Source: Promethearchaeota archaeon
GTDB lineage: Archaea > Asgardarchaeota > Lokiarchaeia > Sigyniarchaeales > SOKP01
Direction: 5' to 3'
NCBI GenBank assembly: GCA_016839555.1
Contig: JAEOUA010000006.1
Location: forward strand, 480,001-544,000
Length of the DNA stretch: 64,000 nt
Part shown: positions 1 through 64,000 of the stretch, piece after piece
How positions within the stretch are numbered: the first letter of the stretch is position 1
How the letters are laid out: each line of letters begins with the position of its first letter
The notes under the pieces: generated by a model
Databases searched by the model: none
Seen by the model: the letters and a program-made list of their open reading frames with translations, nothing else
What the model was told of the DNA's origin: nothing
Translations under genes and position numbers: made by a program

Positions 1-39
1 TTTATTGAGTTTATAAAGAATAATAGGGGGGATACAAAA

Positions 40-1668
40 TTATGGTTGTTCTGAGGGTGCTTCTTCTTCAATCCCTAAATCCGGTTGATCTTCAAGAGAC
101 TGAGCATCTTGAGGTTCTTCTTTCTTTACATAATCCCCAACTGTAGCAAGGATTTCTTGTACCTTTTTTTCTTGTTGTAATCTCATAACTAAATTTCTAT
201 GTTTAATATACGCAATTACTTTAGCGATTATTGGGAAGATTAAAAGAAGGGGCACAAGAAGAAGTAATACTATTTCTGGAGAAATCATTGCGACACTTTC
301 AGATATTGAGGGTGGAAGGTCTTGAAGAATCCATTTCGTGTGAATGATAATGTAGCTAATTATAATCAACATCAATATTCTGATGAGAGAATTTATAATA
401 GTAGATTTTGCTATGTTTCTTGGTTTTGGAACAGAAGAACTTGCCGTTAAAGTGCTTTCTGCTTCAATATCTTCCCTAAACAATCGATCTATATATCTTC
501 CAAGTCTTCTTGTTTTTGAGGCTGCCCGGACAAGTTTTTTTTCTTCTTCCTCCAATTTTTTCTTTTCAATCATCTCTTTAACATAAGAAAACTTTTCTTC
601 TTTTTTTCTTAAAAATTTCATAACAGATTCTTTTTCGAGTGCCATTTCTTCCATTTTCGTTTTTGCTTCTTTTTTAATTTTATCAATATTTGCTGTGATA
701 CTTAAAGATTCTTTTTGTAGGAGATATAATTGTGTCTCTAATCTCTCACTTCTCTCCAAAGAGGGGCGAGTTACAAGATCTATATAGTTAATTTGAAAAG
801 TTATTTCTAAAAAAACATAGCTTAATATTGCGAATAATGTTACTGGGCTCCCAAAAAAGGCGAAAAAGTCGTCTATTGGTAATTGAGTAAGTAATAGGCT
901 TGAAGGATTTGCTATTTCATACAATATAGTAATATCAATAGAATTAAAGAATTGATCTAAACTAATAATAGTTGTAATATCACTATTTAATAGAAATATA
1001 ACGATTTCTGGATAATTGAGAGGGTCTAATAAGCTAAAAAGAGCTAAAATATCTCTATATCGAAGAAAAATAATTTTTTCCAAATAATCAGGAGTTTCAA
1101 CTAAACCAAAAAGTGCTAAAACTTCTCGAAACCCAAAAATCATTAAAGGGAAGATAAACATTAAAATTAAACAAACTATTGATCTTATATTATTTTTTGG
1201 CTTACTTTCAAATATTCCTCTTATAACATAATATGCAGCAAGTACGAATAAGAGTTGAAATAAAAATAAATATAACGTACCTAATAGGAGGAATAATTGA
1301 TCTATCATTAATCCAGGTATTTCTAATAATTCTGGAGCTGTTCCTAAAGGAAATGAGAACCATAAATCCAGAAGTTCTTTAAAAAAGGAATTAATTGTAT
1401 TGAAGAGTGTCCATTTTATATGAAAAAGGGAAATAATGATAACTATAAAGGTTATACCAATGCAAATAAGATATAATACAAAAAAGAGGGCATAACTTAA
1501 TAATTCCTTTAATTTTATAATAACATCAATAAATACCACATTACCTTCCGGAGTAATAAGTATCTCATTAAAGTCAAATAATTGCATAAAAATAGAAATA
1601 ATTCCAATAAATAATAAGCCATTCAAAGCTCTTAAAATATATAAATAATACCTAGTTATTTTATACAC
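40..1668 (-). CDS. Multi-pass membrane protein with cytoplasmic coiled coil; last gene of the MoxR/DUF58 operon
   Basis: 542-aa ORF with many hydrophobic segments, a K/E-rich coiled coil (~aa 305-390) and an acidic tail; 10 nt downstream of the DUF58 gene. Confidence 0.7.
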   Translation of the reverse strand: MYKITRYYLYILRALNGLLFIGIISIFMQLFDFNEILITPEGNVVFIDVIIKLKELLSYALFFVLYLICIGITFIVIIISLFHIKWTLFNTINSFFKELLDLWFSFPLGTAPELLEIPGLMIDQLFLLLGTLYLFLFQLLFVLAAYYVIRGIFESKPKNNIRSIVCLILMFIFPLMIFGFREVLALFGLVETPDYLEKIIFLRYRDILALFSLLDPLNYPEIVIFLLNSDITTIISLDQFFNSIDITILYEIANPSSLLLTQLPIDDFFAFFGSPVTLFAILSYVFLEITFQINYIDLVTRPSLERSERLETQLYLLQKESLSITANIDKIKKEAKTKMEEMALEKESVMKFLRKKEEKFSYVKEMIEKKKLEEEEKKLVRAASKTRRLGRYIDRLFREDIEAESTLTASSSVPKPRNIAKSTIINSLIRILMLIIISYIIIHTKWILQDLPPSISESVAMISPEIVLLLLVPLLLIFPIIAKVIAYIKHRNLVMRLQQEKKVQEILATVGDYVKKEEPQDAQSLEDQPDLGIEEEAPSEQP

Positions 1669-1678
1669 CTCATTAGTA

Positions 1679-3007
1679 TTAGTAGGCTCTCCCTTTCTTT
1701 TTTACATCAATATACTGCTTAATTAATTGCTCCATCAAATCATCAGGACCCGCATTTATTACATTTACCCCCATTCGTCTTACTGCTTGAGTAATTCTTA
1801 AAATATGTTCCATCATCTCCTCAGCAATTGCTTCTGCTAATGCTTTATCAGTAGCTGATAAATCTACTTCATGAATTTCAAACCATGGACTAAAAGGATT
1901 TATAATATATATATTATGATCGAATGGAATTAATTTTTTAATTGCTTTAACTATTTCATTAACATCAGTTTCTAAATCGGAAATTAAAAAAATTAGACTT
2001 CGTTTTTGGAATCTCCTTATAAAAAAATCCATCGCTTCAAATATTTTGCATTTCCCTTCAGGTTTAACTTTAGCTACAAAATCAAGTACCTGATAAAAAT
2101 AATCATCGCCCCTTCCTGGTTCTAAAAATCTGAAATTTTTTTTATCAGAAAAAGTAAATATACCCACATTATCTTTACGGGTTAATGCTATCTTTGTTAA
2201 TAGCATAGCTGATCTAATTGCATATTCGAATTTAGTATTATCAATCGCCCCACCAGCCATAGAATTTGAGGAATCAATTAAAATCATTACTGTGATATCA
2301 CGTTCAGTTTCAAATTCCCTAGTTATTAATTTTTGTAAACGAGCACTCGCCTTCCAGTCTATTAATCTAAATTGATCACCAAACACATATTTTCTCACCC
2401 CGTAAAATTCTGAGCCAAGTCCTTTTAGTTTGGATCTTTGGATTCCATAATTTAATTGCAATGATCTTTTAGAACCTAAAATTTCAATTTTTTTAATATC
2501 TTCATAAGGGGGATACACTAAAATATCTGTTATACTATTGGGAATGATTCTTTCAACGGAGTTAAACCCTAATCTATCTTTCAATGTTATGGATAAAGGA
2601 CCAAGAGGATATTCCCCGCGAACTTTTGGTTCAAGCACATAGGAAAATTTTATCGTTTCTTTTCCCCCAATCTGAGTACTGATAAAATTTTCGCCTAAGG
2701 TTAATTTAAATAATTCGGGATTATAAGAATCTTTTACTTCCACAAAATCGAAATTGTTTTTTCCGATATTCTCGATTATTACTTTTATGTGAACAAAATC
2801 ATCTTTAAATACTTTCTCTTTCTCAAGTTCTCTATGCACCTTTAACTCTTCAATATTCATTTGATAATAGAAAAAGGGAAGTGATATTACTGTGCTAAAC
2901 AGCAAAATAACTCCAAAAAATACGAGGAAATAATTTTCAAACGCAAAACCTGAGGCTAAAAAAAATATTCCCAGGATAAGTAATGTTCTTCCTCGTCCTC
3001 CGAACAA
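1679..3007 (-). CDS. DUF58 / vWA-domain protein (MoxR partner)
   Basis: N-terminal TM, Ig-like region (PKVRGEYPLGP), DUF58 motif EFYGVRKYVFGDQFRLIDWKASAR, MIDAS-like DSSNSM; TTG start 7 nt after AGGTGA. Confidence 0.9.
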   Translation of the reverse strand: MFGGRGRTLLILGIFFLASGFAFENYFLVFFGVILLFSTVISLPFFYYQMNIEELKVHRELEKEKVFKDDFVHIKVIIENIGKNNFDFVEVKDSYNPELFKLTLGENFISTQIGGKETIKFSYVLEPKVRGEYPLGPLSITLKDRLGFNSVERIIPNSITDILVYPPYEDIKKIEILGSKRSLQLNYGIQRSKLKGLGSEFYGVRKYVFGDQFRLIDWKASARLQKLITREFETERDITVMILIDSSNSMAGGAIDNTKFEYAIRSAMLLTKIALTRKDNVGIFTFSDKKNFRFLEPGRGDDYFYQVLDFVAKVKPEGKCKIFEAMDFFIRRFQKRSLIFLISDLETDVNEIVKAIKKLIPFDHNIYIINPFSPWFEIHEVDLSATDKALAEAIAEEMMEHILRITQAVRRMGVNVINAGPDDLMEQLIKQYIDVKKKGRAY

Positions 3008-3036
3008 TCCTATTTCACCTTTTTATTTTTCCTTTA

Positions 3037-4020
3037 TTAGATAGGAACTGGAATCTCTTCAATTATATTATTAATAACCGTTTTCACATCAAGCCCTTCC
3101 AGCTCAGCTTCAGGGTTTAGTAAGATTCGATGATTAAGTGTGGGAATAGTTAGCGATCTCACATCATCGGGAGTAACATATTTTCGACCGAGAATTGCAG
3201 CTCGAGCTTTTGAACATTTCATTAAAACCAGTGATCCTCGAGGACCTGCACCCATTTGAACTTGTGGATGATTTCTGGTTTTAAGAATAATATCTTTAAT
3301 ATATTTTAGAATTCTTTCATCGATATAGATTTGATTTATTATTTGTTGAGCGGCAATTATATTTTCTGCAGAAATAACTTTCTGGACTGAAGGATTATCA
3401 CCTGATAATTGGCGCCTCATAATTTCCACTTCTTCCTCTTGTTCTGGATAGTCAAGCCATAATTTAAATAGAAATCTATCAACTTGAGCCTCGGGTAAAG
3501 GATATGTGCCTTCCATTTCTACAGGATTTTCTGTTGCTACTACGATAAAGGGTTTATCTAGGCTTAGCGTTTGTCCTTCAATAGTTACTTGCCTCTCTGC
3601 CATAGCCTCTAATAGAGCGGCTTGAGTCTTCGGTGCACTTCTATTGATTTCATCTGCTAGTACCATATTTGCAAATAATGGGCCTTTTTGAAGGATAAAA
3701 CTTCCTTTTTCTTGAGAAAAGATTTTTGTCCCCGTAATATCGGCGGGAAGAAGGTCGGGAGTGAATTGTATACGACTAAATGATACCCCCAGAGTCTTAG
3801 CAAATGTTTTTGCAAGGACTGTCTTACCCAATCCTGGTACGCCTTCTAAAAGTACGTGCCCATTAACAAGGAGAGCAATAAATACTTTTTGAAGGATATC
3901 TCCATACCCTACAATCACTCTACTAACTTCTGAAAGAACTTCTTGAGCAATTTGTCGGATGGGTGTCACATCAAATTGTTCTTGTTCAGTATCCCTCGGA
4001 AGTTTACTTGGAACTGTCAT
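3037..4020 (-). CDS. moxR: MoxR-family AAA+ ATPase (MoxR proper type)
   Basis: Walker A GVPGLGKT, RIQFTPDLLPADITG, Walker B LADEINR, GTYPLPEAQVDRF. Confidence 0.95.
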   Translation of the reverse strand: MTVPSKLPRDTEQEQFDVTPIRQIAQEVLSEVSRVIVGYGDILQKVFIALLVNGHVLLEGVPGLGKTVLAKTFAKTLGVSFSRIQFTPDLLPADITGTKIFSQEKGSFILQKGPLFANMVLADEINRSAPKTQAALLEAMAERQVTIEGQTLSLDKPFIVVATENPVEMEGTYPLPEAQVDRFLFKLWLDYPEQEEEVEIMRRQLSGDNPSVQKVISAENIIAAQQIINQIYIDERILKYIKDIILKTRNHPQVQMGAGPRGSLVLMKCSKARAAILGRKYVTPDDVRSLTIPTLNHRILLNPEAELEGLDVKTVINNIIEEIPVPI

Positions 4021-4119
4021 ATTATTTCATTTCCTTATTTAGTTTTTATATTTTTATTTTAAAATTTTAGTTTTTTTGATATTATAATTCGTTAATGGTA
4101 ATTTAATTATATATAGTTT

Positions 4120-6117
4120 TTATAAATTTGAGTTAACCCACGTCAACTCAAAATAGATTTTTTCAAAATTCTCTTTATCGTTTACATTCTTTTTACCCAA
4201 TTTTAATTGGGATATTAATATTATAAATTTGGCAATCCTTTGCAATTTATTTTTATTTACATTGGGATCTTTTGCTTGAACTAACTCAACCACATTTGTT
4301 GGAGTGATTTCTTTAGTTCCTAATTGTGCGTGAAGTTTTCGTTCTAATCTTCGATAAAGTAATAAAACTGCTTCTCTATATCTACTTTTTTTATGATACA
4401 TATTGATTTTTTTTGCAAAAAATGAAGAAGTTCGAAATCTAAGTTTATCTTCCTTTCTTTCTTGTTTTTCTATTTCTTTCTTCTCTTCTTCTTTCGCTTT
4501 TTTAGGTAAAAATTTTCTAAGAAGAATAACTGCGAGTAAAGGATAAATCCATGCAGTTATAGGATTCGTGCTTAATTGTATGATATATCTCATTACGAAA
4601 CCAAATATTCCTGCAGACGTCATATCATTAGTATCTTCTGGACGAATATGTGCTTCATCAATCGCAATGACCCATTGGGAAGGTATTTCCCCCTGATCTT
4701 GTCGTGTTAACCAGCTTATAACATTTATAGCAAATTGTAAGTTATCATATTTTGGATTAATGATTAGTTGATTATTCCATAAACTTGCATCAGAAGAGAT
4801 AAAAATACGAAAATTTCCGGTGTCTTTTGAAAGGAAAACCGCTGGCGTAAAAGGATATCCTAAAGGGAGATGTCCTTGAGTCAGATTCCAAAATTCTACT
4901 ATCTCTGTAGGCATAGCGCTTCCTTGTAAACTATAATATTGCAGCATAGTTTCATAAAGGAAATTTATATCTATGGCATCGTTATAATAGGTTAAATTTC
5001 CTACGGTGAATTTATAATCATATCTTCCATCGAAATTTTTGTCTACAAAACTATGTACATCACTACTACGAGCAACGACATTCCACCCAAAAAAATCAAT
5101 AAGAGGGCCTCCAGCTACCGCTGTAGCTTTTGAAAGAATAACTCTATCGACCCCTCTAGTAAATACATTTGCAGGATCATTGAATTGATCCTTTGTTATT
5201 ACAGGGAAAAGGGGATTTGTGTCAAAAGATTTATTATCCAATAAATATCCTTCTGCAAAAATGGTAACTGGTGTATTATTAATCGCACTTAAATCCATTT
5301 GATTAGCAGCAAATATTTCCCAAAGTAGTTCATAGGTAGATCCATGATCGTGGCATAATAAAAGAGAATTTTTTCCTTTGAAGAAGTTGATAAAAAAGGG
5401 AATTTCATATATTGGGTTGTAAAATTTGTTTGGTCCGAGCATTACTAATAAAACTGATTTACCTAATAAATTCAAAGTTTTGATTTGTTCTATTCTTTCA
5501 GTTGCACTTAGGCTCGATTGAATCGGCATAACTTCATACCCCATTAATTCCATTGTTTCTTTGAAAGTTGAGCAGCCATTCCAATCTTCATTATAAATCG
5601 AAAAATTTTGATCATTTTTTCCTTGATCAATTATAGGAGATAAGAAAGGGATTAAAGTGAAAATTAATACAATTGTTAAAAGTGCGGGTTGATAAATAGA
5701 GCCAAACGTTAATTTTTTAGTTTTTTTTGTTCGGTTTTTTTCTTGTATATTTCTTATAAGAAAAATAATGAAAAATAATCCAATAACTCCTGCAGCAAAA
5801 TAACACACAAATGGTATAACATTTAAATAAGGAGGAAGGGTGAATTGCGTTTCAAATTTTGATTGAATCAAGACTTTTAAACCGATATTAAGGGGATTAG
5901 GAGGAGGAAAACTTAAATCAATAAAGTTAAAAAACCTGAGTAAAAAATCTATTGAAAGATATTCAATATTTTCCTGAATCAGTGTTTGAACATTTTCATC
6001 ACTGCTAATATAATTACTTAGAAAATCTGTTAATAAGACACCAATCATTATTAAAACAATGATAATAGTAACATATAAAATACTTTTAACTACTGTTTTA
6101 CTTTTTCTTGATACCAT
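4120..6117 (-). CDS. DUF4350-like membrane-anchored protein
   Basis: N-terminal TMs, FSIYNEDWNGCSTF, ISSDASLWNN and IDEAH motifs typical of DUF4350/GATase-like extracellular domains, then a TM and a basic tail. Confidence 0.7.
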   Translation of the reverse strand: MVSRKSKTVVKSILYVTIIIVLIMIGVLLTDFLSNYISSDENVQTLIQENIEYLSIDFLLRFFNFIDLSFPPPNPLNIGLKVLIQSKFETQFTLPPYLNVIPFVCYFAAGVIGLFFIIFLIRNIQEKNRTKKTKKLTFGSIYQPALLTIVLIFTLIPFLSPIIDQGKNDQNFSIYNEDWNGCSTFKETMELMGYEVMPIQSSLSATERIEQIKTLNLLGKSVLLVMLGPNKFYNPIYEIPFFINFFKGKNSLLLCHDHGSTYELLWEIFAANQMDLSAINNTPVTIFAEGYLLDNKSFDTNPLFPVITKDQFNDPANVFTRGVDRVILSKATAVAGGPLIDFFGWNVVARSSDVHSFVDKNFDGRYDYKFTVGNLTYYNDAIDINFLYETMLQYYSLQGSAMPTEIVEFWNLTQGHLPLGYPFTPAVFLSKDTGNFRIFISSDASLWNNQLIINPKYDNLQFAINVISWLTRQDQGEIPSQWVIAIDEAHIRPEDTNDMTSAGIFGFVMRYIIQLSTNPITAWIYPLLAVILLRKFLPKKAKEEEKKEIEKQERKEDKLRFRTSSFFAKKINMYHKKSRYREAVLLLYRRLERKLHAQLGTKEITPTNVVELVQAKDPNVNKNKLQRIAKFIILISQLKLGKKNVNDKENFEKIYFELTWVNSNL

Positions 6118-6173
6118 TTTATTTAAAAAATACTATTCATTTTATTTTAATCCCAATTTAAAAAAGGAATTAT

Positions 6174-6545
6174 TTATAAATTTAAAGTAAAATCTTTCTT
6201 CTCAATTTCATTATAAATTCGAGAAAACAAATTTAAGGTGGTTCCAAATTGTTCTCGTGTTGGTTCTAAACCTCCGTAAATGATATCTTCAATCTGCTTC
6301 ACGAAAGGATATACAATTTCCGGTTTTTGTTCTAATTCGTTTACACATAAGATGGCATATTCTCTAATAGTCTGATGCGGAAGCCGAGGTTTATCATATC
6401 TTTCTTTAATTAGATCAGCGTAAATAAGATACACATATGCTATAGCTTCTTTCAATCTTCCAGAGTTTATGAGAATTTTAAGATTTTGCTTTTTCTTTTT
6501 TTCATCAAATTTCCTTTCCGGTTCTTTTTTAGTCAAGAATCCCAT
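6174..6545 (-). CDS. Stand-alone DUF4129-like helical domain protein
   Basis: EAIAYVY...HQTIREY...EDIIYG pattern; visibly paralogous to the C-terminus of 6648-8243. Confidence 0.7.
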   Translation of the reverse strand: MGFLTKKEPERKFDEKKKKQNLKILINSGRLKEAIAYVYLIYADLIKERYDKPRLPHQTIREYAILCVNELEQKPEIVYPFVKQIEDIIYGGLEPTREQFGTTLNLFSRIYNEIEKKDFTLNL

Positions 6546-6647
6546 TTTTTCTTACCTACAAGAGTTATTTATGTTATTTTTTTATATTATTTCTATTTGT
6601 TAATTGTTTAATTGATTTATTTATAATGATAATATAATAAATCTTAT

Positions 6648-8243
6648 TTAAAAATTTAAAATAAAATTATATCCCGTTAAGAGATAATATATAGGCGAAA
6701 ATAATTCAATAGAATTATAAAAATCTTCATCCGATAATGGAGTTGGGCGAGAATAGATAATTGCTTCAATATTTTGAATAAATGGATATATTTTTGTGGG
6801 ATCTAATCCGAATTCTTTCACTGATATTATTCCAAAATCCCTAATAGTTTCATTCGGATTCCGTTTCCTTCCAAATTTCCCTCCAACTAATTCCATATAA
6901 ATAGCACTAAATAAGTAAGTAAGTGCCTCCTCAATTCTGCCAGACTCTTTAAGAATTTTTAAGTTTTCAATTTTTCCTTCAAGCGGGATGGTAATTACTT
7001 TCGATGAGATAACATTTTTTCTATAATAAAGATATCCCATAATTGCTACTATGACAGCCGCCACGATGATGCTCGGAATACCAATTATTAAAAACCATTG
7101 AAATGGTGTTATTGTTATTCCCGATTCAGGGGTTCGAATAAGTAAAAAAAGTAGTAAATTAATTGGGTTAACTGTTAAATTAATATTTGATTCAATATTA
7201 GTGTTGCCTTTTAATTCAATCTTAATAGTTTTGGAACCCACTCCTGAAGGAATTAAGTAATTATGACCAAAATTTCCTGAATCATCAGTTGTAATAGTAC
7301 TAATAAGTCGAGTATCAAAATAGAGATTAAATTCTCTGTTAGAAATTTTTAATGAATTATTTCCAACTGCAGAGATTTCCCCTCTTATTTGAAGGATTTG
7401 CCCTTCATTGATCTTATTAGGGGTATTCCAAACTACTGTAATATTAGTAAAAATATTTATATTTTTAATCTTAGTTTCTGAAGATTTTACTTTATTCGAA
7501 ATATTTGGAAATTGTAATGTAAGATTTAATTGTCCTAAAATTGCATTGCTAGGAACTGGAATATTTGGTAGAGACCCATCTACATTTGAATATATTGAAT
7601 TATTAGGCCATGTAAATGAGGAGTTTTCCCATTGATAATAGATTTGTTCATTTGAAATTCCAGTTCCATTCTCATATCTAATAAATCCGTTAATATTAAA
7701 AGATTCTCCTGGTGAATAAGGCTCATCTGGTTTTGTTATTTGAAAATATGATGTCGTATTAACGTAAATAGTAAAATTATTTTTACAAATAATTAAATCT
7801 CCCCCAATGTCAGATATTACTTGAGCTTTTACTGTATGATTGGTATATACGTTTAAACTATCTGAAACAATATAATTAATCTGAAAAGTACCATTCTCAT
7901 CTGTAGTGGCATTATATAGTTTATTGACATGATTATCAATTTTGATAGCAACTATATAACCAGATTCACTCACATTTCCAAATAACTTTAAATCTCCTTC
8001 TAATGTAAAATTAGAGTTGTGAGAAAACATTTTATTATCAATCCAATAACTCGTGAGGTTAATCTCTCCAATAAGAGCAGATGGGTTTATATATTTTTTA
8101 TTTTTATAATTCTTGTAATTAATTTGGCTAACGTTATTTGTATTTAAAAAGAGGATTGATAATGAAAGAATTATTACTAAAATCAGAAAAATACTAAATA
8201 AATTCTTTTTTCTTAGGTTTTTCACTTTGAATAATTCTCTCAT
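6648..8243 (-). CDS. Membrane protein: signal/anchor, Ig-like repeats, TM, C-terminal DUF4129-like domain
   Basis: N-terminal hydrophobic segment, TTDENGTF/TTDDSGNF beta-sandwich repeats, many NxS/T sequons, TM, then NETIRDF...EAIIY. Confidence 0.7.
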   Translation of the reverse strand: MRELFKVKNLRKKNLFSIFLILVIILSLSILFLNTNNVSQINYKNYKNKKYINPSALIGEINLTSYWIDNKMFSHNSNFTLEGDLKLFGNVSESGYIVAIKIDNHVNKLYNATTDENGTFQINYIVSDSLNVYTNHTVKAQVISDIGGDLIICKNNFTIYVNTTSYFQITKPDEPYSPGESFNINGFIRYENGTGISNEQIYYQWENSSFTWPNNSIYSNVDGSLPNIPVPSNAILGQLNLTLQFPNISNKVKSSETKIKNINIFTNITVVWNTPNKINEGQILQIRGEISAVGNNSLKISNREFNLYFDTRLISTITTDDSGNFGHNYLIPSGVGSKTIKIELKGNTNIESNINLTVNPINLLLFLLIRTPESGITITPFQWFLIIGIPSIIVAAVIVAIMGYLYYRKNVISSKVITIPLEGKIENLKILKESGRIEEALTYLFSAIYMELVGGKFGRKRNPNETIRDFGIISVKEFGLDPTKIYPFIQNIEAIIYSRPTPLSDEDFYNSIELFSPIYYLLTGYNFILNF

Positions 8244-8276
8244 TTTTCATCAAAATTTGTTGAAATTTTTATCAAA

Positions 8277-11200
8277 CTAAGTAAATTGCTTATTTGAAGG
8301 ATTAACATAATCTAAATCATTATCAGTGGGATTAAAATAAACCCAAATTTCGGAATCAGACCTATAATTAGGCCATGGATCTGACGGATGAATATAAATT
8401 GACACATTAAATCCTCCAAATTGATCTGTTTGAACAGTATCATTATATGCAATTATATTTCCAGCAAGATCTTTAACGGTGACATTTATATACATATCAG
8501 CAATTCCAGTATTATTGTCCCAAGTGAGATTTCCAATAACTATTAAAGTATCTGTATCTACCCAATATTCTGGATATTCAGTTTCCCATTTAAGAGTATA
8601 ATAATCTTGTTGGATTATTTGAGTACCAGCAGTTAGGTTTATGTTTAAAGAACTACTAAAATTAACCATATAATTAGATAAATAAATGCCTGAGTCAGAT
8701 ATAGTTCCATTAAAATCTATTATAATAATATATCGGCCTTGTTGAAGGGTATCATTATCTATTGAATTAATTAAAAATGTAAATTCTCCATTCGCATCTG
8801 TAAAAGTATATTGGGAATAACCAGGGGCAAAGTTAAGGTATTGAGAAAGATCTTGATTTTCGGAATTTAACAAATAAATTCCCATTTCAAGACTTCTTAA
8901 TGGAGAACTTCCATTCAAAACATTACCTGAAATTTCAAACCCATCGACAACCCTTTGTACACTAAATTCTGATTGAAAAATATTTATTGTGGCAGTTTCA
9001 TTTATTACTATATACGTGGAATTATATGTGTCATAATATGGTGCACCATCTTCTCCATACCTTACATTGATTTTATGTAAACCAGAATGTAAAGTATTTA
9101 TAGGAATAGAAAAATTCCAATATCCTTTATCAATAACTTCAAATTTATGTCTATCTAATTCAGTATTCGTATATACATCTATTAAATATACTATTGAATC
9201 AGCAGGAGCATAAGTATCGCTCTTATTAATCCATACCTCAAAAAGTGCATTCTCCCCATTTTGATAAGTTTCTGGAGGATCTATATTATTATAATTGGTT
9301 CTTGTATGATTCCCCTCGATCTTAAAAATAATACTTATCTCATCTAGATCATATACTTTTAGATCGTTAGTAGAATTAAAATTATCAGCAAAATTAGTAA
9401 TATAATTAAGATTAAAAATATAATCTGGATAGAAAAAATTTCCGTTGAATTCTAAGGAAAGTTTATAATTTTTTGTAGGGGTTCCCCCGTTCACAGTATA
9501 CTCCAAATATATATCTCCATTATCATTTGAACCTTCAAAGCTTCCTAGAAAATTTAAATAAGACACAGAAACTTCATTAGTTCCGTCATATATTTTTAAG
9601 GAAACTCCCCCAAATCGAATAGGATTTGATTCGGAATCTTCAAGAGTACCAATTATCCTAAAGATTCTATCTGTAGTCCCGCTTCTGCTAACATTCAAAT
9701 TATCAGGGCAAGATGTCAGATTCAAATTGATCTTATCATCCAAAATAAAATAAGAACTATTTTCAAAACTACCATACCGAGCATAAATTTTATTTGGGCC
9801 TGCTGGAATATTATCATTTATATTGTAGGTGTAGAGAGCAATTCCATTCGAGTTGGTGGTATTTTGTCCAATCAACAAACCAGTATAACTAAAGAAAGAG
9901 ATATCTTGTCCCGAAACAGATTCTCCCGTTTCATTTAACAATTTTGCTTTTAGGTCAACTGTAGATGGTCTTGCAACAACAGGCGCAGTATTATTACTCG
10001 CTTCAATATCATTTATATAGAACCATATTGAATATATCTGCTCTTTTGTAATATTTAAATCTAACCTATTTGAGGAATCATTAATAAATGGATAAGTATC
10101 AATAGAAAAATTAATACCTGTATAAAAAATCCAAGTTCCGTTGAAATCTGCTTGTATTTCATATTCTCCACTTGGTAGAGAATTATCTGGAGTTAATGAT
10201 ATATCAAATTCGCCGTTATCATCTGTTATGTTTCCAAATGGTATTAAGGCATTAGGAATAGCTAATGGAGAGCCTTTATTGAAAAGTAGGAATGAGATAT
10301 AAGCATGACTAACCCTATATCCATTGAGGGGATCTTCTAAATATCCTTGAACATTAACGGTTTCGCCATTGGAAATATTAACTGTGGAGGGCGAAACATC
10401 AGTTAAATTCAAATTTATATTCGTAGTAGGTCCCGTTATTGTATAATTTGTATAATCAACGGCTGATGAATAGGTTGCAGAAATATAATGTACTCCGATA
10501 GTCTGGCTGTTATTAATATCAACAGTGGTCCATGCGTTGCCATTTTGGTCTGTACTGACCGCATATATGATTTTATTCATGGATAAATCTCGGAAGGTAA
10601 TTATTCTATTTGCAACAGATTGATTTATAGAAGTTAATGTTGCAGAAATATTAGCTACATTTCCAACGTTCCTATATCCTTCAGTAAAATTAGTAGAAAT
10701 AGAAATATTAAAACCACCTGTTGTAGCGTTAAAAGGAGAAATATTCTCACATACATCAAATTGAACCCAATTACCGCTTCCGTCTGTAGATGTTGGTACA
10801 TATATTTCTGCCCAATTATAAATATTTGATTGCATAATGGGAATCACATTCTTTACCTCTGCTGGGTCATAAATCTCTTGTAAATTTCGAGTATTATATC
10901 CATCAACATACCGGCAGGCAAGGCCGAAAGCTCTTGAAAATGCACAGAAAGCAGATACAAAATCGGACCATACTCCTTCTTGATACTGGCAGAACCATTC
11001 AACAATATCATCACCAGAAGCAGGAGGATTACTAAAAATTGCAGATGCGCTAAAAACAAAATTATTTTCTAAATAATTCTGTATTTTCGCTGCTATTGTT
11101 GCAGCATTATCCCCATCTTGAATAATCCCATCTAAGTTATTATAATGATTTTCGAAATATGGATGAGCATTAATATAGGTATTAATATCAGGGGGTAATT

Positions 11201-12098
11201 GGAGATAACGATTTTTAATCGGGTTCGGAGTATAACTTTCATCTACTGCTGAATTATTTATTTCTGTAAAAGTGGGGAGATCTAAGCCAAATAGTTCATA
11301 GGTCATATTAACATCTCCAGTGGAAGTGAAATCAAGTGTTAATATAGTTGAATTAAATTCGGTTTTTGATAATCTTGTTTCTAATTCGTCTATATTATTG
11401 GCATGTACACTATTTTCCATAATAAAAGGAATAGGAAATAGATTAGGTATTACAAAGGAACTATAACCTGTTTGATTTGGAGATAATGGCATTGAGATAT
11501 TAAGTATATCTAGTCCTGGATATTTTGAGATATAAGCGCTATACGGATAAAAATTATAAGTGCTTTGAGTAGAAGTGCTTTGCCATGTTGTCCCAGTAAA
11601 CTCATCAAAACATTCATATTTCCACAAGCTACCTAGAACACTATCAATATTATCGTAATCATATATTCTAAATGCTTCAGAATTTGATAATAAAAAGGCC
11701 CCAATTAATCCTGCAAACAAGGAAAGATCTAAATCATCAATATTTCCATCGATCATATCAGAATATTGATCTAAGAGATCATCTAAAAGATTGTCTAATT
11801 GATCAGGTGTTAAAGTTATATTAAGATCATTAAGCCAATCTGCAAGATCTTGTGGATCTAATATATTTGCTAAAGCATTTGGATCCCAAGGTAATGGAGG
11901 GACTGTAAGGATAGGTTGATAGGGAATCGTACTTAATAAATTCTCATTAGGTTCAAGACGCTTTGAATCAGTTAACCAATTAAAAAGAGTCACAGAAAAT
12001 GTTAACGCTGCGATTAAAAGCCCAACAAGCAGTATAACCCCCACAACTCTCTTTTTAGAGATACCAGAACTTAAAAGTTCTTCTTCTAGCTCAATCAT
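8277..12098 (-). CDS. Large surface protein with transglutaminase-like core (catalytic Cys/His replaced) and multiple Ig-like repeats
   Basis: TGase core GVWSDFVSAF...GLACRYVDGY...YNWAEIY...WVQFD; repeated TDxNG/TxxNG motifs; N-terminal TM; sequon-rich. Confidence 0.8.
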   Translation of the reverse strand: MIELEEELLSSGISKKRVVGVILLVGLLIAALTFSVTLFNWLTDSKRLEPNENLLSTIPYQPILTVPPLPWDPNALANILDPQDLADWLNDLNITLTPDQLDNLLDDLLDQYSDMIDGNIDDLDLSLFAGLIGAFLLSNSEAFRIYDYDNIDSVLGSLWKYECFDEFTGTTWQSTSTQSTYNFYPYSAYISKYPGLDILNISMPLSPNQTGYSSFVIPNLFPIPFIMENSVHANNIDELETRLSKTEFNSTILTLDFTSTGDVNMTYELFGLDLPTFTEINNSAVDESYTPNPIKNRYLQLPPDINTYINAHPYFENHYNNLDGIIQDGDNAATIAAKIQNYLENNFVFSASAIFSNPPASGDDIVEWFCQYQEGVWSDFVSAFCAFSRAFGLACRYVDGYNTRNLQEIYDPAEVKNVIPIMQSNIYNWAEIYVPTSTDGSGNWVQFDVCENISPFNATTGGFNISISTNFTEGYRNVGNVANISATLTSINQSVANRIITFRDLSMNKIIYAVSTDQNGNAWTTVDINNSQTIGVHYISATYSSAVDYTNYTITGPTTNINLNLTDVSPSTVNISNGETVNVQGYLEDPLNGYRVSHAYISFLLFNKGSPLAIPNALIPFGNITDDNGEFDISLTPDNSLPSGEYEIQADFNGTWIFYTGINFSIDTYPFINDSSNRLDLNITKEQIYSIWFYINDIEASNNTAPVVARPSTVDLKAKLLNETGESVSGQDISFFSYTGLLIGQNTTNSNGIALYTYNINDNIPAGPNKIYARYGSFENSSYFILDDKINLNLTSCPDNLNVSRSGTTDRIFRIIGTLEDSESNPIRFGGVSLKIYDGTNEVSVSYLNFLGSFEGSNDNGDIYLEYTVNGGTPTKNYKLSLEFNGNFFYPDYIFNLNYITNFADNFNSTNDLKVYDLDEISIIFKIEGNHTRTNYNNIDPPETYQNGENALFEVWINKSDTYAPADSIVYLIDVYTNTELDRHKFEVIDKGYWNFSIPINTLHSGLHKINVRYGEDGAPYYDTYNSTYIVINETATINIFQSEFSVQRVVDGFEISGNVLNGSSPLRSLEMGIYLLNSENQDLSQYLNFAPGYSQYTFTDANGEFTFLINSIDNDTLQQGRYIIIIDFNGTISDSGIYLSNYMVNFSSSLNINLTAGTQIIQQDYYTLKWETEYPEYWVDTDTLIVIGNLTWDNNTGIADMYINVTVKDLAGNIIAYNDTVQTDQFGGFNVSIYIHPSDPWPNYRSDSEIWVYFNPTDNDLDYVNPSNKQFT

Positions 12099-12203
12099 GA
12101 ATAAAAACTTATTTTAAAATCTACTCTAATTTTATTTAGATATTAATCTAAATTTAGATATAAAAAGTTTATTCTAATAGTAAAAAAATAAGGAGAAAAG
12201 GGC

Positions 12204-13301
12204 CTAAAAACAATCCCAATAAGGAGATAAATTGTCTTTCAAATAAGGAATAAGTTTTACATTTATGTATTGTAATAACTCTGGATTAGATTCTCTTGAG
12301 GATTCTTTTATTAAAGTCTCCTCGGGTTCCTCATTTAATACCATCAGGCAATTATGAACTGCTTTAGCTTGTTTATCTAATTGATAACCTCCCTCTAAAG
12401 TTATCAAGATTCTTCCTTCAGCATATTTATCGGCAATTTTTTTTATTTTTTTCAGATATTCTGCCGGTCCTTGGTATGTCCATCCCATATTCGTAAGGCG
12501 GTCCGTGTGATGGGTATCAAATCCCGCCGAAATAAGAATAAATTCAGGAACAAATTCATTCAATACAGGTTCAATAATTTCCTCAAAAAATATCATTATG
12601 ATATCCTCAGCTGCTCGCGGGGGCATAGGATAATTTATTATTTTTCCTTTTCCCCTTCCTGAACCGATTTCATCTGGGAATCCACTTCCAGGATAAAGAG
12701 TTCTTCCATCTTGATGAGATCCAAAAAGAACAACCTCTCCCTTTTCTGAAGGACTTCCGCTAAAAAAGATGTCTTGCGTGCCATTTCCATGATGGCAATC
12801 CCAATCAATAATAGCAATTCGTTTAAAACCTTTTTCTCTAATAAGATATTCGGTACCAATAGCGATATTATTAAATATGCAGAAGCCAGCACATCTATAC
12901 GCGTTTGTATGGTGCCCTGGAGGTCTTACAAGCGCAAAACCGTTATTAACATCCTTAGATAAGATTTGATCAATCCCCTCTAAATTTCCCCCTACGGAAT
13001 AAAGTGATGCTTCATAGGTCTTTGGAGATACTAAAGTATCCATATCTAGACTCTGAACGTGACCTGTTGAGGCTGCTCGTTCGCTAATTTTTTTAACTTG
13101 AGTAATTAATTGATCCGTATGGACATATTTAATTTGCTCTAATGTTGCTTCTCTCGGAGTAATAATTTTAAAATCTGGACTCTCCAGAATTCCTTTTTCT
13201 TTAAGAAGATCCATGATAGCTATTAATCTTTCATGACTTTCCACATGGGTACCTATCCGATGTTCTAAATAGATATCATCATAAACAATGCCCGTTGTCA
13301 T
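12204..13301 (-). CDS. Zn-dependent histone deacetylase family (class II/AcuC-like) lysine deacetylase
   Basis: RPPGHH, GFCIFNN, DWDCHHGNGTQ, SAGFD and LEGGY all intact. Confidence 0.95.
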   Translation of the reverse strand: MTTGIVYDDIYLEHRIGTHVESHERLIAIMDLLKEKGILESPDFKIITPREATLEQIKYVHTDQLITQVKKISERAASTGHVQSLDMDTLVSPKTYEASLYSVGGNLEGIDQILSKDVNNGFALVRPPGHHTNAYRCAGFCIFNNIAIGTEYLIREKGFKRIAIIDWDCHHGNGTQDIFFSGSPSEKGEVVLFGSHQDGRTLYPGSGFPDEIGSGRGKGKIINYPMPPRAAEDIIMIFFEEIIEPVLNEFVPEFILISAGFDTHHTDRLTNMGWTYQGPAEYLKKIKKIADKYAEGRILITLEGGYQLDKQAKAVHNCLMVLNEEPEETLIKESSRESNPELLQYINVKLIPYLKDNLSPYWDCF

Positions 13302-13640
13302 AATATATTCAGCTATTTTAGATTAGATTTTTAATAATTTCTTTTATATTAATATATTTTCGTACCTTATAATAAAGATTTAGATTTTTAAATTAAATCT
13401 TTTTCTTTTTATAGGAGAAGAATTTCAAATCATTTATGAGCTTTAAAAGCAATTTTCGGTAAACTGATTCAAAAATTAGTAGGTTTTTCAATTCATAAAA
13501 GACAGAGTTTAATTTATTCCTATTAAATGAATTTGGATCAAAATTAGTTAAACTTTTTCTTTCATTATTAAATATGTAGATATATAATTTATAGAAAAAT
13601 ACTAACTCTTAATTTTAGGAATTAATAGGTTCATAAGGTC

Positions 13641-14174
13641 ATGAGTGAAGATAATAACATAATTAAACTAAAAATAATTATTGTGGGCGAGCCAGCTGTA
13701 GGTAAGACTAGTTTAGTAATGAGATTTATCTCCGATAGATTTTCCAAGGATTATAGGAGCACGATTGGAACAAATATATTTATGAAAAATATTGAATTAG
13801 AAAACGGGATAACAAAACTTACATTATGGGATATAGCGGGCCAGGAAAAATGGTTAAATATGCGCCATAAATATTATAGAGGTGCTCAAGGCGCAATAAT
13901 AGTGGGCGATTTAACAAGAGAAAATACATTTAATCAAATAGAGGAATTTTGGTATAAAGATTTAAAAAAATATTTAAAAAATATTCCAATTTTCTTAATT
14001 GGAAATAAAAATGACCTAGAATCTCAAATATCAGAAGATTATATTAAGAGTTTGGAAAAGCGGATTAAAGCTGAAGCATCGATTATAACATCAGCGAAAA
14101 CAGGTGATAATGTAAATGAGGTTTTTATAAAATTATCAAAAAAAATTATAGAATATAATAAGAATAAAAATTAA
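13641..14174 (+). CDS. Rab-like small GTPase (Ras superfamily)
   Basis: G1 GEPAVGKT, G2 STIG, G3 WDIAGQE, YYRGA, G4 NKND, G5 SAK; no C-terminal Cys. Confidence 0.95.
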   Translation: MSEDNNIIKLKIIIVGEPAVGKTSLVMRFISDRFSKDYRSTIGTNIFMKNIELENGITKLTLWDIAGQEKWLNMRHKYYRGAQGAIIVGDLTRENTFNQIEEFWYKDLKKYLKNIPIFLIGNKNDLESQISEDYIKSLEKRIKAEASIITSAKTGDNVNEVFIKLSKKIIEYNKNKN

Positions 14175-15157
14175 GCTGTAAGATCGATCACCATTTTTAT
14201 AAATTTTCTTTCTCCAGGCTCTAAATAGGAATTAAATAAATTTTGGAGATTTTCTAGTTTTACTGTCTTGGAAATAAATTTGTCTAAAGGAATATCATTA
14301 TTTCTAATCAAATCTATGGCTGCCAAAATATCTTCTCTATCATGTCCTAGACAACCTTTGATGCCTAACTCTTTTGAATTAATCAAGAATGAGGGAAATT
14401 CTATAGTGCCTTTATGAATTCCTTCCAATAAGATAGTTCCTCCACGCATTATTATATCGATTCCTAGTAAAATAGTTTCTTGATTCGCCACACAATCAAA
14501 AATAAAAGTTGGCTCTCCCTTTTCTTTGAAATATTTTTTGATTTTTGCTTTTCGAGGGGGTATTGCCTCATCTGCGCCAAACTCTAATGCTTTTTCCCGT
14601 AGGAAAGTGTGTGGTTCAATAACAATGATATATTCAGGGTTTTTTTCCACTAGCAATGCCTTTAAGAAACATAATCCGATATTTCCTCCTCCAATAATCA
14701 TAATTTTCTCATTATCTTGAACCCGCGATAATTTCATAGCTCTGGTAATATTAGCAAACGATTCAATCATTATTGCTTCTTTAAGTGGGATATTTTTAGG
14801 TATATGAAATAAATATTTCTGAGGTACCTTTACAAATTCCGCATAACCACCATTTTGAAAGATACCTAATCCCCCTAATTCTCCCCCGCTTATATCCAAT
14901 TTTACATTGATGGCACATACTCTATCTCCTGGACTGAAATTTTCAATATTTTTTCCTACTTCTTCAATAACACCAGATATTTCATGGCCCATTATGAGTG
15001 GTGTTTGATATATTTTATTTTTAAAATTGTGGACATCAGAGCCACATATACCACAATAAGCGGTCTTAAGTAAAACATCGTCAAATCCTATGGTAGGCAT
15101 TGGATAGTCTTCATAATATACAATTTTCTTTTTCTCCTCAAATACGGCAGCTTTTAT
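14171..15157 (-). CDS. Zn-dependent medium-chain alcohol dehydrogenase (MDR family); start extended to ATA at 15157
   Basis: CGICGSDVH, GHE and GGGNIG motifs; frame extends 19 codons upstream of the track's ATG (15100) to (I)KAAVFEEKKKI, bounded by in-frame TGA TAA; structural-Zn cysteine lobe absent. Confidence 0.85.
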   Translation of the reverse strand: MKAAVFEEKKKIVYYEDYPMPTIGFDDVLLKTAYCGICGSDVHNFKNKIYQTPLIMGHEISGVIEEVGKNIENFSPGDRVCAINVKLDISGGELGGLGIFQNGGYAEFVKVPQKYLFHIPKNIPLKEAIMIESFANITRAMKLSRVQDNEKIMIIGGGNIGLCFLKALLVEKNPEYIIVIEPHTFLREKALEFGADEAIPPRKAKIKKYFKEKGEPTFIFDCVANQETILLGIDIIMRGGTILLEGIHKGTIEFPSFLINSKELGIKGCLGHDREDILAAIDLIRNNDIPLDKFISKTVKLENLQNLFNSYLEPGERKFIKMVIDLTA

Positions 15158-15358
15158 TGTTTATCACTTTTCTATAATATTTAAATTAAAATTTAATTCT
15201 TTATAATTTAATATTTGATTTGAATTAATTAAGATTTCTAATTAAAAGAAGGAGTTAAAAATTTAAATCATAAGTTTTAATCTAATCGCTATATTTAATT
15301 AATCATACGAGATTATTAATAAAAAATTTTATCTAAATACACACAATAGGGATTTTTA

Positions 15359-17212
15359 TTGGTTTTTGGTTTTATAGGAAAAATACTCAAAATAGATTTA
15401 ACTAAACTTATTTTTAGATTTGAATCGATTAATTTAGAGTATAAGAATAAGTTTTTAGGAGGAGCTGGATATTCTTGTCGTTATTTAATAGAGAGACTGA
15501 ATGGGAATACCGATCCTTTATCTAAGGATAATATTTTAATGATAATGACGGGCCCTCTATGTGGAACTGCCGCACCATCCTCAAGCAGATTTGTTTTATG
15601 TAGTAAATCTCCTTATACAAAATTATGGGGGGAGTCTAATTGTGGAGGATATTTTGGACCAGAATTGAAAAAGGCAGGATATGATGGAATAATTATAGAA
15701 GGGAAAGCAAAAGATCCTGTTTATATAAATATAGATGATGATATAGTTGAAATAATTACAGATAAAACCCTTTGGGGAAAATCTATAAGGGAAACTCGGG
15801 ATATATTATTAAATAAAACACATAATTCAAAAGCGAAAACACTCTGCATAGGACAAGGTGGGGAAAACTTAGTAAAATTTGCCACTATCAATTCGGATGG
15901 AAGAAGTGCAGGACGTACTGGAATGGGTGCAGTAATGGGATCTAAAAATTTAAAGGCAATTATCGTGAAAGGAAAAACTTCAAAAACAAAAATAGGAAAT
16001 CCGAAAAAGTTTAAAGAAGCCAATAAGAAAATTTTAAAATTCATCTTAAACACTGATACTATTGATATACTGCGATCCTACGGGACAAGTTCAGGAGTTT
16101 TAAATACATATGCTTTAGGTGATTTACCGATTAAATATTGGTCATTAGGTAAATGGAAAGATGTAATGGATATTTCGGCTGAAAACTATAAGGAAAATCT
16201 TTTCATTAAAAAGAGTGCATGTTATGGATGTCCTATAGCTTGTGGGAGAATTATAGATATTAATAATGAATATTATAATGCGGAGGCGATAGAAGGTCCG
16301 GAGTATGAAACCATCGCAGGATTTGGATCCATGATTTTAAATAATAATTTAGAATCAATAGCAATTGCGAATGATCTATGTAATGAATACGGATTAGATA
16401 CTATAAGTACAAGCAGTATCATAGCTTTATTATTTAAGCTCTATAATGAAAAAAAAATTAATAAAAATGATATTGATGGCTTAAAGCTGGAATGGGGAAA
16501 TTATGAAGTATTATATCCCCTTATAAAAAAAATAGCCTTTCGAGAAGGGATTGGAAATCTCTTAGCGGAAGGTTCAGATGCTGTAGGAAAACATTTTGGA
16601 ATTTCTAAAGAAGAAATTGCCACAGTCAATTCATTGGAAGTGCCTTATCATGATATGAGATCGTGCTATGGAATGGCTATAACATATTTATTTAGTCCTA
16701 GAGGGGCATGCCATACTACCGCTGATGCATATAAGGCGTTAAGAAAAGCTAATGAGATTGATTTCTCCTCTCTTAACATAGGAAAGACTGATATTCATTC
16801 CAATACAAAAGAATTGGTAAAATATACTGCAAATCTCCAGGATTATAGAGCATTATATTCAAGTTTAATTTCATGTGTATTTTTTAATCCTCCACCTTCT
16901 TATCTGGCAGAAATGATTAATTCCTTACTCGGGTATGAATATAATTTAAATGATTTCAAAATCTTAGGAGAGCGGATCTTTACAATAAAACGATTATTTA
17001 ATTTACGAATGGGGCTTACTCCAAAAGATGAAAAAATTCCTCAAGTTCTTCTTAAACCTAAGAAAGAAGGTGTTGTAAGAGGTAAATATCCAAATTATAA
17101 AAAATTGAAAATTTACTATTATGAAACTAGAAAATGGGATAAAAAGACTGGATATCCCAGTGAAGAAAAACTGAAGTTTCTAGGATTAAAAGATTTAGTT
17201 TACTTTTTTTAG
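15359..17212 (+). CDS. aor: Tungsten-dependent aldehyde:ferredoxin oxidoreductase family
   Basis: KSPYT..WGESNCGG, GRTGMGAVMGSKNLKAI, CYGCPIACG, EGPEYET, GLDTIS, RGACH. Confidence 0.93.
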   Translation: MVFGFIGKILKIDLTKLIFRFESINLEYKNKFLGGAGYSCRYLIERLNGNTDPLSKDNILMIMTGPLCGTAAPSSSRFVLCSKSPYTKLWGESNCGGYFGPELKKAGYDGIIIEGKAKDPVYINIDDDIVEIITDKTLWGKSIRETRDILLNKTHNSKAKTLCIGQGGENLVKFATINSDGRSAGRTGMGAVMGSKNLKAIIVKGKTSKTKIGNPKKFKEANKKILKFILNTDTIDILRSYGTSSGVLNTYALGDLPIKYWSLGKWKDVMDISAENYKENLFIKKSACYGCPIACGRIIDINNEYYNAEAIEGPEYETIAGFGSMILNNNLESIAIANDLCNEYGLDTISTSSIIALLFKLYNEKKINKNDIDGLKLEWGNYEVLYPLIKKIAFREGIGNLLAEGSDAVGKHFGISKEEIATVNSLEVPYHDMRSCYGMAITYLFSPRGACHTTADAYKALRKANEIDFSSLNIGKTDIHSNTKELVKYTANLQDYRALYSSLISCVFFNPPPSYLAEMINSLLGYEYNLNDFKILGERIFTIKRLFNLRMGLTPKDEKIPQVLLKPKKEGVVRGKYPNYKKLKIYYYETRKWDKKTGYPSEEKLKFLGLKDLVYFF

Positions 17213-17387
17213 ACTTTTTATTCATTTATTTTCTATACCATTCATTTCTCTTCTATATTATTCACTTCTTGTCTTTTTTTCAATCGAAATAATGCATATC
17301 AAATTCTAAAGCTATAAATTAAAAGAATTAAATTTAGATAAAATCAATTTTTAAATAATAAATAAAACAAATTTTGGATGACTCACA

Positions 17388-18107
17388 ATGGAAGAATTTG
17401 TAGGCAGTGAAGAGCATATCGAAGGAGGAGGGAAAATTCGGAGCATTATCTTAGGATTTAATGATGGGCTTATCTCTGTATTCACTCTATTAGTTGGAGT
17501 CGCCGCGGCAACTTTAAATGAAGGGAATACTGTTGTTATTCTTACAGGGGTTGCCGCGATGGTATCAGGTGCCATAAGTATGGGGCTGGGGGAATATATT
17601 TCCAGTAAGAGTGAAATAAAGTATATCAAAAATGAATTAAAACGAGAAAGAGCAGAAATAAAACTATTTCCGGATGAAGAAAAAGAAGAAGTAAGACAAA
17701 TAATGAAAAAATGGGGTTTTAAAGGCCAACAATTAGATGATTCTGTTGAGACTATTATTTCTGATGAAGAGACATGGGTTGATTTTCTTACTAAAAGCGA
17801 ATTAGGGCTTGAAGAACCCGGTAATCCACTAATAGGTGGAATAATAACGTTCTTCTCATTTATTTTGGGATCCATAATCAGTTTATTTCCATATTTCATA
17901 AATTTAGGAATAATTTCTCTTATCTTGAGCTCAATAATTTCATTTAGTATGCTTTTTGTTGTTGGAGCCGTTAAAGTGAAAATAACTGGAGAAAATCCAT
18001 GGAAAAGCGGAATAGAAATGCTAGTTATAGGGATTATCGCATTTATAGCTTCATATGGGATTGGAACATGGTTAGATATAATCCTCCCCTCAAGCCAAGG
18101 GGCATAG
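17388..18107 (+). CDS. VIT1/CCC1 family Fe/Mn transporter
   Basis: ILGFNDGL, GAISMGLGEYIS, Glu-rich cytoplasmic loop, C-terminal TMs. Confidence 0.92.
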   Translation: MEEFVGSEEHIEGGGKIRSIILGFNDGLISVFTLLVGVAAATLNEGNTVVILTGVAAMVSGAISMGLGEYISSKSEIKYIKNELKRERAEIKLFPDEEKEEVRQIMKKWGFKGQQLDDSVETIISDEETWVDFLTKSELGLEEPGNPLIGGIITFFSFILGSIISLFPYFINLGIISLILSSIISFSMLFVVGAVKVKITGENPWKSGIEMLVIGIIAFIASYGIGTWLDIILPSSQGA

Positions 18108-18119
18108 TAATAAAAACTA

Positions 18120-18398
18120 TTAGATACCCAAAATCTTTATCTTTCCTTTTTTATTAATCACTCCAACCACAGTAGAAACTCTTTTAGAATAAGACCGAGA
18201 AGAGAAGATACTTATTAATTTATCATCAAAATATTTTTTATAACCATTTTTTTGTTTTTCATGGGATCGGATTATATAATTTATTTTATTGTTTTCGATG
18301 AAATTGAAAAATGCGTCTTCCCCAAAACGCTTTACTCCCGGCCCTCGACTACTCCATTTGAATTCTTTAACCCTTTTATGCGGGTCATTCCATAATAA
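18120..18398 (-). pseudogene. C-terminal fragment of a PPP-family Ser/Thr protein phosphatase (absent from the ORF track)
   Basis: Manual translation: LLWNDPHKRVKEFKWSSRGPGVKRFGEDAFFNFIENNKINYIIRSHEKQKNGYKKYFDDKLISIFSSRSYSKR...ILGI*; preceded by in-frame TGA TAA; no start codon and no GDxHG/GDxVDRG/GNHE. Confidence 0.85.
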
Positions 18399-18413
18399 TT
18401 ATCATTTAATAAT

Positions 18414-19110
18414 GTGATTAAAGTGGATTGTTCATGGAGTTATCATAAAAAGTGCGAAGTTCTTAATTCAAAAGATGAACGGATTTTCTTTTTTAAACAT
18501 GTAAGAGAATATTACTTTTCTGAGATATTAGGACTTCATTTAACTCATTACTTTTTTGATCCTGAATTATTTACTTCCTCATATCTCACAGAAATATATA
18601 TAAAAAAGGGAAAGTTAAAAACAAGTGAGGTTCCATACTTCTTTACTAGCTTTGTAAAGGGGAGAGAGATAGCGCACTATGATATAAATGAATATAAATT
18701 CCCTTTAGGGAGACAATTTTATTTACATGAAATTCTTTCTCTTTATGATGTATATGACCGCTATTTTATCGATAAGGACAAAAATTTATCGTAAGGATTG
18801 ATTTTGGTCGCTCATTTGAAAATACTCATAAAAAATATTTAGGATTTAATGATTATTTAGAAGATAAAGGAATAAATCTCTCTGATGAGGAATTACAGAG
18901 AGGGTATGCAAAGAGAAAGAGATCATTAAGAAGAACTTATAAGGGAAAAAAAATGAATTAGCTCAATTTGTGAGAAAAGTTAAAATGCTTAATATGGATA
19001 GTGAATTGATTTTTTTTCCCATAGAGAGGTTTGTGAATAGATTAATAGATCATTGGAGTAGGATCGGATTTTTAAATGATATGAATTTAACAAAAATCAA
19101 TTGGATATAA
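18414..19110 (+). pseudogene. Frameshifted HipA/PI3K-like atypical kinase remnant
   Basis: 126-aa ORF (FFKHV..SEILGLHL..LYDVYDRYFI) continues in another frame as IVRIDFGRSFENTH..., then shifts again near 18910 (KEKEIIKKNL*GKKNELAQF...INWI*, stop ends 19110). Confidence 0.6.
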
Positions 19111-19120
19111 AAATATCAAA

Positions 19121-19696
19121 TTAATCAAAAGTAATTTCTTTGTAGAAGTCCTTAGAGTGATCGCAAATAGGACAAATTTCGGGAGGTTCTAAAAATTCAA
19201 CATTTCCACAAATTTGGCACACATAAATCTTTTGTTTTTTAACACTCTTCCCTTTTTTAAGTTTTTTAAGATATTTAGAGAAGAGATCAGCATGTACCCT
19301 TTCAGCATCTCGAGCTAAAGAGAAGGATAATTCTGGGATGTCTTTACCTTCAGAAGATGCGTTTTTCTCAAATTGTTTATACATTTTTTTTGTCTCATAT
19401 ATTTCACCTTCAATGGCATCTTGCAGATTTGAAATCGTATCTTTTACTATTTGTTTTAATTCTTCCTCATTTATAGTCACAATATCATTTATTTTTACTT
19501 CTGAACCTTGCAAGACTGATAATGCTCTCAAATGATTCTTTATATGTATACTTTCGGCAAATGAAACTGCTTTGAAGAGATGAGCGATTTCGGGATGATT
19601 TTTTTCTTTCGCTTTTTGAGCATACAGTTCATATTTGCGTTTTGCATTGCTCTCTCCATTTAATGCTTCCTTTAAATTTTCTATAACTAGTGACAT
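19121..19696 (-). CDS. rbr: Rubrerythrin
   Basis: Diiron motifs GES..., ESIH, EGE..E, ERVH; rubredoxin-like CQICG...CPIC. Confidence 0.93.
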   Translation of the reverse strand: MSLVIENLKEALNGESNAKRKYELYAQKAKEKNHPEIAHLFKAVSFAESIHIKNHLRALSVLQGSEVKINDIVTINEEELKQIVKDTISNLQDAIEGEIYETKKMYKQFEKNASSEGKDIPELSFSLARDAERVHADLFSKYLKKLKKGKSVKKQKIYVCQICGNVEFLEPPEICPICDHSKDFYKEITFD

Positions 19697-19823
19697 ATCT
19701 TATTTTTCAAAAATTATTTTTCTTTTTTATCTTAATTTTTATTTTTTATAAATCTTAATAATTAGAAAAAGAAAATTGTAAAAATTTGGGGATAAAATCT
19801 TATAAACTAAAAAATCGTCCATT

Positions 19824-21959
19824 TCAGAGTTCTTTTTTAGTAAATTTAATATGACCTACTTTAGGGCTATATAAAGTGCCCTCTTCTAATAATTCATCAA
19901 TAGCATTTTTGATAAATTCTTTATCGAGATTTGCTTCTAAGTCAAGGATTTGAATTACGCTTTTTTTCTCAAGCATCTTCCATTTGTTTTCCTCGAAAAT
20001 TTCCTTAAGTCTTGTCATTAAGGTATCAAGTTTATTTAATTTACTACGAGATTCCCCAACAAATATTCTATCCATATCAATCTTACCGGTGCTTTCATCG
20101 TAACCTGTATCTTTCAAATAGCGTTTAAATAATTTAATAATTTCTTCCACATCTTCTTTTATTACTTTCTCTCTAAGAGCCATTTTGGCATATGCTTCGC
20201 TTAATCTCACTAATCCATCTAAATTTCTTGCCAATATTGAGATAATCGCATCTTCACTTTCATATTTTCCGCGCAACTCCAAATAAAAACCTTTAATACG
20301 TTCTTTAGCTTCATTTGTTAAAATAGGTTTACAATTTCTCTTTGCATATTTTATATATTTTTTTAATAATTCATGAGGGATAGGAGCTATTAATTTTTCC
20401 TGTTCATCTTGATTAATTTCGCTCTCAACATTCGACATCGCAGTCTGCAATATAAATTCTGCCATTTGTGCATCATCTGCTCTATTTGGTCTGTCAATAA
20501 CTACAAAGATCAAATCAAATCTCGATAATAAAGAAGGGGGTAATCTAATGTTCTGAGTGGGAGTTTTATAAATATCATATCTCCCAGAGTAGGGGTTTGC
20601 CGCTGCTATTATAGCAGTTTCCGCTTTGAGAGTTGCTACAATGCCTGCTTTGGCTATACTAATTGTTTGTTGTTCCATTGCTTCGTGCAGAGCAGATCTA
20701 TCAGCGGAATCCATCTTATCAAATTCATCAATCGCCGCAACTCCTCCATTAGCTAAGACCATTGCGCCTGCTTCAAGATTCATCTGACCGGTATCTGCAT
20801 CTTTAATAACTGCCGCAGTTAATCCCACAGCCGTGGAACCTTTACCTGACGTATATAATCCTCGTGGAGATTTTTCTACGGCATCCTTCAGAATTTCACT
20901 CTTTCCGGTCCCAGGATCCCCTACAAATAACACATGGATGTCTCCTCTTTTATATCCTCCTCCTGGTTTTCTTTTTTTAGTACCCCCAAATAAGCTTAAA
21001 GCGCAAGCTATTTTGAGATCATCTCTGCCATAAATCGTTGGGGCTATAGATCGTGCAATTTTTTTCTGAATCATAGGTTCTTTTGCCAGTTTTAATATTT
21101 CCTCTTTTTCTTCTTTGGTTATATCAATATCTTGGTCGCTCTTTTCTTCGGGATCAATATAATTAACTTCAATATACGTTTTAAAAAGCGTAGAATTTTG
21201 ATTTCGCATAGAAGTGGCGAGCACTGATTTAAAGATACCAATTACATTGACCCTATCTCCTGGTTTTACATAATCTACCAAATCATGCTTTAAGATAGCC
21301 TGAACAGATCGTGGCATTCTTCCGGGTGGTAAATCCTCCGGAATTTCTTGAATAGTAATACTTTGCCAATCAACAAATTCTGACATTTTAGTAATAAGGC
21401 GAAAATCAGATTTAGCTTTAGCCTTACAAGATTTATTAATACAAAAACGAGGCCATTTAATACTTGATGTTAATTGAATTATTTCAAATGTGGCCCCGCA
21501 CATTAGGCATTCGAAAGTTGCAATTTTCAATCGAGGCCTAACTGCAGAGCTCCTGATTGTTATCCCGTTTAACCATACTAACTTATCAATATTTTTTGCT
21601 CGTAGCCCCCTAATTGGTATTCCTAACGTACTTTTTTCATCTTTTGTTGAAACTCGTACAAAATAATTCTCGTAACTTAATTTTTTTCCAGAATAAAATT
21701 TAAGAACTTTTTTATAAGCTTCTACAGCGTCATCTAAATAAGATTCAGGATCCCTTCTCAATTTTTCTGCTATTTTTGGGTCAAACGCAAGTAGATCTTC
21801 ATATAATATGTGTAAGGTATTGCCTCCTTTCGCATCAATATCTTTAATTTGATCTTGATACTTAAATTCTCCTGGGGTATCCTCAAACAACCGATAAAAA
21901 TCCTCAAACCTCTGAACGGGATTAATAGGTGTTGTTGGAGATGAAACTGGTGTTGTCAT
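19824..21959 (-). CDS. mcm: MCM replicative helicase
   Basis: Zn finger CLMC...CINKSC, Walker A GDPGTGKS, IDEFDKM, Arg finger SRFD, C-terminal WH; no intein. Confidence 0.97.
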   Translation of the reverse strand: MTTPVSSPTTPINPVQRFEDFYRLFEDTPGEFKYQDQIKDIDAKGGNTLHILYEDLLAFDPKIAEKLRRDPESYLDDAVEAYKKVLKFYSGKKLSYENYFVRVSTKDEKSTLGIPIRGLRAKNIDKLVWLNGITIRSSAVRPRLKIATFECLMCGATFEIIQLTSSIKWPRFCINKSCKAKAKSDFRLITKMSEFVDWQSITIQEIPEDLPPGRMPRSVQAILKHDLVDYVKPGDRVNVIGIFKSVLATSMRNQNSTLFKTYIEVNYIDPEEKSDQDIDITKEEKEEILKLAKEPMIQKKIARSIAPTIYGRDDLKIACALSLFGGTKKRKPGGGYKRGDIHVLFVGDPGTGKSEILKDAVEKSPRGLYTSGKGSTAVGLTAAVIKDADTGQMNLEAGAMVLANGGVAAIDEFDKMDSADRSALHEAMEQQTISIAKAGIVATLKAETAIIAAANPYSGRYDIYKTPTQNIRLPPSLLSRFDLIFVVIDRPNRADDAQMAEFILQTAMSNVESEINQDEQEKLIAPIPHELLKKYIKYAKRNCKPILTNEAKERIKGFYLELRGKYESEDAIISILARNLDGLVRLSEAYAKMALREKVIKEDVEEIIKLFKRYLKDTGYDESTGKIDMDRIFVGESRSKLNKLDTLMTRLKEIFEENKWKMLEKKSVIQILDLEANLDKEFIKNAIDELLEEGTLYSPKVGHIKFTKKEL

Positions 21960-22175
21960 AAAAAATCAATATTTTTTCAATTATATGTAAGAAATTATTT
22001 ACAATCCTATTTTAAATCTAATATTAAAAGGATAATTTATTAAACAGATAATAGGCTTTATATAAAAAATATGAGAGAGCAGAAATTTAGTGAATAATTA
22101 AAACTAACTAGATTAAGATTAGAACTGAAAATCAAAAATCAAAATAGTATTTTTCAACAAGATTAATAAAATAGC

Positions 22176-25100
22176 TTATAAGTAATTTTTAAGATTATGA
22201 AGAGCCTTACATACTATTTGGTCTTGGGACATCTTGCATCTTATTTCAAGTACTGAAATGATACGCTTTTTAATATCCTCCTCTTCATATTTAGCAACAC
22301 GGTCTAAAAGTTTGGCGATAGATTGTTGAAGCGCAATACTATATTCATCGCTAAGATATTTCAACAAATCCGAGAGTAAATTTTTCAGTCCTTTCGCCCT
22401 AATAATAGAAACCATACTGGCGATCATTTTATTTCTCACATTTTCAGAGGGATCTTCCAATAAGGAAATAATTTCATCAAAAATTGGTTCAATGGGTTCT
22501 TTATCATATTTTTGTAATAATTTTGCGGTTGCCTCTCTTACTTCATCACTTTTATGGTCTATATTCTCTTTAATTTTATCTATGGGTAAATCTGATATTT
22601 TAATTTCTTCGATTTCAGATAAAAGGTTTAAAACAGATCTTCTTACCCAAGGTTTCCTATCATCAAGCAGAGTTTTTAATTTTTCTATTATAAATGTTTT
22701 GTTTTTTATTTGGTGGATTATTTTACCTAAGCTTTCAACTGCTGCTTCTCTTACAATCCATTCTTCATCGGTTAGAGCTTTATTTAATAATGAATCCACT
22801 ATTTCTTTATAATTATCAATCTCCATTCCGATTTGTCCTAATATTTTTGTAGCGGTTTCCCTGATAAAGGGATCTTTCTCAGAGAATAGCCCAATAATAA
22901 CTTCTTTATTAATAAGATGTGGAGATTCTTGTACAATTTGAAATAAAGATTTTATTAAAGTAATTTTTACAGAAGTTTCTTGATCCTCAAAAAGAGCGGA
23001 TATCTCAGGAATAATGGGTTGAATTGCTTTTGGATTGATTTTTGCAACTTTAGTTAAAATTTTTGAACTTTGGTTTTTTATTATGGGGTCTGTAGATTGC
23101 TTTAAAACAGAAACAAAAGTTTCTAAATTAATATATTTAGGGAACTTTTCCACTATTTCTTCTAAAGCAGATAATGCATTTAATTGAGCTTCCTTTTTGT
23201 CAAAGCTTCTGAAATCATTTAATCTTGGGATAACATCCTCGGGATATTTTTCCGCGATATTTATTAATGTTCTTGAAATAATTCCTTTTAATAAATACTT
23301 AGAAGTATCAGGTATATTGATTAGCTTTTCAAAGATAATATCCGGATTTAACTCATATTTTCTTAAAATAATATTTGAGACTGTCTCTTTTACTTTATTA
23401 TTATCGAATTTTAAATATTCAAATAAAGTATTAAGAATTTTTTCTGGATCCTTATTCCAAAAGCTTCCCTTTTTATTCCAAAAATCTCCTAATAAATTTA
23501 AAATATCTATTAAATTATGTATCTTTTCATAATCAATCCTTTTAATAATCTGATCTACATCAATAATACTCGATTTTTCATCATAATATTTTCTTAATAC
23601 TGAGATTGAAGCTCTTCTTAGATCATCATTGGTATCTTCTAAAGCATTATAGAAGGGAATTAAAGGTAGAGAATATTTTTTCAAATTTTCAAGCTTAGAA
23701 AAAGTCTCAAATACAGATGTTCTGACTATATTCGAAGGATCTTTCATATGTGAAATTAGACTTTCTATTAATTTATTTTTCTGTTCAATATCTTGAATAT
23801 TTTTGAGGTTCTTGATGGCTGAAGCTCTTATATATTTATTACTATGATCTATTTTATCAATTAAAATCTCTGTTGGAATTGAATATGAAGATTCCCCTAG
23901 AATTTTCAGAGTTTGGACTTGTACATTAACATCAGGATCCTCTAACAGATTCTCAAAATTTAGATTTTTAATAAAATTTTTATCATATTTAAGCACTCTT
24001 GATAAGATTTTTAAGGAAATCAATCTTAATCTCCATTCAGAATCATTAGTTAATTTAATTAATATATTGTATGGAATTTTCCTTATTAGTTCTATTTTTG
24101 AGGCTAACAACGATCTACCTATTGAAAGATTTTTTTCATAATTAGGCGAACTTAAAGATTCAATAATCCACGATAATATCTTCTCGGGTATTTCTCTTTC
24201 CAGATGATTTAAAATTTTCAAACTAATCTTCCTCGCATTTTGATTTGGATCACTTAAACCATCTAATAAAGGATATTTGTATTTTATTTCATTGATATCA
24301 ACATCGATTTTAATGGGTATTCTTTCATACATATTAATTAAAGTTTGCTCAGCATGGTTCCTTAGTTGGGGATTATTACTTTTTATTAAATTAAATAATG
24401 GAATTGGGTCAAAAGATCGTCCGCATTCTTCAATTTTAGAATGCATGAAATTGATATTAAAAGTGCTTTTTCTTGCTAAAAAATAGTAAGAAGTAAAAAT
24501 AATTAATAATATTTCCTCTATTATCGCGGGAATTGCAAATAATAAAAAATTAGTAGAAATTGGCGCGGTTAATGACCATGAATTAAAGGTGGGTTTCAAT
24601 TTATTAATATTTACAATTAAAAAATTAACAAAAACATTAATCCCGACCGCAGCCATAAGATAGGCAGCAAAATTGATATCGATCGCTCTATACTGGATTT
24701 TTCTACCCCAAAATCGCGTGAAATACCCAATAACCCCAAAAAGAAGAGTTATAAATACCATTCCAGAATATGAATATGGCGAAATCGCCATCTCCCCTTT
24801 AAATAAAAAGATAAGAGTCTGAAACGAGGAGATCCATTGCCAGATAAATACAAATAACATCATACCAATAAGTATTCTTGAGATCGGGTCATTAAAGAAC
24901 TCTTTTGTGGCTCTTTGACTATCTTCTAATCCAACAAAAAGAGATCTATTCATATCAGGAATATGTAGATACGCATTAGATATTCCCGCTATATATCCTT
25001 TTGCTCCATAATAAGTTAAAATCATCAAAGGGTAGACTAAAAACCATATACACCACATTAATATAAGAGGTATCCCTGTCAATGAAAGTAAAAAAGGAGG

Positions 25101-25562
25101 AAATAAAAAAACTCCAAAATAGAATCCTAGTGCGATTAATACTGATAAAATTTTTGAATTATATCTATTGATGATTTTTTTCCCTAAAATTTTATGAAAG
25201 ATTGTTAAGCCCTCTTTTGATTCTGAACTTAATGCCAAATATAAGAAATCTATTAATGGATAAATTGTAATATAAATTAAGCATACCGTAAGGGGAATAA
25301 GTAAAGAAAAGGGATGTATCTCTTTAGGTGGTTCGACATTGCTAGCCTCCCATAAATCGGGAGATTTCACAGCAAAGATAAATGCCATTGCCATTACAAC
25401 CATCACGGCGAAAGAAAAAATCATTCCATAGAAGATACATTTTAAAATATCTATTATTGAAAATTCTCCTTTTTTAATTAATGCCACTTGCCTGTATATA
25501 ATATAAAACCCTATAATCCACACTATTATAAAAATAATGAATAATGAGAGTTCGGCAATCAA
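22176..25562 (-). CDS. Polytopic membrane protein fused to a long HEAT-repeat alpha-solenoid
   Basis: About 360 N-terminal residues of hydrophobic segments, then repeated L.D....VR..A...L units (LTDEEWIVREAAVESLG, LLDDRKPWVRRSV, LLEDPSENVR). Confidence 0.85.
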   Translation of the reverse strand: MIAELSLFIIFIIVWIIGFYIIYRQVALIKKGEFSIIDILKCIFYGMIFSFAVMVVMAMAFIFAVKSPDLWEASNVEPPKEIHPFSLLIPLTVCLIYITIYPLIDFLYLALSSESKEGLTIFHKILGKKIINRYNSKILSVLIALGFYFGVFLFPPFLLSLTGIPLILMWCIWFLVYPLMILTYYGAKGYIAGISNAYLHIPDMNRSLFVGLEDSQRATKEFFNDPISRILIGMMLFVFIWQWISSFQTLIFLFKGEMAISPYSYSGMVFITLLFGVIGYFTRFWGRKIQYRAIDINFAAYLMAAVGINVFVNFLIVNINKLKPTFNSWSLTAPISTNFLLFAIPAIIEEILLIIFTSYYFLARKSTFNINFMHSKIEECGRSFDPIPLFNLIKSNNPQLRNHAEQTLINMYERIPIKIDVDINEIKYKYPLLDGLSDPNQNARKISLKILNHLEREIPEKILSWIIESLSSPNYEKNLSIGRSLLASKIELIRKIPYNILIKLTNDSEWRLRLISLKILSRVLKYDKNFIKNLNFENLLEDPDVNVQVQTLKILGESSYSIPTEILIDKIDHSNKYIRASAIKNLKNIQDIEQKNKLIESLISHMKDPSNIVRTSVFETFSKLENLKKYSLPLIPFYNALEDTNDDLRRASISVLRKYYDEKSSIIDVDQIIKRIDYEKIHNLIDILNLLGDFWNKKGSFWNKDPEKILNTLFEYLKFDNNKVKETVSNIILRKYELNPDIIFEKLINIPDTSKYLLKGIISRTLINIAEKYPEDVIPRLNDFRSFDKKEAQLNALSALEEIVEKFPKYINLETFVSVLKQSTDPIIKNQSSKILTKVAKINPKAIQPIIPEISALFEDQETSVKITLIKSLFQIVQESPHLINKEVIIGLFSEKDPFIRETATKILGQIGMEIDNYKEIVDSLLNKALTDEEWIVREAAVESLGKIIHQIKNKTFIIEKLKTLLDDRKPWVRRSVLNLLSEIEEIKISDLPIDKIKENIDHKSDEVREATAKLLQKYDKEPIEPIFDEIISLLEDPSENVRNKMIASMVSIIRAKGLKNLLSDLLKYLSDEYSIALQQSIAKLLDRVAKYEEEDIKKRIISVLEIRCKMSQDQIVCKALHNLKNYL

Positions 25563-25677
25563 ATATAATCACAGAAAATAATAATTCAATAATAATTAAA
25601 TAATTAAATCATTAAATAATTAAATCATTTAGAATATTAAATTTATTTTAATTATAAAAATCTATTGAGTTCAAGAT

Positions 25678-26235
25678 TTGAAATTAAGCAAAGATATAAG
25701 AGAAGATCTTAATAGAATTAATTTTTTATATAAAAATCAGACTATTTTAACGGAATGTTTACAAGATTATAAGGGTTTTTCAATACTAAATAAAAAATTT
25801 GGGCCTTTTATAAAAAGCAAGAATTATAGATTAAAGTACTTTTTAGCTCTTCCTTTTATCGCAAAAAATATCTTACAAATCGTTCCAGAGGAAAAGTGCG
25901 ATAATATGGATGTACAGAGATTTGCAATAAAAGAAAGAGACGATCATCAGTTAACAGAAGTAGAGAATCCACTTTTTTTAAATAAGATTAAACAATTTAA
26001 ATTCTTCATGGAAAAATCTATTGAACAAGCCAAAAAACCAAAACAAATGATGGATCTTTATAATTCTTATATGGCAAATATAGTAGATACTAGATTATTA
26101 AAACTATTAAGATTATCTCAAACAGAATTAACAGAGCTTACCGAAAAAAGGTTAACTACTTCTGAAAAAATATTATATAAAGAAATCTATAAAATTATAA
26201 ATTCTTGGCGAGAATTCTTTTTATCAAACGATTAA
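25678..26235 (+). CDS. GINS subunit, Gins23/Psf2 type (B-A domain order)
   Basis: N-terminal KFGPF......KYFLALPF (Psf2-like GPF..vplwLA), C-terminal DTRLLKLLRL...LTTSEKILY...SWR; close to mcm. Confidence 0.75.
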   Translation: MKLSKDIREDLNRINFLYKNQTILTECLQDYKGFSILNKKFGPFIKSKNYRLKYFLALPFIAKNILQIVPEEKCDNMDVQRFAIKERDDHQLTEVENPLFLNKIKQFKFFMEKSIEQAKKPKQMMDLYNSYMANIVDTRLLKLLRLSQTELTELTEKRLTTSEKILYKEIYKIINSWREFFLSND

Positions 26236-26242
26236 AGAGAAA

Positions 26243-26938
26243 TTATTCAAGTAAATTCAAGCGATTCACTCCATATTCTTCGAAATATTTTTCAACTTTT
26301 CTAGCAATCGATTTATCAATATTAAATTTTTCGTAAACTCTAGGTAACAGTTCTAGTGCATCACTCATCGCATAGTAGGAAATTTCTCTCTGGTTTAATA
26401 TTTCCTCAATGGTTTTTCCATCTGGTCTTAATTCATTCCTATTAGTCAAACTGATCGTTGCTTTTATTTTTATATTTAATTCTACGAGTTGATTTATTAG
26501 TTTTAATAATGATTCTCCTGTTGTTGTCACATCTTCAAGAATAATAATATTACCTTCTGGAATCCCAATATATACTTTATCCTTTGGATCTCCGTGTTTT
26601 TTTATTTTCCCACGCGCCATTGATAGTATATAATTTCTTGTTTCAAAGTCTTTTTGCCTTCTTGCCCATTTATATTGAGTTATAATTCCCAATTTTGTAG
26701 CCCCTTCGGCTACCCCAATAATGCAATCAAATTTTAATTTCAATTCTTCAACAAAGGATATTACATATTCCGTTAATTTATCTATAAGAAAAACATTAGA
26801 GGAAATATCGCGCCAATTTACATAAAAATAGGATAATCTTCCAGATTTTAATTTAATTGGTTCGTTAAAGAATCCAATCACATCATTATCTATAATAAAT
26901 TGATAAAAATCCTCTTTACACTTATAAGATAATGTCAT
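26243..26938 (-). CDS. pyrE: Orotate phosphoribosyltransferase
   Basis: LKSGRLSYFY, RGKIKKHG, PRPP loop ILEDVTTTGES. Confidence 0.88.
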   Translation of the reverse strand: MTLSYKCKEDFYQFIIDNDVIGFFNEPIKLKSGRLSYFYVNWRDISSNVFLIDKLTEYVISFVEELKLKFDCIIGVAEGATKLGIITQYKWARRQKDFETRNYILSMARGKIKKHGDPKDKVYIGIPEGNIIILEDVTTTGESLLKLINQLVELNIKIKATISLTNRNELRPDGKTIEEILNQREISYYAMSDALELLPRVYEKFNIDKSIARKVEKYFEEYGVNRLNLLE

Positions 26939-26951
26939 CTTTCTTTATAAA

Positions 26952-27476
26952 TCACCTATTATCGCGAAATGTTAGGTATTCTTTTCTGACTTTTGCGTAT
27001 TCTTCTGCAGTAATTTTACCTTCTAAAAACAAGTCTTCTTTTTCTTTCATAATTTTTCTCCTTTTATTTAATTCTTTTCTCCTTTCTTCTTTTCTGAAAA
27101 GATCTAAAATATTATCAGCAAGCTCCTTTATCTCCTTATTTTTATTATTCATAAGATCTTCCAAATAGGGCTTAATAGGACGTGTCATATCCAGATTGTC
27201 ATTAGCTATTTTCTCTATTCTTTTTAAAGCCTCGATAATTTCTTCTTTATTTTCACCTTCTAATACTTCAATTAATCGAGGAATGGCCACTTCTTCCAGT
27301 ACTTCATCAAGATATTTACTAATTTCTTTTTCTACTTTCGTATCATTATAGCTTTCAAGCTTATTATTCCTAATATATTCAATAAAAATAAGTGGAAGTT
27401 CTACAGGCCAATCCATCATTTTGTTTTTATCTATTAATTGAACAATTGATCCGTCTTTTTTACGAAATAATCTCAT
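26952..27476 (-). CDS. Hypothetical protein with short HEAT repeat and C-terminal SHOCT-like helix
   Basis: AIPRLIEVL...ALKRI HEAT-like unit; EGKITAEEYAKVRKEYL tail; AGGTGA SD; lies in the top6B-top6A-orf-pyrE run. Confidence 0.6.
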   Translation of the reverse strand: MRLFRKKDGSIVQLIDKNKMMDWPVELPLIFIEYIRNNKLESYNDTKVEKEISKYLDEVLEEVAIPRLIEVLEGENKEEIIEALKRIEKIANDNLDMTRPIKPYLEDLMNNKNKEIKELADNILDLFRKEERRKELNKRRKIMKEKEDLFLEGKITAEEYAKVRKEYLTFRDNR

Positions 27477-27493
27477 TTAATCACCTTGTCTAA

Positions 27494-28681
27494 TTATATC
27501 CAATCTCCAGTTGTTAATTTCTCTGGGAGATATTTCTCAGTTAAAAATTCAAATCCATGAGAAGAAAGTGCTTGAATCTCTGCTTTTTTCTTATATTTTA
27601 GTGCTAATTTTAAATCTTTCTCCCATTCTGGATTATTTCTAATATATTCTTCTCTTAATAATTCTTCTGTTCTTTTAATATCGTTTTTTGTCATTGGTAT
27701 ACGGCAATCATCTGGAACCTTATATTTATCAAGATCCCTCGTTAATACCCCTAAAAGTTTAATATCAGGGGTCGCAAGGAAGGGAGATTCATAAGATAAT
27801 CTTTTAGAGCCCCGCATATATACTGAATGTATGTAATGTCCATAAGGGTCACTATCCACTAAACTAAAGACTGGTAATTTTAATTCATTTCTTAATCTTT
27901 TTAAGAACATTCGAACAGCTACGTTTCCTACACCTTGAGAAGTTAAAATAATACAAGGATATTGTCTCCAGAATCTAGATTCTGCTAATCTCATCATTGC
28001 AGCATCTTTTTCAACTACTAGGATAAATTCTGCATCAGATTCGATAATTTCGATGTCATCAAGCATTGGACTAATACCCCATCCCCCACTACCTAGCCCT
28101 TCTAGATCTATTATATCATTTCTGTCTCTAATACGTAATCTGCCAACACAAGAGCCTCTTGCAGAGGCAACCACATGAGTGGAATTTCTAGTAGTATATA
28201 GCATTGTAGATGCGTCTTCAATACTTTTATCACTATTCTTTTGGTCCTTAAATAATTTTACATCAGTATAAAAGATTTCACGCTTAGTTGCATGAATGTT
28301 TTTTTTTAATAATTCATTTATAATTTCCATAACACGCATTAATCTCGTGATGTCTGCTACGCTTGTTAATGAATGAAATTGCTTTTTTTGAATTTGTTTT
28401 CCAAGAAGAAGGAGGTCGGATTTATCGTCCCATATAATATTTGAATTCGATCTTGAAGGCAATTCAATAACCGGTTCGCCTGTTGCATATATTTCTTCAA
28501 TCATTTCATCTACTAAATCATATAAGCGTTCTAAAGCTTCTTTTCTTTTTAAATCATCGATTTTTATTGAGTCTTCTGGCAATTCTATTGCTAAAAATTT
28601 TTGTTCTTCTTTTAAAATTTCATTCATTAAATCTCTTGTTGCTTTTAGATCCCATTCTTTCGCTTTTTCTTTATTTGACAT
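27494..28681 (-). CDS. top6A: DNA topoisomerase VI subunit A (Spo11 homologue)
   Basis: TKREIFY (catalytic Tyr), VEKDA, DSDPYG (Toprim DxD), KAEIQAL. Confidence 0.96.
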   Translation of the reverse strand: MSNKEKAKEWDLKATRDLMNEILKEEQKFLAIELPEDSIKIDDLKRKEALERLYDLVDEMIEEIYATGEPVIELPSRSNSNIIWDDKSDLLLLGKQIQKKQFHSLTSVADITRLMRVMEIINELLKKNIHATKREIFYTDVKLFKDQKNSDKSIEDASTMLYTTRNSTHVVASARGSCVGRLRIRDRNDIIDLEGLGSGGWGISPMLDDIEIIESDAEFILVVEKDAAMMRLAESRFWRQYPCIILTSQGVGNVAVRMFLKRLRNELKLPVFSLVDSDPYGHYIHSVYMRGSKRLSYESPFLATPDIKLLGVLTRDLDKYKVPDDCRIPMTKNDIKRTEELLREEYIRNNPEWEKDLKLALKYKKKAEIQALSSHGFEFLTEKYLPEKLTTGDWI

Positions 28682-28702
28682 CTATTACCACCTATTTTTA
28701 AT

Positions 28703-31700
28703 TTATTTTAATTTCCAATACTTTTTACCTTTTTTAGTTTGAAGGATTATTTCTCCTTTTCTTTCTAATTCTTTTAATTTTACTTGCAGCAATCTCGCAT
28801 CAAGCATATCTTTTATTCTCATTTTAAAGATTAATTGTTTGATTGTTTGCCACTCTTTGTTATCTAATGCCTTTAAAATTCCATCTGTAGTAATAATTGG
28901 CAATTTTGTTTGCATTGTTGTAGGATATTTTGGTATGACTTTTGGTTTGATTTTTTCTTTTTTAACTTTTTCAATTCTTTTAACCATTTTTTTCTTTTCT
29001 TCAGCCTTTTCTCGCTTCTGTTCTTTTTCGACTTTACCAACCGATTGTTGGATTAAGTCCATTATTTCTGCTTTCCTTACCTTTGATGGTACTTCTATCT
29101 TATTCTCTTTTGCAATATGTTTTAATTCTTTTATAGTATAATTCTCAAGGTTATGATAGTCTATTTCCTTTAGTTCTTCTTTCTCTTCTATTTTCTCTTC
29201 TTTTTTCTTTTCTTTTACTATCTCTATTTTTTCTTCCTTTATTTTTTTTTCTTCTTTTAATTTCTTTTCATCGTCCTCTATTTTTGCTTTCTGCGGTATA
29301 ACTTTTGCTTCAATAGTTTTTAAGGAAATTTCTTCAGTCAAACCATGGATAACCTTTCCTATTGGAGCTTTTATTAATTTTTCTAATTCTTCTTTTTTTA
29401 TTTGATCTTTATACTTACTACCTTCTATTGCAATATTATAGAGACTTTCAACAAATTTAGGAATATATCTCTCAATTAAATTAGCTCTTTTTTCCTTTCT
29501 ACGAATTTTTGCTCTTCTATTTAGATAAACTCTTAGTCTTCTTCCAATGGCTTCTAAACAATATTTTATTTCATCCATTAAATTTTCGTCTTCTGCCAAT
29601 GAATTTTTAGACTGAGATTTAAACATCAAATGAACATATGGTCCAGAAACATTAACCAAAATTTTAATAGGTCCTTTAGGTAATCCATTATCGAAGGTGT
29701 CTAATTTATAATTTTTCCAATTGACATTCTTAACTGCGTTTGTTATAGCACAGCCTGCAGTATCTCTTAATTTAGGAGTTCTATTTACAAATCTTGATAA
29801 TACATCCCTCGATCTTTTGGGGACTTCTAAATTATTACTATATGCTAAAACTGCCTCTACAATATAAGCTAATCCTTTTCCACTTACGGGATCTCGTGTT
29901 TCAGCCCCTACAAAATCATCATCTGTAGTGAAATTTTCGACAAAATATTCAAAAATCTGTTTATACTCAATTTTTTCTGAAGCTTCAGCATTAGCTAAAG
30001 TATTATTAAACTCATCTTCAAACCCTTCTGGTTCAAAATTTCCATCTTCGAATATTAGTGAGGAAAGAACTTTAGAATTAGTAGTTATAATCTCACTTTT
30101 ATCGATTTGAATATTTTTTAAACTATCACTTACCTCCTCAGACCCTTCTAATACTCTCTGTTTCTTTTTTCTCCTTATTAATTTTTCTCGCATCGGTGTT
30201 AGATTTATTTCAGGAGTCCCGAAATCATCTAGATTTTCCGATACTTTTAAACCTAATTCTTTTATTAAAGTATTCTCTAATACAACATCTCCTACAGGTA
30301 CTACTGTATCAGTAGGAGGAGCCATATATTTCATTGATTTGAATGCAAAAAAAAGTGAATTAAACTGATTATTTGTTAATTCACTCGGTTTCGTATCTGA
30401 AATTTTAACAGCTTTTGCTTTATCCGTATATTCATTTACAATTTTTTTTGTCTTTATTTCATTTAATCCGTCATGTATATCCTTAAAAATTTTAGTAAGA
30501 TTATTTCTAATTTTATCCTTTTTTTTTTGAAACTCATCTATTTCCTCTCGAGATGCTCGGACATCTCGTTTAATATTTTTCTGTTCTTTTTTAGTATTAG
30601 CATCTTGGATATCTGCTTTTAATTTTTTTATTTTTTTATTAATATTATCAATCTTTTTATTATATTTTTGGAAATTTTTAATCTCATTCCAATATTTTTC
30701 TCTTAATTCGTTTGAGATAACTTCATAGAGAATTAATTTTTTTCTTGGTTTATTGGATTTTCCATATATCCTATTCTCATATCGTAAGTAATATATTTTA
30801 TCCTCTTGTTTTTTCGCTTTAGCTATGAAGCTATCTTCAAGAATAAGTAGATCTAATTGATCTTGTAAATCTTTCTCTGCTAAATCAACTACCTCTTTTG
30901 CGGTATTATAACTCATTCTCACAAAATTATCTTGAAGAAATGAGGTAAAAGCAAGATGATCTGATTTTGCTAATAAATCTTGAAGATCTCCAATATTAGT
31001 TGATGATGGATGAGGTTTTGCATATTTAGGTTCAGCTGGAAAAGGAGAAACTTTTCTTGGATAAATATGTTCTTCGTTATAAGGATCTATATAAATTATT
31101 GTGACATGAGGATTCATTAAAGCTGTTTCTTTAACATATACATCTACATATCCTCTATTATATTTAACATTAAGATAGTTGAGCTTAGTATAAGTTCCAT
31201 GTAGAAAAGAAACGTCAATTTCTGTGGGATTCACTACATATCTTTTTTCATTTTTTGAAGTAGTAAAGAATTCTGAAGCTGTCGCATATAAATTATCTGA
31301 GGTTTTTGAAACTGTCACAATTGGTTTTCCCGTGGTGTTTTGAGCATCGCTAAAAGCACTAGGAGCTCCAAATCCTTGACTCCCTCGTGTTTGTTTTAAT
31401 TCCATACTTTTAGAAGAAGCAAGATATTTTCCAAATTTTTCTAAATCTGAAGGACCCATTCCGAGACCATTATCAAATACTTCAAATTTATAACTCATTA
31501 TATTTTTAGCGTCTATTTCTCCAGTTAATAATGAATGTGCTTCTGATTCTGTAATTCTTATAATAACAAGTGGTTCTTTATCAATGATATTAATATGATC
31601 TACAGGTTTTATAAGACTCTCCATATCTTCAACAATTTTTTTAACCTCTATTTCTTCAATCTCTTCTTTCTTTTTAGGCAGAGCTTTTTCTGTTTTTGAT

Positions 31701-32091
31701 AGGGTATCCCGACTTTCAGAATCTTGTGGTTTTTGAGAAGGAGCTATTATTTCATCCATTAGAGTGCGTTTAAGTGTATCACTTAATGTTTTAGGGCCCT
31801 TTTGCTCTCCCTCGCCCTGTAAGATTGAAAAATTTTCTAGAAATAGTTCTTGATCTAAGGTGTATTTTATCTGAGAGTCTTCTTTTTTTAATTCATTCCA
31901 TTGGAATGATTCTATAGCGTCAAGGGCATTATCTAAGAATTCGGCACAATATTGATTCCATAGCCTCAGGAGATCTGAGGGATTCTTGTATGTTTCCAAA
32001 AGCCGAACTCAAAACCGACCAATTGAGTCCTTTTACGCATGAACTGGGCTATAGTTCCTTGTTTAATGCGCCCATCTTCCTCTGTTGTCAT
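28703..32091 (-). CDS. top6B: DNA topoisomerase VI subunit B, extended form; reading frame interrupted near the 5' end (exon 1 about 32091-31988, exon 2 about 31955-28703)
   Basis: GHKL motifs EFLDNALDA, DNGLGM, QTRGSQGFG, HGT, ALMNPH; transducer RFVNRTP. The conserved N-terminal strap MTTEEDGRIKQGTIAQFMRKRTQLVGFEFGFWKH is encoded upstream in a different frame from ATG 32091; removing 32 nt gives a 1118-aa protein. Confidence 0.9.
31956..31987 (-). other. Candidate 32-nt BHB/BHL-type intron in top6B (boundaries could slide between 31989-31958 and 31986-31955)
   Basis: Insert has an in-frame TGA (31968-31966), hairpin CCTCAG/CTGAGG, central helix CAT(A)/(T)ATG, 3-nt bulge, and an outer exon-exon stem GAGTTCGGC/GCCGAATTC. 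Confidence 0.6.
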
Positions 32092-32793
32092 TATTTATTA
32101 CATTTCTCTTTGTAGTTGATTATCTATTTTTATATATATCAAATGATCTTTATTATACAAATTATATTAGATGTATGAGTAAATACTTATAAACCCAACT
32201 TTCTTCTTACTTTGCTACATGTATAAAATCTTTCAATTTTTTAGAAAATCGAGAAGATATTTAAATTTTTTTATTCCAAATGTTTATAAGAAATGATCTT
32301 GAAAAATCTGATATTTAGAAATTGTTTATAAAGATTTTATAAGTTATTAATTCTGAAATTTTCTAAGCCTTTATAATTCTTTTTAGAAACTAAATAATAT
32401 GAAGTAAATTCTAAAATAAATTTAATACGTGATTAAATTTTATACAATTAATAATTTTTAACAATTTACTTTTTTAATCTTTTTAGCTGGAAATGTAATT
32501 CTATTCTAATACAAAATAATAAATTTTTACTAAAAAAAGTTTTCAATTGATTTTAATTATTGAAATTTTCTCTTCTCTAAAATTTTTAAATTTGATAGGA
32601 ATAATAAGGAAATTATGAAAAAATTTCATGAATGAACATAATAGATAAACTGAAAGGAAATTATTGTATCTTATTAGATTTTTTTAATGGTAAATATTCA
32701 TTTCTAATATCAAATTAAAAATAAAATTAATATATTAACCTTTAAAATAAACCAAACAAAAGAAGTAGATTTTAAGATCAAAGAGAATGAAAT

Positions 32794-34068
32794 TTAAAGA
32801 TCCTTTATTCTGTAATTCTCTAATGCGTTATCTATAATTTTTGCGGCTATATAACGCTTAGTATGCCTGGGTATATGTTGTATATGCTTTTCTTTATCGA
32901 TAATATATACTTCATTTTCTGAGCTTTCAAAGCCTAATTCTCCCCCAACATCATTAGCAACTATTAAATCTATATCCGATTTTTTTAAACGTGCAAAAGC
33001 TCTGTCTATTAATTCGGTTTTAGAAACATTCGTCTCAGCCTTGAACGCCACAATAAATACCTTATTATTTACTTTACGAGCTTCATCTATAATTTTTGGT
33101 GTTAAATGCATATTCACTTGCAGTTCTTTTACTTCATCTGATGATATTTTTCCTTGCAAGCATTCTTTTGGGGAATAGTCGCTAATAGCAGCAGCACAGA
33201 TAAACATATCATAATCCTTTTTAGACAATTCATTCTTAACCGTGTTAATGAAATCGCTTGTAGAAATCACATTTACGACATTTAAATAATCGGGTGTTGG
33301 ATAAGAGCTTTTTCCATTGATAAGTAAAACTTCCCCGCCTCTGGCTGAAGCTTCTTTGGCAATTTCTATACCCATTCGTCCTGAAGATTCATTAGAAACA
33401 AATCTGATTTCATCTATATATTCTCGAGTAGGGCCCGCAGTGACGAGAATTTTCATTCCATGGAGATCTTTTTTGGATACTAAAAGATCAATTACTCGAT
33501 CAATTATATCATCAATTTTTGCGATTTTTGCCTTACCTTCGGAGATACGAGGACCTAATATTTCAACTCCATATTTCCGTAATTTTATAATATTTTCCTT
33601 CAATATCGGATGGTTAAACATTGATTCATGCATTGCAGGTACCACGATGATTGGAGTTCCAGACCCAAAGGCTGTTGTCACAATTGTAGTAACTGCAGTA
33701 TCATCAATTCCATTTGCTATTTTTGAAATGGTATTGGCAGTTGCAGGACATACTAATATTAAGTCTGCTTTTCCCAAACCTCTTGGTCGTTCACCCGCCA
33801 AATATACATGCTCAACCGCTCCTGTTAATTTAGTAATTACATTATTACCTGTTGCCCAATGCATCATTGTGGGAGAAATAAGTTCAGTTGCAGCTTTAGT
33901 CATTACTGCAATGACCTCTGCTCCAAACCTCATAAGTTCTCTAGCAATAATTGGCGCACTTATAATAGCAACACTTCCAGTTAAACACATACATATCGTT
34001 TTACCTCTTAAAATAGTTCCTTCTGATTCTTGAATATCTTTGGAAGGGTGACTCATTTTTTTTCTCAC
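32794..34068 (-). CDS. coaBC: Bifunctional phosphopantothenoylcysteine decarboxylase/synthetase
   Basis: TGSVA, PATANTISKIANGIDD, PAMHESM, TAGPTREYIDEIRFVSNESSGRMG, AAISDY, FKAET, VANDV. Confidence 0.95.
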   Translation of the reverse strand: MRKKMSHPSKDIQESEGTILRGKTICMCLTGSVAIISAPIIARELMRFGAEVIAVMTKAATELISPTMMHWATGNNVITKLTGAVEHVYLAGERPRGLGKADLILVCPATANTISKIANGIDDTAVTTIVTTAFGSGTPIIVVPAMHESMFNHPILKENIIKLRKYGVEILGPRISEGKAKIAKIDDIIDRVIDLLVSKKDLHGMKILVTAGPTREYIDEIRFVSNESSGRMGIEIAKEASARGGEVLLINGKSSYPTPDYLNVVNVISTSDFINTVKNELSKKDYDMFICAAAISDYSPKECLQGKISSDEVKELQVNMHLTPKIIDEARKVNNKVFIVAFKAETNVSKTELIDRAFARLKKSDIDLIVANDVGGELGFESSENEVYIIDKEKHIQHIPRHTKRYIAAKIIDNALENYRIKDL

Positions 34069-34168
34069 TTTGAAGGGTTTCTGTATGACATACTATTTAA
34101 AGGAAAAGGAACTTCAATAATAAAATTTTCTATGTTTATAATAAATATAAGAATTAGTATTTTTATCT

Positions 34169-35635
34169 TTAAGTTTCTAATGCTTTTTCCCATTTATTAA
34201 AATAGTTTTTCCAATTAATTAATGGTTCGAACGGACTCAACTTAAATTTTGTTAATAAATGTATATATTGATCTTTATAATCCTTTATTAATTGTGCTTT
34301 AGTATAATTTTTTGAAGGTTTTGGTAAAACTGAGTTTTTTAATGGATCCGATTGTATATTCCACCATTCTTTTTTAAATTTTGTCCCATATTTTTCTTCA
34401 AAATAGGACATATTATTATAAACAGGAGTTATTGGATCATTAATAAATAAAGAGGGACTTATTTGAATATTCTCGTGAAAACCATAAGTCTCCAAAAAAT
34501 TTATAGTATCTTGAAAAGATTGAGCATTTTCTCCTGGAAATCCTGCAAGAGTATTGATTCTACAATATGGTTCAGTAATTGTTTTATAAAATTCAAGAAT
34601 TTTTTTCATTTTTTTAAAATAATTCCCAGGATTTCTTGTTTTATTCATTTCTATTAACAGATTTTCATTAGCACTTTCAAAACCAAAACCAGCTACCATT
34701 CCTGCCTTTTTAAAAAAATACAATATTTCTTTATGATTATAAACAATTTCTATTCTTGTTTGGCATGTAAATTTAAATATCTCTTGTAGGTTATTTTTAA
34801 TAATATATTTCAATATTTTATTACTCAAAATTGCACTATTAAATGACTGGTCCAAAAAACCAATTTTTGGAAGCTTATTATTGTATTTTAAAACAATTCT
34901 TTGCAATTTTTCGAATCTTTTTATAAATTGGATGAATGAAAAATTCCGAAAATTAGTTCTCATTATTTTGCAAAAACTACAATTAAATGGACAGCCTCTT
35001 GATAAATGAATTGTAAAATTGAATTTGTTCTTGTAATTGTATTTATTGAGATAGCTAAGATAATCCGGAAAAGGTAATAAATTTAAATCAAAATCATTTC
35101 TTGATTCAATAATTTGAGGTTGCTTACTATTTTTAGCTTTATTCAAATAATTTGATTTTATTAGATCTAACATAACACTTTCAGGTTCACCAACAATTAC
35201 AATATTAAAATTTGATCCCTTATTTGTAAAATCGCTAGCAATAGCGGTTGGATGTTGTCCTCCAACGATAATTTTAGCTTTAGGGAACTCCTCTTTAAAT
35301 ATTTCTGATATATAGTTAGTTTGAAGGTATTGATAACTTGAATCTAAAAAAAATGAAACATTTTCAAATTTTTCTATAGAGTTATGTTCAAGTACTTTAA
35401 TTACTTTCTCTTTAAATTTTAAAAAATCTATCTCATTTTTTGAGAATAAGGGGCTTAATTCTTCTTCAAATCTTAGATCTAAAAAGTCTATTGATATATT
35501 TTCCTTTTTTTTTAATAGAGCAGATATTTGAAGTGATTTAAGTGGCAATTCTGAATAAAATAAATCTTTATGGTATACATCCTGGAAAAAAAAAGTAGGA
35601 TATATGATTAATAAATTAGATTTTTTATTTCTCAT
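34169..35635 (-). CDS. B12-binding-domain radical SAM protein
   Basis: IVGGQHPT, VGEPE, SRGCPFNCSFC (CxxxCxxC), GFESAN, AGFPGE. Confidence 0.9.
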   Translation of the reverse strand: MRNKKSNLLIIYPTFFFQDVYHKDLFYSELPLKSLQISALLKKKENISIDFLDLRFEEELSPLFSKNEIDFLKFKEKVIKVLEHNSIEKFENVSFFLDSSYQYLQTNYISEIFKEEFPKAKIIVGGQHPTAIASDFTNKGSNFNIVIVGEPESVMLDLIKSNYLNKAKNSKQPQIIESRNDFDLNLLPFPDYLSYLNKYNYKNKFNFTIHLSRGCPFNCSFCKIMRTNFRNFSFIQFIKRFEKLQRIVLKYNNKLPKIGFLDQSFNSAILSNKILKYIIKNNLQEIFKFTCQTRIEIVYNHKEILYFFKKAGMVAGFGFESANENLLIEMNKTRNPGNYFKKMKKILEFYKTITEPYCRINTLAGFPGENAQSFQDTINFLETYGFHENIQISPSLFINDPITPVYNNMSYFEEKYGTKFKKEWWNIQSDPLKNSVLPKPSKNYTKAQLIKDYKDQYIHLLTKFKLSPFEPLINWKNYFNKWEKALET

Positions 35636-35795
35636 GATAAATTACAATAAATTTTACACATAAACTTGAATTTTTTATTAGTAATTTAAATTAATTTAAT
35701 ATGTAATATTTAGATACTTAAATTATAAGCGAGATAATTAAAACTAAACGAAAACTTTTCTTATCATTTAAAGGGAATTTAAAAGCCATAATAAA

Positions 35796-36662
35796 ATGAA
35801 GATTGGAATACTAATTAATAGAGTAACTTGGGAAGTAAAGCAATTAATTACTGAATTTGAAAAAAGAAAAATTAATTATAATTTAATAAACAATCAAAAA
35901 CTATTCTTTAGATTAAATAAAGAAAAGGAGTTTGAAGGTCGATATGATGTAATTTTAGAAAGATCTCTTAGCTATTTAAGAGGTTTATATACCACAGCAA
36001 TATTAGAAACAAAAGGATATAATATTGTTAATAATTATAATTGTTTAAATATAACCGGAAATAAATTATTAACAACATTAAAACTGATTGAAAAAAACAT
36101 CCCTACACCCAAAACTTGCGTTTCATTTAAACCAGAACCAGCTATTGGGGCTATAAAAGAGGAAATAAAGTATCCTGCTATTTTAAAACCCATTATTGGC
36201 TCATGGGGTAGACTTATCGCAAAACTAGATGATTATACTAGTGCAATGGGAAATCTTGAATGCAGAGAAGTAATGGGTAATGTTCTTCAGAAGATATACT
36301 ATATACAAGAATATTTAGGGCACCAAGATTCAAATATGCCTACAGATTTAAGAGTTTTTGTAATTGGAAAAGAATGTATAGCGGCAATGGGTCGATTTAA
36401 ACCGGAGGATGATTTTAGAAGTAATATTGCAATAGGTGGTACCGCAAAAAAAATAGATATTAATAAAGATATAGCAAAAATTAGTTTGAGCGCATCAAAT
36501 GCTGTAAATGGAGAGATAGTTGGTGTAGATTTGATGAGAAAGCAAAACGAATTGAAAGTTATAGAAATTAATGGAACACCTCAATTTAGAGCGATAGCAA
36601 CCTCCACAAAGATGAATATTGCTGGGAAGATTGTAGATTTCTTAGAAAATACATATGGATAA
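35796..36662 (+). CDS. lysX: LysX/ArgX ATP-grasp ligase (RimK family)
   Basis: KPIIGSWGRLIAK, YIQEY, DLRVFVIG, FRSNIAIGG, GVDL, IEINGTPQF. Confidence 0.9.
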   Translation: MKIGILINRVTWEVKQLITEFEKRKINYNLINNQKLFFRLNKEKEFEGRYDVILERSLSYLRGLYTTAILETKGYNIVNNYNCLNITGNKLLTTLKLIEKNIPTPKTCVSFKPEPAIGAIKEEIKYPAILKPIIGSWGRLIAKLDDYTSAMGNLECREVMGNVLQKIYYIQEYLGHQDSNMPTDLRVFVIGKECIAAMGRFKPEDDFRSNIAIGGTAKKIDINKDIAKISLSASNAVNGEIVGVDLMRKQNELKVIEINGTPQFRAIATSTKMNIAGKIVDFLENTYG

Positions 36663-36684
36663 ATATATAAAAACTATTTGAAAA

Positions 36685-37512
36685 ATGAGTATTATTGTTG
36701 TCAAAATAGGCGGGGCATTAATAGCCGAAAATTTTGAGAATGTTGTAAGTGATATTTCTAAGATTTATCTTAATTTAAAAAATAAATATAGTTTAGTATT
36801 GTTGCATGGGGGAGGTCCACAAATAGATACAATACTTAAACAAATGAATAAAAAACCTAAATATTTTAAGACCCCCTCGGGATTTACAACGAGGTATACT
36901 GACCAAGAAACGATTGAAATCGCAATAATGGCGTTAGCAGGAATTAATAATAAGAGATTAGTTGAGGCTTTGCAAAAACAAGGTGTAAATGCTTTTGGTT
37001 TTACAGGTATTGATGGAGGATGCATTAATGCTAAAAGGAAAGAAAAAATATTAGTCTTAATTAATGGGAAAAGGATATTAAAGAGGGGAGAATTTTCTGG
37101 TAAAGTAGATAATGTTAATACTGAGATATTAAACTTTTTAATAAAAAAGGATTATATCCCCGTTATTGGTTCTTTAGCGAAGAGTGAAGAGGGAGATATT
37201 GTAAACGTTGATGGAGACAGAGCAGCAGGATATGTTGCTGATGCTTTAAATGCCGATATTTTGATCAGTTTAACCGATGTGGAAGGTATTTATAAAAATT
37301 TCGATAATAAAAATTCTCTTATTAAAGAAATTAAATCATTTCAATTAGAGAATTTATTAGAAGATTTAAAAGGTGGGATGAAAAAGAAAGCCTATGCTGC
37401 CTTAGAAGCTTTAAAAATGAATGTAAAAAAAGTTATTATTTCAAGCGGATTATCAAAAAATCCAATATCAAATGCATTAGAAAAACTAGCAGGAACAGTG
37501 ATAACTAAATGA
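36685..37512 (+). CDS. lysZ: [LysW]-aminoadipate/glutamate kinase
   Basis: VVKIGGA, HGGG, PSGFTTRYTD, NVDGDRAA, LTDVEG, GGMKKK; follows lysX. Confidence 0.9.
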   Translation: MSIIVVKIGGALIAENFENVVSDISKIYLNLKNKYSLVLLHGGGPQIDTILKQMNKKPKYFKTPSGFTTRYTDQETIEIAIMALAGINNKRLVEALQKQGVNAFGFTGIDGGCINAKRKEKILVLINGKRILKRGEFSGKVDNVNTEILNFLIKKDYIPVIGSLAKSEEGDIVNVDGDRAAGYVADALNADILISLTDVEGIYKNFDNKNSLIKEIKSFQLENLLEDLKGGMKKKAYAALEALKMNVKKVIISSGLSKNPISNALEKLAGTVITK

Positions 37513-38660
37513 ATAAAGATGCTGTAAAATTTCTTAGGAATTGTATTGAAATTTATAGCCCCTCAGGAAAGGAAGAAAAATATTCCCAATTTCTCGCTAA
37601 ATTCTTAAATTCCCATAATTTTACAATGAGATTTGATTCTATAGGAAATTTAATCGCCGAGAAAGGTAAAGGTGCCCCAATTATATTGCTTTCCTCACAT
37701 ATGGATACTATACCAGGGGAATTGCCAATTAAAGAGAAAAATGGAAAAATATTTGGAAGAGGGGCTGTTGATTGTAAATCATCATTGGCCGCAATAGTTT
37801 ATTCAATTTCTAAATATGATTTCAAACCTTATAATAAAGGCACAATTATTTTTGCGGGAATTGTTCAAGAGGAAAGTAGTCTTTTAGGTATTAAAGAATT
37901 TATTAAATCAAATATAAAACCTGATTTCGCGATTTTTGGAGAACCAACTAAAATTGATCAACTCTGTATTGGGTATAAAGGCAGATTATGTATTAAGTAT
38001 TCAGCATCCACTAAAATAGGTCATGTAGCCAGCTCTTGGTTATACATAAATGCTATAGATATTTGTCTTAAAATATGGAATATTATAAAAAAATCATGCA
38101 AAATATTAACCGAAAAATATTGTAAGAATAATAAAAATACTAAATATTTTAATCAAATAATTCCAAATTTGACGGTTATTTCTGGAGGGAATTTAACAAA
38201 TTGTATTCCTTCAAATGCATTTATACAAGTTGATATTAGATTTCCTCCATCAATCAATTCACAAAAAATATTAGATTTTTTAGAGAATAAAATTACTAAA
38301 CTTGTGCAAGATTATCAGAACCCAAAAAAAATTAAAATTATAGTTCAGAAAAGTATATCTAGTCAAGTGGAAGGATTTGAAATTAAGGGTAATGATATAA
38401 TAACAAGTGCTTTAAGATGGGCAATCTTCAACACAATTAATAAAAAACCAAAATTGATAAAAAAAACCGGCACAACTTTTATAAATGAGATTGGATCTCA
38501 TTTTAACATTCCTTCCATCACATATGGGCCAGGAGATCCAAAATTGGAGCATACAGATAAAGAGTATATTGAAATCGAGGAATATTTAAATTCGATTGAA
38601 ATATATAAGAAATTCTTCTTCAAATTTTTTGAACTTTATCAAAAAAAATATCAAAATTGA
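37509..38660 (+). CDS. lysK: [LysW]-lysine/ornithine hydrolase (M20 family)
   Basis: SPSGKE, HMDTIPG, GRGAVDCK, QEE, GEP, YGPGD..LEH; overlaps the lysZ stop. Confidence 0.88.
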   Translation: MNKDAVKFLRNCIEIYSPSGKEEKYSQFLAKFLNSHNFTMRFDSIGNLIAEKGKGAPIILLSSHMDTIPGELPIKEKNGKIFGRGAVDCKSSLAAIVYSISKYDFKPYNKGTIIFAGIVQEESSLLGIKEFIKSNIKPDFAIFGEPTKIDQLCIGYKGRLCIKYSASTKIGHVASSWLYINAIDICLKIWNIIKKSCKILTEKYCKNNKNTKYFNQIIPNLTVISGGNLTNCIPSNAFIQVDIRFPPSINSQKILDFLENKITKLVQDYQNPKKIKIIVQKSISSQVEGFEIKGNDIITSALRWAIFNTINKKPKLIKKTGTTFINEIGSHFNIPSITYGPGDPKLEHTDKEYIEIEEYLNSIEIYKKFFFKFFELYQKKYQN

Positions 38661-38675
38661 GGAATTTTAAAATAA

Positions 38676-41021
38676 TTAATTTCTAATTAAATTAATCTTT
38701 AGATTCAATTTTTCTACTAATTGGTTAAATTTGCGAAATTCCTTCAATGAAATTTTATCCTTATCGCCAAATTTTAATATATTATTGATTTTATTTCCAT
38801 AATATGTTTTTTTAACTTCAGAAATATCATACAAATTACCTATTTTATAAACAGGCATTTTTTTAAATTCTTCCTTGCGAATAGTTAAAATCGCATTAGA
38901 ATATTTAATAAAGGGAGTATTCTTCATTTTTTTTAAATTAAAAATATTGGTGGATCCAATTGATCTTTCCTTTAATAGATTATTAATATATATATGAATT
39001 TCTTTCATTAGATCTTCCTTAAAATCATCTAAATTGGAGTCTTCTTTAATGATATTCTTAATTATATCAGAATATGGTAAATCCATTCCATTTAGATTAT
39101 TGGAGAGATTTAAAAGAATGATAATTTGGTCTGCTTTGTCTTGGGGATCTTTTTTTATTTCTTCAAAAATATATTCACGTTCTTCTTTGATATAACTGAA
39201 TAAAAATTTACGAAATTCTTTTACAAATTTACTATAATTAGGGATAAATTTTTTATTAGGATTAGTAGTAACTAATCTATTTGCTTTGAAAGGATCAATT
39301 TCTCTATTTTTTACTGCTCTAATTAAAGAGATTGGATAATATCCTTCAATAAATTCCATGTTCTGTGCAATACTTTTAATGGAATCTTTGAATGAACATT
39401 TTGTAATAACATTAACGATTTTGATTAAGTTTGCTTCTATTTTTATAGGTGTTTTTATACAATAACATAGATCAAATGGTTTCAAATCGTGAAATAATGG
39501 ATTATTTTGATCTGGGATGATAATTTGAGCACTAGACGCATTTATTAGATTCCCTTTGATCGGTTTCTTTGCTAAATCCCATTCTATTATCATAACATTT
39601 TCATTTGAATATTCTTGTTCAATATCATAAGAATAATCTATATCTTGTCTCAATAAGGGAATCCCATCATTTATATTAATTTGGTAATCCTCATCCCCCC
39701 AAAATTGATTTTTATAATAAAAAATATCGGGAAATTGTGTTAAATCATCAAGAAAAAGATCACGGATTATGAAATAATTTATACCTAAATCAGATGACTT
39801 TATAGCAGAAGTTTTATCACCAAAAAATCCTAATTTTTTAATAATATATAAATATGTTTCATTTTGTAAATTTTCCTTATCATGATCTACTACGTAAACA
39901 TTTCTTTTTTTTCTAAAACCAACTTTTGTTCTTATAACATCATATTTTTCCATTAACAGCTTAAGAAATGAGAATTTTTTTAAATAGACTTTTTTCTCCA
40001 ATTCTTTAATTTCATTTTTATATGTTTCATAAATTTCTTTATAGTCTTCTTCAGGAATTTCTATAACATCAAATTGACTTTTCATTAATTTTAATTTATC
40101 TAATACACAAAAATCTTCAATTTCTTCAACAAAATGTTCTATTAAATCTTTTTTTAGTTCGTTTAATTTACTTTGAGAGAAAATTTTGTTGAATTCCTCA
40201 TTTATTTTAATTAAGGTTTCATGATTTTTTTTTACAAAATAAATTGAAAAATATCTTTGATTTAAATTACTACTTTCAACCATTTTTTTAAATTTTGTAA
40301 GAAATTTAGATAAAAAAGTCAGATCCTTATGCTTAGTTATTTCATTTAAATAATGAATAACCCTTAAAAGATTATAAAAGGAATATTGATGTACAGAATT
40401 TATTAATTTTTTAAACCCAGATTCTATTAACTCTTCATATTTTTCTAAATACTTACCTAAATCATTCTGATAACCATTTTTTAGGAATTCAAACAATTCG
40501 ATTAATAAATCATTCTTTATAGCTATTTCTAGATATTTCTTTATGGTTGGTTCGCAATTAAATTCACTTATTATTGCTTTGTTTAAATAATTCAATCCTT
40601 CAATAATATTATTTTTCTCTTGAAAACACTTATTAGCAATAATTTGAAAATTCCTTCTTTTTTTCTCGGAACCAAAATCCTCAGAAGTCAAATTATATTG
40701 ATTTAGGTTTTTTATTATTTCCAAAGATTTTTCTTTTTTTAGGATTAAAAATAATTTTAATAGATGTTTACATATTTTTTTTTCTATACTTGAATATATG
40801 AGAAATGATGGACAATCGTGGAAAATTTCTTTTTTTTCTTCATCCACAATAATATGAAATTCTCTCTCATTGTCGAAAAAAAGCGCTCGAACAAAAAGGG
40901 GATCATTCTGAATAGAAATTATTTTTATATTATTATTTGGGAAATCTTTTGCCTTTTTAAATAAAGGCTCCCCCACTCTTTTAATTATATTTGCTTTAAG
41001 TTCTGTTTTTAATTCAGACAA
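38676..41021 (-). CDS. SWIM zinc-finger protein
   Basis: HDCPSF...ICKH (HxC...CxH variant) near the N-terminus; downstream of the AAA-vWA pair. Confidence 0.7.
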   Translation of the reverse strand: MSELKTELKANIIKRVGEPLFKKAKDFPNNNIKIISIQNDPLFVRALFFDNEREFHIIVDEEKKEIFHDCPSFLIYSSIEKKICKHLLKLFLILKKEKSLEIIKNLNQYNLTSEDFGSEKKRRNFQIIANKCFQEKNNIIEGLNYLNKAIISEFNCEPTIKKYLEIAIKNDLLIELFEFLKNGYQNDLGKYLEKYEELIESGFKKLINSVHQYSFYNLLRVIHYLNEITKHKDLTFLSKFLTKFKKMVESSNLNQRYFSIYFVKKNHETLIKINEEFNKIFSQSKLNELKKDLIEHFVEEIEDFCVLDKLKLMKSQFDVIEIPEEDYKEIYETYKNEIKELEKKVYLKKFSFLKLLMEKYDVIRTKVGFRKKRNVYVVDHDKENLQNETYLYIIKKLGFFGDKTSAIKSSDLGINYFIIRDLFLDDLTQFPDIFYYKNQFWGDEDYQININDGIPLLRQDIDYSYDIEQEYSNENVMIIEWDLAKKPIKGNLINASSAQIIIPDQNNPLFHDLKPFDLCYCIKTPIKIEANLIKIVNVITKCSFKDSIKSIAQNMEFIEGYYPISLIRAVKNREIDPFKANRLVTTNPNKKFIPNYSKFVKEFRKFLFSYIKEEREYIFEEIKKDPQDKADQIIILLNLSNNLNGMDLPYSDIIKNIIKEDSNLDDFKEDLMKEIHIYINNLLKERSIGSTNIFNLKKMKNTPFIKYSNAILTIRKEEFKKMPVYKIGNLYDISEVKKTYYGNKINNILKFGDKDKISLKEFRKFNQLVEKLNLKINLIRN

Positions 41022-41040
41022 TTTTTAATTTTAAATGATT

Positions 41041-43527
41041 TTAAAACTTTTCTCTCAATATATCACTAATAATTTGTGGGAATTCATCCCATTTTTTTAT
41101 TGTGAGAAGCTGTCCGCCTGCAATTTTTACCATCTTTTTAGCATCTTCTAAATTAAAGGAGCTCTCTGGACAAACTAAGATAAAATCTACTCCAATAGAC
41201 CGAAATATTCTTAGCTCATTCATAGCATTTTCAAGATCATAAATTTCGGCATCGGTAAATAAAATATTTAATTTTTCCCGAGAACCAGACTTTTCTTTAA
41301 ACTGTCTTCTTGACCATTCTAACGCTTTCTGTAGCTTTGTTCCACCTTTTGCGGTAATTGTTAATAATTCTTCAGCTATCTCTTCCAAATCTGCCTTTTT
41401 ATCCATCTCTTTTAATATATGTGTATCTGATTCAAAAAAACAAACTGCTAATTCGTCTTTTTTTAGGGAGTATACAAGCATAGTTGTGCAGATTGCCATA
41501 TAAGCTAGCTTTTCTCCCGTCATACTTCCCGAGATATCCAACTCAATACATGCACTTCTTAATCCTTTAGCGGTCTCATAAACATAAAAGTCATCATAAT
41601 CAATGTGCGACAATTCCTTTCCTTTTTCAAGAATATTATAAATTGTTTCCTCAAGATCAATATTCTCAATGTCATCTCCAATTATATAAGGTCTAACCAC
41701 ATTAATTGGTATAGGCCCTGTGGTAGCCGTTCCTAGCCTAGCTCGAGAATAATAAATTCCAAGTTCAATGAGCATCTTTTTTGCTAACTCTTTAACCTTT
41801 TGTTTTGCGCCTTGAGGAATATTTTTTCTATGAATAAACCATTGCTTTAACATATTTTCTCCACTTCCCGCAGAAAGACATGATATAACTTTATTAACTC
41901 CTTCCTCTCCAGCCATCTCTTGAGCACCCCTCAGCGCCTGTTCAAGATTGAAATGCCCTAAAGCGCCCAATGCTTCTCTATTATCCGATGCTAATCCCGA
42001 ATTAAGAAGTTCCCTTAGTCGATCATTGTTTAATTCGTTTTTTAACCGATTGATTAAATTTTGCAATCTTTCAAAATCTCCTTGATTCTTCTCTACTAAT
42101 TTTTTCAATAACTGATAATTTGGTTCGATTAATTCGAATATTTCATCTTCATGCATTCCCAGAGCTTTTCCTTGTTCCTTAATAATGTCTGGATTTGGTT
42201 TTAAGCCGATTTTTCGGAGGAATTCAACCGCATCTCTTAATTCAGAAGGATTTTTAGCTGATTCTAAGGTTTTTTTTAAGATATCAGGCAAGGCTTGTGA
42301 AATTTTTTGACTGCAGTGATTGTTCTGGCAAGAATTTTTTAGTTGCTCTAATTGATGTGAGAGTGATTTAAAACCCTCTACTTGTCGTTTTTGATTTAAT
42401 ATGTCTTCTACCGCATTTTCTAGGGCTTTTTTGAAAAGGCTATTCCATGCCTTATTTGCCATAGCGTTTTTAGTTAAAGTTTCTAACGACAAATTCATTT
42501 GGGATTGATCTTTCATTTTATTAAATTTGTTTAGCAGATCCTTTCTTAAATTAGTCCCATAATATTGATCTAGTGCGTTCGCTAAATTAAAATTTCGTTC
42601 GAAAGAAGAACTGTTAATGGAATTATTTAAAACTTGTTCTTTATTAAAGTTAGGTGTTTCTCCTAAATTTTTTGCTGCATTAAACAATTGTTCAAGATTT
42701 TTAATTTGATTTTGAAGATTTCTTTTCATTGCTTGAAATTGTTCATGATTAATTGCATCAGTGTTTTTTAAGAATTTCATAGATTGGATTAAATCTTCAA
42801 AATTACCTTTTTGCATTAAATCATTTAATTCTTTGGAAATATCTTCGTTATTCAATGCTTTACTAGCTAATTTTTCCCAAATTCTTTTAGAATTTTCTTC
42901 AACTAAATCGTTTAAATTCAGGTTAGAGGCCGCTTTTAAATCTTTAGGATCGAGTGAGTTTATTTTATCCATAAATCGTTTTTTAGCTTCTTCTATTAGC
43001 TCTTCGAATGAAGATATTTCTTCTTTATATAATTCTGAATCGTCATTGAAAAACTCTAAAGCCGATTTATAAGGTTCTTGATTCCTTTTTTTATTTAATT
43101 CTTCAATAAATTGCTCTAACTCTTGAATTTTTTCATTATCTACGGACATTTCAATTTCTTCAATTACATCCTGAATTTCATCTAACTCAGATTGTTCTTG
43201 TGGAGTTAGAAAATCATCTTCATTCTCATATTCTGCTTTTTCATCCCCAAAAAATTCAGAGACGATATCTTTTTTATAATTTGGAAATAAGATTTGAAAT
43301 GCAACATCCTTTGCTAATTCTTGGTTATCAGGAAATGAGGTCACTTTACTAATTTCAATGAAATCATTTGGATTAACTGAGCCATTACGATAATAGCGAG
43401 ATAGAATTAACCGAGGAATCGAAAGAACTTGTCTAGAAGAGGGCATTTGAACTATATCAGGATGTCTCCTCATTCGATTTATAAACTCCACAGCGAACTC
43501 GCATGGGTTCTCGGGGAAAACTGCGAT
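41041..43527 (-). CDS. Large vWA-domain protein (CoxE/YehP-like); probable ATC start at 43527 (track start is GTG 43491)
   Basis: MIDAS DISGSM, GGT, LFTD at the C-terminus; GGAGGGTGA SD lies 7 nt before an in-frame ATC. Confidence 0.85.
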   Translation of the reverse strand: MAVFPENPCEFAVEFINRMRRHPDIVQMPSSRQVLSIPRLILSRYYRNGSVNPNDFIEISKVTSFPDNQELAKDVAFQILFPNYKKDIVSEFFGDEKAEYENEDDFLTPQEQSELDEIQDVIEEIEMSVDNEKIQELEQFIEELNKKRNQEPYKSALEFFNDDSELYKEEISSFEELIEEAKKRFMDKINSLDPKDLKAASNLNLNDLVEENSKRIWEKLASKALNNEDISKELNDLMQKGNFEDLIQSMKFLKNTDAINHEQFQAMKRNLQNQIKNLEQLFNAAKNLGETPNFNKEQVLNNSINSSSFERNFNLANALDQYYGTNLRKDLLNKFNKMKDQSQMNLSLETLTKNAMANKAWNSLFKKALENAVEDILNQKRQVEGFKSLSHQLEQLKNSCQNNHCSQKISQALPDILKKTLESAKNPSELRDAVEFLRKIGLKPNPDIIKEQGKALGMHEDEIFELIEPNYQLLKKLVEKNQGDFERLQNLINRLKNELNNDRLRELLNSGLASDNREALGALGHFNLEQALRGAQEMAGEEGVNKVISCLSAGSGENMLKQWFIHRKNIPQGAKQKVKELAKKMLIELGIYYSRARLGTATTGPIPINVVRPYIIGDDIENIDLEETIYNILEKGKELSHIDYDDFYVYETAKGLRSACIELDISGSMTGEKLAYMAICTTMLVYSLKKDELAVCFFESDTHILKEMDKKADLEEIAEELLTITAKGGTKLQKALEWSRRQFKEKSGSREKLNILFTDAEIYDLENAMNELRIFRSIGVDFILVCPESSFNLEDAKKMVKIAGGQLLTIKKWDEFPQIISDILREKF

Positions 43528-43534
43528 TAGAAAG

Positions 43535-44473
43535 TCACCCTCCTAAAGTTTTATTTATAATTCCTTCGATAATGTTTTCTACTTTCACTCCTGGTTTCGG
43601 TTTAATACTGCCTAAAAGAACATGCTTAGAAATATCAGCTAAATAATTATATATGGAATCTTCATCTTTTAAAATCCCCTTTTCTTCAAGATATCGTCTC
43701 CGTCCCAATAATTTTGCGATAGCAATTCCTGCACGGATTGAAGCGGGAACTTCAATATCTATCTTATTCTTCCTAGTTTCATCAATAATAGAATAAATTA
43801 TTTCCAATTCTGATTCTTCAACCATAAATTGCTCGGGAAGATTTATTCTAATTATATCTAATTCGGTCGCTTTTTCAGGATATGTTAGTTTTATCCAGAC
43901 TTTTATTCTATCTTTTAATGCTTCTGATAATCTATGGGTTCCCGATAATTCTTCAGGATTCATTGCGCAAATAAAAAAAAAGTCTTTATCCGCTTTAATT
44001 CGGCCAAGATGAGGTATACCTATCGAAGCTTCTTCTAATGGTTCTAATAAAGTGTTTTGAGAATATTCGGTAGCACGATTTATTTCATTAGCTAAAAAGG
44101 TTCCTCCCTCAAGCATGGCACTTAATAAAGGTCCTGGGTTAAATGCCTCTAAAGTAAAGCCTTGCTTCAACGTAATTGCAGGGTCGAAACTTCCCACAAA
44201 GTGCGAGGGCTTAATGGACTCATCCATCGTTAACCAGTAAAAGCTTCTCCTCTTATTTTCTTTTGCTCTTAAGCTGGCAAAATAGCGGCAAAGAATAGTT
44301 TTTCCAACACCAGGAGGTCCCACTAACGCAGGAAATAATCCTGTCGCTTCAGCATCTCTTAATAATTCAAGAGCTTTGCCATACTGCCCTGATAAGACGA
44401 TATCAATCTTTTCTTGAGCTATATCTTTTATTAAATTCTTCGTAAAAAGCTGTTCAAATCTATCTTTATCCAT
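43535..44473 (-). CDS. MoxR-like AAA+ ATPase (AAA_5, CoxD/YehL-like)
   Basis: GPPGVGKT, GPLLSAM, ANEINRA (Walker B D to N), MNP, LSEALKDR. Confidence 0.88.
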   Translation of the reverse strand: MDKDRFEQLFTKNLIKDIAQEKIDIVLSGQYGKALELLRDAEATGLFPALVGPPGVGKTILCRYFASLRAKENKRRSFYWLTMDESIKPSHFVGSFDPAITLKQGFTLEAFNPGPLLSAMLEGGTFLANEINRATEYSQNTLLEPLEEASIGIPHLGRIKADKDFFFICAMNPEELSGTHRLSEALKDRIKVWIKLTYPEKATELDIIRINLPEQFMVEESELEIIYSIIDETRKNKIDIEVPASIRAGIAIAKLLGRRRYLEEKGILKDEDSIYNYLADISKHVLLGSIKPKPGVKVENIIEGIINKTLGG

Positions 44474-44569
44474 ATTTAAAAACTTAATTTTTTATATTAA
44501 TACGATACTTCACTAGGTATTAATTAATTAAATAAATTAATTAATTTTCTCTATTATATTAAATAAAAA

Positions 44570-45412
44570 ATGATTCAACCTTATTTTGAAGATAATAACT
44601 TCATTTTATTTCATGGAAATTCAATCGAACTCTTAAATCAATGGCAAAACGAAAAATTTGATTTAATTTTTGCTGATCCCCCCTATTTCCTTTCGAATGA
44701 TGGGATTACTTGCTCCTCTGGAAAAATGGTTTCGGTGAACAAGGGAGAATGGGATAGATCTCAAGGTTTTGAACAAGATATATCATTTAGTGAGCAATGG
44801 CTTAGAGCATGTAGAAAAGTTTTAAAAAAAAATGGAACGATATGGATTTCAGGTACTTTACATATAATTTATAAAATAGGATATTTATTAGAAAAACTTG
44901 ATTATGATATTATTAATGATATAGTCTGGTTCAAACCCAATGCCCCACCTAATCTTTCTTGTAGATACTTTACTCATAGCCATGAAATTATCTTGTGGGC
45001 GCGAAAATCAGAAGATTCAGATCATTCGTTTAATTATGATGCAATGAAATATTGGAATAATTCAAAGGATAGATTAAAAAACCCAGATAAACAGATGAGA
45101 AGCGTATGGTCCATTCCTCTTCTCTCAAAATCTGAAAAAAAATATGGAAAACATCCTACTCAGAAACCTATAGAACTTTTAAACAGAATTATAACGGCTT
45201 CATCAAATGAAGGTGATATCGTATTGGATCCATTTATTGGTTCGGGAACAACCGGAATTGTATGTAGTGTGTTGAATCGTAAATTTATTGGAATTGATAT
45301 TAATAAGGATTATCTTGATTTGACTATAAAAAGATATAATGATAATACAAAAAAGAGCTTATTTTATTTTCCTGAAAAGGATGAAGATAACAAGATTACA
45401 AAATATTTTTAA
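44570..45412 (+). CDS. Beta-class N6-adenine DNA methyltransferase, DpnB/M2.DpnII-like, orphan
   Basis: ADPPYFLSN..., PNLSCRYFTHS, KQMRSVW, HPTQKP, DPFIGSGTTG. Confidence 0.9.
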   Translation: MIQPYFEDNNFILFHGNSIELLNQWQNEKFDLIFADPPYFLSNDGITCSSGKMVSVNKGEWDRSQGFEQDISFSEQWLRACRKVLKKNGTIWISGTLHIIYKIGYLLEKLDYDIINDIVWFKPNAPPNLSCRYFTHSHEIILWARKSEDSDHSFNYDAMKYWNNSKDRLKNPDKQMRSVWSIPLLSKSEKKYGKHPTQKPIELLNRIITASSNEGDIVLDPFIGSGTTGIVCSVLNRKFIGIDINKDYLDLTIKRYNDNTKKSLFYFPEKDEDNKITKYF

Positions 45413-45611
45413 TTAGTAAAAACATATATTCCCCTTAAATGCCAATCCTATTAAATTATATATTAAAAAAATAGAAAATTAAGAATTTAATAGTTATTTA
45501 CATTAAAATTTTTGAATTTATCGTAATAAAGCATTTATTACTTTTTTAGATAAAAGAATAAATTATTTTTAGTTAAATAGATTAAATATTATATATCTTG
45601 TATCTCAAAAC

Positions 45612-45713
45612 GGGCCTGTAGATCAGCGGAAGATCTTTTCTTTGCGTATGGCAATTTAATCTTAAGCTTGATTCGCATTCGAGAGGTCACGGGTTCAATT
45701 CCCGTCAGGTCCA
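45612..45713 (+). tRNA. tRNA-Ala(CGC) with 30-nt intron at position 25/26 (45636-45665)
   Basis: Acceptor GGGCCTG/CAGGTCC with G3:U70, D stem GATC/GATC, anticodon stem CTTGA/TCGAG with loop TT-CGC-AT, T arm ACGGG-TTCAATT-CCCGT, discriminator A; BHB helix AAGA/TCTT with bulges TC|T and AA|G; CCA not encoded. Confidence 0.93.
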
Positions 45714-45783
45714 CTAAATTAAAAAAAAAGAAATAAAAATTCATATAGCCTAAAAATTTCAAAAAAACGCAAAAAGATATAAT

Positions 45784-48384
45784 ATGGGGCAAAAAACGCC
45801 TTTCCCAAAACGATTTAACCATAAAAAAATTCAAGAAAAATGGATTAAATATTGGAAGGAAAATAACATTTTTAAATTCGATTTAAATAAAAACGGAAAA
45901 ATATTTTCAATCGATACCCCACCTCCGTTTGTATCAGGCACTTTACATTTAGGACATGTCTTAAATCATTCTTGGATAGATTTTGTTGCACGATATCATA
46001 ATATGAGAGGTGATAACGTATATTTTCCTCAAGGATTTGATTGTCATGGGCTGCCTGTAGAATTAGCTGTTGAAAAAAACTATGGTATCTCAAAAGATGA
46101 TCGTGAGAAATTTTTAGAGAAATGTGTAGAATGGGTAGAAGATAATATCAAAAATATGAGAGAACAATTTGATGACCTAGCATATTCAACAGATTGGGAT
46201 TATACCTATCGCACAATGGACGATAATTACAAATATAAAGTCCAAAAATCTTTACTATTTTTCTATAAAAAAGGATGGCTTTATAGGGAAAAATTTCCAA
46301 CTCATTTCTGCGTAAATTGTGAAACCTCCGTGGCAAAAGCCGAAGTAGGATATACTGAAGAGGAAGGGAAACTTTGGTATATTAAACTACCAATCGAAGG
46401 ACACGAAGGGGAAACAGTGACTATCGCAACAACTCGTCCTGAAATGATGGAAAGTTGCGTTGGCATTTTTGTTCATCCAAAAGATGATAGATATTATCAT
46501 CTTTCTGCCGCAGAAGTGAGATTACCAATTGCAGATCGAGTAGTGAGGATTAGAGCAGATAAAGATGTTGATATGAATTTCGGAACAGGAGTTGTCTACT
46601 GCTGTACATATGGTGATGAATTAGATATCAAGTGGAAATTAAATTACGACCTTGATGAAATTCAGCTGTTTACTAAAAATGGTAAGATGAATAAAAACTC
46701 AAAATATAAAGGATTAACTATCGAAGAAGCTCGTGAAAAAATAGTAGATGATTTAAAAAAAATGGGACTTCTAGAAAAAATTGAACCTTATGAACATAAT
46801 ATAATCATTCATTCAGAGCGTTCTTCTTGTCGACAACCAATAGAATACTTACCTGTTTATCAGTGGTTTATCAATATTAAAGACTTTACTGACGAAATTA
46901 TAAAAGCAGGTGAGTCTATGGAATGGTATCCTGAAAAACATAAACAAAGACTTATAGATTGGGCAGAGGGACTAGATTGGAATTGGGTTATATCTCGCCA
47001 AAGAGTTTTTGGTACTCCGATACCTTTCTGGTATTGTGAAGATTGTGGAGAAATTATCCCCCCAAATGAAGATGATTTACCGCTCGATCCCATACAAGAA
47101 CTACCTACAGTTAAAATATGTCCTAATTGTAAAAGCAGTAAAATAAGTCCTGAAAGGGATGTGTGCGATTGTTGGATTGACTCAAGTATAACTCCTTTAG
47201 CAATTTCTAAATGGTTGGAAGATGAGGACTTTTTTGAAAAAACATACATAAATGCGCGAGTTCATCGTCCTCAAGGATATGAAATAATACGCACTTGGTT
47301 GTTTTATACTTTATTCCGATGCAAAAAACTTACTGGAAAAGCACCTTTTGATGAAGTCATGATAAATGGCATGGTAGCGGGGCCTGATTCAAGAAAAATG
47401 TCTAAGAGTTTTGGAAATATCGTTTCCCCCGATGAGGTTATGCCCGAATTTGGGGCGGATGCCATCAGACAATGGGCTGCTATGGGTTCCTTAGGCGATG
47501 ATTATCCATTTGAATATACATGGATAAACATACATAATAAGCAACCTGTTCCTGTAGAAAAGATCCAAAATGAAAGAGCAAAATTACCTGAAGAGAAATT
47601 TAATAAAAAATATCAGAGAAGATATGAGCAATTAATTGCCGCATCAAGATTTCTTACTAAGGTTTGGAACGCATATAGATTTATATATATTAATTTAGAT
47701 AAAATTGAACTATCTAATATTGATGTTGATATAAATACCCTCACGAATATAGAGAATTATTTCTTTTCAGAGTATAATAAAAATTTAAAAAAAATTACTT
47801 ATTATTTTGATAATTATAATTGGCATGAAGCCTTCATGGTTTTGCGAACCTTTTTCTGGAATGAACTATGTGATAATTATATTGAAGCAATTAAATATCG
47901 TTTTTATTCTGAGAATGAAAATTCTGGAAGCCTCGCATTAAAAAATGCATTAAATCTTTTCTTTCAAATACTTAAAATTTTTTCAATAATCATCCCTTAT
48001 ATTTCTGAAGAAATACATTTTATAATTTTTAAAAGATTTACTGGGTTAAATTCAGTTTATAAAATAAAATACCCGAAACCCTATAGAGATCTAAATGATG
48101 AGAAGATTAAAGAGGGCGAATTAGGGATTAAATTAATCAAAAAGATTAGAAAAACTAAATCAGAATTGCAAATTCCTTTAAATCAAGAATTGGAAAAAGT
48201 AATTTTATTAACTAATAACAATCAACTTAATTTACTAAACAATCTCAAGGAAGATATTATGAATACCTTACGAATAAACGATTTACAAATAATAGAAAAC
48301 TCAAAAAAAGATATTATTACTGGAAGACCAGATTTTGAGGAAAATTTTGAGGATATTGGAATATCATTATTAGTTTTTAAATAA
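45784..48384 (+). CDS. valS: Valine--tRNA ligase (archaeal type)
   Basis: IDTPPP.VSG.LHLGH, GFDCHGLP, ATTRPE, WVISRQRVFG, IIRTW, KMSKS. Confidence 0.96.
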   Translation: MGQKTPFPKRFNHKKIQEKWIKYWKENNIFKFDLNKNGKIFSIDTPPPFVSGTLHLGHVLNHSWIDFVARYHNMRGDNVYFPQGFDCHGLPVELAVEKNYGISKDDREKFLEKCVEWVEDNIKNMREQFDDLAYSTDWDYTYRTMDDNYKYKVQKSLLFFYKKGWLYREKFPTHFCVNCETSVAKAEVGYTEEEGKLWYIKLPIEGHEGETVTIATTRPEMMESCVGIFVHPKDDRYYHLSAAEVRLPIADRVVRIRADKDVDMNFGTGVVYCCTYGDELDIKWKLNYDLDEIQLFTKNGKMNKNSKYKGLTIEEAREKIVDDLKKMGLLEKIEPYEHNIIIHSERSSCRQPIEYLPVYQWFINIKDFTDEIIKAGESMEWYPEKHKQRLIDWAEGLDWNWVISRQRVFGTPIPFWYCEDCGEIIPPNEDDLPLDPIQELPTVKICPNCKSSKISPERDVCDCWIDSSITPLAISKWLEDEDFFEKTYINARVHRPQGYEIIRTWLFYTLFRCKKLTGKAPFDEVMINGMVAGPDSRKMSKSFGNIVSPDEVMPEFGADAIRQWAAMGSLGDDYPFEYTWINIHNKQPVPVEKIQNERAKLPEEKFNKKYQRRYEQLIAASRFLTKVWNAYRFIYINLDKIELSNIDVDINTLTNIENYFFSEYNKNLKKITYYFDNYNWHEAFMVLRTFFWNELCDNYIEAIKYRFYSENENSGSLALKNALNLFFQILKIFSIIIPYISEEIHFIIFKRFTGLNSVYKIKYPKPYRDLNDEKIKEGELGIKLIKKIRKTKSELQIPLNQELEKVILLTNNNQLNLLNNLKEDIMNTLRINDLQIIENSKKDIITGRPDFEENFEDIGISLLVFK

Positions 48385-48388
48385 AATG

Positions 48389-49066
48389 TTATTCCTCTGG
48401 TTGAATTCCCAATTGAGTGATCATTGCTTTTTTCATTTCTTCTATATTTCTAGGGAGCCCAAACATTTCGGCATATTTCTCTGTTGTTGTTAATTCAGAA
48501 GTTCTACCTTTTTTATTAGCATCAATAAGTCCATTTTCTTTAAGATATTTCACATGCTCATAAGCACCGCTTCCTCTTATTTTTATCAATTTTGATTTCA
48601 AAATTGGTTGTTTTAAAGCGATAATTGTTAGGGTTCTCAAATATTTTTCTGCGATCGCGCCTCCTTGAGCAAACGGATATAATTTTTCGGAATATTCTGG
48701 TTTAATCTGCATTTGATATTTTAATCCTATTTTTATAATCGCAAGAGAAGTCAATCTTTTTTCATAAATATCAATTAATTCATTTAATAATTCTTCTACT
48801 TTTTCTTTTGGAAGTTCTAGTTTCATGGAAATTTCTTCTACGGTGAGAGATTTATCTGATGCATAGAGGGCACCTTCTATTAAATTTCTATTGTAATACA
48901 TTAATTCAGAATCAGACATTTTGGTTTCATCCTCATCTCCCTCACCTTCAAATATACTTTTTTCATTAATAACTATTAAATCTTTTTTATCTTCAGTCTT
49001 CTCTTGAGTGGACTTTAAATCATTATTATCTTTTTCTATCATCTTATAGATTTTTTTTAAATTCAA
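48389..49066 (-). CDS. scpB: Segregation and condensation protein B (kite)
   Basis: IEGALY, LRTLTIIALKQPI, IRG, TTEKYAEMFGL. Confidence 0.92.
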   Translation of the reverse strand: MNLKKIYKMIEKDNNDLKSTQEKTEDKKDLIVINEKSIFEGEGDEDETKMSDSELMYYNRNLIEGALYASDKSLTVEEISMKLELPKEKVEELLNELIDIYEKRLTSLAIIKIGLKYQMQIKPEYSEKLYPFAQGGAIAEKYLRTLTIIALKQPILKSKLIKIRGSGAYEHVKYLKENGLIDANKKGRTSELTTTEKYAEMFGLPRNIEEMKKAMITQLGIQPEE

Positions 49067-49093
49067 AATTTATGTAAAAAGAAAAATCAAAAT

Positions 49094-50089
49094 TTATATT
49101 TCGATTTCTATATCCTTAAATTCTTCATCTTGTATTAATGATATCCTTTTATTATTACTAAGAAACATTAAAGCTAAGAACATTCTCACTAATTCATATT
49201 TTCTACCCAAAATATTCTCTTCATCTTCACTAATTAATTTTATTAATTCAAAGAAACTAGTTTTTACTTTTCCTTCAAGATTAATATTTGCTTTGATTTT
49301 ATTATACCAGCTTTCATGTAATTCCTCAATAGACATTTCTCTTCCACTAATATGTTTGAGTAATTCTTTCGGAAGTGTTGCCTCAGATTTTTGCTGCTTT
49401 TTTTTATTTAATTCTTGCTCTCGCTTAAGACGCCTTCTTTTTAATTTTTCTTTTTTCTGCATAGTTTCTATGATCCCCGCCCTCATGGCTTCAAATAATT
49501 CCTCTTGACTAGAAGTTTTTAATTTAGGTCTAATGGGTTGCGTAAGTGTTTTTGGAATTCTTCGCTGGGTTGTTCTCCTTAATTTTTCAATCATTTCTTG
49601 CTTCTGTATTTCTTCCTCTTCCTTAATAACACTTTTTATTTTATAACGATGTAGTGAAGCGGAGTTTTTTAAGGCAATACCTGAAACTTTATAATTTATA
49701 AAATCCTCTGAAAGCATTTTACTAAAGAATTTGTCTACTAAACTTGAAAGATCGTAGAATGCAACATCTGATTCTTTTGCTAATTCAAAATTTAAAAGAA
49801 CACTAAATGGGGGTTTTTGCCAGAACTTTAATCCTATTTCTTTTTTCTTATATAGAGGCTCTTGTTCATCCGTTTCAAAGCCAACTATTAGCTCTTCATC
49901 CAGATTTTCTTGTTTTGTCCGATCCACAAATTCCGGATGAGAAACAACTTTAGTTAATAATTTAATAATATCTTCTTTTTTTAATCCAGATGGGATCGAA
50001 ATATTATTAATTGAAGCAAATTCCCTTAAATCTTTTACCGTCCTGCCAGTAAAATTATATTCTTGATTTATTTCTTTTTTTTTCGTCAT
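49094..50089 (-). CDS. scpA: Kleisin ScpA with extra N-terminal HeH/Rho-N-like domain
   Basis: DLSSLVDKF...SGIAL...ASLHRYK N-terminal kleisin region; VRMFLALMFL...LIQDEEFKDI C-terminal WH; lies between smc and scpB. Confidence 0.85.
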   Translation of the reverse strand: MTKKKEINQEYNFTGRTVKDLREFASINNISIPSGLKKEDIIKLLTKVVSHPEFVDRTKQENLDEELIVGFETDEQEPLYKKKEIGLKFWQKPPFSVLLNFELAKESDVAFYDLSSLVDKFFSKMLSEDFINYKVSGIALKNSASLHRYKIKSVIKEEEEIQKQEMIEKLRRTTQRRIPKTLTQPIRPKLKTSSQEELFEAMRAGIIETMQKKEKLKRRRLKREQELNKKKQQKSEATLPKELLKHISGREMSIEELHESWYNKIKANINLEGKVKTSFFELIKLISEDEENILGRKYELVRMFLALMFLSNNKRISLIQDEEFKDIEIEI

Positions 50090-50112
50090 AATTCTTTGAT
50101 TTTAAAAATTTA

Positions 50113-53100
50113 TTATGTTTCAGAGGGTATATCCTCTTTTTCAAGCAATTTTTTAGCTTCCTCTTGTAAATCTATGCTAAAAATATCTGTTATTCCACTC
50201 TGTGGCATGGATACACCATAAATTCTGTCCGCATTCACAATATTCTCTTCTCTATGGCTTATTATTAAAAATTGTGCTTGAGAGGCAAACTCCTTTATTA
50301 ACATAGATACACGGTGTACATTTGGACCATCTAAGGCCGCATCAATCTCGTCCATTATGTAAAATGGTGCTGGGAGGAATTCCTGTACAGCAAATATAAA
50401 TGAAAGTGCCACCAACGTTTTTTCTCCTCCACTTAATATTTCTAAACTTGAAATCTTCTTTCCTCTGGGACGAGCTTCAATGCTAACACCCCCCTCAAAT
50501 GGTGAGTCTGGGCGATCTAAAATCATTTTTGCTGATCCTCCTGGAGAAAGCTTTTGAAAAATGCCGGAAAATTCTCTATTTATTTCATGATAAGATTTCA
50601 TAAAAGTTTGGGTTTTTTCTAATTCAATTTTATCGATAGCATCTAAAATTGATTTTCTTTCTCTCTGAATTGTTTGTCTTCTCATATCAATTTCATCAAA
50701 TCTTTCTTTAACTGTATCATATTCTTTAATCGCCTTTAGGTTTACCGGTTCTAATGCTTTTTTACGATTTATTGCTTCTTTAATATCTTCTTCTAGTTTT
50801 TTTTCCGTAATTTCGCTAGTTATTCGAGGAAGCGCCCCAAAATCCTTTGATCGTTGATATAAAGTTTCAATTTGATCATTAATAATAATTTTTTTCGACT
50901 CCAAGTTATTTATCTTTGAATTTTCCATTGACAGATCAGATTTTAAATCCGTATAGACTTTTTGATAGGATTTTTGTTTTTCCCAAGACTCATCTTTATT
51001 GTGTATTAATTCATCAATTTCTACTTCCTTTTCTTCCTTTTTAGATTTTACTTGTTCAATACCTTTTAAATTTTCATTAATTTCTTTATTTAAATCTTGA
51101 ATTTGAGTTTGGGTTTGTTCAATCTCTTTAGTAAGAGAAATTATTTTTTCTTCTCTTTCTTGATTTTTTTTAAGGTTGTTTATCTCATTTTGGATATTTT
51201 GAAGGTCAATATTAAACTTATTTAAGCTCTCTTGAGCATTTTTTTGGGTTTCAATTTCCTTTTTCTTGTCTTTCCTTATCTCATCAATTTCTTTTTGCTT
51301 TCTATTTACATCTTCTTCAAGAGTTTGTACTTTTTGTCTTAAATTCTTAATAATATTTTCGCTTTCCGCAATCTTTTCCTCAGAATTAAGATTTTCTTTT
51401 TCTAATTCTTCTACTGAATTAATTATTCTCTGAATATTTTGTAAAGATCTCAATTTATCCAAAATTTTTTCTAAGTCCTTGTTTTTTTCATCAATTTGAG
51501 TTTGCAATATATCATTTATTTCCCAGAACTTCTCTTTTTCAGTATTTAAATCTTCTATTTTTTGTTCTATTTCTTCTTTTTGAGTCTTAAGAGTATTTAT
51601 TTTCTCCTCTGTATCATTTATAAGCCCTTTTTTATTTTCAATTGAATCCTTAAAATTTTGTATACTTTGATCTAGTTCTTCAATATTTTCAAATAAATTT
51701 TGGATACCTTTTAAATCCTGCAATTTGATTTGAATGTTTTGTAATATATTTTGTTTATCTTCTATTTTCTTCTGAATCTCTGAAATATTATTCCAATTTT
51801 GGTCTTTTAACTCTTTTAATTCTGCAATTGCTTGGTTTTTTTCTTCTTTCTCCTTTTGTTTTTGATTAATTAATTCATTTCTGTTATTTATCTCAATCTG
51901 ATATTTCTTAATTTTTTCTTTTAACTCATTAATTTTATTCTCAATGTCTTCTAAATTATTCTTTTTTACCGTGAGATCTGTAGAGTGGTGATCCATTTTA
52001 ATATTTAATTCAGATATTTGTTTCTCAACATCATTTATTTCATTCTCCTGAGTTTTTACATTTTCATTAATCTCATCTAATTGTCCATAGAGATCTTGAC
52101 TTTTTGACATAGTTAATTTTCTTAAGGAGATATGAATATTTTCTAGTATTTCCATTAGGTCTTGTACGAAATTATCAAAATTTGAAGTAGAATCTTGAAT
52201 AGCAATGTCAACAGAATCTTTAACCCTATAAATCAATTGTTCTATTGTTTGATCAGCATTTTCAGTAAATAGAGATAATGTTTTTAGTATGGAATCTAAT
52301 TTTTCTCTCATCTCTCTTATTTCATCACCTTCTTCACTCACTTCTTCAATTGATTTCATCATCTCGATAACGTCTAACAAAAAATTTTCAAAATTTTCTG
52401 CAGACATTTCAATTGCTTCTGAATTTGATTGTTGAATATTACTTTTTATTGATTCAACAGAAATATTTATGTTTTGAGTTAGCATGTTTAAAATTTGGAG
52501 TATACCTTTTATATCTTCTTTGTCTCTATCATATTCTTGCTCAGCTCTCTCTATTCGAGCCTTTGTTCTTTCTTTTTCAGAATTTAAGCTCTCAAGGCGG
52601 TTAAGAACATTATCTTTTCTATTATTAAAATTTAGTGTTTTTTCTTCAATAGTTCGAATATTTTTTTCTAAATCTTCTATACTTAATGCTAAATGGTTTT
52701 TATTTCGATTTAAATCAGTTAATTCTTTAGAAAAGAGATTTATTTTAGTATTTATGTTACTAATTTTTGCCTCGTTATCTTTAATTTCAGACAAAATTGT
52801 ATTTTGCTGCATTTTAAGAAGCTCTAAATTTTTTTCATTTTCTTTATACTTAAAATTCGCATCATTCACATTTTTTCTAAGTTCTTCGATCTTATTGTTG
52901 ATTTCATTCCTCTCTTCAATTAAGTTTTTAATAGTGGTTTCAACTTTTTTTCCTTCGACTAAATCTTTAATTTTTTGTTCAATTTGTTCTCTTTTTATTT
53001 TATTTTTTTCGATATTTTCCTTATATAATTTAATTTCTGTATTAATTGAAGATAAAGTGGATTGTAGTTCGGCGATTGTTGCATTTAGTTGATTTTTTCT

Positions 53101-54558
53101 TTCTTGTTGTGAATTTATATTATTTTCAAGTGTTTTTCTTTTAGAATTCTCCTCAGATAATGAAGTTTTAATTTCTTCGATTTCTTTTCTGATTTTATTT
53201 TCTATTTCTTTAGTTTTGTTAATGGCATCCTCGATACTCTCTGATTCTCCTTTTAACTTATTTAATTCTTCTTCTAGTTTTCGCTTTTTATTTTGATTAT
53301 TTTCTATATTTTCTCTCAAAACATTGATACTTGCTTCTTGGGAAGATATCTCTTGTTTTAGATTAGATATTTCATTTAAAATGTTTGCTTTTTTCTCTTC
53401 TTCAAAATTAATTTTTTCATCTAATTGTGCTTGATTCTTTTGTGTATTTTCAATTTCTTTTTTCAATTCTTCTATTTTTAGTTCAATAGACTCACTTTTT
53501 TTCTTTGCCTCTTCAATAAGAGTTTCATATGTTTGATTTTGTTCTAATTTCATCTGAAGAGCTTCTGCTTTTTCTTTTTCCTTTTCTAATTTATTCACAG
53601 TTTTATTAGCAAGATCAAGTTTAGTTTCATTAGCAGATAATTCCGTCTTAATTTGAGTAATTTTATTGTTTATTTCATCTCTTTCTTTTTCTTTTTCATT
53701 AACTAAACCCTGAATCTTCTCCATTATTATAGATTCTTGATCCAAGAGCGCTTTTTGATGTTTAATTTTTTCTTCTAATTCTTCAATGATTTTTTTAGAA
53801 TCCTCAATATTTTTTCCTAAATCATCTTCTTCTTCTCTTAATTTTGATATTTTTAATGCAATTAATTTTGCATTCAAATCTGAAATCGTTTTCTCTAAAT
53901 CTTTCCAAGCTAATGCATCATTTTTTTCTTTTTCAACTTTTTTTAATTGAGAAGAGACTTCTTTAAAAATTGCTTGAAATTGTCCTAATTCTCTTTCAGC
54001 TTTTTCTAACTCCTTCAATGTCTCATCTTTCATATCATCATATTTCTGCAGACCAATTAATTCTTCAATAAACTGTCTTCTTTCTTCAGTATTCATATGG
54101 GTTAATTCCACAATTTTCCCTTGTAAAACAAATTGATTTGAGCCATCGGGATCAATATTTGCTGACGCTAAAACATCAAGAATTTGTTGTCTGGTAGCCA
54201 TTTTCCCATTCATTTTATATTTATTCCCCTTATCTCTTCTTACCACTCTAGTTATTTGAAATTCATCAGTCCCTCCTGGAAAAATCCCTTCACTATTGTC
54301 AAAATAAAGGGTTACAGAAGCTTTATTTACAGGTTTATAACCTTTTGACCCAGCGAAAATTAAATCTGCGAGTTTTTCTGCCCTCATAGTTTTTTTTGAA
54401 AGCCTCCCTAAAGCAAAACATAAAGCATCTATAATATTGCTTTTCCCAGCACCATTAGGTCCAACAATACAAGTAAATCCCGGTGAAAGTTTTATCGTAA
54501 CTGTTCTATCTCCGAAAGATTTAAAGCCGGTCATACTTATCCGCTTGATATATGTCAA
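50113..54558 (-). CDS. smc: Chromosome segregation ATPase Smc, long form lacking a canonical hinge
   Basis: GFKSF, GPNGAGKSN, Q-loop VLQG, PVNLKAI, LSGGEK, IMDEIDAALD, ISH; TTG start after AAGGAG. Confidence 0.93.
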   Translation of the reverse strand: MTYIKRISMTGFKSFGDRTVTIKLSPGFTCIVGPNGAGKSNIIDALCFALGRLSKKTMRAEKLADLIFAGSKGYKPVNKASVTLYFDNSEGIFPGGTDEFQITRVVRRDKGNKYKMNGKMATRQQILDVLASANIDPDGSNQFVLQGKIVELTHMNTEERRQFIEELIGLQKYDDMKDETLKELEKAERELGQFQAIFKEVSSQLKKVEKEKNDALAWKDLEKTISDLNAKLIALKISKLREEEDDLGKNIEDSKKIIEELEEKIKHQKALLDQESIIMEKIQGLVNEKEKERDEINNKITQIKTELSANETKLDLANKTVNKLEKEKEKAEALQMKLEQNQTYETLIEEAKKKSESIELKIEELKKEIENTQKNQAQLDEKINFEEEKKANILNEISNLKQEISSQEASINVLRENIENNQNKKRKLEEELNKLKGESESIEDAINKTKEIENKIRKEIEEIKTSLSEENSKRKTLENNINSQQERKNQLNATIAELQSTLSSINTEIKLYKENIEKNKIKREQIEQKIKDLVEGKKVETTIKNLIEERNEINNKIEELRKNVNDANFKYKENEKNLELLKMQQNTILSEIKDNEAKISNINTKINLFSKELTDLNRNKNHLALSIEDLEKNIRTIEEKTLNFNNRKDNVLNRLESLNSEKERTKARIERAEQEYDRDKEDIKGILQILNMLTQNINISVESIKSNIQQSNSEAIEMSAENFENFLLDVIEMMKSIEEVSEEGDEIREMREKLDSILKTLSLFTENADQTIEQLIYRVKDSVDIAIQDSTSNFDNFVQDLMEILENIHISLRKLTMSKSQDLYGQLDEINENVKTQENEINDVEKQISELNIKMDHHSTDLTVKKNNLEDIENKINELKEKIKKYQIEINNRNELINQKQKEKEEKNQAIAELKELKDQNWNNISEIQKKIEDKQNILQNIQIKLQDLKGIQNLFENIEELDQSIQNFKDSIENKKGLINDTEEKINTLKTQKEEIEQKIEDLNTEKEKFWEINDILQTQIDEKNKDLEKILDKLRSLQNIQRIINSVEELEKENLNSEEKIAESENIIKNLRQKVQTLEEDVNRKQKEIDEIRKDKKKEIETQKNAQESLNKFNIDLQNIQNEINNLKKNQEREEKIISLTKEIEQTQTQIQDLNKEINENLKGIEQVKSKKEEKEVEIDELIHNKDESWEKQKSYQKVYTDLKSDLSMENSKINNLESKKIIINDQIETLYQRSKDFGALPRITSEITEKKLEEDIKEAINRKKALEPVNLKAIKEYDTVKERFDEIDMRRQTIQRERKSILDAIDKIELEKTQTFMKSYHEINREFSGIFQKLSPGGSAKMILDRPDSPFEGGVSIEARPRGKKISSLEILSGGEKTLVALSFIFAVQEFLPAPFYIMDEIDAALDGPNVHRVSMLIKEFASQAQFLIISHREENIVNADRIYGVSMPQSGITDIFSIDLQEEAKKLLEKEDIPSET

Positions 54559-54733
54559 ATTAATCTCCTTGGTAAAATAATTTATTACACTTTATAAATA
54601 AAAAAAACTATAAATTTTTTTATATTATTAAATCGGATTTAACAATTTTTAACTATCCATTATAAAAAATAAAATGGCTATTAAAAAAATTAATTATAAT
54701 CCTCTGAGAGTTTTCTGCTTAATACTCTTCAAA

Positions 54734-55933
54734 TCAATTAAATTTACCAAAAGCAGCATCCAAAACTATTTTTAATTTTTTAGGATCTATCGCCATAAAA
54801 TACAAATTATTAAGAAATTCAGTTTCTAATATAATATTTTGAGTTTTTAAATCATGTTTTTTAGAGGGACAAATGATTCCCAGCCCTATAAGTTTAGAAA
54901 TTAATTGGACAAATTCCTCCAATTTTTTATCATATTCTAATGATTCACAAGAAATAAAATAAATTTCTCGTAACTCCTTTAAAGAGATATAATAATTATA
55001 ATTTTTATTTATGAAATAATTTGAGAGATTATCTAAAAAGAGTTTGGTTAAAATATCCTCCTCCTCCACATAATTAAGTAGATTAAATTCATCAACATTT
55101 TTAATTGAATCAAAATGATTCTCACAAATTTCTAACATCATATTATATTGAATAGAATCTTTTTTTTGAAGAAGGGGGTAAAGATCTCTCAAAATATTTA
55201 TTCCAGGTCCAGGTATAGGCACATAATTATCTAAAATTAAATCTGTCATAAAATAAATTAGATCATTGTCAATTTGATGAGTGAAAGTTAAATGAACACG
55301 CTGTTGAAATATAGCTAAAAGCTGTTTATAGGTAAAATAATTTAATTTTCGTTTAATATCATAATTTGAAATTAGATCTAAAGCGGAAGATCGTAAAACT
55401 TTATTAAAAGTTGAGATAATGCTTATATTTGATTCTTTCCCGAAAGTAAGAAATTTTTTTTGAGTTAATGGTTCTAAATATTCTGAATTATTAAAAATTA
55501 AGAGGATATTTTTATCAATTTTTTTGCATATTAACTTAAAAACACTCCATAATCGTGAAATTTCTGAATGAATAAGACTATCAATACTTAAATTAGTTTC
55601 TAAGTCAATAATTAAAGTTGTGATCAAAGAAAAAATAAGCTCTTCAGGGGTTTTATCTTTACAATCAATATTTATTTTAAAAAAATCATTTACATGATTC
55701 TCCTTTTGAATAAGATCTTCTAATACTTTATTAACGATTGTTTTTTTGCCAATTCCCTCTATTCCTTGATACAATATATTAATACTATATTGATCTGAAA
55801 ATGAATCATTTAGAATTGAAAAAAGAGAATTTTGTTCTTTTTTACGAAATAATATTTTTGGAGGAACATAGAGAGGATTAAATAGAGCTGCGGGTCCAAC
55901 ATAATCTTGATTATATTTCTTTTTAAGAATCAT
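54734..55933 (-). CDS. Orc1/Cdc6-like AAA+ protein with degenerate ATPase motifs
   Basis: FNPLYVPPKILFR (Cdc6 YvP..l.hR), GIEGIGKK, INIDC, LLIFNNSE in place of hhhhDE, C-terminal WH-like region. Confidence 0.75.
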   Translation of the reverse strand: MILKKKYNQDYVGPAALFNPLYVPPKILFRKKEQNSLFSILNDSFSDQYSINILYQGIEGIGKKTIVNKVLEDLIQKENHVNDFFKINIDCKDKTPEELIFSLITTLIIDLETNLSIDSLIHSEISRLWSVFKLICKKIDKNILLIFNNSEYLEPLTQKKFLTFGKESNISIISTFNKVLRSSALDLISNYDIKRKLNYFTYKQLLAIFQQRVHLTFTHQIDNDLIYFMTDLILDNYVPIPGPGINILRDLYPLLQKKDSIQYNMMLEICENHFDSIKNVDEFNLLNYVEEEDILTKLFLDNLSNYFINKNYNYYISLKELREIYFISCESLEYDKKLEEFVQLISKLIGLGIICPSKKHDLKTQNIILETEFLNNLYFMAIDPKKLKIVLDAAFGKFN

Positions 55934-56069
55934 ATTTTATAATTTTTTATTTTTAATATCATCTCCAAAAAAAAGTATTTAAATCACACGGAGAGAGGGG
56001 GGTGATTGGAAGTAAAAATATCTTTTGTCATGAAATTCTTATGAGTTAAATAATGAAAAATAATGGTTT

Positions 56070-56894
56070 TTAGCAGACTTTTGAAATTTTAATATTTTCT
56101 TTGTCTATTTTTTCTTTTAATCGAAATTTTCTGAGTTTTCTAGGAAAAAATAAATCTATATTATCATAAACATAACCACTATGTGGTGGGCCTTCTTTAA
56201 TAATTAGTTTAGATGGTGTAATTGCCCCATTCTCAAATGATATTATTTTACTTTGACCAAGAAATTTTCTAATATTTTGGATCTTAATAGTTCCAACAGT
56301 ATTACATGCCATAACAGGTATTCTATTTTCAAGAGCTCTCGCTTGAAGATAAATATTCCAATTATATAGCCCCTCTTCTCTTATTTGTGTAGGAGAGATT
56401 AGAATGTCGGCACCATTTTCAGCCGCAAGTCGGGGGGTTTCATAAAATGCCATATCAAAGCATATCAGAATTGCGAAAGAAAAATTTTTAAATTTAAATA
56501 TTTTTAATTCTTTTCCTGGCTGAAAATATTTTAATTCATAAGTATAAAGATGAATTTTATCTTGTCTTCCAATTTCTTCCCCTTTAGAATCAAAAATATA
56601 ACATGTTATATATTTTTTTTCGCCTTCTTTCTCATTTCTCTTTTCCCATATCGCTCCTGATAAAAGATTAATTCTATATTTTTTGGCTAATTTTTTTATT
56701 AGTAAATAATCAGGTCCTCTTTCCAATTGAAAATTATTTACGAAATTCATATCTAAAGGAACCCATCTTTCTGGTAAACAAATTATATCTGGTTTTTGAT
56801 CCTCTTCTAATAATTCTTGAATTAGATCCTCAACATGAAGATAGCATTCCTCTCTGGTAGGCAAAATTTTTGGTTGAACGCATGCAACATTCAT
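56070..56894 (-). CDS. Carbon-nitrogen hydrolase (nitrilase superfamily)
   Basis: Triad motifs LPE, DKIHL, ICFD; ARALEN. Confidence 0.92.
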   Translation of the reverse strand: MNVACVQPKILPTREECYLHVEDLIQELLEEDQKPDIICLPERWVPLDMNFVNNFQLERGPDYLLIKKLAKKYRINLLSGAIWEKRNEKEGEKKYITCYIFDSKGEEIGRQDKIHLYTYELKYFQPGKELKIFKFKNFSFAILICFDMAFYETPRLAAENGADILISPTQIREEGLYNWNIYLQARALENRIPVMACNTVGTIKIQNIRKFLGQSKIISFENGAITPSKLIIKEGPPHSGYVYDNIDLFFPRKLRKFRLKEKIDKENIKISKVC

Positions 56895-56906
56895 ATTTTT
56901 ATCGCA

Positions 56907-57641
56907 CTATTTCTTATTTAATTCCTCAATTATTGAAAATATTTCATTTAGATTTTTTATTTCAAAATCAGGTTTAAGATCTATAGGTTTTTCTATTTCT
57001 GGTTTTAAATAATCGTATTTGCCTCCTCTATGAATATAAACGGTATTGATCCTATTTTTTCGAGCGGGAACGATATCTTTTTCTAATCTATCACCGATGT
57101 ATAATGTTTCTTGTCCTTTTACTCCAAACTTTCTTAAACAAAATTCAAATAATTTTGGATTAGGTTTTCGAATGCCGAATTGATCAGAAATAACAACCAA
57201 ATCAATTAAATCATCTATATTTAGTCTTAAAATCTTTTCATATTGTTTTTTTGGGAGTCCATCAGAAATTATGGCCGTTTTAATATCGTATTCCTTTAAT
57301 TTCATCAAACAAGGTTTTACATCATCATATAACTTAATTGAATCAATTTTTTCTTTATGATATGCCATAACTGCAGCAGCTACATATTTATCACTTAGAT
57401 TATAAGATATATTAAATCCTTCTTCTACTTCATTTAATCTGCGAATAAAAAGGTCATAGTGAAATGGAAAATTAGAACCATATTCCAAGCAAATTTCCAT
57501 TAAAATTTGTATTGCTTTCTCTCTATCTATTTCTAAACCAAGATTTCTCATAGCATCAATTCCCTTAATCCTCGCTCTCTTAGATAATCCTGTGGAATCG
57601 AAGAGACAATCATCCAAATCAAAACCAACTAGCTTTATCAT
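56907..57641 (-). CDS. HAD-superfamily hydrolase (archaeal subfamily IA)
   Basis: FDLDDCL, ISDG, KP, IGDRLEKD. Confidence 0.92.
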   Translation of the reverse strand: MIKLVGFDLDDCLFDSTGLSKRARIKGIDAMRNLGLEIDREKAIQILMEICLEYGSNFPFHYDLFIRRLNEVEEGFNISYNLSDKYVAAAVMAYHKEKIDSIKLYDDVKPCLMKLKEYDIKTAIISDGLPKKQYEKILRLNIDDLIDLVVISDQFGIRKPNPKLFEFCLRKFGVKGQETLYIGDRLEKDIVPARKNRINTVYIHRGGKYDYLKPEIEKPIDLKPDFEIKNLNEIFSIIEELNKK

Positions 57642-57818
57642 TTTAATATGAATTTCTTAATATAAATTCTTAATTTTTAAAATTAAGAAAATAGACTTAT
57701 ATAAGATAAATTTAATTATTTACGTTTATATATAATCTTTAAGGTTTAATAATCTTTAAAATATATAATCTTAAGATTAAAAAATATAGAGAGAAAGATT
57801 ATAAAAATTAAATAAAAA

Positions 57819-59141
57819 TTGGCGATATTTATTAAAAACATCTGTGCCCTTTCCTATTTTCATAGAAAGATTGGTCCATTAGTATTTTATTCTTATCCCG
57901 AAAATATGTTAGATGATGAATTATCCTGTAGAATTGCCAATATAATGGATCAACAATTTATAGAAGGATTTTTTACTCATTCTTTTAAGGAGACAATAAC
58001 TATGAATTATTATTTTGAAATTCAATCTGATTGGGCACGGGGAAACAGAGATATGTTAATGGTGTCTATTATTTTTAACCAGCAACCTAAGACAGATACA
58101 GAAGAAAAAGTTAAAAGCCTCTGCGTAAATTTTTCCCAAAGATTAAAATCAAATGAAGAGATTTACACAGCATTTCATATTAGCGATATTAATAATTTTG
58201 AAGAGGATGAACAGGAATTAATTATTAAGAACAACGAATTGGTAAAATTATGGGTTAAGGAATTATATTGGGCAACTGTGGAAGTCACGAGGGAAAAGAC
58301 AGAGGAAGAGAGATTAGCAAGTATTTTAAGTAAACGTCATATATTTTTAATTATAAAAAAGCTTACAAAAGGTCCTTTACCCTTAGAATGGTTAAAAGAT
58401 TGGTTTCAAGAACATTTTCCAGATGAAGATTTTGACAAAATGATCGATACTTTGGTAGAAAGACAGCTCATTTTCATAAATCAAATAGGAATTGTGGAAA
58501 AATATGTATTATTATTGAAGGAAGTTAATGCAGAACGTATTCCTCCTGATAATATTATTGAATATATAGATGAAATTCCAGAATTAATCGGCTTAATTCT
58601 TCCTAAAGTTCAAAAATATTTTAGTAATTATGAACAAAAAAGTGAAGATGATTTAAAAGAAGATGCTTTTCTGCTTTTTCAAATTATTTCTGATCCAAAA
58701 ATGTATAATGTTCTCTCTGAATTGAGAAATAGCCTTATTCCCAGAGATAAATTACCTAAATTGATTTCTAAAAGAGATCTCACTGCATTAAGCAGAGTAT
58801 TAGATCATTTGAAAAATAATGATATAATTGAAGAATTAAAATTTAAAGATGAAAGATATATTATCTTAAAAACTAATTTGCAAATAACTACTGCCTTTCC
58901 AGAATATTTAAGAAAACTATTGCCCAAAGAAACTATTCCCGTAATTGCAAATCCTTTTAGCACAAAAATAGAAGAAAAAGAAAGACAAAAGGAAATTGCT
59001 GAAATACTAAAAGATGCGAGAAAAGAAAAAAAAAATACGAAAGAAGAAAGGATTACCCACTTTCTAGAAAATTTGGCATCTAAATCAAAAGACGCTAAAG
59101 AATATACAAATTCGGGACAAAGTAAAAAAGAACATAAATAA
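57819..59141 (+). CDS. Longin/uDENN-domain protein (folliculin/SMCR8/NPRL2-like) with probable winged-helix repeats
   Basis: LSYFHRKIGPLVFYSYP and YFEIQSDWARGNRDMLMVSI motifs; two WH-like segments ending LVERQLI..YVLLL and LKNNDII..YIILK. Confidence 0.7.
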   Translation: MAIFIKNICALSYFHRKIGPLVFYSYPENMLDDELSCRIANIMDQQFIEGFFTHSFKETITMNYYFEIQSDWARGNRDMLMVSIIFNQQPKTDTEEKVKSLCVNFSQRLKSNEEIYTAFHISDINNFEEDEQELIIKNNELVKLWVKELYWATVEVTREKTEEERLASILSKRHIFLIIKKLTKGPLPLEWLKDWFQEHFPDEDFDKMIDTLVERQLIFINQIGIVEKYVLLLKEVNAERIPPDNIIEYIDEIPELIGLILPKVQKYFSNYEQKSEDDLKEDAFLLFQIISDPKMYNVLSELRNSLIPRDKLPKLISKRDLTALSRVLDHLKNNDIIEELKFKDERYIILKTNLQITTAFPEYLRKLLPKETIPVIANPFSTKIEEKERQKEIAEILKDARKEKKNTKEERITHFLENLASKSKDAKEYTNSGQSKKEHK

Positions 59142-59230
59142 TAGACTAACATAAAGAAAATGTTATTCTATTGCTCATTGAGATGTCAGAAAAAGGATTA
59201 GAAAAAGACAATAATCATTTTAAAAATAAA

Positions 59231-59307
59231 TGACATCAGTTTGGGGCAACACATTCATTGTTATGAGCAATAACTCTTTTATATTGTCACAAGCTCATCA
59301 TCTGTCA
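59231..59307 (-). ncRNA. Box C/D guide sRNA, predicted target 23S rRNA G2251 (E. coli numbering)
   Basis: TGACA-G-ATGATGA(C box)...GTGTTGCCCCAAA-CTGA(D box)-TGTCA with 5-bp terminal stem, upstream BRE/TATA-like element, downstream T-tract. Confidence 0.8.
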
Positions 59308-59327
59308 TCTGTCAAAATCAATTAATA

Positions 59328-59342
59328 TTTATTAACTTTTTG
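59328..59342 (-). promoter_or_regulatory. BRE + TATA-like promoter of the C/D sRNA
   Basis: CAAAAAG-TTAATAAA; the TATA-like part lies 21-28 nt upstream of the sRNA 5' stem. Confidence 0.5.
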
Positions 59343-59398
59343 TTAAAATTTAAAAAAGAGTGTTTATTTTTCTCCTTTCTGTTGGTTATTAAAATATT

Positions 59399-59878
59399 CT
59401 ATGGATTTTTCTCTATTTTTGAGCCTTTTCTTTTAAAATAATATTTTCTGAGATAATGTCCTGGTCTCTTGAAGCCCCCATATTCTTCAATTAGGTCTTT
59501 TAAGCCATTTCTTTTTGATATTTTTTTCTTAAACTTTTCGTATTCTTCTTTGGAAAGTTCTTCTTCGTTCAATAAAAAATTTAAAATTTCTATAGCTTGT
59601 TCCTTATGAGAACATCTTCTTATAAAGTCAATGACTGTAGGATTTGTTAATTCTTTTATATTAGAATTCATCTCATTTTCATTAGTTTCTTCACCTATAG
59701 ATTCTACATCATAATCAATAGAATCTATTTTTAACATCTTCTTTTCTTCTTGCATTTCGTTCATTAGATGGGGTAAATATTTACTTAATTCGTTTTTATC
59801 ATAATCCACATTTAAACCATTTTCCCTATTAATTTTTGGTTTTTTAAAGTTATTTTTATTATTTTCTTTTTTATTCAT
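59399..59878 (-). CDS. DUF2095 family protein
   Basis: YLPHLMNE, PTVIDFIRRC...AIEILNFL, FKRPGHYLRKY. Confidence 0.8.
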   Translation of the reverse strand: MNKKENNKNNFKKPKINRENGLNVDYDKNELSKYLPHLMNEMQEEKKMLKIDSIDYDVESIGEETNENEMNSNIKELTNPTVIDFIRRCSHKEQAIEILNFLLNEEELSKEEYEKFKKKISKRNGLKDLIEEYGGFKRPGHYLRKYYFKRKGSKIEKNP

Positions 59879-60114
59879 CGATTTTCACTTCATATCAATA
59901 TTTGTATCGATTCTAATATTGTCCTTAATTTTTTAAATGAAGAGTAAAAAATAAATTTATAGCTTTGAAAAATAATATAAAATCTAATTTATATAAACCA
60001 CAAAATTGTTCATTTCTAATAATTTAAAGAAGAAAACTATAATTCTCGAAAAATTGAAATAGTTTCAAATATTTAAATCACTACTAAAATTAAGCATGTA
60101 ATTATAGGTAAATC

Positions 60115-61038
60115 ATGAAAATTCTCATTTCTGATAAAATACATCAAAAGGGTATCAAAATTTTAGAGGAAAATGGGTTTGAAGTAAGTAAGAAGTTTTC
60201 AATAAGCCAGGAAGATCTTAGAGAAGAGATTGCGAATTATGATGGAATTATTATTCGATCTAATACAAAATTATTCAGTGAGGAGCTTAAAAGATCAAAG
60301 AATTTAAAGGTTATAGGGAGGGCGGGCGTAGGATTGGATAATATTGATGTAGAAGAGGCGGAAAAATTAGGAATAAAAGTATTTAATACATCGAAAGCAC
60401 CTTCCATTTCCGTCGCGGAATTAACGATGGGACTTATAATTAGTTTATTAAGAAATATAACGAAAGCAGATAAAACAATGCATTGTGGAGATTGGTTTAA
60501 AAGGGATTATATGGGTTTTGAACTTAAGGGTAAAAAAATAGGTTTAATTGGTTTTGGGAATATAGGAACGGAAGTAGCTAAAAGAGCAGCAGCATTTGAT
60601 ATGATAATTGGGATATACGATGTAGATAAGAAAGCTAAGCAGAAAGCAAAAGATTTAGGATATATTGTGTATCCCTCTGTTGATGTGCTAATAAAAGAAT
60701 CACAAATTATTTCACTTCATATTCCCTCCACAGTAAAGACGGAAAATACAATAAATGAACGAAGATTAAATTTGATGGATAAAGATAATTTGATCATTAA
60801 TACTGCTAGAGGAAATCTTGTTGATGAAGTGGCCTTATTAAAAGCTTTAAAGGAAAACAAGATAAAAGGTGCTGCTTTAGATGTATTTCGAAGAGAACCT
60901 ATAGATAATATGGATTTATGTAATTTTGAAGGCAATTTAATACTAACTCCTCATATTGGAAGCCAAACAGTTGAAACTCAAGTAAACGCGAGCGTGAGTA
61001 TAGCAAAAAAAGTTTCGAATTATTTAAAAAATTTATAA
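60115..61038 (+). CDS. serA: D-isomer 2-hydroxyacid dehydrogenase, SerA-like (no ACT domain)
   Basis: GRAGVGLDNID, SVAEL, GFGNIG, INTARG, ALDVF..EP, TPHIG. Confidence 0.8.
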   Translation: MKILISDKIHQKGIKILEENGFEVSKKFSISQEDLREEIANYDGIIIRSNTKLFSEELKRSKNLKVIGRAGVGLDNIDVEEAEKLGIKVFNTSKAPSISVAELTMGLIISLLRNITKADKTMHCGDWFKRDYMGFELKGKKIGLIGFGNIGTEVAKRAAAFDMIIGIYDVDKKAKQKAKDLGYIVYPSVDVLIKESQIISLHIPSTVKTENTINERRLNLMDKDNLIINTARGNLVDEVALLKALKENKIKGAALDVFRREPIDNMDLCNFEGNLILTPHIGSQTVETQVNASVSIAKKVSNYLKNL

Positions 61039-61114
61039 GAATTATCTTAGTAATAAAATTATAAAACTGCTTTTAATTTATTACATTATAATTCAAACAA
61101 GAATATGATGAATT

Positions 61115-61699
61115 ATGAAATCTGGATACAAATATCTAAAAGAAACATTTGAAAAGCATGAAAAGTCCTACGAGACACCAGAGTGGTATAGGGCAATAAA
61201 ATATAGAAAAGGAAGATCAATCCAGAGGATTGATAAGCCAACAAAAATATACAGAGCAAGAGAGCTCGGATATAAAGCAAAACAGGGTTATATTGTAGTA
61301 AGAGCTCGGATTCGAAAAGGAGGTATGCACAAAATTCGCCCCAAGGGAGGCAGAAAAAATAGAGCCATGGGAGTTTCAAAATATACGACGGGGAAAAATT
61401 TGCAATGGGTTGCTGAAGAGAGAGCACAGAAAAAATTTCCAAATTTAGAAGTGTTAAATAGTTATAAAATTTACTCTGATGGAAAACACCATTATTATGA
61501 AGTCATTTTAGTGGATCCTTATCATCCTGTAATAAAATCCGATCCAAAGATAAATTGGATTTGTGCCCCCTCACATAAAAGAAGAGTAAACAGGGGTAAG
61601 ACATCTGCTGGTAAAAAATCCAGAGGATTATATAAAAAAGGATGGGGTTCGGAAAAAACACGTACAAGTATTAAAGCAAAAAAGAGTCGTAGAAATTAA
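61115..61699 (+). CDS. rpl15e: Large ribosomal subunit protein eL15
   Basis: KPT...ARELGYKAKQG, AEERA..KFPNLEVLNSY, EVILVDP.HP, RGKTSAGKKSRGL. Confidence 0.97.
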   Translation: MKSGYKYLKETFEKHEKSYETPEWYRAIKYRKGRSIQRIDKPTKIYRARELGYKAKQGYIVVRARIRKGGMHKIRPKGGRKNRAMGVSKYTTGKNLQWVAEERAQKKFPNLEVLNSYKIYSDGKHHYYEVILVDPYHPVIKSDPKINWICAPSHKRRVNRGKTSAGKKSRGLYKKGWGSEKTRTSIKAKKSRRN

Positions 61700-61849
61700 G
61701 TTATTTTTCATAAAAGTATTGGAGCCTTTTTTTATCTTTTACTAAAAATCTTAAATTTCCATAATATTAAACTTATTGATTAATGATTTATATTATTTCT
61801 TAAAATATATTTATATAATAAACTAAATCATTAAATTAAGATAATAAAA

Positions 61850-63304
61850 ATGAAAGAATTTGAGCCGAAAATATTGAGTAAAGAAGAATTGAGAAGAATT
61901 TCTTCTGGGATAAATGAAGAGGAAATATTAGAATTTCAAAAGCATTCTTTAAATAATTTTGTAGAACCTTTAACAGTCATGGAGGCTAAGGAACCGGGCT
62001 CTCCATGGGTCAAGGTTATGGATCAGAAAGGGCAATTTAAAGAAATACTCGACTGCACCTCAATGAATTGGACACTAGCTTTAGGTTTTGCTCATCCTGA
62101 TGTTAACTACGCTGCTTTAGAGCAAATGAAAAGATTAACGCATGTTAGATATAATTGTTTAACTCCCGCGAGAGCAAAATTTTGTAATAAACTGGCAGAA
62201 ATTGTACCTGGAAAACTAAAGGGAGGAAAAGTAATATTAAATAATGAAGGTGGAGGTCTTGCCAATGAGGCGGCGATGAAATTAGCGATGATTGCTTCAA
62301 GAGGGGCTGATCATTTTGGAACCTTTTGGCATGGGTATCACGGAAGTTCTCTAATTACAGCAACGTTATCTCAGCCCCTTCATGCGGTTACAAGATTTGA
62401 TTCTTTTGGCATAGGGCATTTCACAAGAATGCCTTATCCCTACTGCTATCGATGCATGTGGAATTATAAGAATGGATTATATGGTGAGAAAGATCCAGAC
62501 TGTAATATGGAGTGCTTTCAAATTGTCGAGAAATACTTAAAGGGTATGGCCCCAAAGAAAATGGCCGGCGTCATTTTAGAACCAATTCAAGGGGCGGGAG
62601 GACAGGTTCCAGCGCCTCCAAAATGGTTAAGAAAATTGAAAGAATTATGTGAAGAAGAAAACATTTATTTGATCTATGATGAATGTCAAACGTGTATGTG
62701 GCGCACTGGTAAGTATTTCACGGTATCTGAGCGATATGAAAAAGAAAGAGGAATAGATGTATCCCCAGATATGATGACATTTACTAAAGCAATTGGAGGT
62801 GGATTTCCGCTTGGTGCCATGATTGCTACTCCAAAAATAAGGAAAACTTTTACGCCCACAGAAGAGCACACCACTTTCAGCTCAAGCCCATTAAGCTGCG
62901 CAACAGGTTTAGCCGCAATTAAAGTTATCCAAAAGGAGAATCTTGGAGAAAATTGTGAAAAGATGGGAAATAAAATCACAAAACGAATGAAAGAGCTTCA
63001 GGAGATATATGAAGTTATTGGCGATATTAGGGGACCAGGATTATTTATAGGTGTTGAGATGGTAAAAGATAGAGAAACAAAAGACCCGTTTACAGAATTA
63101 GTTGAGGAAATGATTCTTTTAGCCCCAGAATATAATTTATATTTGGGAGAATCAATGCCCATTTTATCTGCTCGAGGAGAATTGCTTATGAGAAATGTGT
63201 TGAAAATCAAGCCTCCTTTAGTGATAACAGAAGAAGATACAGAATTTATCATGGAAAATTTCGAGAAAGTGCTCAAAGAAGCTTTAAACAAGGTTGAAAA
63301 ATAA
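61850..63304 (+). CDS. Class III PLP-dependent aminotransferase
   Basis: ANEAAMKLA, GYHG, EPIQGAGG, DECQT..WRTG, TKAIGGG, RGPGLFIGVE, KPPL. Confidence 0.92.
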   Translation: MKEFEPKILSKEELRRISSGINEEEILEFQKHSLNNFVEPLTVMEAKEPGSPWVKVMDQKGQFKEILDCTSMNWTLALGFAHPDVNYAALEQMKRLTHVRYNCLTPARAKFCNKLAEIVPGKLKGGKVILNNEGGGLANEAAMKLAMIASRGADHFGTFWHGYHGSSLITATLSQPLHAVTRFDSFGIGHFTRMPYPYCYRCMWNYKNGLYGEKDPDCNMECFQIVEKYLKGMAPKKMAGVILEPIQGAGGQVPAPPKWLRKLKELCEEENIYLIYDECQTCMWRTGKYFTVSERYEKERGIDVSPDMMTFTKAIGGGFPLGAMIATPKIRKTFTPTEEHTTFSSSPLSCATGLAAIKVIQKENLGENCEKMGNKITKRMKELQEIYEVIGDIRGPGLFIGVEMVKDRETKDPFTELVEEMILLAPEYNLYLGESMPILSARGELLMRNVLKIKPPLVITEEDTEFIMENFEKVLKEALNKVEK

Positions 63305-63384
63305 ATAATCCTTTGTAAATACTTTTTCTTTTTTTCTTTAATTATAAGATTTATAGAAAGTAAAAATAGGATAAAAAAAAGGAA

Positions 63385-64000
63385 TTAAAATTTATTTATT
63401 GAGATTGTCATTCCCCCATCAAGAATGATATTTTGCCCTGTAATATAATTTGCTTGCGGAGATGCTAAAAATAATGCAATATCTGCGACCCAATCAGGAT
63501 CACCTATTTTATCAATGGGTAATTTCACATTTCGACTATCTAAAAATTGCCGAATTAGTTTTGGGTCATTATTATAAATCGGCGTTAAAAACACACCAGG
63601 AGAGATTGCGTTCACTGTAATATCGCTAGAACCTAGTTCAAGAGCCCAGAGTTTTGTGAATGCTATCAAGCCTGCCTTACTCGCACTATATATCCCAATG
63701 AGTGGATTTAGACCATTTTGAGTCCCGGCACAAGAAGCAATATTGATTATTTTTCCTCTAACTGGTTTAAACTGTCTTTGTCTCTTCATATTTCTAAAGA
63801 AAGATTTTGTGACATTCCAAGCACCTTTTAAATTTACCCCCATAACACTATCATATACCTTCTCTTTTGCTTTTAATGAACTATAGAGCCCACCATCAAT
63901 TCCCGCATTATTAATCAAAAGAAATATATTATCAAAGGTATCAAAAACTTCTTTTGCCATGTTTTTAACTTGACCTGAATCAGAGATATCTGCTTTAATT
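63385..64000 (-). CDS. Short-chain dehydrogenase/reductase, 5' end beyond the window
   Basis: NNAG, NIAS, YSASK, VNAISPG, ITGQ..DGG; frame stays open (IKADISD...) to the window edge. Confidence 0.92.
   Translation of the reverse strand, partial: IKADISDSGQVKNMAKEVFDTFDNIFLLINNAGIDGGLYSSLKAKEKVYDSVMGVNLKGAWNVTKSFFRNMKRQRQFKPVRGKIINIASCAGTQNGLNPLIGIYSASKAGLIAFTKLWALELGSSDITVNAISPGVFLTPIYNNDPKLIRQFLDSRNVKLPIDKIGDPDWVADIALFLASPQANYITGQNIILDGGMTISINKF

What the first reader, a model, noticed from the sequence alone, without database searches (positions are those of the whole stretch)
31937..32091. Candidate spliced intron in a protein-coding gene: top6B interrupted by a 32-nt BHB-like element
Seen (minus): ATG 32091 encodes MTTEEDGRIKQGTIAQFMRKRTQLVGFEFGFWKH, then the frame runs into TGA (31968-31966), while QYCAEFLDNALDA is in the -1 frame. 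Junction: TGG AAA CAT AC|AAGAATCCCTCAGATCTCCTGAGGCTATGGAA|T CAA TAT. Removing 32 nt gives GFEFGFWKH(T/N)QYCAEF, matching without gaps the Top6B pattern as I recall it (GFxNPxRALYQTVREL). The region folds into nested stems: outer exon-exon stem GAGTTCGGC/GCCGAATTC (32010-32002 with 31945-31937), TTGG/TCAA, central helix (A)CAT/ATG(G), 3-nt bulge AC|A, AG/CT pairs, hairpin CCTCAG/CTGAGG. Cutting after the second nucleotide of each bulge in this register (AC|A, AA|T) excises exactly 32 nt and yields H-T-Q. Known: archaeal splicing endonuclease EndA cuts BHB/BHL motifs; the established archaeal mRNA intron is crenarchaeal cbf5; the strap is part of the GHKL ATPase. This genome also has a non-canonical tRNA intron. 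Caveats: this register needs an A-G pair in the 4-bp helix, and the alternative register (CATA/TATG, CA|A, GA|A) would excise 30 nt and stay out of frame. Other explanations: hairpin-stimulated -1 frameshift, ribosomal bypass between the repeats TGGAAACA/TGGAATCA (38 nt apart), or assembly error. Inference: EndA-dependent pre-mRNA splicing of a housekeeping gene in an Asgard archaeon, possibly regulatory.
Basis: partly seen in the sequence, partly recalled or inferred. Interest (0 to 1): 0.95.

Follow-up and report, generated by a model that had tools for sequence, protein, structure and literature searches.

The report
tRNA-type mini-intron in top6B mRNA
The gene for the ATPase subunit of topoisomerase VI in this uncultured Asgard (Loki-type) archaeon is broken by a 32-base insert shaped like a tRNA intron, so its messenger RNA almost certainly has to be cut and rejoined by the tRNA-splicing enzymes, which has been published for only one archaeal protein gene (cbf5).

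Summary

- **The break:** top6B (minus strand, 32091..28703) is split after codon 34 by 32 nt (31987..31956). Unspliced, it stops at TGA 31968-31966.
- **Relatives:** in 154 genomes of the same order, 100 carry the uninterrupted site WKH-x-QY. Eleven genomes in three genera carry an insert at exactly this codon. No genome has both forms.
- **Insert lengths:** 29, 31 or 32 nt, never a multiple of 3.
- **One geometry fits all 11:** exon RCAT pairs with intron GTGY as a 4-bp helix, next to a 3-nt 5' bulge, an inner hairpin with compensatory changes, and a 3-nt 3' site. Cutting after the second nucleotide at each site restores WKH(T/S)QY in every case.
- **Exon 1** is under purifying selection (728 synonymous against 144 non-synonymous differences).
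- **Rivals fail:** one frameshift cannot rescue two alleles, the direction needed differs among the rest, and no take-off/landing codons match.
- **Enzymes:** EndA alpha and beta and RtcB are present.
- **Caveats:** the window's allele is the weakest, with an A·G mismatch in the helix. In all alleles the 3' site lies in a 3x3 loop, so this is a relaxed BHB.

The scan had already noted this intron in another genome (e1-5555916) and similar introns in other genes of this genome. No RNA run was available.

The parts
31988..32091 (-). top6B exon 1: 34 codons plus the first two bases (AC) of the Thr codon. It encodes the conserved N-terminal strap ...GTIAQFMRKRTQLVGFEFGFWKH.
   Evidence: The peptide is conserved across the order. 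Codon differences among insert-bearing alleles are 728 synonymous against 144 non-synonymous.
31956..31987 (-). The 32-nt intron under the BHB cutting rule (cut after the 2nd nucleotide of each 3-nt site). It contains the in-frame TGA at 31968-31966.
   Evidence: Removing it gives WKH-T-QY, the form found uninterrupted in 100 genomes. The DNA is confirmed in a second sample. It is single-copy in this genome.
28703..31955 (-). top6B exon 2: the last base of the Thr codon, then QYCAEFLDNALDA... through to the stop. It is intact for about 1085 codons.
31990..31993 (-). 5' arm (exon, ACAT) of the central helix H. It pairs with 31961-31958.
   Evidence: 3 of 4 pairs plus an A·G mismatch in the window, and 4 of 4 pairs in the seven alleles of the other genera; the C-G and A-U pairs are invariant, and the U-A/U-G and G-C/G-U pairs vary on one side.
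31958..31961 (-). 3' arm (intron, ATGG) of the central helix H.
31987..31989 (-). The 5' three-nucleotide bulge ACA. The predicted cut lies between 31988 and 31987.
   Evidence: the bulge is ACA, ACG or TCA in all 11 alleles. Unconstrained folds show it as a 3-nt bulge in 5 of 11.
31962..31986 (-). Inner helix h' and loop. AG/CT closes directly on the bulge, followed by a 4-nt bulge, the 6-bp stem CCTCAG/CTGAGG and a 5-nt loop.
   Evidence: the stem is in the MFE fold. RNAalifold predicts it, with 6 of 8 pairs carrying compensatory changes..
31955..31957 (-). The 3' three-nucleotide site AAT. The predicted cut lies between 31956 and 31955. It faces an unpaired GAA (31997-31995 region), so it is a 3x3 internal loop and not a pure bulge.
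31997..32001 (-). Proximal exon-exon helix, 5' arm (TTTTG). It pairs with CAATA at 31954-31950, with 4 of 5 pairs in the window.
   Evidence: It is made of the conserved Tyr/Phe-Trp and Gln-Tyr codons and is equally present in insert-less alleles.
32002..32010 (-). Distal exon-exon helix, 5' arm (GAGTTCGGC). It pairs with GCCGAATTC at 31945-31937, 9 of 9 pairs.
   Evidence: Insert-bearing alleles have more Watson-Crick pairs here (mean 7.3 of 9) than insert-less alleles (5.2 of 9). This is only a hint, because the alleles are related.
27494..28681 (-). top6A (Spo11-type subunit), 21 nt downstream of top6B in the same operon.
   Evidence: TOP6A-Spo11 Toprim domain, E 3.4e-59.

Best explanation
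The 32 nt at 31987..31956 are an archaeal endonuclease-type (relaxed bulge-helix-bulge) intron in the top6B pre-mRNA.

**How it would work.** In the transcript, the exon bases ACAT (Lys/His codons) pair with the intron's 3' bases ATGG. The intron's own hairpin stacks on one side of this helix and exon-exon pairing on the other. This presents ACA and AAT as the two cleavage sites, four base pairs apart. The two-subunit splicing endonuclease (EndA alpha + beta) cuts after the second nucleotide of each site. RtcB then joins the exons to give ...TGG AAA CAT ACT CAA TAT..., which restores one 1,120-residue Top6B. The intron is probably released as a small circle.

**Shown here:** the insert, its exact position, the frame logic, the conserved and covarying structure in 11 genomes, selection on both exons, and the presence of the enzymes.

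**Inferred:** cleavage and ligation themselves, the exact cut positions (a one-base shift of both cuts gives ACA instead of ACT, also Thr), and the release of a circle.

**History.** The intron is old. Homologous copies occur in three genera, it is inherited vertically within clades, and it has been lost precisely, or transferred, at least three times. It most likely has no function of its own and persists because the cell's tRNA-splicing system, which is busy in this intron-rich genome, removes it efficiently.
For: 1. Distribution: 100 of 154 genomes of the order have the uninterrupted site and 11 have an insert at the same codon. No genome has both, and there is no second top6B copy in G000.
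2. Insert lengths are 32, 31, 29, 29, 31, 31, 31, 29, 29, 29, 29, never a multiple of 3. Unspliced, each gene stops 9-22 codons after the Trp. Cutting by the BHB rule gives WKH(T/S)QY in 11 of 11.
3. The central helix has 4 of 4 pairs in 7 alleles and 3 of 4 plus a purine-purine mismatch in the window's clade. The 3-nt sites are ACA/ACG/TCA and AAT/ATT/AAA/AAG.
4. Covariation: 91.7% of cells are paired against 23-45% in slid controls. Six of 12 pairs have changes on both sides, and 0 of 500 shuffles reach the observed score. RNAalifold finds the inner hairpin by itself. Unconstrained MFE folds recover the whole motif in 5 of 11 alleles.
5. Exon 1 has 728 synonymous against 144 non-synonymous pairwise codon differences among insert-bearing alleles, and exon 2 is intact.
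6. Enzymes: there are two EndA paralogues with 32% identity, one keeping the catalytic His stretch, and RtcB is present. Asgard EndA is described as (alpha-beta)2 with the L1 loop that gives broad specificity (PMC5829648). The rule of cutting between the 2nd and 3rd bulge residues, and relaxed motifs in pre-mRNA introns, are described for cbf5 (PMC2738675).
7. Same genome: four other invariant motifs (rnhB, argG, AMP phosphorylase, dnaG) are split by 28-31 nt with the same layout. Seventeen of 28 ARAGORN tRNA calls carry introns of 8-43 nt.
8. The insert is present in DNA of a second sample, and no insert-less DNA form was seen.
Against: - There is no RNA evidence. No RNA run holds this stretch, so splicing is inferred only from comparison.
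- The window's own allele is the most degenerate of the 11. It has an A·G mismatch at the outer pair of the central helix, a 4-nt bulge in the inner helix, and 4 of 5 pairs in the proximal exon helix. Its fold is no more stable than shuffles (z -1.27).
- In all alleles the 3' site faces three unpaired bases, so the motif is not a strict hBHBh'.
- RNAalifold does not predict the 4-bp helix by itself.
- The H5 arm is fixed by the Lys-His codons, so half of that helix cannot covary.
- My genome-wide strict-BHB and ORF-fusion scan showed no excess over controls, but that test was swamped by neighbouring-gene junctions.
- The L1 loop of the EndA alpha subunit was not examined here.
Confidence: 0.8

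Rival explanations
1. Removal at the RNA level by some other activity than EndA/RtcB, such as another structure-specific nuclease plus ligase, or an unknown self-processing RNA.
For: Cleavage was not observed. The 3' site is not a canonical bulge, and the window's central helix has a mismatch.
Against: Geometry and spacing fit the EndA rule exactly in 11 of 11 alleles. At 29-32 nt the insert is far too small for group I or II introns. No Rfam family matches. EndA alpha/beta and RtcB are present, and the same layout occurs in other split genes of this genome.
Confidence: 0.07
2. Translational bypass (ribosome hopping). The mRNA keeps the insert and ribosomes jump across it, as in phage T4 gene 60 or the byp elements of yeast mitochondria.
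For: The insert is short and not a multiple of 3, it holds a hairpin, and a stop codon lies soon after the take-off region. The window has two TGGAA-CA words 38 nt apart.
Against: No matching take-off and landing codons exist in any of the 11 alleles; the best is 2 of 3 bases, and not consistently. What is conserved is pairing between exon and intron plus 3-nt sites four base pairs apart, which bypassing does not need.
Confidence: 0.05
3. Programmed -1 frameshift in the window, so that the insert is translated as ...ETYKNPSDLLRLWN..., adding about 10 residues.
For: In the window the exon-2 frame is open from 32008, so one -1 shift anywhere between 32008 and 31969 would join the frames.
Against: Two alleles cannot be rescued by any single shift. 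Of the nine that could be, six would need a -1 shift and three a +1 shift. There is no conserved slippery site. The insert-encoded peptides share nothing across alleles. One hundred genomes lack these residues.
Confidence: 0.02
4. Dead or dying gene, a protein that starts downstream (TTG 31999) without the strap, or an assembly artefact.
For: ORF callers give a 1098-aa ORF from TTG 31999, and the genome is a metagenome-assembled draft (92% complete, 6% contamination).
Against: The same interruption occurs in 11 independent assemblies and in contigs from other samples. Exon 1 is under purifying selection in exactly these genomes. Exon 2 is intact over more than 1000 codons. There is no second top6B in G000. 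In three alleles a TGA directly precedes the last insert codon in the exon-2 frame, which leaves no upstream start.
Confidence: 0.04

Closest known systems
BHB intron of the cbf5 (pseudouridine synthase) pre-mRNA in Crenarchaeota (Watanabe 2002; Yoshinari 2006; Yokobori 2009, PMC2738675)
   Same: A short intron inside an archaeal protein-coding gene. It has a (often relaxed) bulge-helix-bulge at the exon-intron borders, with cuts predicted between the 2nd and 3rd residue of each bulge. It is processed by a hetero-oligomeric EndA. Its distribution is patchy, with gains and losses among related lineages.
   Different: A different gene (top6B, in the N-terminal strap just before the N-box) and a different lineage (an Asgard, Loki-type family). 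The 3' site lies in a 3x3 internal loop. Here it is one of several split protein genes in the same genome, not a lone case. Splicing of cbf5 was shown by cDNA and in vitro cleavage, whereas here nothing has been shown at the RNA level.
Non-canonical tRNA introns of Asgard and TACK archaea (Marck & Grosjean 2003; bioRxiv 10.64898/2026.10.13.758758; PMC11291895)
   Same: The same size range and the same helix/bulge layout, with part of the motif built from exon sequence. The same enzymes are presumed. This genome is rich in tRNA introns.
   Different: The host RNA is an mRNA, so the exon half of the motif is constrained by codons (Lys-His-Thr / Gln-Tyr) and not by the tRNA fold, and removal must be exact to the base to keep the reading frame.
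Unconventional cytoplasmic splicing of HAC1/XBP1 mRNA (Ire1 cleavage, RtcB or Trl1 ligation)
   Same: Protein-only, spliceosome-independent removal of a small mRNA intron at two stem-loop sites, followed by tRNA-ligase joining, which changes the reading frame of the product.
   Different: A different nuclease (Ire1, not EndA), different site structure, and a regulated stress response. No regulation is shown here.
Translational bypass elements (T4 gene 60; byp elements of Magnusiomyces mitochondria)
   Same: Short non-triplet inserts with a hairpin and an early stop inside otherwise intact genes.
   Different: Those need matching take-off and landing codons and stay in the mRNA. Here no such codon pair exists, and the conserved features are those of an endonuclease substrate.

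Membership tests
Archaeal EndA-processed intron (BHB or relaxed BHB), pre-mRNA type as in cbf5 | A 4-bp central helix formed by the 5' exon end and the 3' part of the intron | tested here: met
   RCAT pairs with GTGY at 4 of 4 positions in 7 of 11 alleles. The window's clade has 3 of 4 pairs plus a purine-purine mismatch (A·G in the window).
Archaeal EndA-processed intron (BHB or relaxed BHB), pre-mRNA type as in cbf5 | A 3-nt bulge at the 5' splice site, lying 3' of the helix arm and closed on its other side by an intron helix (h') | tested here: met
   The bulge is ACA, ACG or TCA in 11 of 11 alleles. The inner helix closes directly on it, with 100% pairing of the two closing pairs and compensatory changes.
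Strict canonical hBHBh' motif | A second 3-nt bulge on the opposite strand, closed by an exon-exon helix directly next to it with nothing unpaired opposite | tested here: not met
   The 3' site (AAT, ATT, AAA or AAG) is four base pairs across the helix, as required. However it faces an unpaired GAA before the TAYTG/CAATA helix, making a 3x3 internal loop. It therefore belongs to the relaxed class (HBh'-like), not the strict one.
Archaeal EndA-processed intron (BHB or relaxed BHB), pre-mRNA type as in cbf5 | Cutting after the 2nd nucleotide of each 3-nt site yields the functional mature sequence | tested here: met
   It restores WKH(T/S)QY and one long ORF in 11 of 11 alleles despite three different insert lengths. 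The product equals the uninterrupted form found in 100 genomes.
Archaeal EndA-processed intron (BHB or relaxed BHB), pre-mRNA type as in cbf5 | A broad-specificity splicing endonuclease ((alpha-beta)2 or epsilon2 type) in the same genome | tested here: met
   There are two paralogues of 198 and 208 aa, both with the EndA N- and C-terminal domains and 32% identical to each other. One has the His-containing catalytic stretch and the other lacks it. The L1 loop was not examined here; it is reported for Asgard EndA in PMC5829648.
Archaeal EndA-processed intron (BHB or relaxed BHB), pre-mRNA type as in cbf5 | An RtcB-type RNA ligase to join the exons | tested here: met
   PF01139 match with E 2.8e-169 in a 484-aa open frame at C6:295945-297252.
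Archaeal EndA-processed intron (BHB or relaxed BHB), pre-mRNA type as in cbf5 | Spliced transcript and excised (circular) intron observed, or cleavage by EndA in vitro | not testable with these tools
   No RNA run holds this stretch. Only DNA contigs could be laid.
Programmed translational bypass (gene 60 / byp type) | Matching take-off and landing codons flanking the gap | tested here: not met
   There is no consistent match in any of the 11 alleles.
Programmed ribosomal frameshift | One conserved shift direction and slippery site that joins the two frames | tested here: not met
   A single shift is impossible in 2 alleles. Six alleles would need -1 and three would need +1.

The most novel reading that the evidence does not exclude
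This intron is one member of a standing population of EndA/RtcB-spliced introns in housekeeping protein genes of a Loki-type Asgard family. On this reading, routine protein-gene splicing by the tRNA-splicing machinery occurs in close prokaryotic relatives of eukaryotes. The top6B intron would be old enough to be shared by three genera, vertically inherited, and repeatedly lost with single-base precision. Synonymous sites in the flanking exons (Phe TTC, Ala GCC) may be selected to hold the two splice sites together.
Probability: 0.65. Interest if true: 0.88.

Novelty: new member of a known kind. Interest (0 to 1): 0.8.

Why it matters
Published endonuclease-type introns in archaeal protein genes amount essentially to cbf5 in Crenarchaeota. 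I found no paper describing them in Asgard archaea.

Here an essential DNA topoisomerase subunit cannot be made without exact RNA cutting and rejoining. The same intron is kept, with compensatory changes, in three genera, and at least four other core genes of this genome are split in the same way.

This has four consequences:
- Gene callers mis-annotate these genes as truncated or frameshifted proteins, so the N-terminal strap of Top6B is lost from the predicted protein.
- In these organisms the tRNA-splicing enzymes are part of mRNA expression.
- The 11 interrupted and 100 uninterrupted alleles form a clean natural series for studying how introns are gained, kept and precisely lost in coding sequence.
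- Because Asgard archaea are the closest known relatives of eukaryotes, split protein genes there bear on how tolerance of interrupted genes arose, even though this mechanism is not spliceosomal.

Tried and rejected
1. **Genome-wide scan for strict BHB geometry combined with fusion of two long ORFs**. It found about 30,000 structural candidates. The number passing the ORF test was the same for the true cut sites, for cuts shifted by 1-4 nt, and for a mirror-handed motif, at every stringency. The test is dominated by junctions between neighbouring genes and says nothing either way.
2. **RNA evidence.** No RNA holder was listed for this stretch, so expression and splicing could not be examined.
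3. **Folding the window's 91 nt alone**. The MFE contains the hairpin and the distal helix but not the 4-bp helix, and z is -1.27, so a single-sequence fold is not informative.
4. **The CATA/TRTG register.** It gives a neat 4-bp helix, but both cuts would leave every allele two bases out of frame. It was rejected on the frames of 11 alleles.
5. **Sequence search of the N-terminal 91 aa of an insert-less orthologue against solved structures**. There was no Top6B hit because the fragment is too short and divergent.
6. **Rfam**. Only one sub-threshold chance hit.
7. **Mobile-element idea.** The insert and its hairpin core occur only once in the genome, allowing up to 6 and 3 mismatches respectively.
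Genome-wide, 17 of 28 calls carry introns.

Full report
**What is in the sequence.**
On the minus strand, ATG 32091 opens a 41-codon frame that reads ...GTIAQFMRKRTQLVGFEFGFWKH and then runs into TGA at 31968-31966. One base back, a second frame is open from 32008 and continues for about 1100 codons through QYCAEFLDNALDA to a stop at 28703. That long product is topoisomerase VI subunit B. It matches NCBIfam PRK04184 (E 1.7e-83), the Pfam Topo-VIb transducer domain, and solved Top6B chains such as 2q2e_B. Large lineage-specific insertions make it twice the usual length. top6A follows 21 nt downstream.

**The insert is real DNA.**
Contigs of public runs were laid on 31500-32500. The probable source sample matches throughout. 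A 1281-nt contig from a second sample spans 31833-32500 with no difference or gap. A contig from a different study ends inside the insert. No joint lacking the insert was reported.

**Orthologues decide the question.**
A six-frame search of 40 relatives showed that most align only from residue 18-19 of the long ORF, which is exactly the proposed 3' junction. Reading the 5' ends showed that insert-less genomes have one continuous frame ...GFEFGYWKH-x-QYCAEFLDNALDA, with three bases between the His and Gln codons. Four genomes of the window's genus have 32-35 bases there.

A pattern that fixes only the flanking codons and leaves the insert free was run on all 154 genomes of the order:
- Eleven genomes have an insert: 4 of 7 in the window's genus, 2 of 10 in a second genus and 5 of 42 in a third.
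- One hundred genomes have the uninterrupted form.
- No genome has both forms, and G000 has a single top6B.

So the residues YKNPSDLLRLW of the window's second frame are not part of Top6B anywhere else.

**Anatomy shared by the 11 alleles.**
Reading 5' to 3', the parts are:
- exon RCAT
- a 3-nt site ACA, ACG or TCA
- a 22-25-nt hairpin whose first and last bases pair
- GTGY (GTGA or ATGG in the window's clade)
- a 3-nt site AAT, ATT, AAA or AAG
- exon CAA TAY

RCAT pairs with GTGY at all four positions in the seven alleles of the other two genera. The window's clade keeps three pairs and has a purine-purine mismatch at the outer position (A·G in the window).

The inserts are 32, 31 or 29 nt long, never a multiple of three, and unspliced every gene stops 9-22 codons after the Trp. 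Cutting after the second nucleotide of each 3-nt site removes the right number of bases in all 11 and yields WKH(T/S)QY. This is the rule documented for tRNA and cbf5 introns (PMC2738675). In the window the intron is therefore 31987..31956.

The other register, CATA/TRTG, looks tidier in the window but leaves every allele two bases out of frame.

**Structure is conserved by compensation.**
On the MAFFT alignment of the 11 elements, the proposed 12 pairs are formed in 91.7% of cells, against 23-45% when partners are slid by 1-3 columns. Six pairs show changes on both sides, for example CC..GG in the window against GG..CC in others. No shuffle of 500 reaches the observed covariation score. RNAalifold independently predicts the inner hairpin, with 6 of 8 pairs compensated.

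Unconstrained folding of each ~72-nt region recovers the entire arrangement in 5 of 11 alleles. That arrangement is the distal exon helix, the TAYTG/CAATA exon helix, a 3x3 loop, the 4-bp helix, the 3-nt bulge and the hairpin.

Two caveats follow:
- The 3' site faces an unpaired GAA and is thus an internal loop, so the motif is relaxed and not a strict hBHBh'.
- The exon half of the central helix is fixed by codons, so it cannot covary.

The window's allele alone folds no better than shuffled sequence.

**Both exons are in use.**
Among the insert-bearing alleles, the 29 codons before the insert differ by 728 synonymous and 144 non-synonymous pairwise codon changes. Nearly all of the non-synonymous changes fall in the first five codons. 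Exon 1 is therefore translated in exactly the genomes where it is cut off from the rest, which argues against a start at TTG 31999 and against gene decay.

**Rival mechanisms.**
- **Single frameshift.** It cannot join the frames in two alleles, because the upstream frame stops before the downstream frame opens. Of the other nine, six would need a -1 shift and three a +1 shift.
- **Ribosome hopping.** There is no matching take-off and landing codon pair in any allele.
- **Known RNA family or mobile repeat.** The insert matches no Rfam family and occurs only once in the genome.

**The machinery and the genomic habit.**
G000 encodes two EndA paralogues of 198 and 208 aa. Both have the N- and C-terminal domains, and they are 32% identical. 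One has the His-containing catalytic stretch and the other lacks it. This is the two-subunit architecture reported for Asgard archaea, with a loop that confers broad substrate range (PMC5829648). RtcB is present. Seventeen of 28 ARAGORN tRNA calls carry introns of 8-43 nt.

Earlier notes of this scan listed many candidate protein-gene introns in this genome. I checked four directly:
- rnhB (DEAGR|GP)
- argG (SGGL|DTS)
- AMP phosphorylase (DKHS|TGG)
- dnaG (GAIFGQ|TEGLL)

Each is split by 28-31 extra bases with the same layout: helix, A-rich 3-nt site, hairpin, helix, A-rich 3-nt site. My attempt at an unbiased genome-wide count failed for technical reasons.

**History.**
On a Top6B tree, the insert-bearing alleles form well-supported clades inside the window's genus (4 rows, 100/99) and a second genus (2 rows, 100/99). 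In the third genus they are scattered in a poorly resolved part of the tree. Well-supported branches force at least three changes of state.

The inserts of different genera are clearly homologous, sharing GGTT-CAG...CTGAACCTGTG. The simplest history is therefore one old gain with several exact losses, although transfer by recombination is not excluded.

Insert-bearing alleles use TTC and GCC in the flanking Phe and Ala codons. This makes the distal exon-exon helix more Watson-Crick (7.3 against 5.2 of 9 pairs). It is a hint of selection on synonymous sites, not independent across relatives.

**Comparison with what is known.**
The closest case is the cbf5 pre-mRNA intron of Crenarchaeota. It has the same enzyme class, the same cutting rule, often a relaxed motif, and a patchy distribution (PMC2738675). 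Searches of the library found work on Asgard tRNA introns (bioRxiv 10.64898/2026.10.13.758758; PMC11291895) but nothing on Asgard protein-gene introns.

Within this scan, the same top6B intron was noted on another genome (e1-5555916, evidently G153). Unrelated BHB-like introns were reported in top6B of DPANN archaea, and in moxR of this genome.

**Verdict.**
The finding is a real feature, correctly read. It is a new member (new gene, new lineage) of the known kind 'endonuclease-type intron in an archaeal mRNA'. Comparative evidence supports it strongly, and it awaits RNA-level proof. Confidence in EndA/RtcB splicing is about 0.8.

Noticed in passing
G000 C12:+69954 (rnhB), C12:-56729 (argG), C12:+205675 (AMP phosphorylase), C7:+129736 (dnaG); positions are in the orientation of the named strand: Four other core genes of the same genome have invariant motifs split by 28-31 extra bases. 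Each shows the same layout of helix, A-rich 3-nt site, hairpin, helix, A-rich 3-nt site.
   Followed up: partly
L004, L006, L007, L008, L009 and others, about 100 nt upstream of the WKH codons: In many orthologues the position that holds ATG in the window and in L005 holds ATT or ATC (...AAA ATT ACC ACT GAA...). There is no in-frame ATG, GTG or TTG nearby. Either top6B starts at a non-standard codon in these genomes or the true start lies elsewhere.
   Followed up: no
window 28703-31955 (-): This Top6B is about twice the length of solved Top6B proteins. It has a ~115-aa insert right after the N-box, a ~150-aa Lys/Glu-rich insert before the transducer domain, and a ~250-aa Lys/Glu-rich C-terminal extension with a weak HeH/LEM-like hit.
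   Followed up: no
window 32002-32010 with 31937-31945, and the same sites in L002-L039: The distal exon-exon helix (Glu-Phe-Gly codons against Ala-Glu-Phe codons) has more Watson-Crick pairs in insert-bearing alleles (7.3 of 9) than in insert-less ones (5.2 of 9). The difference comes through Phe TTC and Ala GCC. This may reflect selection on synonymous sites, or shared ancestry.
   Followed up: partly
L038 (G148:C41:20870-20937): This allele's hairpin looks like a chimera. Its 5' arm resembles the window's genus (AGTCT-CAG) and its 3' arm resembles its own genus (CTGAACCT), which leaves two mismatches.
   Followed up: no
G009 (C29:16589 and C91:4726): One related genome carries two uninterrupted top6B copies on different contigs. 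This could be a duplication or contamination.
   Followed up: no
G000 whole genome: ARAGORN finds only 28 tRNA genes in 3.7 Mb, 17 of them with introns. Many tRNA genes are probably missed because of multiple or non-canonical introns.
   Followed up: no
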